Part shown: piece by piece, positions 1-28,999 of the stretch
Layout of the letters: every line of letters begins with the position of its first letter
Numbering within the stretch: the stretch's first letter is position 1
Virus record (IMG/VR): IMGVR_UViG_3300020042_006211
Span: 1-28,999 of that record
From: a virus
Taxonomy: Duplodnaviria; Caudoviricetes
DNA: 28,999 nucleotides
Direction: 5' to 3' (one strand)
The notes under the pieces: generated by a model
The model's database searches: none
What the model was told of the DNA's origin: nothing
Seen by the model: the letters and a program-made list of their open reading frames with translations, nothing else
Program-made: the position numbers and the translations under genes

Positions 1-720
1 AACAAAGCATACGCAGACATATACAACGAAAAAATGTCTTCAAAGCAACCATTTGATCCAATGGAGTTGGCTAAAGATGTGGCAGGAAAGTTTAGTTCAG
101 ATATATCTGCCTCTGCGCCAATGCTAACTGTGCAAATGCCAACTGAGCCAAAGCCAACTGAGCCAAAGCCAACTGCGCCAACGCCAAATATGCCAACACC
201 ACAATGGCAAAAAGATGTAACAAAAATATATCCAAAGATTGGCGAAAGGGGAACGCCAGAAAACGACGCATACGTAGCTGAATACAAAGACAGGATGTCG
301 TCAAAGCAACCATTTGATCTAATGGAATTGGCTGACGATGTAATGGCAAGGTTTGTTCCAAATACTGGATCAAATACATCTGGGGCTGCGCCTGCGCCAA
401 CTGTGCAATCTGGAATGTCTTCCGGCAAAATGCCAGAGCAACGTCCTGCTCTTCCGCCACTAATCGCTAAGACAGACCCCTTTGGGACAATGTTGAATGA
501 TCGGCCAGGAGGTGGCAGAACCTACGAAAGCCCATTTTTACAACCAAGACCAATGGGAAGCGGAACTCTTTCTCAAAGACCTACGCCAACGGCTCCAGGA
601 GCATCGGAACGCGTAGCGGCTCGTCGTGCAATCAGAATGAACCCTAAAAGCACCGAGGTAGCGCAACGTTTTGCAAGAGGAATTGGTGGGGCTCGTAACA
701 ATGATAGCTGGGCACCTTAA
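1..720 (+). CDS. Partial (5'-truncated) Pro-rich protein, probable internal virion protein
   Basis: Frame 1 is open from base 1. NKAYADIYNEK-MSSKQPFDPMELA matches the internal repeat NDAYVAEYKDR-MSSKQPFDLMELA, so the ATG at 34 is probably internal. Lies directly upstream of two other ejection-like genes. Confidence 0.6.
   Translation, partial: NKAYADIYNEKMSSKQPFDPMELAKDVAGKFSSDISASAPMLTVQMPTEPKPTEPKPTAPTPNMPTPQWQKDVTKIYPKIGERGTPENDAYVAEYKDRMSSKQPFDLMELADDVMARFVPNTGSNTSGAAPAPTVQSGMSSGKMPEQRPALPPLIAKTDPFGTMLNDRPGGGRTYESPFLQPRPMGSGTLSQRPTPTAPGASERVAARRAIRMNPKSTEVAQRFARGIGGARNNDSWAP
138..197 (+). repeat. Imperfect 15-bp in-frame tandem repeat encoding PTEPK/PTAPT
   Basis: gccaactgagccaaa occurs twice, followed by degenerate copies. 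Confidence 0.7.
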
Positions 721-722
721 AA

Positions 723-1595
723 ATGAAATCACCTTTTGATCAAAATCCAGAGCAGGAACCAAGTTCGGATCAGTCATACGAAAGAAATCTTGCGCGCAAT
801 TATCCGGCGGACGAACGGGCCGGAATACGTGCGTCCGATCAACGTGCAGCTTATCAAGCGGCTACGCTTAAACTAAATGCAGAAAAAGAAGCGCAAAATG
901 TAAAGGATACCAGTATTCGGCTTGGAATTGAACAAGCAAAAGAAGCTAGAGCGGTAACAGCCGATACACTTGCTAATGCAAGAAGCTCTGCTGAGAATGC
1001 CTTTAAAGAAAGGGAACGAGAATTTGAGCAAAAAGCAGCCGAACAAGTTGCACCAATGCTTCAGGAAATTAAAAAACGACGCAACCCTGCTGGTTACCTA
1101 TCATTTGCAGACCAAACCGAAATTGATTTAATGTTTACATTTGCTTCGCAGAGCAAAAATCCAAACATTACAAAAATGAGAGATCAAGAAAGGTCATTGG
1201 CAACAAATGTTATGGAAAGGGAAGCTGCAAATTTAGAAATTCGTGCTAAAGAAAAACGCGCTAAAGAAGAAATAAATAGAAAATTTGTTGAAGATCAAAA
1301 CGAACTGGTCGTGCAAAATCAAGCGGCTGGACAACTAGCTAAAGTTTTAAAGCTAAAACCAACTGGTATAAGCAATGGCAAGGTTGTGTTTGGCAATGAA
1401 GAGCCAGTGGATACTGGAACGCGCATCGTTACCACCCCTCCTTCTGGACTACCGACCGTTAGCGAAAAAACGCCTATGCCACCAGCAGGTAAGCCTACAC
1501 CTGCTGCTCCTGCATCTACACGGCCAATTTTTAAGGACGCCAAAGGAAAGAGGGCATATAGAAATCCTGACGGAACATTTGAGGAAATTCCCTAA
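723..1595 (+). CDS. Coiled-coil protein, probable internal virion/DNA ejection protein (290 aa)
   Basis: A/E/K/Q-rich helical body, Pro-rich linker and short C-terminal beta-type motif (FKDAKGKRAYRNPDGTFEEIP). Position just before a giant virion-type protein. Confidence 0.55.
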   Translation: MKSPFDQNPEQEPSSDQSYERNLARNYPADERAGIRASDQRAAYQAATLKLNAEKEAQNVKDTSIRLGIEQAKEARAVTADTLANARSSAENAFKEREREFEQKAAEQVAPMLQEIKKRRNPAGYLSFADQTEIDLMFTFASQSKNPNITKMRDQERSLATNVMEREAANLEIRAKEKRAKEEINRKFVEDQNELVVQNQAAGQLAKVLKLKPTGISNGKVVFGNEEPVDTGTRIVTTPPSGLPTVSEKTPMPPAGKPTPAAPASTRPIFKDAKGKRAYRNPDGTFEEIP

Positions 1596-1598
1596 TAC

Positions 1599-4500
1599 AT
1601 GGCTTTTGATTCCTCGTCCGCACTTCTTGAAGAACCAGTAGGTTTTGACGCATCGACAGCAGTTGAAGATACTGAGTTTGACGCATCAACAGCAGTTGAA
1701 GATACTGAGTTTGATGCGTCTAGCGCGCTGCCAGAAGATTCTACTGTGCCAATAACGCCAACCTCCAATGTTATTGCCAACATGGGTCGCAGCTTTCTTG
1801 GCGGTGTTGCCGGAGGAGTGGCTGATATTGTGGGTGGCGCAGCCGGTATATTGGCAGGGCCAGGGCGAAGTGACGCAGAAGACATTGCGGAGTTTGAAAC
1901 AAAGTCAGCGGCGCTTTCCGCCAAGCCATCAATATTTAAAGACTTCACGGAAGAACAGATTACCGGGATGCAAGCTGCGCCAGAAGGTTATCGCACGCCA
2001 CAGGAGGAGGTGCAGCTTGCTTCTTATGATAGCACGCTGAAAACTTTGCGTGAACGGCAGGCAAAAAACGCTCCGATTCAGCAGGGACTTGAAGACTTTC
2101 AAAAACTTTCATCCGAAGCCTCGAAAGAGGCGCAAACCTTTTTCGGCCAAGACCCAGCGCGACAGGACGAGTTCCTTTCCAAACTTGCTGCCGGGGCTGG
2201 ATCACTGCCACCCTACATCGCCAGCAGTATTGCGGGCGGTCCAGTATTGTCTATGATGACTGGTGCATTGCAAACCGGCCAGAACGAATACAACGCGGCT
2301 ATTGAGGCTGGCAGACCAGACCTTGCCGACGAGGCGATGGTCAAAGGCATGGGTATTGGCTTGACCGAAGGAGCGGGCGTCGGCGGTGGGCTTGGAAAAG
2401 CGGCACAGGGCTTTGCTGCGAAGGCGTTGGTGACTCTCAAAAAAGGTTTTGAGGAAGGTGGGCAAGAATGGGTGCAGAACACGCTTTCTAATTTAAACGC
2501 TTCTACATTTACCGGATACGATCCGGCGCGCCCCGCGCTCAAGGGCAGCGGAGAAGCGTTTGCTATTGGCGCAATTCTTGGTGGTGGCGTTGAAGGCGCA
2601 ACGCAGCCGTTCCGTAGCGACAAAACAACCACACCGTCAGTCGCACCAGAAACTGCTGCCGCCGTGGCGCGCACGCAACCTGTCACTGTGACTGTGCCGG
2701 AAGTTGCGCCAATCCAGCAAAAACGCGAACCGACATCAGCGGAAAAGGCATTTGATGAAATGGCAGGAATTTCAGGAACATTGCCAAGTGGCAGTCTTGG
2801 CCCACCTGATCCAATCGTTGTAGAAGCCGAAGCAGTTGGAGCGACCCAGACTGCCGCCGCGCTTAACCAGACAATATTGCCAACCGAAACGCAACCCGCT
2901 GCTATCTCTACACCACCAAAAGCAGCGCCTGCTGTTGTTGCGCCGACTGTAACACCAGCAAATATTAACGCTGCAATAGACTCGGTAATCACGACAGGGA
3001 TAGATGAGGGAGCAGCAAGGATGGAGAAACAAGGCCGCGATCCTGAAGCATTTCGCCGCACTGTTGATCCTGTCAAAAAAGGAACTGTTGCAGTGCGCAC
3101 ACAAGCTGCGCTTAAATATTTATACCTAAAAATACGGACAGTTACAGGAGGAGAATATGACGGCTATTTAGTCACCGATGCGGACGCCGCTACTGCGGAA
3201 GTTTCTAACGCCGCAATTACTGCCAGACCCCAAGGAGGTTGGTTTTATAGAGGGCCAGCAAGTTTGATGTATCCGACAGGGTGGGGAGGAAGAAAAGGAA
3301 ATGTAAAGTTTTCGGCAAACGTGACAATGAGCGCGGGGTTAATATCCGATTTGGACACATTTGTAAGTAATTTACAAAAACAAGGCGTTGACGCTTATTA
3401 CAAAACACCAGATTCGGCTGCGGGATGGGAGTCCAGACATGATCCTGTTTCAATCTACTCAAGCGACACTTTTACCCCTGCTCAAACCGCTGCTCTTGCG
3501 GCAATACTGTCTCCTCATGTTCGATCTAATTCCGCTTCAGTAAACGAACTTACGGGAAATAAAATAGCAGATGGACTTTTTGAAGATGCAAACCCGTCTA
3601 AACAACAACTTGCGGAAGCTATTGCAAAAGCCAAATCGGTTGGTGGCGCAGAGTTTGGAGCAGCAATTGAGGCTTATCTTGGTAATAAGGCTTCTACCGG
3701 CCAGCTAAAAGCCGTAAATGATTTACTAAATTCTGCGTCTCAAACAACAGCGGCTGCGCCAGTTGCTGCAACGCCGCCCACCGTAACGCCGCCCACCGTA
3801 ACGCCGCCCACCGTAACGCCGCCCACCGTAACGCCAGCCCCTAAGACCGAAGCGGTAACAATAAGTGATATTACAAAAAGGTTTCCAGATGGCTTTCCTT
3901 CAATTGCCGAGCTTGAAAAGATAGCTCAAGACTTAGGGATTGATTCTGAAGTAAAGGTTAAAAGAGGGTCCTCCGAAGCTATTGCTAAAGCAAAAGCCGC
4001 TGGAGAATCGACTGCTGATGATTACATCCAAGTGCAACTCATGGAGAGGATCATTCAAGCGGAACGTGCCGCGCCAGCACCTGTTACCCCAGCACCCGTA
4101 GCAACCGCTCCGCAGTCACCTGCACCCGTAGTGCAGGCGGCTGCGCCAGTGGCAAGAGCCATGACGCGTTCCGAAATAAACGAGCGGATTGCAGTGTTGT
4201 TGAAAGCCCCAGCAAAGGCAGGCGGAAAACCGCGTGTTTCATTTAAGACGCAAGCTGAAGAAGCGTCGTTCCGTAGAGGATTTGAGGCCGCAAATAAAAA
4301 GCCCGGTGAGTCGCCACCAGAACAGCGCCCAGGAGTTCCAGCTAAAGAGCAAAAAATTTACGACGCTTTTTCGCAAGGGTGGAGTCAGGCGCAGACAACC
4401 ATTCGTTCACTCAATCAGCCTACCCCCGCGCCAGCACCTGTTGCCACAGCGCCCGCAACACAAGCGCCCGCAGCGCAGGCGGCTGCGTCGGAAGTAGCCG

Positions 4501-7500
4501 CGCCCGCTCCCGTAGCACCCGCAGCACAGGGACCTTCGCAAGTATCGGGAGCAGAAAAAACCTTGGCTGAAACAAAATCTAAAGCGAAACCAGACAAAAT
4601 TGAGTCTGCTTTTGACAAGGCAATTGATGCGTTAAAACCCAGCAAAGGCACGCTTTACGCCGATCCGTTATTTATTCAGACCGTTGGCCGTCCCGCACTG
4701 CGCGCAGCACTGCAAGTGGCGCGTGCTGCCTACCGCGCCGGAAAGACCGTGGCGCAGGCTGTGGCAGAGGGTATCGCACACCTAAAAACTCTGGTCAAGA
4801 ATCTGGACGAAGCCAAGGCGCAAGAGTTCTTTGCTGAAGCCGGTCTGGATGATGGCTTGCCGATGCCCGGCGAACTCGTCGAAGGCGGACGCGAAGGAGA
4901 ATACTACACCCGCGTAGCCGAGCGCGACAAAGGCACATTGAGCGACAACGCAATGAAAGTTGTTCGCAACCGCACTACGCTGCCGGACACTTTCAAAAAG
5001 GATTTGGACGAAGCCGCAAAGATACTGCTTGAAACCAATGAAGGCGACTTGCGTTCCGCACTGAATCGCTCCAAGGAAATGAGCGCATCTGGCATCAAGG
5101 ACTACTTCAGCGGACTCACAGACCGCCGCAAAGCCGCTCTGCTTTTCCTGATAGCACAAAACGCCGCCACTCAACGCGAGACGGCTACCGACCCGAAACA
5201 AATTGCGGCACTTAAGGATATTGAGGCCGAGGCTATTGCGGACTTTACCGACATGATGAGTCAGGGTGGTAAGCTATTGAACATTGCGGGTCAGCTTTAC
5301 GCCGCTATGCCGATGTCGCCAGACGCGCAAGTTATGGCAGCAGAAAAGTTGCTAGCACGGATGACTGGAGGAAGGGCTGCGGAGGTAGAGGCAGCGCAAT
5401 TTATGGAGGGGCTTTCGGAGGCAATGAAGAAGCAACTTGCCGAGGCCATGTTGGGGCAACCGTGGAATGTGGTGAGCCAGTTGGAAATGGTGCGCGTCAT
5501 CGCAAAACTGGCAGCAGAAGGTTACGCAGGGAAACTAAATTTTGAGTTCAAAGTTACGCCACCATCAAAAGGGACGCGCCAGATTGTGCTTCCTGGACTG
5601 GCCGGGATGCGTGAATCGCTTGCTTCGATGTTGGCAAAGGGACTGGAGAGGAATTGGTGGCAAGCGCTTGCCGGGCCTCGCGCTCCCGTAGGGCCACTCA
5701 CTGCGGGCGTCAACTCTACGCAGAACCAGCTTGCCGGGATTCTTCGGCAAGTCATGGAAGCCAGAAAGCTCGTCAACAAGGAGCAGGCGGCAAAGCTCAC
5801 CGATGCGGAAAAGGTCGCGATGTTCATCGGCAAAAAGCAACTCAGTGAGGAAGCCGTTGCCAAGCTGGACGAATCCGTTTCCGAAGAAATCGAGAAGCAA
5901 GCCACGGAGGCAATAGAGGCGGCGGACGATGCCAACAAGCCAGCCGTCAAGGCGCAATGGGCGGCAATCCGCGATGCTTGGGAAGAAGCCACTTCATCCA
6001 TGAAGAACCGCCCGGCATCCAACGCTACGATGCGGCGGATGATCCACGCGGAGGCGAAGGAATCGGGGGTGGATTGGGATGCCGAAATGGACGCTGCTAA
6101 TGACGCTGCCTTGGCGCAACGGCTTGCAACGGCACTGGTAGAGCGCGTAAAAGCGGAAACATCCGGTGAGAAGTTGCCGGGCTTTCCGGCGCTCGATCTG
6201 GAATCATTGCGCTCGGCAGCGCTAGAGCAAGCGCAAACGGTGGTAGCAGCAAATCGCATTAAGTACACGGAGCGAATGATTGCCAAGGCACAGGCAGAGT
6301 TCAACAAGGCACTGGTGAGCGCCGAGTACGCAAAGCAGGCACCGCAACGGGAGGCCGAGGCTATTATTCGCGCTCATTCGCCGATTATTGCAAAGCTGAA
6401 CCTACCGGATTCCGTGCGAAAGGCGGTTCGCGACCTGTTCACCGAGCAGTTCCGCGCCAACCCTGAGCGAAATCAAGCAACTTTTGAGCGCGACATGACC
6501 GCGCTAGGCGTTCCGGCAGAAGCGGCTACCCGTCTTTACCAGATTGCCAACACTAGTCGTGGCATCCGCGAAGCCGCGCAGAAACTCGCGCAATACAAAC
6601 GTGCAACCGGCAAGACCGCACAACGGCAGGCCATGAGCGACGAGATGAAGGCGGCGGAGGAATCTATCCGAAACATCCTGATGAACAAGGGACGCCAGAC
6701 TTGGGATCAGGTGCGTGACAACCTTATAAACGGCGCGCTCAACCGGATGCCATTTGCTACTACGGCAGAGAGGGATGCAGCGGCGGATGCAATGATTGCC
6801 GACTTCAAGGCGCGCATGGATAAAGCAAAAGCGGTGCTACTCAAGCAACTTGAAAAAGGTACACCAACAGAAAGAAAGAAGACCAAAACCCTTGGCGAAA
6901 AACTGTTTAAACTTTTTGAAATTGGCGCGTTGGACAACGACGTTGCTACCCGTCTTTTCATGGAGAAAGCCGGAGTGCAGGAGTTCACGCCAGCGTTCCG
7001 CGATAAGCTAAAGAAAATGTATGAGGATGCAGAGGCAGCACCAGAAGGGATGCCTCGCGACCGCGTACTTGGGAACGTCGCTGTAGAAATTGCCCTTGCA
7101 AATCCTAAAACCTTTAGTTTCTGGTGGAACCTTGCTATGTCGATCAGCTACGGAAACATCCTTGGCGCTTTTACCACTATCTTTGTTAACAACCCTCTTG
7201 GCTCACTTGCAACATCGCTGGAAATGGTTGCAATGGGATCGTTGTCGAACAAGGGGGCTCGCGCAGAAACATTTAAAGGCGCTGTAAAAACGTGGGCTCG
7301 TTCGTTTGGCGACGGTGTAGCCATGATGCGTGATCTATGGAGTACTGGCGAGAACCTGCAAAAGATCAGCCAATTCGATTCCGCGCTCGTTAATAGCCCT
7401 GTTGAGTTGCTAGCGAAAATGGCGGAAGACCCATCTTACCCAAAATCGTTCAGAGTTGCGGCCAAGGCGGTATCGCAATACAAGTGGGTTATGCGCTCTA

Positions 7501-9086
7501 TGATGGCGGCGGATGCGGTGATTCGTTGGCCTGCGCGTGAGGCATTGCGATTTACTCAATCAGCCGCTATTGCCAAAGATACGCGTAGGCCAGGACAATC
7601 GCTGGAAGACGCTGTGGACGAACTAAATTATCCCGGCGGGCGGTTGGCAGCGTTGAAGGAATCACGCGCACAGGCGGCACAAGAGCTTAAGGATGGCACG
7701 TTAAAAACTAAACAAGACGAACGGCTGCGTGTTATTCAGCTACTCCAATCTAAGCTCTCGCCGGAAGGAACGGAAACGGCGTCGGAATCTGACGAGTTGG
7801 CTAACTACGGCTCACTGCTCAACGACCAACCACAGGATTTTATTGGCGTTATTGCCAGCGGCATTTTGAAGATAGCGTTCCCAAGCAACACTAAGAGCGA
7901 TTTGCAAAAGGCTCTTGGCGGTGCGCTACAACCATTTGTGCGCTTTGTCCGCACCAGCGCCAACGCCACTCGCGTAATGCTGGACTACTCCGTTGGCTAC
8001 GGTGCGTTCCGCTACATGACGCGCAACTGGCCCGTAATCGGCGCGGAATCGCTGGCTGGTGGAGTCAATCTTATGGAGGGACGCGCAGGCGATAAACTCA
8101 CCCAAGTACGCATCCAGCGCGCCTATCTTGGCATGGCGCTTTACGCCGGACTCGCTGCTATTTACGCCGCCATAGACGATGAGGAAGACCCTTACATTGA
8201 CTTTATTGGCAGCGGACCTACCACGCCAGATGAGCGTCGGCGCGTGCGAGAATCCGGTGTTCGTTTTAATTCCATCAAGATAGGAGACATTTACGTTCCT
8301 ACAAACGTAGGCCCGTTGCAACCGCTAGCCGGAATCTTGGGGCCGTTTCAGCGGATGCGCGACAATAAGAAATACCCAAAAGCAAAAGATGAATTTGATG
8401 AGCGTGTGCCTGAGACGGCTGGCGTAGCAATAGCAAAGGGTATTGCAGACGCAATGAGCAACCAATCTTTTACTCGTTCGTTAGCCGACCTACTCACAAT
8501 GGCTAACACCGGTAAAACTTCGTTTGGTGAAACACCGGATGAGTTTCTTGGCAAAACCTTGGCGCAATTTGTGCCAGGAAATTTGCGCGGACTCTCGCAA
8601 TTGGATGAGATTGTTAGAGGCAAAAAGGAACGCGCTGATGGATTTTTTGACACGGCAACAAACTCCATTGCCTTTTACGCTCCAAATGGTCGCGCCACCA
8701 CAATCCTTGGAGACAAGGTGGATGCCGGAAAATCCATAGCCCAAAAGGCTGGCGAAAAAGTTTTCCAATTTACCACAATTGCCGATGACAAAACTTTGCA
8801 ATTTGTTGTAAAAAACGGACTGTCTATACCGGATCGAAAACGCAAACCCAGCGATGGCAAGCGTCAAACTTATCTTGAGTATTCCGCCTACGTGCAAGAG
8901 AGCGGTAAGATGATGCGGAACTGGCTGGAAACAGAGAATCCAAAAACTGGCAAGACCGGAATGGAAATGTTGCAAGCTATTCCAGACAAAATTACCGTAG
9001 AAAAAGGCAAAACAATTAACTTAAGAAAGCAAGAAATGAACAAGTTGTGGGTTGATTTTCGCGAAGTTGCACTAACAAAGCAATGA
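1599..9086 (+). CDS. Giant (2495 aa) internal virion/ejection protein, polyvalent-like
   Basis: Very long ORF with acidic N-terminal repeats, Gly/Ala-rich membrane-like segments (aa ~60-340), Pro/Ala/Thr linkers flanking small globular inserts, a long helical core and a hydrophobic segment near the C-terminus. This architecture is typical of large podovirus ejection proteins. Confidence 0.7.
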   Translation: MAFDSSSALLEEPVGFDASTAVEDTEFDASTAVEDTEFDASSALPEDSTVPITPTSNVIANMGRSFLGGVAGGVADIVGGAAGILAGPGRSDAEDIAEFETKSAALSAKPSIFKDFTEEQITGMQAAPEGYRTPQEEVQLASYDSTLKTLRERQAKNAPIQQGLEDFQKLSSEASKEAQTFFGQDPARQDEFLSKLAAGAGSLPPYIASSIAGGPVLSMMTGALQTGQNEYNAAIEAGRPDLADEAMVKGMGIGLTEGAGVGGGLGKAAQGFAAKALVTLKKGFEEGGQEWVQNTLSNLNASTFTGYDPARPALKGSGEAFAIGAILGGGVEGATQPFRSDKTTTPSVAPETAAAVARTQPVTVTVPEVAPIQQKREPTSAEKAFDEMAGISGTLPSGSLGPPDPIVVEAEAVGATQTAAALNQTILPTETQPAAISTPPKAAPAVVAPTVTPANINAAIDSVITTGIDEGAARMEKQGRDPEAFRRTVDPVKKGTVAVRTQAALKYLYLKIRTVTGGEYDGYLVTDADAATAEVSNAAITARPQGGWFYRGPASLMYPTGWGGRKGNVKFSANVTMSAGLISDLDTFVSNLQKQGVDAYYKTPDSAAGWESRHDPVSIYSSDTFTPAQTAALAAILSPHVRSNSASVNELTGNKIADGLFEDANPSKQQLAEAIAKAKSVGGAEFGAAIEAYLGNKASTGQLKAVNDLLNSASQTTAAAPVAATPPTVTPPTVTPPTVTPPTVTPAPKTEAVTISDITKRFPDGFPSIAELEKIAQDLGIDSEVKVKRGSSEAIAKAKAAGESTADDYIQVQLMERIIQAERAAPAPVTPAPVATAPQSPAPVVQAAAPVARAMTRSEINERIAVLLKAPAKAGGKPRVSFKTQAEEASFRRGFEAANKKPGESPPEQRPGVPAKEQKIYDAFSQGWSQAQTTIRSLNQPTPAPAPVATAPATQAPAAQAAASEVAAPAPVAPAAQGPSQVSGAEKTLAETKSKAKPDKIESAFDKAIDALKPSKGTLYADPLFIQTVGRPALRAALQVARAAYRAGKTVAQAVAEGIAHLKTLVKNLDEAKAQEFFAEAGLDDGLPMPGELVEGGREGEYYTRVAERDKGTLSDNAMKVVRNRTTLPDTFKKDLDEAAKILLETNEGDLRSALNRSKEMSASGIKDYFSGLTDRRKAALLFLIAQNAATQRETATDPKQIAALKDIEAEAIADFTDMMSQGGKLLNIAGQLYAAMPMSPDAQVMAAEKLLARMTGGRAAEVEAAQFMEGLSEAMKKQLAEAMLGQPWNVVSQLEMVRVIAKLAAEGYAGKLNFEFKVTPPSKGTRQIVLPGLAGMRESLASMLAKGLERNWWQALAGPRAPVGPLTAGVNSTQNQLAGILRQVMEARKLVNKEQAAKLTDAEKVAMFIGKKQLSEEAVAKLDESVSEEIEKQATEAIEAADDANKPAVKAQWAAIRDAWEEATSSMKNRPASNATMRRMIHAEAKESGVDWDAEMDAANDAALAQRLATALVERVKAETSGEKLPGFPALDLESLRSAALEQAQTVVAANRIKYTERMIAKAQAEFNKALVSAEYAKQAPQREAEAIIRAHSPIIAKLNLPDSVRKAVRDLFTEQFRANPERNQATFERDMTALGVPAEAATRLYQIANTSRGIREAAQKLAQYKRATGKTAQRQAMSDEMKAAEESIRNILMNKGRQTWDQVRDNLINGALNRMPFATTAERDAAADAMIADFKARMDKAKAVLLKQLEKGTPTERKKTKTLGEKLFKLFEIGALDNDVATRLFMEKAGVQEFTPAFRDKLKKMYEDAEAAPEGMPRDRVLGNVAVEIALANPKTFSFWWNLAMSISYGNILGAFTTIFVNNPLGSLATSLEMVAMGSLSNKGARAETFKGAVKTWARSFGDGVAMMRDLWSTGENLQKISQFDSALVNSPVELLAKMAEDPSYPKSFRVAAKAVSQYKWVMRSMMAADAVIRWPAREALRFTQSAAIAKDTRRPGQSLEDAVDELNYPGGRLAALKESRAQAAQELKDGTLKTKQDERLRVIQLLQSKLSPEGTETASESDELANYGSLLNDQPQDFIGVIASGILKIAFPSNTKSDLQKALGGALQPFVRFVRTSANATRVMLDYSVGYGAFRYMTRNWPVIGAESLAGGVNLMEGRAGDKLTQVRIQRAYLGMALYAGLAAIYAAIDDEEDPYIDFIGSGPTTPDERRRVRESGVRFNSIKIGDIYVPTNVGPLQPLAGILGPFQRMRDNKKYPKAKDEFDERVPETAGVAIAKGIADAMSNQSFTRSLADLLTMANTGKTSFGETPDEFLGKTLAQFVPGNLRGLSQLDEIVRGKKERADGFFDTATNSIAFYAPNGRATTILGDKVDAGKSIAQKAGEKVFQFTTIADDKTLQFVVKNGLSIPDRKRKPSDGKRQTYLEYSAYVQESGKMMRNWLETENPKTGKTGMEMLQAIPDKITVEKGKTINLRKQEMNKLWVDFREVALTKQ
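1644..1721 (+). repeat. 33-bp in-frame tandem repeat (FDASTAVEDTE x2 plus a partial copy)
   Basis: tttgacgcatc(g/a)acagcagttgaagatactgag at 1644 and 1677, with a partial copy at 1710. Confidence 0.9.
3770..3835 (+). repeat. Perfect 15-bp tandem repeat, about 4.4 copies (TPPTV)n
   Basis: aacgccgcccaccgt occurs four times identically, followed by aacgcc. Confidence 0.95.
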
Positions 9087-10909
9087 CCGCTAAAGCCAAG
9101 CCCGCGCCGCGCATTAGTTACGACAACTTTGCGTTGCCTCCCGGTTACGAGCCGTGGCATCTGTGTTTAACCAAGTTTGGACTTGGTAAAGGCGAGGAAA
9201 AACTAAAATGGTTTAAGCGTCTTGTTACTGAGCTTTGGCCAGAACCGCTATTCATGTGGGACAGGTGGAGCGACCTGTTCTTTGGCGCGTTGTGCGGTGC
9301 AAAGGAAACTGTTGAACAAACTATTGGCGCAAAGATTGAATCCGATTATCCGTGGTGGGAGCAATTAACAGCCACAGGAGCGGCGGGAACGGGCAAAAGC
9401 TCTAGGGCCGCGCTGTGGGTTCTTTGCAACTGGCTGTGCGCTCGCGAGCATACAACCTGTATGTTGACCTCAACCAGCGTCACTGCGCTTAAGCAGCGTA
9501 TCTGGAGCGAACTGGTGGATTGGATACAGAAGTGTAAGCAGCCATTGTCTGACCCCACGATTGGCTGGCTACAAATTGTGCCATCCGACACCATTATTCG
9601 GTGGAGTGGTGAGGATACAAAAAGCGCCATCTTTGGGCGTGCAGTCGATCAAGGTGGTTCTGTGGATAATGCGGTTGGGCGCATCAAAGGTATTCACAAC
9701 CGTCGCGTGTTTGTTGTGACGGATGAAATGACGGCTATGCCCGAGGCTATTGCCAAGGCGTGTCGCAACTTGGATTCTGGCACAATGGAGTTTCAGTTTA
9801 TCGGACTAGGCAACGCCACTGACTATTCTGATCAGCATGGAATTTACTGTGAGCCTGTGGACGGATGGAACAGCGTTACGGTGAATGACGAGTTCTGGTT
9901 GACCAAGCTGGGCGGTTGTTGCGTGCATTTGGATGGTCACAAGTCGCCATCATTAGATAATCCGGCCAAGTATCATTTTTACATCGGACGCAAAAAGCTG
10001 GAAAAAGATGCGCGCTTCTTTGGTGGCGAGAACACCCCTGACTACTGGCGCGAGTGCCGAGGCTTTTGGGCACCGTCTGGATTGTCCACAACGGTCATGG
10101 ATGCGTTCCTGCTATCACAGTTCAATACCGCTGACAAAGCTGTGTGGAAGGCTCGCTGGGAGATGGGCGCTGGCTTTGACGTAGCGTTTGAGGGCGGTGA
10201 CAGGCGCGTGCTTTATCCGTTCAAGTTTGGCGAGTTTGCCAGCGGCGTTAAAGGCATTGAGTTTCAAGCCCCGGTCATTGTGAACATCGACATGACGCAG
10301 GACAAACGCTTCATCCATTACGGCATTGCTGCTGCCGTGGAAGAGACATGCCGGAACTACAAGATTGACGGCAAGCCGCATCCAATCCTGCCCCACAACC
10401 TGGCGTGTGACGTAACAGGCGAGGGCGCAGGTCCGTTCGGCATTATGTCTGGAAGCTGGTCACGCGACATTATTCCGGTGGAGTTCGGTGGCGCAGCGGA
10501 AAAGACGGCGGTATCCGCAGACCGACCAACAACGTGGCATGAGCTTTACGGAAACAAAGTGACGGAAATCTGGTATTCAATGCGTCGATTTATTGAAGGC
10601 GGACAAGTGAGAGGGCTTACCGACGCTGACACAATACGCGAGTTGACTTCCCGCGATTACGTCCGTAAGAACAACAAGACCCATGTGCTGCCCAAGAGCG
10701 AGATGAAGAAGCTCAAGTCTCGCAGTCCCGATTTGGCGGATGCAGCTTGCATTGCCGCCTTTGTGCTTCGCAAAAAGGGGATTATGCCAGCAAGCGTAGC
10801 GGACAATGTGGTGATAGACTCAAGCGCATGGAACGCGGCTGCTGAGAAAATGAACATGGAAGGAAACGAATCAGACTACGAAGATTCAACTTCGGCTTTT
10901 GCAATATGA
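9083..10909 (+). CDS. terL: Terminase large subunit
   Basis: Walker A GAAGTGKS, Walker B VFVVTDE, coupling motif GLGN, RNase H-like nuclease motifs GFDVA..GGD and SPDLADA; lies upstream of the portal. Confidence 0.92.
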   Translation: MTAKAKPAPRISYDNFALPPGYEPWHLCLTKFGLGKGEEKLKWFKRLVTELWPEPLFMWDRWSDLFFGALCGAKETVEQTIGAKIESDYPWWEQLTATGAAGTGKSSRAALWVLCNWLCAREHTTCMLTSTSVTALKQRIWSELVDWIQKCKQPLSDPTIGWLQIVPSDTIIRWSGEDTKSAIFGRAVDQGGSVDNAVGRIKGIHNRRVFVVTDEMTAMPEAIAKACRNLDSGTMEFQFIGLGNATDYSDQHGIYCEPVDGWNSVTVNDEFWLTKLGGCCVHLDGHKSPSLDNPAKYHFYIGRKKLEKDARFFGGENTPDYWRECRGFWAPSGLSTTVMDAFLLSQFNTADKAVWKARWEMGAGFDVAFEGGDRRVLYPFKFGEFASGVKGIEFQAPVIVNIDMTQDKRFIHYGIAAAVEETCRNYKIDGKPHPILPHNLACDVTGEGAGPFGIMSGSWSRDIIPVEFGGAAEKTAVSADRPTTWHELYGNKVTEIWYSMRRFIEGGQVRGLTDADTIRELTSRDYVRKNNKTHVLPKSEMKKLKSRSPDLADAACIAAFVLRKKGIMPASVADNVVIDSSAWNAAAEKMNMEGNESDYEDSTSAFAI

Positions 10910-11541
10910 ACGAGATGACGCTAACCAACAAAACAATGGTGCCGCCTGGGGGATACCCGTTTAAACATCCAGCTACCGGCCACAATTTCAACAGTGGCAC
11001 ATACTCCCTCTTGCTTGGGCAGGTTCGTGACTACTGCACCGCCAACGGTTTCCCGCCAATTGACGAGCTAGACATTGAGCAATACATCTGCGAGCAGCTT
11101 GGAGCAAAGACCGCTCGCCGTTTTTGTTCTGGTGACGGCATTTCGGTTGACGGAGTTGATTTAGACTGGCGCGATATATGGAACGGCACAAAGGTTATGG
11201 CGTCATTTATTGCTGGTGGACGCCAAACTGTGGATCGCGCCGAGGCCGAACGACGTGCCGCTATATGTTTCTTGTGCAGCCGAAACGCTAAATACTCTAG
11301 GCCATGTGGAGGAGACTGCACAGAGCTTGCGGAACTGATTGTTTCCGTTGTTGGCGGTGAAGGAACATCCATAGATTTGGACCTCCACGCCTGTTCGGTG
11401 TGCAAATGCAGCAACAAAGCACAGGTCTGGGTGCCGATTGAGCATCTAAAACGTGGCGTTACACCGGAAATGATGGGGCTTTTCCCACAAAAATGTTGGA
11501 AAAAACAAGAAATTGATGCGCTGGACGCAGAAACAAATTGA
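10906..11541 (+). CDS. Cys-rich hypothetical protein, probably Zn-binding (211 aa)
   Basis: CFLC, CGGDC, CSVCKC and KCW clusters; ATGA-coupled to terL. Confidence 0.75.
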   Translation: MNEMTLTNKTMVPPGGYPFKHPATGHNFNSGTYSLLLGQVRDYCTANGFPPIDELDIEQYICEQLGAKTARRFCSGDGISVDGVDLDWRDIWNGTKVMASFIAGGRQTVDRAEAERRAAICFLCSRNAKYSRPCGGDCTELAELIVSVVGGEGTSIDLDLHACSVCKCSNKAQVWVPIEHLKRGVTPEMMGLFPQKCWKKQEIDALDAETN

Positions 11542-11567
11542 CTACTTACGTAAATAACGTAAAAACC
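11538..11567 (+). promoter_or_regulatory. Putative late promoter with palindromic TTACG-N7-CGTAA site
   Basis: TTGACT-16 nt-TAAAAA. The same architecture recurs at 20811. Confidence 0.55.
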
Positions 11568-11575
11568 ACCTACAG

Positions 11576-13930
11576 ATGTATAACCAAGAGACTCCAGACG
11601 GAAAACTTGCTGACCTAACCGAGTCGGGTGAGGTGGTAAAATCTCGCGTCTCGGACCCTAAACATGCGTTAAAAATCTGTCAGCGATTTGTCAACGACGA
11701 CAGGCTGCGGGCTGCTCGTCGGGCCAAGGTTCAAGGCGCATTTGACGGCAACGCGCCAAAGGCGCAGAACGATCTTGTTCGGGCTGGGCGTGGCAACGAC
11801 TCCAATCTAAACTTTAAGCGGCATCGCGGGAACATTATGAACGCGTGGACGCCGTTCTTTGACATGGTGTGCGAGGTTCCTTTGTGCATTGATGGCGATT
11901 TGGAATATGCGGACTCGGCGCAGGACGCAGAATTGATGCGTGGATTTGCTGAGTATTTCCACAGCATGGTCTTCAACTGGCGCGGGTTTGATGACATGAG
12001 CCAGCTTTGCGACTTGCAGATGCTCCTGCATGGCCCTGGCATCTTGGCGTGGGAGGATTCTCTGGACTGGCGACCAAAAGCAATTCTGGCTGGAAACATC
12101 TACTTCCCAGACGGCACCGAGATTTCTTTGGACAATTGCGAGATGGCAATGGTCTTTACGCCAATGAGCGCCGGGCAGCTTTGGCGCAAGATTGAGAACG
12201 AAAAGGCAGCAACGGCAGCGGGCTGGAATGTTGCGGCAGTAAAATCTGTCATCATGGATAGCGCCAACAACAACAGCGATGCCTACGGCTGGAATCGCGA
12301 TTGGCAGAGGTGGAATCAGGCGTTCAAGAATGGCGACATCTACGTGACCCAAACGCAGACCAAAAGAATCTCGCTTTACACGTTGTTTGTTGAGGAAATG
12401 GACGGAACAATTTCTCAAAAGATTGCTCCTGCAAAAGACGGGGTAGCAGATTACGCGTTTCTTTTTGACAGCGAAAGCAAGTATGAGGGGTGGGATCAGT
12501 GCCTTTGCTTGTTCCCTTACGACATTGGAGCGGACGGAACGTATCATTCTATCAAGGGGCTTGGCACAGACATCTACCCGTTCTGTGCGTTGCTTAACCA
12601 GATCGACAACAGCATTGCCGATCTTGTGGTGACGGGCATTAAGCCGATGTGGCAACCGACCACAAACGCCAAGCTGGAAGACTTTAAGATGGTCAAATGG
12701 GGTGGCGGCAACTTCATCCCCAACGGGATCAATCCGCTCCAATTGAACATGAGTCAGGGGATTAACCCTGCGCTACAGGTTTCTGCCGCGTTTACGCAAA
12801 CGCTAATTCAGAACACGGCAGCATCTAGCCAGCAAGATTTGGGCGCTCCTACGGTGGAGGAAACTGCCAAGGGCGCAATGATCCGCGCTGCTGAACGCGC
12901 AAAAATTTCCAAAGGTTTGTATAACCGTTACATGCGGTGCAAAGACCGGCAGTATTCGGAAATGTGGCGCAGGGCGACAAACCCTAATTTAAAGTCGTAT
13001 CATCCAGGCGCAAAAGAAGCGTTAAAGTTTCAAGAGCGATGCTATATGCTCTGCGACAAACTTGGAGTTGAACGCGAAGCATTGCAGGCGGTTACGAATA
13101 TCCGCGCCAATCGTTCGCTGGGACTAGGAAGCGCAGCTATGCGGATTGAAATTGTCAATCAGTTGATGGCAAACATCGACCGCTTTGATGAAATTGGACA
13201 AAACGAAATCAAGCGCCAGTTTGTTTCCGTGATGACAAGTTACCACAGTGTGGACTCAATCATTCCCAGCATTACAACTGGGCGAGACGCTACAAACGAT
13301 TCCGCATTGGCGGCTCAGGAGGACAATGGTTTCTCCATGTTGGGCGAAGAGGCACAGGCCATAGTAGCGCCAAGACAGAATCACGTTCTCCACTTGGAGG
13401 TTCACATTCCGTCTATGCAGAAAGACATGGAGATGTGTCAGGCTGGAGAGCAGGAACCAGAAGAATGCTACGACCGTCTGGAAGCAAAAGGCAAACATGC
13501 GGAAGAGCATCTTGCAAGATTGGCTTCAAATCCCACACGCCAACAAGAATACAGAGCGTTCAATGGCGCACTTGATGAGTTGGCTGCGTTTAAGGACGAG
13601 ATTCAAGCCATGCTGGAACAGCAGGAAGAAGACGCGCCGCCGCCGCCCGATCAGCCAACGCCGGAGATGGCGAAGGTGCAGGGCAATCTGGAAATCAAAG
13701 CGCAGAAGGAACAATCTACGATGGCGCTTCGTCAACAGAAGCAACAGTTTGAGCAACAGATGAAGTTGCAACAGGCGCAATTTGACAAGGCTCTGGCTGA
13801 TGCCAAGGCTGCGGCAGACATCAATCGTTCTACAGCAGAGAGTCGCGCTTATACCGCGATGGACATGGAGAAACGAAAACCAAAAATTGAAGAAACCGAA
13901 GTAATTGAAGAACCGATGAGCAATGACTAA
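11576..13930 (+). CDS. Portal protein (784 aa)
   Basis: Size, position after terL, TA-type motif (EETAKGAMIR) and a Q/A/K-rich C-terminal coiled coil reminiscent of the P22-type portal barrel. Confidence 0.8.
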   Translation: MYNQETPDGKLADLTESGEVVKSRVSDPKHALKICQRFVNDDRLRAARRAKVQGAFDGNAPKAQNDLVRAGRGNDSNLNFKRHRGNIMNAWTPFFDMVCEVPLCIDGDLEYADSAQDAELMRGFAEYFHSMVFNWRGFDDMSQLCDLQMLLHGPGILAWEDSLDWRPKAILAGNIYFPDGTEISLDNCEMAMVFTPMSAGQLWRKIENEKAATAAGWNVAAVKSVIMDSANNNSDAYGWNRDWQRWNQAFKNGDIYVTQTQTKRISLYTLFVEEMDGTISQKIAPAKDGVADYAFLFDSESKYEGWDQCLCLFPYDIGADGTYHSIKGLGTDIYPFCALLNQIDNSIADLVVTGIKPMWQPTTNAKLEDFKMVKWGGGNFIPNGINPLQLNMSQGINPALQVSAAFTQTLIQNTAASSQQDLGAPTVEETAKGAMIRAAERAKISKGLYNRYMRCKDRQYSEMWRRATNPNLKSYHPGAKEALKFQERCYMLCDKLGVEREALQAVTNIRANRSLGLGSAAMRIEIVNQLMANIDRFDEIGQNEIKRQFVSVMTSYHSVDSIIPSITTGRDATNDSALAAQEDNGFSMLGEEAQAIVAPRQNHVLHLEVHIPSMQKDMEMCQAGEQEPEECYDRLEAKGKHAEEHLARLASNPTRQQEYRAFNGALDELAAFKDEIQAMLEQQEEDAPPPPDQPTPEMAKVQGNLEIKAQKEQSTMALRQQKQQFEQQMKLQQAQFDKALADAKAAADINRSTAESRAYTAMDMEKRKPKIEETEVIEEPMSND

Positions 13931-14198
13931 AGCAGATTTCATTAAAGAGTGGGGCGCTGACTGGCGCAAACTGGCAGGCAAACCAGTATTCTCGGCGTTG
14001 CTATCAGCGATAGACGACGAAAGCCCTTCGCGAATTATTACAGCGCGAAGTGATGCAGATGTGCTACATGGCGGACCTGTGCTTGCTGCTGAGATTCGTG
14101 GACACGAACGGCTGCGGGCTTTTCTGGTTTCCCTTTCCACAGAGCAAGACAAACACTTTGAACCAGACGACAAATTCTCCGAGTCAGAAACCATCTAA
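13923..14198 (+). CDS. Small head-module protein (91 aa)
   Basis: Helical ORF overlapping the portal stop, in the slot between portal and scaffold that often holds a small protein in podoviruses. Confidence 0.65.
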   Translation: MTKADFIKEWGADWRKLAGKPVFSALLSAIDDESPSRIITARSDADVLHGGPVLAAEIRGHERLRAFLVSLSTEQDKHFEPDDKFSESETI

Positions 14199-14210
14199 TA
14201 CCAAAACAAT

Positions 14211-15365
14211 ATGAGTACCACCATTGCAGAAACATCGCCAGCCGAAACCAAATCAAGTCCGTTTAGTGCGGCATTAGAAAATGCGTTTAAAGGAGATAAC
14301 GCTTTGCCTGTTGAAACCGAAAGCCCATCACAGGAACCAGTTAAGGTTGCAAAGGAAAGCTCCAAGTCGGTTCCTGACGCTTTGTTCAAAAGGCCCGACT
14401 CCGATACCCGATCCGTTGAAGAATCGTTGCCAGAAAAAACTGCTGCGGATGAAATTGCCGAGCCGCCAAAACTGGATGCCAAGGGCAAAGCTGGCTGGGA
14501 GGCATTGAAGAAAACAGCGCGAGAAGAATCCACCAAACGGGCGGAACTAGAACGGCAAATTGAAGATTGGAAATCCAAAGGCCGCGATCCTGAGACACTG
14601 GAAAAACACCTTTCCGAGCGCGACAAAAGAATTGCTGACTACGAAGAGCGTGTTGCTCGCGTTGATTTGGAGCTTACAGAGAGCTTCAAGCGAGACATCA
14701 TTGAACCGCGCCAAAAGGAAATTGGTAAAGCCAAGGCGCTTGCGGATGAGATGGAAGTCAATCCAGACGAAATGAGTTCTGCTCTTAACTTGAGGGGCAA
14801 GGCTCGTTCTAATGCGCTTCGTGAAATGGGAATTGATCCTGATGGCGGTCGCATTAGCCGTATCATGGACAACCTGGACGAACTCCATGATCGTGCCGAG
14901 TATGATCGTGCAAATGCCAAGCAAGCTCTGGAATACCGCATTGAACGCGAGCGACTGGATAAGCTGTCCGAGCATGGCGAGTTTGTAAAAACCAAGTTCT
15001 TGCAATTTGATGACATGACCAAACGGATGCGATCAAAGCTGGAAATCCTAAATCAAGTAGATGGGCATGAGGACTGGAACACCAAGTCAAGGGGGGTCGT
15101 AGAAAGCGCACGCGCCTACATTCAAGACAATCCTTATGCCGATGTAGAAGCGGTAATTGAGGCGAAATCCATGCCAGTATATCGCGAACTGTTTCTGGAA
15201 ACCCGCGAGCGTGAGGCTGCGCTGGAATCCAGGGTGGCAGAAATGGAGAAGGAGTTGAAAGCCATTCATGGACGCTCGCCCTCTCTGACGCAACGAGGAC
15301 AGGCGGCAACCACTGGCAATTCAAAACCGTTTAGCTCTATGATCGCGGAGGCGTTTGGACAATGA
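14211..15365 (+). CDS. Capsid scaffolding-like protein (384 aa)
   Basis: Acidic disordered N-terminus, long E/K/R coiled coils and a short C-terminal amphipathic helix; lies between portal and capsid. Confidence 0.7.
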   Translation: MSTTIAETSPAETKSSPFSAALENAFKGDNALPVETESPSQEPVKVAKESSKSVPDALFKRPDSDTRSVEESLPEKTAADEIAEPPKLDAKGKAGWEALKKTAREESTKRAELERQIEDWKSKGRDPETLEKHLSERDKRIADYEERVARVDLELTESFKRDIIEPRQKEIGKAKALADEMEVNPDEMSSALNLRGKARSNALREMGIDPDGGRISRIMDNLDELHDRAEYDRANAKQALEYRIERERLDKLSEHGEFVKTKFLQFDDMTKRMRSKLEILNQVDGHEDWNTKSRGVVESARAYIQDNPYADVEAVIEAKSMPVYRELFLETREREAALESRVAEMEKELKAIHGRSPSLTQRGQAATTGNSKPFSSMIAEAFGQ

Positions 15366-16279
15366 TTCTTGTCATTGCGTTCTGTCATAAAGACAAAGCA
15401 AAAGCCGTTCGTCTTGCCAACTGGATTGCAGAGTTGGGTGGCACTAACAAACATGATCTTTTGCTTGGGTATCACGAAGACACCACACCGGACCCAATTC
15501 ACGAAATCCTTAAGCCCCACTTCAACCACGTTGGCGGATTCAAGATCAGCGACTCGGAGACAAACTATCCTGCAATTGCCAATATCATGTGGCATGAGTG
15601 TTTGAAAACCGTTGCAGATCAATTTAATGTCCCGTGGTTTTGGATGGAGCCAGACGCCGTTCCGTTGACACCGGATTGGCTAGACAAAATTGAGGACGAG
15701 TATCTTAAGGCCAAGAAGCCCTTTATGCTTGATCGCGTAATTACGCCAACACGCTCACACAACAGCGGCGTTGGAGTGTATCCTGGCAGAGTGCGCGACT
15801 ACACTACGCGCCTGTGGGAGCTTTCAAACATGCCGTGGGACGTGTTTCTGGCCGAAGATATCACGCCGTTTACACATCACACAGAACTAATTCACGACAA
15901 ATTCTATCGTGTTTGGGACGACCCTGACAGCGGGCCTCCAGTTTTTCCTGACGCTAATTCTCTTTCCATTATTGAACCAAGTGCCGTGTTGTTTCATCGA
16001 AACAAGGACGGCAGCTTGATTGAACGTCTTCGCGAATCGCGGGGTAGTGTAAGTGTAACACACCCCGTTCTCATCGGCGGGGAGATTGCCGGTGCAACCC
16101 CGGCCCCCGCAACTGTTGATGTTGCCGCAATGCTTCGTCAAATCGCTGAATTGCAGGAAAAGCTAAAAGCGCAAACTGTAACAACTCCGGTTACAGATGG
16201 AAAAAAGCAGCGCACGCCAACGCAGATTCAAGCCGCAAAAGACCGCATGGCAAAAGCGCGAGCAGGGAGAAAACCGTGA
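15362..16279 (+). CDS. GT-A-like glycosyltransferase with a C-terminal coiled-coil/basic extension
   Basis: N-terminal beta strand ILVIAF, DXD-like motif WFWMEPDAVP, SGVGVYP, PWD and C-terminal LFH.NKD. Confidence 0.6.
   Translation: MILVIAFCHKDKAKAVRLANWIAELGGTNKHDLLLGYHEDTTPDPIHEILKPHFNHVGGFKISDSETNYPAIANIMWHECLKTVADQFNVPWFWMEPDAVPLTPDWLDKIEDEYLKAKKPFMLDRVITPTRSHNSGVGVYPGRVRDYTTRLWELSNMPWDVFLAEDITPFTHHTELIHDKFYRVWDDPDSGPPVFPDANSLSIIEPSAVLFHRNKDGSLIERLRESRGSVSVTHPVLIGGEIAGATPAPATVDVAAMLRQIAELQEKLKAQTVTTPVTDGKKQRTPTQIQAAKDRMAKARAGRKP
16038..16112 (+). tRNA. Initiator-tRNA(Met)-like cloverleaf embedded in a CDS (pseudo-tRNA or tRNA-like element)
   Basis: Acceptor C-GCGGGG/CCCCGC-A with a C1:A72 mismatch and A discriminator; D arm GTGT-AAGTGTA-ACAC; anticodon arm CCCCG..CTCAT..CGGGG, 3 nt longer than canonical; variable loop AGATT; T arm GCCGG-TGCAACC-CCGGC; no encoded CCA. 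Confidence 0.7.
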
Positions 16280-16965
16280 ACTGCGACATCTTCATTCGTA
16301 GCTACGAAAAGGATTTCGAGTGGCTAAAATACTGCCTTCGTTCAATCCAGAGATTTGCTACCGGATTTAGAAACGTAATTGTGGTGGTTCCAAATGGGCA
16401 AACGCCACCAACCGGACCAGTCGAAAAGGTTTTCTATGTCCATGAAGGATGCGATGGATACATGCACCAGCAACTAACCAAGCTGCACGCGGACTGCTTT
16501 TCCGACGCCGAGGTGTTTCTGTTTATGGACAGTGATACCATATTCACTCGGCCAATTTCGGCCCGTAATGCGTTTGATTCGTGGCTCTACACACCATACT
16601 CCAGTCTAAATGATCCAAACACGATGACATGGAGGAAGGTTGTGGAGAAAGCCATCGGAGTATTTCCAGAATACGAGTTCATGCGAAGGCATCCGTTGAG
16701 CGTCCAGAAATGGATGCTGCAAGGATTGCGCGACTTCTTTTGGCAGAAACACGGCATGAGCTTGGAAAGCTACATCATAGCGCAGCCGGGCCATGAGTTC
16801 AGCGAGTGGAATGTCATCGGAGCGTGGCTGTGGTATTTTCATCGCAGCAAGGTGCAATGGCAGAACACCGACGAGAAATTGGGAGTTCCGTTTGTCCATC
16901 AGTCGTATTCTTGGGGTGGACTCAACGATGATATTCGCAAGAACCTAGAGGCGGCGCTGGCATGA
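16276..16965 (+). CDS. GT-A fold glycosyltransferase-like protein (DUF6492-like)
   Basis: DIFIRSY..D, CLRSI, GY..QQL.KL, DXD motif FMDSD and FSEWN..G. Confidence 0.7.
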   Translation: MNCDIFIRSYEKDFEWLKYCLRSIQRFATGFRNVIVVVPNGQTPPTGPVEKVFYVHEGCDGYMHQQLTKLHADCFSDAEVFLFMDSDTIFTRPISARNAFDSWLYTPYSSLNDPNTMTWRKVVEKAIGVFPEYEFMRRHPLSVQKWMLQGLRDFFWQKHGMSLESYIIAQPGHEFSEWNVIGAWLWYFHRSKVQWQNTDEKLGVPFVHQSYSWGGLNDDIRKNLEAALA

Positions 16966-17687
16966 GCAATGTGCTTGTGCTTGTTCTAAGTTCTCGCCGC
17001 GAACCGTGGGGCGATCTGATGGATGTCTCACTGGCAACGTGGGATGCTGACCCCCATCCTGATGTGCAGACGCTTTACTACTGCGCCCACGGCAGCAATC
17101 AGCTTATCCGTGACAATGTGCGCTATTCGGCAATGGAAGATTCTTTGGAGAATATCAGCCCACGCACTTTAGAAGCGTTTGGATGGGCGCTGGAACTGCC
17201 GGATTGGAAGTATTTGGCGCGACCTAACTCAAGCTGCTACGTCCATAAGGGTAATCTAGCCAAGCATTGCGACACGTTGCCGGAGACGGACGTATTGCGA
17301 GGTGCATGGGCTGGCGGTGATTCCGCCAATCCGTCTGTTGGATTTCTATGGGGAGGCGGTCAATACATCATATCGCGTGATGTTGTGGAGCGAATGGTCA
17401 AAGCCGGGGCTGGGTGGAAGAACGGACTCATGGATGACGAGGCCATAACGGACTGCGCCAAAGGGGTTGGGATTTCAATGAATCAAGGGTGCGTCTTTGC
17501 TACGATTAATGATCAGTTTGAGGGGAAGTGGTTGTGCATGTGTTACGGGCTTGGTGAACCGTTTACATTTACCGACTTTGCCGACTTGAAAAAAGCCGAT
17601 GGGCATTTCTTCTTTCGCGTAAAGCAAGATCATAATAGGCGGCTAGATGAGAAGCTGATGCGGGAGCTAAAGAAGAACCTGCCATGA
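16962..17687 (+). CDS. Glycosyltransferase, GT31/galactosyltransferase-like
   Basis: VLVLVLSS start, YLARPNSSCYV, F..GGG.YIISRDVV and DD.AI motifs resemble GT31-like enzymes. Confidence 0.65.
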   Translation: MSNVLVLVLSSRREPWGDLMDVSLATWDADPHPDVQTLYYCAHGSNQLIRDNVRYSAMEDSLENISPRTLEAFGWALELPDWKYLARPNSSCYVHKGNLAKHCDTLPETDVLRGAWAGGDSANPSVGFLWGGGQYIISRDVVERMVKAGAGWKNGLMDDEAITDCAKGVGISMNQGCVFATINDQFEGKWLCMCYGLGEPFTFTDFADLKKADGHFFFRVKQDHNRRLDEKLMRELKKNLP

Positions 17688-18442
17688 TCTACACCTTTGA
17701 CACCAAGCGGGCGCAACTGCGGGATGGATTCTATCAGACCGGCAGCGGGCCGCGTTGTGTGTTGATTGTCGGTTCCTGCCGGACAATGGCGTTCTTAAAC
17801 TATCTTGCAGCGTGGAATGAGGTAAGCGGAAACAGTTTTACAATCCGTTATATTAACCCGTTTGACTGGCACTGGAACGCAGCAGACGAACTGGTGGACT
17901 TAGAGAAGGCAATTGATGCTCTAGAAATTAACAGCGGAATCCTTGGCGTAATAGGCGATACTGAGATATTCATTCACGAACACTACGGAAACTACGGGAT
18001 GTTCAATACGTCAAGAGACGCTGCAAAGAATATCTATCAGTTCGGAATGAACGCGAACACGGACATTGGTATTCCAAACTTTCACGATCACTTCATTCTC
18101 TACAACGATTTTGCGGCGTTCGGTGAAGTGCCAGAGGATTGGAAAGAGCGTGGGTTAGCGGCAGTCGATAAGTTCTGTGACCTCTGCGCTAAGACCAGTT
18201 TTCCAGAGATGGCTGAATACTTCCGAAACAACTGGCAAAACATGCGCTTGTTCTGGACTCCAAACCATACCAGCGGGGCGTTTACACTTTACCTGTTTCG
18301 CAGGATGAATGACGTGTTCCTACATCTTCCACTAGACAATGATTTCTGGCAGCGGATTGGTGGTGACGATATGTTCCGCGATCCACATACTCCCGTTCAT
18401 CAAAAGGACATCGAAGCATACAAACTTACATGGAATCACTAG
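17684..18442 (+). CDS. WcbI-like polysaccharide biosynthesis protein (putative O-acetyltransferase)
   Basis: N-terminal VLIVGSCR (compare G-N-C-Q) and C-terminal RLFWTPNH (compare LF.T.NHP) motifs. Confidence 0.55.
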   Translation: MIYTFDTKRAQLRDGFYQTGSGPRCVLIVGSCRTMAFLNYLAAWNEVSGNSFTIRYINPFDWHWNAADELVDLEKAIDALEINSGILGVIGDTEIFIHEHYGNYGMFNTSRDAAKNIYQFGMNANTDIGIPNFHDHFILYNDFAAFGEVPEDWKERGLAAVDKFCDLCAKTSFPEMAEYFRNNWQNMRLFWTPNHTSGAFTLYLFRRMNDVFLHLPLDNDFWQRIGGDDMFRDPHTPVHQKDIEAYKLTWNH

Positions 18443-18984
18443 CCAACATATTTACGCGCATTGGACATTTCGGAAGCGATGCTGGTCATAATGACAAAGG
18501 ATCAACTCATTCCTACATTGAATCATACGAGCGTTTGTTTTCGCCGTATCGGGAATTTGCCGACGTTCTAGAAATTGGACTGGCATCAGGAAAGTCACTG
18601 GACTTGTGGGGTGAATACTTTGGACCCAAAAGCACTATAACCGGTGTGGACATTTCCGTGGTGTTTGACACGTCGCGATTCCAACCACCGCGATTTAATG
18701 TGATCCAGGCAGATGCAACAAGCCAAGCGGCTATTGTTGCGCTTGGTCAAGCAAAGTTCGACATCATCATTGATGACGGAAGCCACATGCAAGCCGACCA
18801 AGAGGCAGCGTTTCGCTTGCTATCACCGCGAGTCAAGGAAGGTGGTCTTTACATTATTGAAGACATCCTTAGTCCCGAATCTAGCGTCCCATCGCTCCGC
18901 ACACTTCATCCAAACTGCGAGGTAATTGATCTGCGAGGAGTGAAGGGACGGTTTGATGACATGCTGTTGGTTTATCGTTTTTAA
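18430..18984 (+). CDS. Class I SAM-dependent methyltransferase, sugar O-methyltransferase-like
   Basis: DK...HSY...Y, VLEIG...G.S, GVDI, FDIIIDDGSH and GGLYIIED motifs, as in MycE-like sugar O-methyltransferases. Confidence 0.85.
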   Translation: MESLANIFTRIGHFGSDAGHNDKGSTHSYIESYERLFSPYREFADVLEIGLASGKSLDLWGEYFGPKSTITGVDISVVFDTSRFQPPRFNVIQADATSQAAIVALGQAKFDIIIDDGSHMQADQEAAFRLLSPRVKEGGLYIIEDILSPESSVPSLRTLHPNCEVIDLRGVKGRFDDMLLVYRF

Positions 18985-18986
18985 TT

Positions 18987-19664
18987 ATGAAAATGCTCGT
19001 CACAGGAAAAAGCGGGTTTGTAGGTCGTCACGTTGTCCGCGAGTTGGAAAGCCGTGATGTCGAGATTGTGCCAGACTTCACCGACCGTCCCGAGGCGGTG
19101 ATCCATCTCGGCTGGGGGCATCTTCCTAACTACGAATCATATCTACATTCGGCGCAGGTCCAGTGGCATCACGGATTTCTAAGCGCGGTCATCGGAGACG
19201 GCATCACGAACATTACCGCAGCGGGAAGCTGCTTGGAGTTGGTGGACGATCCTCCGGTTTATGGACTTGCCAAGATTAGCGTCCGCGACGGTTTGTTGTG
19301 GCGGCTCCCTACGGCCAAGTGGGTTCGGTTCTGGAATGTCTATGGGCCAGGGCAACGCGAAGAATGCTTGCTGCCGAGTCTTCGGCGCGCAATGGAGCGT
19401 GGAGACGAATCTTTCCAAGTCATTGACGGGATGCGCGATTTCATCCCTGTTCAGGATGCGGCAAAGCGGCTAGTGGATATTGCGCTGCAAGAAGAGGAGT
19501 CTGGCGTATTCGATTGCGGAAGCGGAACCGCCGTTCCAGTGATTGATTTTTGCCGCAAATTTACAGGTGATAGCACGATCCGACTAGAAACAGGATACCC
19601 AATGCCGTCCTACGAACCAAAAGTGTTTTCAATCCGCAACCGCAATGAACACGGCGATAGATAG
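18987..19664 (+). CDS. NAD-dependent epimerase/dehydratase family protein (NDP-4-keto-sugar reductase-like)
   Basis: VTGKSGFVG Rossmann motif, HLGW..LPNY, catalytic YGLAK, R..NVYGPGQ and RDFIPV.D. Confidence 0.85.
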   Translation: MKMLVTGKSGFVGRHVVRELESRDVEIVPDFTDRPEAVIHLGWGHLPNYESYLHSAQVQWHHGFLSAVIGDGITNITAAGSCLELVDDPPVYGLAKISVRDGLLWRLPTAKWVRFWNVYGPGQREECLLPSLRRAMERGDESFQVIDGMRDFIPVQDAAKRLVDIALQEEESGVFDCGSGTAVPVIDFCRKFTGDSTIRLETGYPMPSYEPKVFSIRNRNEHGDR

Positions 19665-20802
19665 ATGTTTGTGCTGCGAGGGGGCGCTGGTTCCTCTGGT
19701 AAACTTTGGGCGGATGCCGTTGGTAAATACCTACGGCGTGACAGAAAAGTTTCCGTTGGCGGTCAACCGCTGCAAGGTCTGCTGCCATTTGCAATTGTCG
19801 GAGGCGGTTGATCCGCTGGTGCTTTACAGTGATTACGCCTACTGCTCTGGAACTGGAAAAACCGCATTGGACTTCTTTTCAGGGTTTGCTCGCACGGCGT
19901 TGTCCTACGTTCCAAATGCCAAACGGGTTCTAGACATTGCCAGCAATGACGGGAGCCAGTTGGATGCGTTTAAGTCGCTTGGGCTTTCAACGTCGGGAGT
20001 TGACCCGGCAGAAAATCTGGCAGGAATTGCCGCAGCCAAAGGGCATCTCATTCGCATTTCGCTTTTTGAAGATGTTAAATTCCAGTCAAACGAGACATTT
20101 GACATCATCACCGCGCAGAATGTGGTGGCGCACACGCACCGGCCAGTGGAGTTCCTGTCCCGATGCGCGGACATTATGCACAAGGAGTCGCGGCTGTTTG
20201 TCGCCACTTCGCAGGCAAACATGGTGGTGTTGGGCGAGTGCGACACGATCTACCACGAACACGTCAGCTACTTCAATGCGGGGTCCATGATGCGCCTGGC
20301 CGAACGTGCTGGGTTGCGACTGCTGGACATTGTGATGAACGACATCCACGGCACCAGCTACGTTTTTGTGCTTGGAATCGCTGGCGAGCCGTCCGTCCGT
20401 GTAGCGCAACGGATGCAATGGGAGAATGCGGTGGGGCTGACTAGACCGGGGCTCTACAGATGGTGGAAAACCCATATCGCAGAGAAGATCGAGCGGCTGG
20501 GCAGGACGATTGACGGATTCAAGAAGGATGGATTCTTCACTGTTGGTTGCGGGGCGGCGGCAAAAGGCATTTCCATGCTGAACATGGCATGGGTAAAATT
20601 GGACGTGCTGGCCGACAACACGCCGACAAAACATTACAAGGTGACGAGCGGGATGCTGATTATGCCGTTTGACGAGATTGCCAATCTAAAAGAACCAAAG
20701 GTGTTGTTCGTTGTGCTGGCGTGGAATGTGGGCGTGGAGATTCGCCGCAACGTGGAGAAATTGCGAAGCAGGGCGGAAGATGTGTTTATTGAGATTCGCT
20801 AA
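19645..20802 (+). CDS. NDP-hexose C-methyltransferase (Zn-binding, TcaB9/NovU-like)
   Basis: N-terminal CLCC and CKVC Zn motif, VLDIASNDGS, DTIYHEHVSYF, IHGTS, GAAAKG and VLAWN. Confidence 0.9.
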   Translation: MNTAIDRCLCCEGALVPLVNFGRMPLVNTYGVTEKFPLAVNRCKVCCHLQLSEAVDPLVLYSDYAYCSGTGKTALDFFSGFARTALSYVPNAKRVLDIASNDGSQLDAFKSLGLSTSGVDPAENLAGIAAAKGHLIRISLFEDVKFQSNETFDIITAQNVVAHTHRPVEFLSRCADIMHKESRLFVATSQANMVVLGECDTIYHEHVSYFNAGSMMRLAERAGLRLLDIVMNDIHGTSYVFVLGIAGEPSVRVAQRMQWENAVGLTRPGLYRWWKTHIAEKIERLGRTIDGFKKDGFFTVGCGAAAKGISMLNMAWVKLDVLADNTPTKHYKVTSGMLIMPFDEIANLKEPKVLFVVLAWNVGVEIRRNVEKLRSRAEDVFIEIR

Positions 20803-20810
20803 AATAACAT

Positions 20811-20841
20811 TTGACGTTTTTACGGAACCACCGTAGAAACC
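20811..20841 (+). promoter_or_regulatory. Putative capsid-gene promoter with TTACG-N7-CGTAG palindrome
   Basis: TTGACG-17 nt-TAGAAA preceded by an A/T-rich stretch; mirrors the motif upstream of the portal. Confidence 0.6.
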
Positions 20842-20844
20842 CGT

Positions 20845-20995
20845 TCAGAGGTTCTATTCAGCCGTGCTCCTCCGGTAAAAACTTGGGCTGTATCACAGGG
20901 ATTGGCCCGCCTGAAACCAAAACGTGCGCCCGCTATCGGCGGGAATTTCGCACGGTTTCACGTCCACAAATACGCAGTTTTACTTACTTACTATC
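20845..20995 (+). ncRNA. Candidate structured 5' leader of the major capsid gene
   Basis: Helices CAGCC/GGCTG and CAGG/CCTG, and a nested stem TGAAAC/GTTTCA + CGTGCG/CGCACG + CCCGC/GCGGG (20912-20960). Confidence 0.45.
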
Positions 20996-22246
20996 ATGGC
21001 CTGTCCCAATCCGTTTGCAGCAATTCAAATCGCTACCGAGCATCTCGGCAGCGAAATCTATGGTATCCCCACTCCGGCGACACCTTACTTTAACTTCGTC
21101 GAACGCGGCGTGTTTCCTCGAAACATGGGCGTTACGATGTCAACCTTCATCGCTGGCCGCGTCGAGCCTGACAGCAAATCTGCTGGCTGGTCTGCCGTTA
21201 CCTTGGACAGCGCGGGCTCCGGTTCCACCGGCCCGTCCATTACTGGCGGCATCTGCGCGGACAGCTTCACTTCTGTCCCTGTTGGATTTGATACGCTGCA
21301 ATACTCGCCCCGTAAGCTCCAGCTTCAGGGACCGTCTATTTGCCGCGATACGCTTAGTTTCGCGCATCAGCCCACGAAGTTCATCCAGCAGCACTACATC
21401 CCGTCTCTTGCCCACTATGTGAAGCGCAAGATCGATTTGGAGTTCCGCGACCAGATCATCAAGTTCTCGAACAAGATGTCGCTGGCGGCTGGTGGATTCT
21501 CCAACGTCGTCACCGCATCTACCAATCCGACCATCAAGCCAACTTCGCAGTTGAACTGGACTTGGCTGGACGGCGTGGCTGTTCGTCTTATTGGCGACGG
21601 TGCTGCCAACGCAGACGGCGAAGAGATTGAGATGGGGCCAGACGGTCCTGTGTTCCCGGCCTTCATCGGCCTGGAGGCTCTCAATCGCCTGTTCCAGAAC
21701 GGTTCGGCTTCTTCGCCCAACGCCTTCCGGCAGGACTTCCAGTATGCCGACTCGGGCAAAGGCGCAATGGCTCAGACTCTGAAATCCATTGGCGCTTCCC
21801 GGCAGATCAAAAACTTCCGGTTTGCTCCGGTTGTGAATCCTCCGCGCTTTACCTACAACAACTCTATCCTTGTTGAAGTTGAGCAGTTTGAGTTCACCGC
21901 AGCTACGCACGGACAGAAATCCGTTGAAACCAGCGCGTATCAGAACGCCGAATACGAAGCTATCGTCATTCCGCATCGTCGCCAGTTCAAGGCGGACATC
22001 CTGACTCCTGACTACGCCGGGCTTGATTATGAGCCGTCTATGTGGACGGGCGATTGGAAGTTCATCACTGGCGGCGAGCGTATCGTATCCAACAACGTGT
22101 GCTTTGATCCTCTGCACAAGTTTGGCGCGCACTTTGCCGAGTTCATCTACGCACCGGAACCGATCCACACCAACTACGGCTGGGTTCTCTTCTATAAGCG
22201 TTGCCAGAACGATCAGTCGCTTACGGTCTGCACCAGCGGTCTGTAA
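20996..22246 (+). CDS. Major capsid protein (416 aa)
   Basis: Size, strong codon bias (many C-ending codons), own promoter, downstream strong terminator and head-module position. Start moved from 20924 to the ATG at 20996 (MACPNPF), which follows an A/T-rich tract. Confidence 0.8.
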   Translation: MACPNPFAAIQIATEHLGSEIYGIPTPATPYFNFVERGVFPRNMGVTMSTFIAGRVEPDSKSAGWSAVTLDSAGSGSTGPSITGGICADSFTSVPVGFDTLQYSPRKLQLQGPSICRDTLSFAHQPTKFIQQHYIPSLAHYVKRKIDLEFRDQIIKFSNKMSLAAGGFSNVVTASTNPTIKPTSQLNWTWLDGVAVRLIGDGAANADGEEIEMGPDGPVFPAFIGLEALNRLFQNGSASSPNAFRQDFQYADSGKGAMAQTLKSIGASRQIKNFRFAPVVNPPRFTYNNSILVEVEQFEFTAATHGQKSVETSAYQNAEYEAIVIPHRRQFKADILTPDYAGLDYEPSMWTGDWKFITGGERIVSNNVCFDPLHKFGAHFAEFIYAPEPIHTNYGWVLFYKRCQNDQSLTVCTSGL

Positions 22247-22266
22247 ACAAAACCAACCCTCAACCG

Positions 22267-22297
22267 GGGCGTCCTGCGAAAGCGGGACGCCCTTTTT
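22267..22297 (+). terminator. Rho-independent terminator after the capsid gene
   Basis: GGGCGTCCTGC-GAAA-GCGGGACGCCC-TTTTT: 11-bp stem with one G:U pair and a GNRA loop. Confidence 0.9.
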
Positions 22298-22309
22298 GGG
22301 TGAAAACTT

Positions 22310-23743
22310 ATGGCGAATATTACCGTAACGCTCTATTGGGACATGGACCTTCGCAAGTGGACAACCACTTTAGGAGGCACCACAGAGACAGACCCAATTC
22401 AAGGGCTGGTCCAAGGCGACATCGTAAAATTTGCAGTGCGCTTTGTGCAAACTGGAGTGGCGGTGGTATTGGCTGCACCGGTCTTTACGGCATCTGGAAT
22501 AAAAGCTGACAACGACTTTACGGGCAGCTACCTGATCCAGCTTTCGGCACCTGTGTTGAGCAACACCACGCTCTACACGTTCACGGTAAACCCGCTCAAC
22601 AGCGCGCAACTGAACACGTTCTTGCAGACGTATCGCAATACATGGTGCGCGCTGGAAATCTACGACTCGGTCAACGGCATCCTGACAACTCCGCTAGAAC
22701 TGCAAATCATGCCAGGCTACAGCCTGAGCGGAACGCCAACGGACAATGTGGCTGGCGTTATTGTAGTCGCAGCAGGGAAGACAGTCACCTTCCCGCAAAG
22801 CCTGACCTTTCCCAGCGCACTCGGCACAAACGGCTTCCAGCTTACGACAGACGGCGCAGGCGCGTTGACTTGGGCGGCGGGAACAGATGCACCCGGTGGC
22901 AGCACGACTCAGGTGCAATACAACAACGCGGGATTGTTTGCAGGAATCACAGGCGCAACTACAAACGGCACCGCGTTGACGCTTGTTGCTCCGGTGCTGG
23001 GAGCAGCCACGGCGACTTCCATCAATGGCATCACGATCTCGGCGGGAGGCTCTGGCACGCTCACGATGCTTGGAAACATAGACACCAGCGCAAGCGGCTT
23101 CATCAACACCAACACAAGCGGCGGAAGCATAAACACTCAAAACAGCGGCGGCTACATCAGCACCTCTCACAGCGGAGGATCGATCAACACTAGCCAAGCT
23201 GGCGGAAGCATTGACACACGTAACACCGGAAGCATTGAATTTGGCTACGCCGGGACGCGCACTACCTTTCGCGGAAATGCTGCTTCTAGCGACAAGACCA
23301 TTGACCTTCCAAACGTCACCGGAACCGTCGCAGTAGCAGCCACCAGCGCAACCGCCACGCAGGCGTTGTTCGCAACGGCGACAGCAGGCGCACCTGCCTA
23401 TCGTGCGATAGCCTCGGCAGACATCGCCACCGCGCTGCTCACACCGGGACCCATCGGCGGGACTACCGCAGGCTCGGGTGCGTTTACGACGTTGACGGCT
23501 AGCAGCACGCTAGCAGTCAGCTCAACGACTACTATGACCGGACGGCTTACGGCCAACGGCGGCATCACTGTTGTCGGTGGATCATTTTTACTGACCACGA
23601 ATAGCGCACTGAACGGAACTAGTGGCAGCAATACTGCAACGCTTACCAACTCACCGGGCTCCGGTAACCCAGCAAAGTGGATAGCTATTGAAGACAACGG
23701 AACAGCAAGATATATACCAACTTGGGAACTAGATCCTCCTTAA
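22310..23743 (+). CDS. Tail fibre/virion appendage protein (477 aa)
   Basis: Globular N-terminal attachment-like domain, then G/T/S/A-rich fibre motifs (PGGSTTQVQYNNAG, IGGTT..GAFTTL) and 9-aa GGSINT repeats. Confidence 0.7.
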   Translation: MANITVTLYWDMDLRKWTTTLGGTTETDPIQGLVQGDIVKFAVRFVQTGVAVVLAAPVFTASGIKADNDFTGSYLIQLSAPVLSNTTLYTFTVNPLNSAQLNTFLQTYRNTWCALEIYDSVNGILTTPLELQIMPGYSLSGTPTDNVAGVIVVAAGKTVTFPQSLTFPSALGTNGFQLTTDGAGALTWAAGTDAPGGSTTQVQYNNAGLFAGITGATTNGTALTLVAPVLGAATATSINGITISAGGSGTLTMLGNIDTSASGFINTNTSGGSINTQNSGGYISTSHSGGSINTSQAGGSIDTRNTGSIEFGYAGTRTTFRGNAASSDKTIDLPNVTGTVAVAATSATATQALFATATAGAPAYRAIASADIATALLTPGPIGGTTAGSGAFTTLTASSTLAVSSTTTMTGRLTANGGITVVGGSFLLTTNSALNGTSGSNTATLTNSPGSGNPAKWIAIEDNGTARYIPTWELDPP

Positions 23744-23749
23744 CCTTTT

Positions 23750-24124
23750 ATGAAATCACTATTCCAAATCCAAACCGAATCCGGCCAACTCTGGCCGCAC
23801 ATCAAAGCGCACCTTGACGGCACCGCCAATGTATCTGACCCGATCACCGAGCTAAAAGACCAGCACGCCACCGACCTCGCACAAGCCGCCTCTGACCTAG
23901 CTGCCGCCGTAGAAGCCGAGGGACGCGCCGTGCACAACCGACTCGACGCTCTAGTGCAGGCAGGCCAAGAGGCACACGCAGCAGGCGATCTCGACGCGCT
24001 AGGCAAGGTGCTGGTTGCAGCTTACGCTCACACCTCCAAGGCACGTCGCGCAAAGCTGGAAGCCGATCTCGCTGCCGCGCAGTCCGCAGTCACAGCAGCC
24101 GCTGACAAGCTAGCAGCCTTGTAG
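23750..24124 (+). CDS. Ala-rich helical hypothetical protein (124 aa)
   Basis: Clean ORF directly after the fibre gene with an A/T-rich start context; possibly fibre-associated. Confidence 0.65.
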   Translation: MKSLFQIQTESGQLWPHIKAHLDGTANVSDPITELKDQHATDLAQAASDLAAAVEAEGRAVHNRLDALVQAGQEAHAAGDLDALGKVLVAAYAHTSKARRAKLEADLAAAQSAVTAAADKLAAL

Positions 24125-24129
24125 CTTTA

Positions 24130-24432
24130 ATGGACTCAGTAACCACGTCTATCCTTGACTGGGCTGTCCGTCAAGGTCCAGGCGTTGCAATGCTACTCTT
24201 TGCAATCTGGTGGTTGAACAACCAAAACGCCAAAGTCGCAAAAGACGCCAAGGCGTCACTGGACATCGCAGCCGCAACCACCGCGCAGGCTTTCGCAGCC
24301 GCCCACGAGGAACGCAACAAGCGCTTTGAATACCTTGAATCAATGGTGCAGGGTCTTACAACCCGCTCTGACAACTGTGACCGTGATCGCCAGGCACTCT
24401 GGCAAAAGATAGTAGAACTAACCCACAAATGA
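24130..24432 (+). CDS. Single-TM plus coiled-coil protein (holin-like or i-spanin-like)
   Basis: TM segment GPGVAMLLFAIWWL followed by a coiled coil; first gene of the lysis cassette. Confidence 0.55.
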   Translation: MDSVTTSILDWAVRQGPGVAMLLFAIWWLNNQNAKVAKDAKASLDIAAATTAQAFAAAHEERNKRFEYLESMVQGLTTRSDNCDRDRQALWQKIVELTHK

Positions 24433-24611
24433 ACAAAACTAAAATTGCTGCTCTTGTCCTTGCTGTTTGCGCGATTCCTTTGTCTATCGACGCAACGCTC
24501 TTGCGCCTTCCGGGTGTCCCTAGCCAAGTTGCAATGTATTGGCCCTTGGTCTTGGCGCTAGCCTCGGTGCTACACAAGATTGCTTCGACGTTTCAAACTA
24601 AACCGGAATGA
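24429..24611 (+). CDS. Two-TM small membrane protein, putative holin (60 aa)
   Basis: Two hydrophobic segments with charged termini, upstream of the endolysin. Confidence 0.55.
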   Translation: MNKTKIAALVLAVCAIPLSIDATLLRLPGVPSQVAMYWPLVLALASVLHKIASTFQTKPE

Positions 24612-24751
24612 AAATCCTACTCGCCATGCTCTGCCTCACCCTAACCGGCTGCGCCGTGGATTACACCACGAAGACCGGAGGCAGGTTCCGCTTTGAGCTG
24701 ACCGGCTCGCCCACGGAATATATCGAAGCCGGACGTTCCTACCGCAAATGA
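24608..24751 (+). CDS. Small lipoprotein (47 aa), o-spanin candidate; absent from the ORF track
   Basis: MKILLAMLCLTLTG-CAVDY... contains the lipobox LTGC; ATGA overlaps at both ends. Confidence 0.7.
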   Translation: MKILLAMLCLTLTGCAVDYTTKTGGRFRFELTGSPTEYIEAGRSYRK

Positions 24752-25233
24752 AAACCCTCGCAGAAAAACTTGTAGCTTTAACCCGACCCGAAATCGGCGT
24801 CGAAGAAGTTGACGGCACGAACTGCGGCGTTCGCGTTGATGCCTACAAGTCTGCGACCAACCTGCCGCCGCATGAGGCATGGCCGTGGTGCGCCGCTTTC
24901 GTTTGCTGGCTCGTCCGAGAGGCAATGCGTGATGGTGGACCTTACACCTTCGCTCGTCCGACCACTGCGGGCGCGTGGGACTTTGAGAATTGGTCGCTGA
25001 AGCAAGACGACTCGACACATACTCTACGCAACCCCGGCCGTAACATCGCTCCCGGCGACATCGTGATCTTCAAGTTCTCTCACATCGGCATTTGCTTGCG
25101 AGGACCAGAGGCTGGACGCATCCGCACGGTGGAAGGCAACACCGACGCCGCAGGCTTACGCGAGGGCGGTGGAGTATTCGAGAAATCTCGTTCTCTGGAC
25201 AGCATCAAAACCCGCATCCGCTTTACCGTGTGA
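24748..25233 (+). CDS. CHAP-domain endolysin
   Basis: PWCAAFVCW (catalytic Cys), PGDIVIF, HIGI (catalytic His) and TVEGNT. Confidence 0.9.
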   Translation: MKTLAEKLVALTRPEIGVEEVDGTNCGVRVDAYKSATNLPPHEAWPWCAAFVCWLVREAMRDGGPYTFARPTTAGAWDFENWSLKQDDSTHTLRNPGRNIAPGDIVIFKFSHIGICLRGPEAGRIRTVEGNTDAAGLREGGGVFEKSRSLDSIKTRIRFTV

Positions 25234-25472
25234 CAAAATACGGATTCAAAATCTTCAACGGGCGGATCAAGGTCTATGTCGATGGGTATGTGATGTTCAC
25301 CTTCAACCAGATTGACTTTAAGGGATATTACGCCTACAAAGACGACACGCTTCTTTACGGACTCGACATCTACCTGATGAACGAAAAAGGAGGCGCTACA
25401 ACTATGGAAATTTACTTCAAGACCAAAGAAAACTGGCTCGGCATTTTGCGCTTGCTGGATGAAAACCTATGA
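25230..25472 (+). CDS. Hypothetical beta-rich protein (80 aa)
   Basis: GTG start overlapping the endolysin stop (GTGA); aromatic-rich globular sequence. Confidence 0.6.
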   Translation: MTKYGFKIFNGRIKVYVDGYVMFTFNQIDFKGYYAYKDDTLLYGLDIYLMNEKGGATTMEIYFKTKENWLGILRLLDENL

Positions 25473-25573
25473 TCCTGGCCGACTCCTATTCCGTCGGCGT
25501 TTCGTTCATCGCGCTGATCGGGCTCGTTATTTTTCTGTGGATCGTCTGGATCGCAATGAGGTCGCAACCATGA
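25469..25573 (+). CDS. 34-aa single-TM peptide
   Basis: MILADSYSVGVSFIALIGLVIFLWIVWIAMRSQP; ATGA-coupled on both sides. Confidence 0.55.
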   Translation: MILADSYSVGVSFIALIGLVIFLWIVWIAMRSQP

Positions 25574-25653
25574 AAGCGATCCACTGCGCCTTGTGCTGGG
25601 CCGTTGCCGCGCTGGCGCTGGCCGGCGCCCTGCTCTGGACGGATAGAGATTAG
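25570..25653 (+). CDS. 27-aa hydrophobic peptide
   Basis: MKAIHCALCWAVAALALAGALLWTDRD; ATGA-coupled. Confidence 0.45.
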   Translation: MKAIHCALCWAVAALALAGALLWTDRD

Positions 25654-25656
25654 CTT

Positions 25657-25732
25657 TGCGCCGAGATGCCCGAACCCGCGAGGACTGGGTGGGTTTTGTC
25701 TTGACCCTCATACATCTCGGCGCACTTTTTTT
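25657..25732 (+). terminator. Terminator-like branched structure ending the late operon
   Basis: Perfect 12-bp inverted repeat TGCGCCGAGATG/CATCTCGGCGCA enclosing 44 nt, followed by CTTTTTTT. Confidence 0.65.
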
Positions 25733-25796
25733 GCAATTTTAAGGCGTTGAAAACCAGAGACTTGCAAACCAAATACAGAAAAGCGCAAAGTTTATT

Positions 25797-25825
25797 TTGA
25801 CAGCGAACCATAATGCGTTCAAAGT
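25797..25825 (+). promoter_or_regulatory. Putative early sigma70-type promoter
   Basis: Consensus TTGACA with an A/T-rich upstream tract, 17-nt spacer and weak -10 CAAAGT, at the start of a new gene module. Confidence 0.45.
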
Positions 25826-25841
25826 TGGAGACATAAGCAAA

Positions 25842-26063
25842 ATGACTACGCCTAACGCATCGACATTTATTGCCAGCAAGTTCGTTGCTCGCAGCAAATA
25901 CGAGCAGGTTTTTGCCGACCGTGACGCATTATCCGAGCAACTGATAGAAGCCATGAAGGCGCTTGCTGAGTGCGTGGAGCGGCGCAACTCCGCCGAGGGG
26001 ATGCTGAAGAAACTCAAATTCCAACGCGAGGCAAATGGCATTTGGACAAATTCCAGACTATGA
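25842..26063 (+). CDS. Hypothetical coiled-coil protein (73 aa)
   Basis: ATG after the putative promoter (MTTPNAST...); coupled to the next gene. Confidence 0.55.
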   Translation: MTTPNASTFIASKFVARSKYEQVFADRDALSEQLIEAMKALAECVERRNSAEGMLKKLKFQREANGIWTNSRL

Positions 26064-26281
26064 AAAAACCAGAACCATACGGCGACACCGCGGAGCAAAA
26101 GAGATCCGCTGACCTTAGATTCCAGCGATACCAAGAGCGCATTGAAACCGAGAGCGCTTTTTTCCGAGCCAAGGTTCTAACCCTGGCGCTTCTAACCTTC
26201 ATGGCAACCCTAGCATGGTCGCTGGCAAGCACCGAAAACGGACAACAGGTTTGCCGAATTATCTCGGAGATATTCCGATGA
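26060..26281 (+). CDS. Hypothetical single-TM protein (73 aa)
   Basis: MKKPEPY... with TM segment VLTLALLTFMATLAWSLA; ATGA overlaps. Confidence 0.6.
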   Translation: MKKPEPYGDTAEQKRSADLRFQRYQERIETESAFFRAKVLTLALLTFMATLAWSLASTENGQQVCRIISEIFR

Positions 26282-26577
26282 ACACTTTGCGCGCAACGTA
26301 TAACCCGTTGGAACCCCAAGCCTGTGGAGTGCAGGATAAAGGCTCGACTCATCAGGCAATTAAGTCGGATGGCCGCGCACCCCAACCCGATAACACTCTG
26401 CTAAGACAGTTCTGCGACTGCGGAAACAAGGTGGCGATCAAGCGCGGAAACAGTATGATCTGTCAGCGGTGCGCTGACATAGACGGAAAGGCGCAACCTT
26501 TGGTGGCAGGTAAGAGGCGCTTCTGGGGAGCGCCGAGCCAGCGGGAATACTCGGTCAGGCTAGGAGGTTGGAAATGA
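26278..26577 (+). CDS. Small Zn-ribbon protein (99 aa)
   Basis: CDCG...ICQRC motif; ATGA overlaps. Confidence 0.55.
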   Translation: MNTLRATYNPLEPQACGVQDKGSTHQAIKSDGRAPQPDNTLLRQFCDCGNKVAIKRGNSMICQRCADIDGKAQPLVAGKRRFWGAPSQREYSVRLGGWK

Positions 26578-26774
26578 CTGCGTGGGAAAGGGCTATGGCG
26601 GCGATGAGCGAGGACGAAGACATGCGCTCTGGAGAGGTTGCTCGCATAGAGCAAGCAGACGCCGAGGGCTACCGTTACCTTGGCCCGCTCAATCCGCTCA
26701 AGCACATGCTGCCAGACGTAACGAGGTCCGAACAGATCGCGGCAAACAAAGTCAGGCAGGAGGCAGGGAGATGA
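26574..26774 (+). CDS. Hypothetical protein (66 aa)
   Basis: ATGA-coupled start with AGGAGG upstream. Confidence 0.55.
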   Translation: MTAWERAMAAMSEDEDMRSGEVARIEQADAEGYRYLGPLNPLKHMLPDVTRSEQIAANKVRQEAGR

Positions 26775-27010
26775 GCGCATCCCTACCATCTGAAGAGCTA
26801 CCACGCCGCCTCGACCGCGAGGTAGCGGAAGAACTACGCGCACGGCTCGAAATGGATATTGCTGACATGGTAGCTGAGATGCGCCGAATGCGGGAAGACG
26901 AACTACCAATGCCGCTGACTGGCGTGGTCAATATACCGATTGGACCACTAGACGATTTCTGGCAGGAAGAACCTGCAACCGCATCCGGGCAGACCGATGG
27001 CAACAACTAG
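26771..27010 (+). CDS. Hypothetical acidic protein (79 aa)
   Basis: ATGA-coupled start MSASLPSEEL. Confidence 0.55.
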   Translation: MSASLPSEELPRRLDREVAEELRARLEMDIADMVAEMRRMREDELPMPLTGVVNIPIGPLDDFWQEEPATASGQTDGNN

Positions 27011-27022
27011 ATCAAAGCAATT

Positions 27023-27265
27023 ATGGCATACGAAATGAAAGAAAACAGCGGCTCGATGTTCGTGAATACGAAGAAAGAGAAAGACACGCATCCCGACAGG
27101 AACGGAACCGCGCTTATCGGCGGTGTCGAATATTACGTTTCTGGATGGATCAAAGAAACCAAGTCAGGTGACAAGTGGCTGTCGCTTGCGTTCAAACCCA
27201 AGGAGCAAGCACTTAGCAAGCCGCCGTCCTTTAGCAAGGATGACGAGGACCAAATTCCCTTCTGA
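27023..27265 (+). CDS. Small ssDNA-binding-like protein (DUF736-like) with SSB-type acidic tail
   Basis: G.MF.N..K..DTHPD..G, SGW.K..K.G.K.LSL pattern and C-terminal DDEDQIPF; adjacent to ERF. Confidence 0.7.
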   Translation: MAYEMKENSGSMFVNTKKEKDTHPDRNGTALIGGVEYYVSGWIKETKSGDKWLSLAFKPKEQALSKPPSFSKDDEDQIPF

Positions 27266-27741
27266 TGCAGCGATCCGAATCAATCGCCGCTCTTGCTGCT
27301 GCGCTTTCCAAGGCACAAGCAGCAATGGGTGCAGCTAAGAAAGACAGCACCAACCCGCACTTCAAGTCACGTTATGCAGACCTAGCTTCTATTTGGGACG
27401 CATGCCGCGAGCCGCTGACGAAAAACGGACTGGCCATCGTGCAACTGCCAGGAAAAGATGAGGCAGGCTACTACGTAGAGACTTTGCTGACTCATGCTAG
27501 CGGTGAGTTCATCGGCGAGAAGCTGCACATCGTCCCGACCAAGGACGATCCGCAGGGACTCGGCAGTGCAATCACCTACGCTCGACGCTACGGCCTTTCG
27601 GCTGTCGCTGGTATCGCACCAGATGACGATGATGCCGAGGCAGCTATGGGTCGCACTGACGTTCGCCGTGAGCAGTCAGCAAGAGCGGTCGTGCAAGGCA
27701 AGCCACAGCCAATCGGAAAGTCTTCACAGGAAGACTTCTAA
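27265..27741 (+). CDS. erf: ERF-family ssDNA annealing protein
   Basis: KDSTNPHFKSRYADL, L...GL...Q, T.L.H.SGE and PQGLGSAITYARRYGL..DDDA motifs. Confidence 0.92.
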   Translation: MQRSESIAALAAALSKAQAAMGAAKKDSTNPHFKSRYADLASIWDACREPLTKNGLAIVQLPGKDEAGYYVETLLTHASGEFIGEKLHIVPTKDDPQGLGSAITYARRYGLSAVAGIAPDDDDAEAAMGRTDVRREQSARAVVQGKPQPIGKSSQEDF

Positions 27742-27758
27742 CCCAAACCAACTCCGAC

Positions 27759-27787
27759 GCCGAGCGGAAGAATCTCGGCACTTTTTT
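27759..27787 (+). terminator. Probable Rho-independent terminator after erf
   Basis: GCCGAG-9 nt-CTCGGC-AC-TTTTTT. Confidence 0.6.
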
Positions 27788-27790
27788 CCA

Positions 27791-28159
27791 ATGACCGAAA
27801 TGACAGACGCAATGCGGAGATGTATGCACCGCGAGCCAACCCTTAGAAAACCCAATGCTAACCATAACACTAACGATACCGGGAAAACTCCCATCCCTCA
27901 ACGCACTGCTGGCAATGCAGCACTGGTCGAGGCACAAGTTCAAAGCGGAACTGGCGACCGTATTCTCATCCGCATTGAGAGCGTCAGAAAACGACTCCTG
28001 GATGAGGACAACCTTGTTTCCAAATATCACACAGACCTTTGCCGATACTCTGGACTCATACCTTCGGACGCGCCGGGAATCTGCAAAATTGAAACAAGCC
28101 AACGCAAAGCCGAGAAAGGCGAAGAGGAGAGGACGGAGATAACCATTACCTACCCGTGA
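27791..28159 (+). CDS. RusA-like Holliday junction resolvase, catalytic (C-terminal-half) motifs (122 aa)
   Basis: ILIRIESVRKRLLDEDNL..K...D......GLIPSD...Q.K....E.TEITI matches the RusA-like D.DN..K...D...G...D pattern. Confidence 0.6.
   Translation: MTEMTDAMRRCMHREPTLRKPNANHNTNDTGKTPIPQRTAGNAALVEAQVQSGTGDRILIRIESVRKRLLDEDNLVSKYHTDLCRYSGLIPSDAPGICKIETSQRKAEKGEEERTEITITYP
27855..28142 (+). CDS. Nested overlapping ORF (95 aa) with RusA-like N-terminal motifs and a basic tail
   Basis: MLTITLTIPGKLPSLN....HWSRHKFK resembles the N-terminal strand and helix of phage RusA-like proteins. Confidence 0.5.
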   Translation: MLTITLTIPGKLPSLNALLAMQHWSRHKFKAELATVFSSALRASENDSWMRTTLFPNITQTFADTLDSYLRTRRESAKLKQANAKPRKAKRRGRR

Positions 28160-28197
28160 AAACCATTACAAATTAACAAGCCAACAAGGAAACAGTT

Positions 28198-28371
28198 ATG
28201 ACCGAAGACAACGAAAGATACTGGGCAGACCAAGCAGAGAAAACCAGAGGCGAGGCCGAGCCAAAGCGGAGGGTGTATCGCTGCCGCGACCGGATGTGCG
28301 GAGGAGAGGACTGTGCTACTTGCTACGGCGAGCAGGCAGCAAGTGATTTTGTAAACCAAGAAGAACAATGA
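28198..28371 (+). CDS. Small Cys-cluster protein (57 aa); absent from the ORF track
   Basis: AAGGA upstream; CRDRMCGGEDCATC motif; ATGA overlap with the next gene. Confidence 0.6.
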   Translation: MTEDNERYWADQAEKTRGEAEPKRRVYRCRDRMCGGEDCATCYGEQAASDFVNQEEQ

Positions 28372-28517
28372 GCGAAGAACTACAAGAGCGCGCCGAAGCA
28401 CTCCGTCGCATGGTTGAGACGCGCGACCTGCTTATCAAAGACTTGGAGCGCGAAATCCGCGAACTGAATGCGATGCTGCATGGCACATGCAAAGAACAAG
28501 AATTGATCCCTGTATGA
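28368..28517 (+). CDS. Small coiled-coil protein (49 aa); absent from the ORF track
   Basis: MSEELQERAEALRRMVETRDLLIKDLEREIRELNAML...; ATGA overlaps on both sides. Confidence 0.55.
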   Translation: MSEELQERAEALRRMVETRDLLIKDLEREIRELNAMLHGTCKEQELIPV

Positions 28518-28825
28518 AAACACCAGAACAACTATACGCTCACCAAGCATCACTCCCACCGCTTCGCAGTTACTTCATCGTCTGGGAACGGCCTCATGGC
28601 TCCTACACTTGGACGCAGATTGGCGACATGTTCACCGAGCGATTCGACGCTAACGAGTTTGCAAGGAACCGAGTTGATCACAAGGAGCGACCGATCTGCG
28701 ATTGCGTAGTTAGTGAATGTAATATGCAGCGGATGCCGACGCCCGAGGGCAGCGAGCCAGTGGCGTTCCTGGCAAAGTTTGAGGAAATTGATCAGCTTTA
28801 TTTTGGAAAGGGTCATGCCCGGTGA
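28514..28825 (+). CDS. Hypothetical protein (103 aa)
   Basis: ATGA-coupled start MKTPEQLY. Confidence 0.6.
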   Translation: MKTPEQLYAHQASLPPLRSYFIVWERPHGSYTWTQIGDMFTERFDANEFARNRVDHKERPICDCVVSECNMQRMPTPEGSEPVAFLAKFEEIDQLYFGKGHAR

Positions 28826-28999
28826 AAATCTACAAGAACACACACAAGGGCGCGCCGCTCATGGATGCCATTGACGAATACGCCTCAGCTTACGAAGCGC
28901 GCAACTCAGCTTCTCGGATTGACCTATGGCGAAGGGTTAAGGTGCATATGGTCGGCAGGTTAAGCATCCAAGAAAAGTATGTGACCGACAAAGACCTAG
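28822..28999 (+). CDS. Partial hypothetical protein running off the window
   Basis: GTGA overlap; the frame stays open to the end of the window. Confidence 0.45.
   Translation, partial: MKIYKNTHKGAPLMDAIDEYASAYEARNSASRIDLWRRVKVHMVGRLSIQEKYVTDKDL

Follow-up and report, generated by a model that had tools for sequence, protein, structure and literature searches.

Giant viruses glycosylate their capsids with virus-encoded transferases and methyltransferases, as in the chlorovirus systems of the A64R type. The locus described here lies in a bacterial virus with a genome of about 52 kb, and the giant-virus structure 2p6w, which occurs among the GT-A matches of its first enzyme at Z 12.0 and 9% identity, indicates a shared fold only. 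As far as the literature searched goes, the tailed phages in which virion glycosylation has been demonstrated are mycobacteriophages. In those of cluster O, an O-methyltransferase and three transferases (Corndog gp35-38) lie in the head module between portal and protease (PMC4351075), and the glycosylation genes are reported, by way of a secondary source, to modify the capsid and the tail tube (PMC11600133). The present locus resembles this arrangement in placing transferases and an O-methyltransferase in a module of head genes, which here, apart from the terminase, are named from gene order. Because this precedent exists, the idea of virion glycosylation is less new than it would otherwise be. 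The differences are a new GT-A family, a Stealth-like partner, tailoring by a C-methyltransferase and an SDR enzyme, a WcbI-like gene, cassette exchange and a nested tRNA. There is also no sequence match between either the first enzyme or the capsid protein and any of 50,697 GenBank phages, and thus none to the cluster O phages.

Two further systems bear on parts of the locus. The NDP-hexose 3-C-methyltransferases 4rv9 and TcaB9 share with its last enzyme a three-domain architecture, N-terminal cysteines, an IYHEH motif and an SDR neighbour; here, in contrast to their pathways, the enzyme is phage-encoded and is accompanied by neither a dehydratase nor a nucleotidyltransferase. In Alphaproteobacteria, selC is nested in the selB ORF, and processing is proposed to repress the full-length protein (PMC8124441). 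The likeness to that case is that an ORF whose end overlaps the following start codon contains, close to its 3' end and in frame, a whole tRNA (PMC8124441); the element found here differs in being of Met type, in lying between the catalytic domain and basic tail of a phage glycosyltransferase, in being partly degenerate and in having been gained or lost several times. In the literature searched, which contains few of the subscription journals, no matching paper was found on a glycan pathway of a phage that uses a C-methyltransferase, on a Stealth enzyme encoded in the capsid module of a phage or on a tRNA nested inside a phage gene.

The window, by which is meant the whole stretch of 28,999 nucleotides that was analysed, comes from an uncultured freshwater phage. 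Between a predicted scaffolding gene (14211..15365, plus strand; 384 aa) and a predicted major capsid gene (20996..22246, plus strand; 416 aa, GC3 0.67), whose product is a candidate glycan acceptor, it carries seven plus-strand ORFs, C1 to C7, at 15362-20802. The gaps at successive junctions, from scaffold/C1 through C6/C7, are -4, -4, -4, -4, -13, +2 and -20 nt, with an ATGA overlap joining the scaffold stop to the C1 start, and the order and integrity of all seven genes are kept in 8 of 11 close relatives. The earlier note's description of seven closely coupled genes occupying the scaffold-capsid slot from an ATGA start is thus borne out. Of the head-gene names, that of the terminase is confirmed, through 3 of 10 homologues, and those of the scaffold, portal and capsid are without library or fold support: the scaffold protein has no match in domain libraries, and the capsid and portal family profiles have none in PDB, Pfam or PHROGs. 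The scaffold is named from its position and its conservation in relatives and the capsid, which has 82 homologues, from gene order, so that both names reflect gene order and not fold. A single-sequence AF2 model of the capsid protein reached a pLDDT of 29 and was discarded. Beyond the capsid gene lies a second candidate acceptor, a putative fibre-like protein rich in Ser and Thr (26%; 22310..23743, plus strand), whose length in relatives ranges from 477 to 704 aa.

C1 (15362..16279, plus strand) is, on its predicted structure, a GT-A glycosyltransferase belonging to an unnamed, virus-enriched family. Its catalytic domain spans residues 1-226 and is followed by a disordered linker, a coiled coil and a basic C-terminal helix. 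The predicted structure (AF2 pLDDT 90.5) matches GT-A enzymes with VIA Z values of 14.9-13.5, and the invariant residues of the family, E96 (in E96-x-D98), D98, G136, D160 and H212, form what we take to be the DxD-type, G-loop, xED-type and C-His motifs; it is the predicted fold together with these motifs that assigns C1 to the GT-A class. The Atlas clusters that hold the family are 94-100% viral, and the only four matches in GTDB genomes fall in unrelated bins and are probably phage contigs binned with cells. The C1 profile has no match among PDB sequences, and tblastn of C1 against the 50,697 GenBank phages returned nothing at E 0.01. A very basic, Lys/Arg-rich C-terminus is present in 55 of 57 short C1 homologues, and this conserved tail would suit binding to DNA or to a membrane no less than docking to the capsid.

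The claim that the cassette encodes three GT-A-like glycosyltransferases stands for C1, through its predicted fold, but not for the two genes that follow. C2 (16276..16965, plus strand), whose profile is unrelated to that of C1 by hhalign, is a DUF6492/Stealth-like nucleotide-sugar transferase with an invariant DSD, and is closest to families that include GlcNAc-1-phosphotransferase. Across 24 family members, DUF6492 is matched by 22 and Stealth_CR2 by 8, and the C2 profile aligns to GNPTAB over positions 12-184 (E 2.9e-4). For the C2 of the window, every Stealth_CR2 score seen falls below the Pfam cut-off (23.4 bits against 39.4). C2 differs from Stealth/GNPTAB in having DSD where GNPTAB has NDD and in that DUF6492 fits more of its members, and it is possibly a sugar-1-phosphate transferase. 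Throughout the family C1 and C2 lie next to each other or are joined in one gene, fusion being frequent, and C1-C2-FkbM fusions also occur. C3 (16962..17687, plus strand) looks like a GT31-like GT-A protein on evidence that is weak throughout (Galactosyl_T in Pfam, E 0.004; C1GalT1, E 0.079). The DxD metal-binding motif is missing, being replaced by RPNSS or RVNAS in 8 of 8 aligned members (RPNSS in the window), and the remaining GT31-like motifs align weakly.

The remaining four genes encode decorating and sugar-tailoring enzymes. C4 (17684..18442, plus strand) is a distant WcbI-like protein with a putative acyltransferase role. Its proposed identity retains some support from the Atlas, where 28 of 30 matches fall in the WcbI set, and from PF18588, which is matched by 9 of 35 tested homologues (84 were found), one of them above the cut-off; on the other side, C4 itself has no direct match to PF18588, and direct BLAST against a Pfam-positive WcbI is not significant. 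For C5, C6 and C7, the O-methyltransferase-like, SDR and C-methyltransferase assignments of the earlier note hold in both Pfam and PDB. C5 (18430..18984, plus strand) resembles sugar O-methyltransferases, with PF13578 above the cut-off and PDB matches to 3ssm (E 4.6e-14) and to the demethylmacrocin O-methyltransferase 8ia9 (E 1.4e-13). C6 (18987..19664, plus strand) is a short extended-SDR NDP-sugar reductase or epimerase (PF01370, E 8e-11) with the motifs GKSGFVG, AGSCLE and YGLAK; its PDB matches comprise both epimerases and reductases, and the reductase role is putative. C7 (19645..20802, plus strand) belongs to the Zn-binding NDP-hexose 3-C-methyltransferase family (PF08421, PF13489 and PF08484), since it combines Zn, SAM and C-terminal domains with homology to solved members, namely D-mycarose 3-C-methyltransferase 4rv9 (E 2.2e-40) and TcaB9 (E 1.7e-26). 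The cassette contains neither a dehydratase nor a nucleotidyltransferase gene, and the precursor must therefore be supplied by the host.

A synteny survey for variable sugar cassettes, which the earlier note had proposed, found exchange among close relatives, and found C1 with changing sugar-enzyme partners across the family. Phages that share 87-98% capsid protein identity with the window differ in cassette content, and in one lineage C3, C6 and C7 were lost together, a variant shared by L008 and L010 and thus a single event. Family-wide, the neighbours of C1 include GT2, GT4, GT32, PLOD-GT and FkbM proteins, other methyltransferases, a sulfotransferase and WcbI. In 22 of the 29 non-redundant groups of phages the C1 homologues, occupying several different slots, are part of the head module, next to a terminase, portal, scaffold or capsid gene; no head gene is near C1 in the other 7 groups, and in the complete genome G004 it is the last gene of an opposite-strand operon. 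Between terminase and capsid, C1 is missing from seven relatives whose capsid identity is about 36%, and it is therefore accessory.

Gene order, coupling, the relationships of the enzymes to known families, cassette exchange and the nested tRNA-like fold are directly observed. The reading of these data towards which we lean, with modest conviction, is that a predicted head-assembly operon harbours, in these seven genes, an exchangeable cassette of sugar enzymes, and that this cassette likely builds a methylated glycan on virion proteins. C1 and C2 would be the conserved core, initiating glycan synthesis on either capsid or fibre, with C2 possibly adding a sugar-1-phosphate. C7 would methylate a host-made NDP-4-keto-6-deoxyhexose at carbon 3, and C6 would reduce the product at carbon 4. 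The C3 enzyme, whose gene was lost together with C6 and C7 in one lineage, would transfer the resulting branched sugar. C5 would add O-methyl groups and C4 acyl groups, and swaps of the accessory genes would make the surface glycan differ between strains. Virion glycosylation, as the earlier note proposed, remains the best explanation in view of the family-wide synteny, the cassette exchange, the lack of hydroxymethylase-type and integrase genes in three complete family genomes and the cluster O precedent. C2 may be a phosphotransferase, and the groups in which C1 lies outside the head module count against this explanation.

An alternative is that during infection the enzymes alter the envelope of the host cell, whether its LPS, its capsule or an S-layer glycan, so as to mask a receptor and exclude other phages, with the basic helix of C1 holding it at the membrane. 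The WcbI-like C4, the Stealth-like C2 and the FkbM partners all belong to families that act on cell-surface polysaccharides, and the conserved basic tail, like the fact that some genomes carry C1 elsewhere than in the head operon, is also in keeping with this idea. We nevertheless consider it unlikely, because the cassette is translationally coupled to a late head operon and its seven soluble-looking enzymes come without a flippase or polymerase. No tyrosine integrase was found in four viral records, and no GtrA among 118 proteins, so that there is no sign of the lysogeny in which conversion pays; the marks of Gtr-type serotype conversion (a GtrA flippase, a membrane transferase and a temperate lifestyle) are not seen. 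The same basic tail could instead bind DNA, in which case the cassette might hypermodify phage DNA with sugars before packaging as a defence against restriction. Such modification is a late, pre-packaging step and can draw on phage-made NDP-sugars (PMC13326640), and the genes do adjoin terminase and portal. This account is quite improbable, given that PF00303, the thymidylate-synthase family of hydroxymethylase type, is found in none of four family genomes, of which three are complete, and that TET/JBP, kinase and DNA polymerase proteins, like GtrA, have no match among the 118 proteins, although divergent partners could escape either search and the window is a fragment. The DNA methylases of G001 and G004 are of the ordinary N6/N4 kinds, sequencing and assembly of the genomes went normally, and the DNA-acting transferases listed in the hypermodification paper are, we assume, GT-B enzymes, which also counts against a DNA target.

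It is also conceivable that the slot is no more than a hot spot for insertions, driven by a strong late promoter and carrying passenger genes without a shared product. HNH genes and unrelated small ORFs do fill the same slot in L012, L008, L009, L011 and L002, but the C1-C2 and C1-C2-FkbM fusions, the intact catalytic motifs and the repeated replacement of sugar enzymes by other sugar enzymes point to one pathway and make this the least probable of the readings.

Within C1, ARAGORN detects an initiator-like tRNA-Met(CAU)-derived cloverleaf (16038..16113, plus strand), which lies in frame over codons 226-251 and had escaped the earlier note. The copy in the window has a C1:A72 mismatch, an extended non-canonical anticodon loop/arm (not of 7 nt), no D-loop GG and no encoded CCA, and the Rfam tRNA search of the window gives no match at this element; decoding is therefore unlikely there. 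Since every copy retains CAU, an ARAGORN label of tRNA-Glu(CTC) was put down to a shift in register and dismissed, and relaxed ARAGORN thresholds yielded no further C1-linked copy on the sense strand. The stems are paired in 179 of 179 cells, with two-sided changes at 12 of 20 pairs, so that all stem pairs are preserved by compensatory changes although the encoded peptide drifts. The element is a clear case, at the level of sequence, of a single stretch constrained by both a protein frame and an RNA structure.

The cloverleaf is most likely a processing site. A cut behind the C1 catalytic domain would free a small RNA and leave a C1 message without a stop codon, which would lower the amount of full-length C1 relative to scaffold and capsid. 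A possible but more doubtful account is that the element acts, as a functional initiator tRNA or as a decoy of one, against host tRNA-cleaving defences and independently of the cassette, with the linker serving as a tolerant storage place. The anticodon CAU is present in 9 of 9 aligned copies, in differing codon phases, the 1:72 mismatch in 8 of 9 and also in L199 and L252, and the element is the only tRNA found in the complete genomes G001 and G004. On a quick C1 tree it shows at least four gains or losses and three sequence types, and in two relatives it passes the Rfam tRNA (RF00005) cut-off (L152, 69 bits; L115, 46.5 bits). Against this stands the degenerate copy in the lineage of the window. 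The tRNA or decoy account bears on the RNA alone and can be combined with any of the readings of the glycan.

In a more far-reaching and rather speculative form, which we think unlikely, a widespread family of uncultured podovirus-like phages from water and soil would wear a hypervariable, antigen-like glycan or phosphoglycan coat. This coat would be initiated by the new GT-A and the Stealth-like enzyme and tipped with a branched methyl sugar of a kind known from antibiotic pathways, the dose of C1 being set by a repeatedly captured in-frame tRNA-like element. Apart from this bolder form, the cassette points to a much wider and rapidly diversifying kind of virion glycosylation among environmental phages, which would have a glycosyltransferase family of its own and phage-run sugar tailoring, and glycan-shielded capsids are relevant to phage therapy and glyco-engineering. 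As small soluble enzymes, C1, C2, C3, C6 and C7 lend themselves to direct assay, and the nested tRNA-like RNA offers a testable model of gene dosage tuning inside a late operon.

The capsid promoter at which the cassette was said to end is not confirmed: the consensus promoter scan lists nothing ahead of the capsid gene, where only a possible sigma70-like sequence, TTGACG-17-TAGAAA (20811..20839, plus strand), can be picked out by eye. The terminator scan places an intrinsic terminator-like hairpin after the capsid gene (22266..22293, plus strand), and the promoter and terminator scan counts are at chance level (9 against 8.7 and 16 against 15.4, respectively). No RNA contig falls within 15316-18283, and contigs alone cannot rank expression or reveal tRNA processing. 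In each of the four RNA runs the capsid gene is covered by contigs; contigs also include pieces of C4/C5, C6 and C6/C7, and those from three studies end at 22257-22258, near the terminator-like hairpin, which is a weak hint.

A single phage contig of 29 kb makes up the window, and its main genes all lie on the + strand, in the order 2495-aa protein, 608-aa terminase, Cys-rich 211-aa protein, 784-aa portal-like protein, 91-aa protein, 384-aa scaffold-like protein, the seven sugar-enzyme genes C1-C7 (15362..20802), 416-aa capsid-like protein and Ser/Thr-rich fibre-like protein. The C1-C7 cassette is real; its consecutive genes abut or overlap, and the scaffold stop coincides with the start of C1. 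The terminase name is supported by the matches of three of ten homologues to phrog_2. Searches of libraries and the PDB returned no match for the portal, scaffold and capsid proteins, and a single-sequence structure model of the capsid-like protein gave no usable fold; these names rest on size, kept order, a GC3 of 0.67, a downstream terminator and RNA-contig cover. Four freshwater RNA runs, from four studies, yielded contigs that match the capsid gene together with scattered parts of the region, among them cassette pieces from C4/C5, C6 and C6/C7; this shows presence in RNA libraries rather than level or timing. An SU10 adaptor match in one complete relative (E 3.1e-5) fits a short-tailed phage. 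The Cys-rich gene in the terminase-portal gap (10906-11541; 43 copies) is kept across most of the family and matched nothing in a library search, and 24748-25233 and 27023-27741 hold an ordinary CHAP-domain endolysin, single-strand DNA-binding protein and ERF recombinase.

C1 has no Pfam match, and its structure model (pLDDT 90.5, 86 sequences) matches GT-A enzymes at Z 13.5-14.9, Foldseek likewise pointing to a GT-A fold. The family (183 homologues) has invariant residues E96, D98, G136, D160 and H212, and 63 of the 120 homologues listed gave a double domain match, in most cases through tandem duplication. Viral sequences make up 94-100% of the closest Atlas clusters, and a search of 185,579 prokaryote genomes yielded just 4 matches. 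One copy at 98% identity (L255 10001-10915) lies on a 34-kb contig of an Actinomycetes MAG; the contig probably comes from a phage binned with the cells, and it is not taken as evidence of the host. Several lineages carry C1 as a fusion with C2 or with both C2 and FkbM. A Lys/Arg-rich C-terminal tail, present in 55 of 57 homologues of at most 400 aa and with an RMAKARA-like helix in 39, could dock the enzyme on procapsid, DNA or membrane.

The earlier note had counted three GT-A-like glycosyltransferases, which holds by modelling for C1, whereas C2 lies closer to DUF6492/Stealth and C3 shows weak GT31 likeness without a DxD. DSD is invariant across the C2 family; because its members match DUF6492 (22/24) and Stealth_CR2 (8/24) and its profile matches GlcNAc-1-phosphotransferase (E 2.9e-4), C2 may be a sugar-1-phosphate transferase. 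The proposed WcbI-like acetyltransferase, C4, is weakly supported as a distant relative of WcbI; a direct BLAST comparison with a Pfam-positive WcbI was not significant and speaks against it. The remaining assignments were borne out: C5 resembles macrolide-sugar O-methyltransferases, C6 is a short extended SDR, and C7 clearly belongs to the NDP-hexose 3-C-methyltransferase family. The cassette contains no dehydratase or nucleotidyltransferase.

The same seven genes recur in 8 of 11 loci having 87-100% capsid identity. At L005 a second C3 paralogue replaces C4; L008 and L010 retain C1, C2 and C4, with a methyltransferase-like gene of 162 aa and an unknown of 251 aa in place of the rest. L012 (68% capsid identity) carries C1, C2, C3, C4, a different methyltransferase, a 231-aa gene, C6, C7 and an HNH gene. 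Among loci with 33-38% capsid identity, 9 place C1 in the portal-scaffold interval, and 7 have no C1 between terminase and capsid. Starting from C1, a terminase, portal, scaffold or capsid gene was found nearby, within the fetched flanking sequence, in 22 of 29 non-redundant groups (66 loci). A strict late-operon role is counted against by the 7 groups with no head gene seen in that flank and by the complete genome G004, where C1 ends an opposite-strand operon. Partners of C1 include GT2, GT4, GT32, PLOD-GT, FkbM and other methyltransferases, sulfotransferase and WcbI (the scan included 68 neighbour proteins, the majority matching nothing).

Small unrelated ORFs interrupt the scaffold-C1 junction in L008 (5635-6188), L009 (3710-4390), L011 and L002 (4046-4369), and one directly precedes the scaffold gene in L003 (2935-3215). 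In 10 of the C1 loci (such as L118 5249-6589, L127 11080-12336 and L143 4784-6130) the gene after the portal encodes 418-448 aa; it appears ATP-grasp-like by eye, the single copy scanned had no Pfam match, and it is possibly a further virion-modifying ligase. Between terminase and Cys-rich gene, one phage carries a sulfotransferase and WcbI (L034 2559-4045) and another a DUF1559 prepilin-type N-methylation gene (L044 4470-5456). Such DUF1559 genes are common in Planctomycetes/PVC bacteria, a possible hint of the host.

Virion glycosylation is somewhat favoured as the fate of the cassette sugar, and the virion is the candidate acceptor. Cluster O mycobacteriophages are a direct precedent: they carry an O-methyltransferase and three transferases in the portal-protease interval (PMC4351075), and such enzymes are reported to glycosylate capsid and tail tube (PMC11600133, PMC12619734). 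That the enzymes act on the host envelope is unlikely, and that they act on phage DNA is more improbable still. Phages also make NDP-sugars destined for DNA (PMC13326640). No thymidylate-synthase family gene or tyrosine integrase was found in four family genomes (three complete), and Pfam found no TET/JBP, GtrA or polymerase among 118 of 126 otherwise unlabelled proteins of the three complete genomes (called by a crude script; the 8 omitted were slot genes or overlapping calls); it did detect DNA methylases of the ordinary kind and, in G001, an additional GT2 gene. Because thymidylate-synthase, integrase, TET/JBP and GtrA genes were not found, DNA hypermodification and lysogenic conversion appear less likely. 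The cassette is most likely a variety of phage virion glycosylation, a concept that already has precedent. New in it are the C1 family with its Stealth-like partner, the tailoring of branched sugars by phage-encoded enzymes, the exchange of cassettes across the family and a nested tRNA-like RNA. The GT2 gene of G001 lies on the opposite strand (L261 11850-12584 (-)), and a PAS-domain gene occupies the lysis region of G001 and G003, another complete genome (L260 3741-4412; L264 14224-14637).

The nested element, an initiator-like tRNA-Met cloverleaf lying in frame within C1 at 16038-16113, is the only tRNA that ARAGORN calls in the window. Its start coincides with the end of the GT domain, and it encodes the linker that AF2 models as disordered (233-246). 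The element accounts for 31 of 32 default tRNA calls in the window and 174 loci, which include many repeats of identical contigs, and occurs in 18 of 102 non-redundant C1 tails; a covariance model added two carriers of a different sequence type. In 9 distinct copies, whose selection as ARAGORN hits biases toward pairing, 179 of 179 cells are paired and 12 of 20 pairs show two-sided change (0 of 500 shuffles as high; slid controls 38-55%); without the canonical L152 copy, the values are 159 of 159 and 9 of 20. Between L101 and the window the GT domain is 88% identical and the linker peptide only 42%. All 9 copies are stop-free in the coding frame and interrupted by stops in one of the other frames. 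CAU and a 1:72 mismatch, the latter an initiator tRNA hallmark, are conserved in most copies. Copies from L152 and L115 pass Rfam; the window copy, with a lengthened anticodon arm, does not. On a quickly built tree with 74 C1 domains, the distribution of the 8 carriers requires 4 gain or loss events.

The element could be a working or decoy tRNA, but by analogy we favour repression of C1: processing of the element would repress the full-length protein, as the author of PMC8124441 proposes for selC inside selB, the closest published case. C1 homologues without a whole tRNA (P0105, P0106, P0155, P0167, P0195 and P0194) still have GSNP-type linker peptides, the kind that translation through a tRNA T-arm would give, and the P0194 linker looks like another tRNA type.

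Follow-up and report, generated by a model that had tools for sequence, protein, structure and literature searches.

A stretch of 75 nucleotides in an uncultured phage appears to be read in two ways, as the linker of a predicted glycosyltransferase (GT) and as a whole tRNA derived from the methionine/initiator class. We analysed a linear 29-kb virus record, here called the window, which is 56% complete and carries one long plus-strand run of genes; the frame of ORF 15362–16279 stays open through the entire element (Table 1). The variation among relatives indicates that the same bases are under selection as both protein and RNA, and that selection on the RNA is current, not only past. The features that it has kept would make the element an initiator-like tRNA able to accept methionine, though it departs from a standard tRNA-fMet. 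The explanation that we favour, and to which we give about an even chance of being correct, is a dual-use gene in which host RNases excise a Met-accepting counter-defence tRNA, acting as a substitute or a decoy, from part of the late mRNA.

Table 1. Coordinates of the nested tRNA gene, its parts and the surrounding genes in the window.
Feature	Position	Strand	Evidence
tRNA-Met(CAU)-derived gene, fMet-like acceptor end	16038..16112	+	RF00005 43.7 bits, ARAGORN, covariation, synonymous freeze
Acceptor stem, C1·A72 unpaired	16038–16044/16105–16111		
D stem	16047–16050/16058–16061		
Enlarged anticodon arm, 20 nt	16063..16082	+	sequence
Anticodon stem, 5 bp, closing a 10-nt loop	16063–16067/16078–16082		
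CAU anticodon	16072–16074		
T stem	16088–16092/16100–16104		
Non-canonical T loop UGCAACC	16093..16099	+	by-eye reading of hand-segmented variants
Discriminator A	16112		
Host ORF, 305 aa: predicted GT-A domain (~residues 1–225), disordered tRNA-coded linker, coiled helix, basic C-terminal helix	15362..16279	+	AlphaFold, Foldseek
Translated tail, ending in a basic RMAKARAGRK helix	16116..16279	+	synonymous exceed non-synonymous changes; homologues without tRNA
7-bp hairpin/inverted repeat in tail, frozen synonymous sites	16176..16196	+	folding −7.3 kcal/mol
Upstream gene, probably head scaffold (from position and composition)	14211..15365	+	no family match; stop overlaps GT start
Downstream GT-like gene, GTG start	16276..16965	+	weak Stealth_CR2 and DUF6492 matches

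The element measures 75 nt up to its discriminator and encodes no CCA, the terminal A being followed by CTG; translated in frame, it corresponds to residues 226–251 of the host protein. Infernal scored it at 43.7 bits against the tRNA model RF00005 (E 1e-8, 131 nt searched, gathering score 29), and ARAGORN called a tRNA at 16038–16113 at its default and 105% thresholds and not at 110%. Both results bear out the tRNA origin proposed in a first-pass annotation, whose account of the sequence, coordinates, four pairing stems, C1·A72 mismatch, listed deviations from tRNA-fMet and open frame also stood. Whole-window Rfam scans reported no tRNA at the element, most likely a filter effect. The Glu(CUC) label given by ARAGORN was rejected because the program misplaced the long loop and relatives with 7-nt loops are read as Met. 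Identity with an annotated Salmonella tRNA-Met that has C1·A72 covers the initial 8 nt and the 14 nt ending at position 74; with its fMet-like acceptor end and retained CAU, the element has the Met/fMet ancestry that the annotation had assigned to it. The anticodon arm can alternatively be drawn with 7 bp, including two U·G pairs, and a loop of 6 nt. Read by eye, the sequence has all four of the tertiary contacts U8–A14, 15–48, 19–56 and U54–A58, and the T loop keeps U54–A58 and C56 and sets G55 against U18 of the D loop, a swap of the usual G18·U55. The cloverleaf is not a chance by-product of the peptide, because none of 1,000 random synonymous recodings of the same peptide received an ARAGORN call and none of 20,000 kept all 20 pairs (the best kept 19).

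Selection on the fold was assessed in 20 tRNA-bearing stretches, which reduce to 10 distinct RNA variants in about five lineages. In these hand-segmented variants, 199 of 200 stem cells are paired when 1:72 is set aside. Compensatory changes relative to the window number five in L008, five in L010, seven in L016 and five in L223, which also holds the one broken pair. A covariation count by program gave both-sided changes in 14 of the 20 pairs, a value reached by none of 500 shuffles, in an alignment (A3) that includes one Salmonella tRNA and misregisters the anticodon arm of L008 and L010 by one column, and with relatedness inflating the shuffle control. Part of the compensatory change may come from the swapping in of another tRNA arm and not from evolution in place.

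The codons tell of the same constraint at closer range. Within the window's clade, we compared 11 genes of equal length, excluding L368 because of an upstream indel, L173 because its flank is short, and shorter and longer types because of their length. Synonymous variation affects 1 of 24 codons in the tRNA, 97 of 176 in the GT domain before it and 25 of 42 in the tail after it (Fisher p 3.7e-7), and no 26-codon window elsewhere in the gene falls below 36%. The sole synonymous change is an A/G exchange at position 57 of the T loop, at which both purines are tolerated in tRNAs. Within the anticodon arm there is no synonymous change in these 11 genes, and the one stem change, at 16063, still pairs as U·G. 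Across the 10 variants, again by eye, 19–56 is G–C in eight, A–U in one (L088) and mismatched in one (L223); 15–48 is A–U in five, G–C in two, G·U in one and A·A in two; U54–A58 is present in all 10 and U8–A14 in nine. The linker peptide itself is not conserved between variants. Covariation and the synonymous freeze thus uphold the earlier suggestion of selection on structure, with the correction that this selection is not confined to the past.

These data weigh heavily on the idea that the element is a fossil, a tRNA gene captured once as linker code and now decaying, or the remnant of an attachment site, with only the peptide of consequence. The many departures of the window from the tRNA consensus, its alternative minimum-energy fold and the predicted disorder of the linker would suit such a history. 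However, the frozen synonymous sites among close relatives largely refute decay, every stem change among those relatives keeps pairing, the peptide is unconserved between variants, and the gene is whole, not a tRNA 3′ half. We consider a fossil highly improbable.

The features that have been kept are those of aminoacylation and formylation. All 10 variants carry CAU, between them in each of the three codon phases, so the encoded amino acids cannot explain its retention; an unpaired 1:72 and A73 are likewise found in 10 of 10, although position 72 is a synonymous third codon base. According to one paper, the determinant for methionyl-tRNA synthetase (MetRS) is CAU, and those for the formyltransferase are C1·A72, A73, G2–C71, C3–G70 and G4–C69 (PMC9976931). 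The window has every one of these listed determinants. Other initiator features are gone: A11–U24 is absent from the window and found only in L223, U11–A24 being present in the window and 9 of 10 variants, and three consecutive G–C pairs at the base of the anticodon stem, which PMC11822699 connects with P-site binding, occur in 0 of 10. The window has U18 G19, G55, C37 and a 10-nt (or 6-nt) anticodon loop instead of G18G19, U55, purine 37 and a 7-nt loop; among the nested variants the loop measures 7, 8 or 10 nt, D-loop GG and purine 37 each occur in 1 of 10, and CCA is encoded in none.

For comparison, we parsed free phage tRNA genes from an IMG/VR sample, in which 91 genes with CAU remained of 112 distinct ones once 12 that could not be parsed, 8 with another anticodon and 1 family member had been removed. 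A11–U24 occurs in 62 of these, three G–C pairs in 26, D-loop GG in 89, purine 37 in 88 and CCA in 44; the 1:72 mismatch is present in 77 of 91, and 65 and 47 of them are without the three G–C pairs and CCA, respectively. Free phage fMet-like genes of this kind (L242–L361) are common, with about 530 IMG/VR stretches estimated to match the T-arm pattern. Sequence comparison suggests that the nested genes descend from this common phage class and have drifted further.

The abundance of that class would also fit an ordinary extra supply of methionine tRNA, in which an excised, functional tRNA-Met boosts late translation, is nested to save space and has no link to defence. The estimated 530 or so stretches speak for it, and because only 26 of the 91 free genes have the three G–C pairs, lacking them is common. 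Yet a large anticodon loop with pyrimidine 37 decodes poorly, which makes the 10-nt and 8-nt loops with pyrimidine 37 a poor decoding design, and an unpaired 1:72 disfavours elongator use. Simple supply is accordingly an improbable purpose for the nested gene.

Retention of CAU bears equally on a role purely in cis, in which the cloverleaf persists solely for cleavage by RNase P/Z, which would lower expression of the GT and downstream glycan genes relative to the upstream head genes, the released RNA being inert. RNase P reads the acceptor stem, T arm and elbow contacts. It is these parts that are conserved here, as the size of the anticodon loop drifts between 7, 8 and 10 nt, and the host ORF has tight stop/start overlaps on both sides. 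A cut in cis that lowers expression was proposed by Mukai for selC in selB, and the selB model predicts an upstream mRNA without a stop and a downstream one without a leader (PMC8124441). Against this, CAU is kept in three codon phases while nearby loop and stem bases change, a cut site needs no anticodon, and tRNA-less sister genes are interleaved with tRNA-bearing ones on the tree. A pure RNase P/Z tuning site, one of the roles put forward in the first-pass annotation, does not explain the kept CAU and fMet acceptor end, and we regard it as rather unlikely.

The host protein is predicted to be a GT-A glycosyltransferase, in line with the earlier naming of the gene. Its AlphaFold model has a pLDDT of 90.5, with residues 230–245, coded by the tRNA, as the only stretch below 50; the top Foldseek matches are GT-A enzymes (E ~1e-6, 10–17% identity); and E96, D98 and H212, corresponding to a DxD-type motif and a C-terminal His, are invariant in 80 homologues. 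By sequence, the protein had no Pfam or PHROG family match, no meaningful PDB match and no homologue among INPHARED phages. The model also supports the proposed position of the element at the junction between the GT domain and a coiled, basic tail. Synonymous to non-synonymous changes in the tail stand at 22:9, 19:7 and 17:11 against three relatives, a pattern suggesting that the protein is translated through the tRNA into the tail. A separate small gene for the tail was considered and rejected, as L008-type genes do not share the ATG near 16130. The inverted repeat within the tail spans eight codons free of synonymous change and could be an RNA hairpin or a DNA operator.

The element sits in mid-operon, and the host ORF overlaps its neighbours through ATGA at 15362 and GTGA at 16276, and the gene after it opens a run of glycan-building genes reaching 20802, with methyltransferase and epimerase matches further on. 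Family matches in the window are to a methyltransferase, an epimerase, an endolysin and ERF; the terminase, portal, scaffold and capsid genes, which no family matched, are putative assignments from size, order and motifs. The GT-like/methyltransferase/epimerase cassette at 15362–20802, between the inferred scaffold and capsid genes, suggests virion glycosylation. Near the element, no sigma-70 promoter or terminator signal rose above chance. A gap at 20803–20923 precedes the inferred capsid ORF, where the upstream promoter match is at chance level only, and a GC-rich hairpin with a T run at 22228–22301, after that ORF, is a likely terminator.

To place the element in its family, we searched IMG/VR, metagenomes and genomes and obtained 112 distinct DNA stretches downstream of the GT C-terminal motif. 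The tRNA is present in 20, always in frame at the same spot, and since the other 92 are without a tRNA here, the nested tRNA is dispensable. Relatives score 40.3–54.9 bits against RF00005; the highest, L223, places its 54.9-bit tRNA between two enzyme domains of one ORF. Lengths to the discriminator are 72 or 75 nt in all 10 nested variants, and a multiple of three in 34 of the 91 free phage CAU genes. Apart from the nested gene, ARAGORN calls no tRNA in G002, a complete genome, or in G001, and G003 has a free tRNA-Gly as well. As a control, among 120 IMG/VR loci with the T-arm pattern (80 with flanks of up to 1 kb), two lie in a frame without a stop for at least 100 codons upstream and at least 30 downstream, one of them a family member and the other L259. 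A covariance model (R2) run on 100 sources found, beyond known elements, only L424, a free-standing and weak match of 21.9 bits; this tRNA-like gene (L424:1960–2039) has a 6-nt anticodon loop and lies about 1 kb upstream of a GT homologue.

The first-pass annotation had offered, as one of two readings, a tRNA gene captured by gene fusion; we considered this as a single capture across a lost stop codon. That scenario fares poorly for the window's lineage: 43 distinct homologous stretches stop within 60 codons, and a free tRNA follows in none of them (600 nt read from the motif); the basic tail is present in many protein homologues without any tRNA; and on a quick IQ-TREE phylogeny of 139 GT domains, built after removing 8 near-duplicates or fragments and one row that lacked the motif and keeping one in four of the multi-domain rows, the fMet-type insert, present in 23 rows, requires 13 changes, at least nine of them forced by well-supported branches, with tRNA-less sisters interleaved. 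The protein of L378 is 40% identical, yet its tRNA is close to that of L201. Labelled by eye from peptides, the same linker in homologues holds tRNA-like stretches of several kinds: fMet-type, complete tRNA-Leu-like and class-II-like. Because a tRNA, other tRNA-like peptides or nothing are scattered over the tree, one old fusion does not account for the family, and a history of repeated gain, loss or recombinational swapping of a module fits the sequences. Fusion across a free tRNA may explain L223, P0253 and P0278, in which a second enzyme domain comes right after the tRNA-like stretch.

Several further linker types were seen. From the peptide reading, the linker of P0112 and P0253 is a translated, complete tRNA-Leu-like gene, in P0253 directly followed by the second enzyme domain. 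In P0073, P0085, P0113, P0133, P0179, P0184, P0196, P0249 and P0250, the ends of the linker peptide read as the 5′ arm and T arm of a class-II-like tRNA with a variable middle between them, and this group is scattered on the GT tree. L170 (1191–1275) and L201 (546–640) carry a second in-frame structured RNA in the tail, with a 12–13-bp closing stem and inner hairpins (about −42 kcal/mol); its only Rfam match is a weak one to isrK (E 0.22), and a matching peptide occurs in about nine protein homologues. L069 and L197, and likewise the peptides P0242, P0277 and P0028, point to a short hairpin with a purine loop and a variable stem, then a conserved 8-mer, a motif for which Rfam gave no match. 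Finally, P0149, P0157, P0245, P0254, P0261 and P0269 share a recurring GGD-x-x-C linker motif that could correspond to a strong ribosome-binding site with an out-of-frame start.

Folding analysis revealed a competitor to the cloverleaf that the first-pass annotation had missed. The 5′ acceptor strand has the same sequence as the 3′ anticodon strand, so two hairpins can form instead; nearest-neighbour folding with ViennaRNA, a model that ignores tertiary contacts and modifications, gives −36.9 kcal/mol for the two-hairpin fold and −34.3 kcal/mol for the cloverleaf, a gap of 2.6 kcal/mol. The two-hairpin fold is also the minimum-energy fold in L003, L007 and L014, and in mRNA context the pair probability of the acceptor and anticodon stems is near 0. 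We also compared the window with Logan contigs, at low depth, such that uncovered stretches prove nothing. Two contigs from RNA libraries of two studies (X12 and X11) bridge the 5′ end at 16038, both aligning only up to 16088, and X13, from a run of unrecorded kind, continues to 16159. If they are truly RNA, X11 and X12 represent unprocessed RNA at the 5′ junction. Upstream, X12 carries variants of the L007 type, and position 16089 is one at which L007 and the window differ; the stop at 16088 is a weak hint that a strain difference at 16089 may explain. The contigs showed no processed end, CCA tail or charging.

An alternative is that the cloverleaf works as an unprocessed mimic within the mRNA, binding MetRS, a tRNA nuclease or another reader of fMet-tRNA as a bulk sponge, or as a sensor that stalls or cuts the message. 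Besides the two contigs that cross the 5′ junction, it could draw on the encoding of CCA in 0 of 10 variants against 44 of 91 free genes, on a T loop resembling that of Tymovirus tRNA mimics (at a score below the cut-off) and on the binding of synthetases to anticodon-like mRNA structures such as the thrS operator, described in PMC9976931. However, all 10 variants keep an unpaired 1:72 and A73, features of consequence chiefly at a free acceptor end; the fold would be melted by ribosomes as they translate the ORF; and near-canonical members such as L223 look like ordinary tRNA genes. An RNA acting while still embedded in the message therefore seems unlikely to us.

We return to the dual-use gene with an excised tRNA. 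The 75 bases serve both as the code for a flexible linker of the predicted GT-A protein and as a conserved Met-type cloverleaf. Host RNase P and 3′ nucleases would cut the tRNA from a fraction of late transcripts; the released tRNA would gain CCA, be charged by MetRS and be formylated; in trans, it would counter the destruction of initiator tRNA by host toxins or nucleases. One GT mRNA would be lost with every excision, which would leave a non-stop upstream piece and uncouple the downstream glycan genes; speculatively, the two-hairpin fold may limit the share of transcripts cut. The near-canonical relatives L223 and L088 probably supply a substitute initiator. For the window's lineage, with its 10-nt loop and without the three G–C pairs, the odds are about even between a substitute and a decoy or sink that does not decode; a decoy for anticodon nucleases had been suggested in the first-pass annotation. 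VapC and AtaT target initiator tRNA, according to PMC7180214 and PMC7595197, and in PMC10264068 altered anticodon loops of phage tRNAs are proposed to resist such nucleases. The same paper states that, where VapC cleaves tRNA-fMet, Shigella phages as a rule do not carry a gene for it, and this avoidance counts against a counter-defence role. The lost A11–U24, three G–C pairs, D-loop GG, purine 37 and 7-nt loop count against the dual-use explanation as a whole, as do the preference of ViennaRNA for the other fold and the dispensability of the element in the family.

A bolder and doubtful, though not far-fetched, variant treats the linker behind the phage GT domain as a swappable slot for in-frame RNA cassettes, the window's cassette being a dedicated non-decoding mimic of fMet-tRNA. 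Thanks to the retained acceptor end and CAU, this RNA would be charged and formylated, and its enlarged anticodon arm would prevent decoding; made in bulk from the late operon, it would soak up host toxins that target initiator tRNA, with the built-in two-hairpin fold setting the split between mRNA and decoy. If this is true, gene callers would be missing a new class of RNA anti-defence factor.

Irrespective of the mechanism, population data point to strong selection on a tRNA fold and a protein in the same phage bases. Annotation pipelines drop one of two such codes, and phages scored as tRNA-free may therefore carry hidden tRNAs, as illustrated by G002, whose only tRNA is the nested one. The family forms a natural series from the near-canonical initiator of L223 to the forms with 8-nt and 10-nt loops, with CAU kept throughout. 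This series makes the question of why phages carry tRNAs, whether for supply, as a nuclease-proof substitute or as a decoy, directly testable with short transcripts.

Within the largely non-subscription literature that we searched, PMC8124441 alone addressed the nesting of a whole tRNA in an ORF of a bacterium; no paper described such nesting in a phage or dealt with this GT family. That study (Mukai 2021) predicts selC (tRNA-Sec) within the selB ORF of Alphaproteobacteria, which it describes as the first nested tRNA in a bacterial ORF. The two cases share a whole sense-strand tRNA inside an ORF, a length that is a multiple of three, frequent absence of CCA, an ORF stop overlapping the next start and a predicted either/or between mRNA and tRNA. 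They differ in that the present case involves a phage gene and a Met/fMet-type tRNA, in a predicted GT-A host protein that has no known tie to tRNA-Met and thus no homeostatic loop. The tRNA here is also followed by a conserved tail or a second enzyme domain, its anticodon loops are enlarged, and the insert has been gained, lost or swapped repeatedly. Salmonella tRNA-Met (AGRM01000002.1) has the identical acceptor stem with C1·A72, A73, CAU and nearly the same T stem; unlike it, the window lacks A11–U24, the three G–C pairs, D-loop GG and CCA, has C37, a 10-nt loop and UGC for UUC in the T loop, and is nested. Free phage fMet-like tRNA-Met genes belong to the same acceptor and T-arm class, with a frequent 1:72 mismatch and frequent lack of the three G–C pairs and CCA, but they almost never lie in long ORFs (2 of 120 loci, one a family member) and they keep D-loop GG and purine 37. 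The Tymovirus tRNA-like structure (RF00233) similarly has a T loop starting UGCAAC and is a tRNA mimic within a longer RNA; the window scores only 17.3 bits against it (cut-off 40), has a classical acceptor stem in place of a pseudoknot and is internal to a DNA-phage ORF, not at an RNA 3′ end. Altered anticodon loops are shared with the counter-defence phage tRNAs described in PMC10264068 and PMC11464382. What is unusual beside all of these systems is the initiator-like identity of the nested gene, its enlarged yet conserved anticodon arm and the swappable slot that it occupies.

Follow-up and report, generated by a model that had tools for sequence, protein, structure and literature searches.

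We propose that a single small nuclease domain of the RusA type is encoded in this virus as two chains, read from two nested frames of the same strand. The window (the whole stretch of 28,999 nucleotides that was analyzed) contains ORF B (27791-28159, plus strand; 122 amino acids counted from 27791), in which a variable leader precedes the back half, with the catalytic residues, of a RusA-like resolvase. Wholly nested within it, in the +1 frame relative to ORF B, is ORF A (27855-28142, plus strand; 95 amino acids from an ATG start), which supplies a first strand, a PSxN motif and a long helix before continuing into another helix and a basic tail. An earlier note, made from the sequence alone, had pointed to this nesting, and both ORFs are present as it described them. 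Most probably, A and B are separately initiated chains that are predicted to complement each other into one resolvase, whose activity we infer from the comparisons below. We also regard as fairly likely, taken as a whole, a broader scenario in which one small domain is made as two nested-frame chains, with eight codons encoding both a helix of A and a core strand of B; the arrangement would have been born of a frameshifting deletion rescued by overprinting, would have spread to roughly a thousand protein clusters, and would in certain lineages have both chains re-initiating at one upstream stop.

The A/B pair lies directly downstream of a gene for an ERF-type single-strand annealing protein (27265-27741, plus strand; PF04404, 5e-24) and of a single-strand DNA binding protein-like gene (27023-27265, plus strand; phrog_7364, 4e-11); a position downstream of SSB-like and ERF-type genes is a usual one for a junction resolvase. 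Elsewhere, the window encodes a CHAP-domain endolysin (24748-25233), preceded by small ORFs resembling lysis or membrane proteins, and, within the structural region, a 2495-amino-acid ORF (1599-9086); PHROG matches of the large ORFs neighboring the latter were absent or faint among those tested. The virus record is 56% complete by its own estimate. The sequencing runs containing the A/B region are mainly freshwater metagenomes, and relatives of the pair occur in two Verrucomicrobium genomes and a Verrucomicrobia MAG, from which a verrucomicrobial host appears likely, and also in two MAGs from other groups. Pfam gave no match for the window's A or B, nor for any of 43 B members, the window's own ORF A matched no family among the Pfam and PHROG profiles, and in an annotated phage collection B had no match and A only an unrelated one from Vibrio.

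Both frames are open throughout the close relatives of the window's pair. Scans with ORF B fetched 165 loci (166 including the window), 160 of which have the catalytic motif; with 11 truncated loci dropped, the remaining 149 represent 105 distinct cores, which form 37 clusters at 80% identity. Across the overlap, frame A is open in 105/105 of these distinct close loci, frame B in 105/105 and the third frame in 1/105. Because the loci were retrieved via ORF B, the search exerted no selection for the conservation of ORF A. The earlier note had allowed that homologs might prove contiguous or that stops might interrupt one frame in close relatives; none of the close homologs has a contiguous ORF, and neither frame is broken at any of the 105 loci. 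A wider set, enlarged by using divergent members as queries in three more viral scans and one genome search, comprises 332 loci, of which 319 were anchored and 13 dropped, yielding 173 distinct loci in 68 clusters. Here, a profile of the first 44 residues of ORF A matched in the +1 frame at 169 of the 173 distinct loci and in B's frame at none; the four non-matching loci are L277, which is split on inspection by eye, and three contiguous RusA-like genes. Two loci, L359 and L360, are contiguous too and were not anchored by the profile. Among database proteins, both halves are found in one frame in 1/187 and 0/147. The family, which belongs to uncultured phages, extends to 1,024 clusters (50% identity, E up to 1e-10), some of which may be contiguous relatives. 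In the DNA runs X1 and X6 (122 and 177 contigs) there is no indel or joint within either ORF, and the nested layout is not an assembly error.

To gauge these observations, one protein was held fixed and synonymous codons were resampled under three codon models. With the B protein fixed, A is expected to be open past the helix in 4.7-9.8 of 37 clusters, against 37 observed, and 44-66 stops are expected in frame A beyond the helix, where none is observed. Conversely, with the A protein fixed, 7.0-8.1 of 37 clusters are expected to keep B open ahead of its first strand, against 37 observed, and 55-58 stops are expected in frame B, again with none observed. In each of the two control segments, the third frame is open in 2/37 clusters. 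These nulls, like the z-scores below, count related clusters as independent, and their significance is hence inflated by shared ancestry; the peaks are clear. Judged by these sequence comparisons, both frames are selected to stay open.

Several lines of evidence relate ORF B to the back half of RusA. Of 43 B members, 19 match phrog_34 (best 2e-7) and 16 match phrog_1682. The catalytic motif of B (28001-28024, plus strand) contains D71, D73, N74 and K78, the inferred equivalents of RusA D70, D72, N73 and K76, while D93 (28067-28069, plus strand), present in 37/37 close clusters, would be equivalent to RusA D91; alignments to contiguous relatives agree with these assignments. According to passages of PMC1636454, RusA requires D70, D72, K76 and D90/D91, and its N73, R69 and S13-N15 region contact DNA. 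Across the 66 split clusters of the wider set, the acidic residues recur at fixed offsets of 0, +2 and +22 (D in 66/66, 65/66 and 63/66, two of the three misses at +22 having a 2-residue insertion). The Asn equivalent to N73 is found in 62/66 and a Lys at +7 in 63/66, the latter with the spacing of the canonical-type L279; upstream, Arg occupies positions -5 (64/66) and -3 (62/66), and position -1 is Leu/Ile in 58/66, making the site of RusA R69 hydrophobic. In a tally of the RusA residues, the acidic residues, the Asn and the Lys are accounted for by B, and the Ser and Asn of the front region by A. A structural model of B predicts three strands and one main helix (strand-helix-strand-strand) behind a low-confidence leader, of which residues 1-24 mostly have a pLDDT below 50. 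In the PDB it most resembles E. coli RusA (prob 0.97, E 0.14), with an alignment to RusA residues 52/53-117 only (Z 5.0, rmsd 2.6, 63 residues), a modest score in that unrelated folds score up to Z 4.3; a sequence search of the PDB with the B profile did not find RusA.

The leader of B (27791-27958, plus strand) is stop-free and traverses the conserved codons of A in the -1 frame. It is barely constrained as a protein, with z above 4 at 1/34 positions, as expected for a passenger segment that would be read from an upstream start. The B frame is open from 27491, with its first ATG at 27494, and the plausible starts are 27791 or 27800, the latter being common to close relatives. An FPxAS motif recurs in the leader upstream of the A start in 28/147 representatives and is absent from the window's clade.

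ORF A, in turn, holds counterparts of the front half. Its PSLN motif (27891-27902, plus strand) would correspond to the S13/N15 region in E. coli RusA, and the PSxN motif is kept in frame A with Ser in 61/66 and Asn in 64/66 clusters; it is followed by an HW-x-R-x3-K helix that runs through a conserved Phe and Leu (27921-27977, plus strand). Weak matches to phrog_1682 were obtained for 3/43 A members (E 0.04-0.25), and on this profile the two sets of matches are complementary, A relatives covering positions 28-72 and B relatives 81-143. Against the contiguous gene L360, A likewise aligns to residues 2-32 (hhalign probability 17%, E 0.0015) and B to 54-113, these being low-probability alignments with E about 0.001. 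Taken together, motifs and profile matches show A to be the predicted first strand, PSxN motif and helix 1 that B lacks. The RusA-like character that the earlier note had assigned to both halves is thus recovered, for B over RusA 52-117 with its catalytic residues and for A as a weak match to the front of phrog_1682. A second, contiguous RusA was also sought in five related phage records; the search recovered just B in one and not even B in the other four, and is therefore too insensitive to show absence.

The two halves meet in a stretch of eight doubly constrained codons (27959-27982, plus strand), where the last part of the A helix and B's first strand use the same nucleotides, as previously proposed for this locus. 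These codons stand out in both frames (z 5.6-10.1 for A and 5.6-11.6 for B). The reduction in synonymous variation that the earlier note had suggested looking for is seen in the B wobble base, which is invariant at both the Phe and the Leu of A in 37/37 clusters each. The most variable codon position is A's third upstream of the B strand and B's third downstream of it.

The second half of ORF A has no counterpart in the RusA fold. The helices predicted for A span residues 15-20, 23-47 and 58-94, with the N-terminus unpaired when A is modeled alone, and a second constrained patch (28041-28064, plus strand) corresponds to helix 2. This patch is kept in the main clade and is missing in several divergent lineages, its Leu being present in 43/66 clusters. 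That helix 2 and the basic tail lie outside the RusA fold and are, in the case of the helix, constrained could mean that both frames are translated without jointly forming an active nuclease, A being a DNA-binding or regulatory peptide, or the pair binding junctions without cleavage, or B having some other partner. The Arg that precedes the catalytic Asp is moreover absent in B, and one contig in run X15 skips 27862-28205, implying that relatives can lack or replace the A/B pair. We nevertheless consider these possibilities rather unlikely: the conserved part of A is exactly what B lacks, and the catalytic acidic positions of B are all conserved. Moreover, A terminates just 4 codons past the catalytic Asp in L348 and 8 in L277, leaving only its RusA-like half universal. 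As A ends 4-36 codons past this Asp in several divergent lineages, helix 2 looks like a later addition.

How the two chains might be made is suggested by their start codons. An ATG in frame A upstream of the first strand is found in 35/37 clusters, against 9.6 expected and 3 for the third frame, and in 65/66 split clusters of the wider set, although many A starts have no clear Shine-Dalgarno sequence. For B, an ATG is available upstream of the PSxN motif at 82/105 loci, and most of the others offer GTG or TTG candidates. The A and B starts lie no more than 13 nt apart in 22/66 clusters, a modest excess over the 13.6 +/- 3.0 obtained by permutation. At L212, an upstream stop in B is followed by a Met belonging to B immediately ahead of the PSxN region, and at L215 and L357 A starts directly after an upstream stop. 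In five loci (L215, L224, L290, L302 and L357), an upstream frame-A gene ends in TGA, a candidate start of B overlaps this stop and the A start follows at once, such that both could re-initiate; in L357, B is cut at +20. A different variant, L034, shares a contig with L004 and has an A-run before the A start that is one base shorter than in close relatives, fusing the B leader to A and leaving B without an upstream ATG; it could be an error, a defective variant or a case of slippage-dependent expression.

The earlier note had left two options, a split enzyme assembled from overprinted polypeptides and recoding into alternative products. The first is favored, because the ATG of A is selected and the B leader is kept open, which would be needless for a frameshift product; the second is disfavored, because no slippery site is conserved. 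In detail, recoding would yield a single chain by a -1 frameshift from A into B, by a backward hop or by transcript slippage that re-reads the shared codons. The window does have the G GGA AAA heptamer noticed earlier (27881-27887, plus strand), which is in frame with A, with a modest hairpin downstream (z -1.85). This heptamer, which we do not treat as functional, is present at the window's site in 1/37 clusters and 21/105 loci, confined to the window's clade, and a frameshift there was rejected as a family mechanism on account of this lack of conservation. Strict heptamers do occur somewhere in frame A in 11/66 clusters, but they are spread over four positions and are no commoner than in frame B (10/66). 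As the earlier note had argued, one forward shift cannot retain both the helix end and the strand, since constraint falls on the same eight codons in either frame. A backward hop could in principle re-read them, but the best matched pair of take-off and landing codons occurs in 16/37 clusters, and with no pair exceeding this the hop too was rejected as a family mechanism. Recoding also leaves unexplained the long open stretches of B on the upstream side and of A on the downstream side.

One database protein, P0110 (94 amino acids; counterpart of window 27855-28159), does join A residues 1-46 to the end of B, via a short deletion between two repeated triplets; being a single sequence from a single contig, with the catalytic motif deleted and without B's strand and catalytic aspartates, it was rejected as a fused enzyme. 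Another candidate, P0212, is a spurious repeat match. The sole RNA-library contig over the region (run X18, depth 2.4) spans 27869-28144 without a joint; runs X19 and X20 do not cover the A/B pair, and X15-X17 are probably DNA. One sentence in PMC10885494 names "RusA/RuvC" among genes with known frameshifts; the range of references cited there includes a 1991 ruvC paper and, as far as that passage goes, not the nested layout, and we did not accept it as a precedent. Expression through recoding therefore strikes us as improbable. As for the notion that only B is a gene and A a shadow of its codon use, or that the locus is a broken gene or an assembly error, gene callers do mostly keep B alone (196 B proteins against 3 for A) and stops are naturally scarce in the +1 frame, which 13-26% of null draws leave open, but we hold this notion to be highly improbable, given that conservation upstream of the B strand tracks frame A, that the deep DNA runs are free of indels in the ORFs, and that the homolog census, with open frames, fixed spacing and ATG selection over 66 lineages, refutes it.

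Returning to the two-chain reading, A and B would be translated from separate start codons, and the first strand and helix of A would dock on B to complete a four-stranded sheet, which in RusA is a mixed one accompanied by two helices. Two such A/B pairs might then dimerize as does RusA, whose dimer cleaves four-way junctions with Mg2+, and the resulting enzyme would cut branched DNA arising from the neighboring ERF/SSB recombination genes. As to origin, we suggest that a contiguous gene underwent a deletion of roughly 45-60 nt together with a change of frame, through which the linker and the last part of helix 1 would have been lost; the +1 reading of the strand that follows may then have supplied a new helix end, with the back half adopting an upstream start. 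This scheme of deletion, frame change and rebuilt helix end would fit the spacing data: PSxN and the catalytic Asp are separated by 37 codons plus one base in 64/66 split clusters (61 by pattern and 3 by Asn position), 41 codons in L277 and L358, and 52-57 codons in four contiguous genes. A tree of 69 B-type cores has too few columns to settle whether the split had a single origin. Among the more unusual members, a very divergent dual-frame copy (L277:1303-1692, in G253) lies in a bacterial genome beside a primase-like gene. One contig bears two dual-frame copies (L076 and L077) 1.7 kb apart that share the same core and have different leaders, while L077 surrounds a different core with a leader and tail of the window's type, which suggests either intragenic recombination or an assembly repeat.

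Compared with E. coli RusA (PDB 1Q8R, 2H8C and 2H8E; phrog_34 and phrog_1682), the pair shares the fold of the back half (B on residues 52/53-117), the Asp/Asp/Asn/Lys/Asp pattern, a basic stretch before the first Asp, a PSxN-type front motif and a phage recombination context. However, RusA is one chain from one ORF, whereas the A/B domain is divided over two nested frames; further, B has a disordered leader, A carries one more helix together with a basic tail, a hydrophobic residue precedes the catalytic Asp, and the spacing from this Asp to the Lys is 7 residues in place of 6. As it lacks the single-chain feature, we class the pair as a RusA variant rather than a plain member. The contiguous genes L359, L360 and L361, which match phrog_1682 and phrog_34 along their length, resemble it in having an SLN..M.HW..R front motif and an LDDDN catalytic motif, but each is a single ORF with 52-54 codons from motif to Asp, against 37 codons plus one base in A/B.

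Among overlapping genes, the closest parallel in layout is lambda Rz/Rz1, described in passages of PMC6139136 as a same-strand gene embedded in the +1 frame that was missed by gene callers. The Rz and Rz1 products form a complex, whereas for A and B complex formation is predicted only, and Rz and Rz1 are different proteins, each anchored in the membrane, unlike A and B, which appear to be halves of one small domain that is contiguous in relatives. A review (PMC8227390) refers to 11 viral overlapping-gene cases with interacting products; in the cases as it summarizes them the products share a pathway and bind each other, which is the likeness proposed for A/B, but they are separate proteins rather than fragments of one fold. 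The literature searched, which mostly did not include subscription papers, holds no description of a resolvase split across nested frames.

The customary account of overlapping genes is that a novel protein came to be encoded on top of an existing one. At this locus, by contrast, each frame appears to hold one half of a single ancestral domain; this would demonstrate a gene fission completed by overprinting and then fixed over deep divergence. Since gene callers keep one frame, the family is annotated as hypothetical. In those lineages where both chains may re-initiate at one upstream stop, this would fix their ratio. The locus offers, within 370 bases, a directly testable model of dual coding constraint, of fragment complementation and of the setting of a subunit ratio via paired out-of-frame starts.
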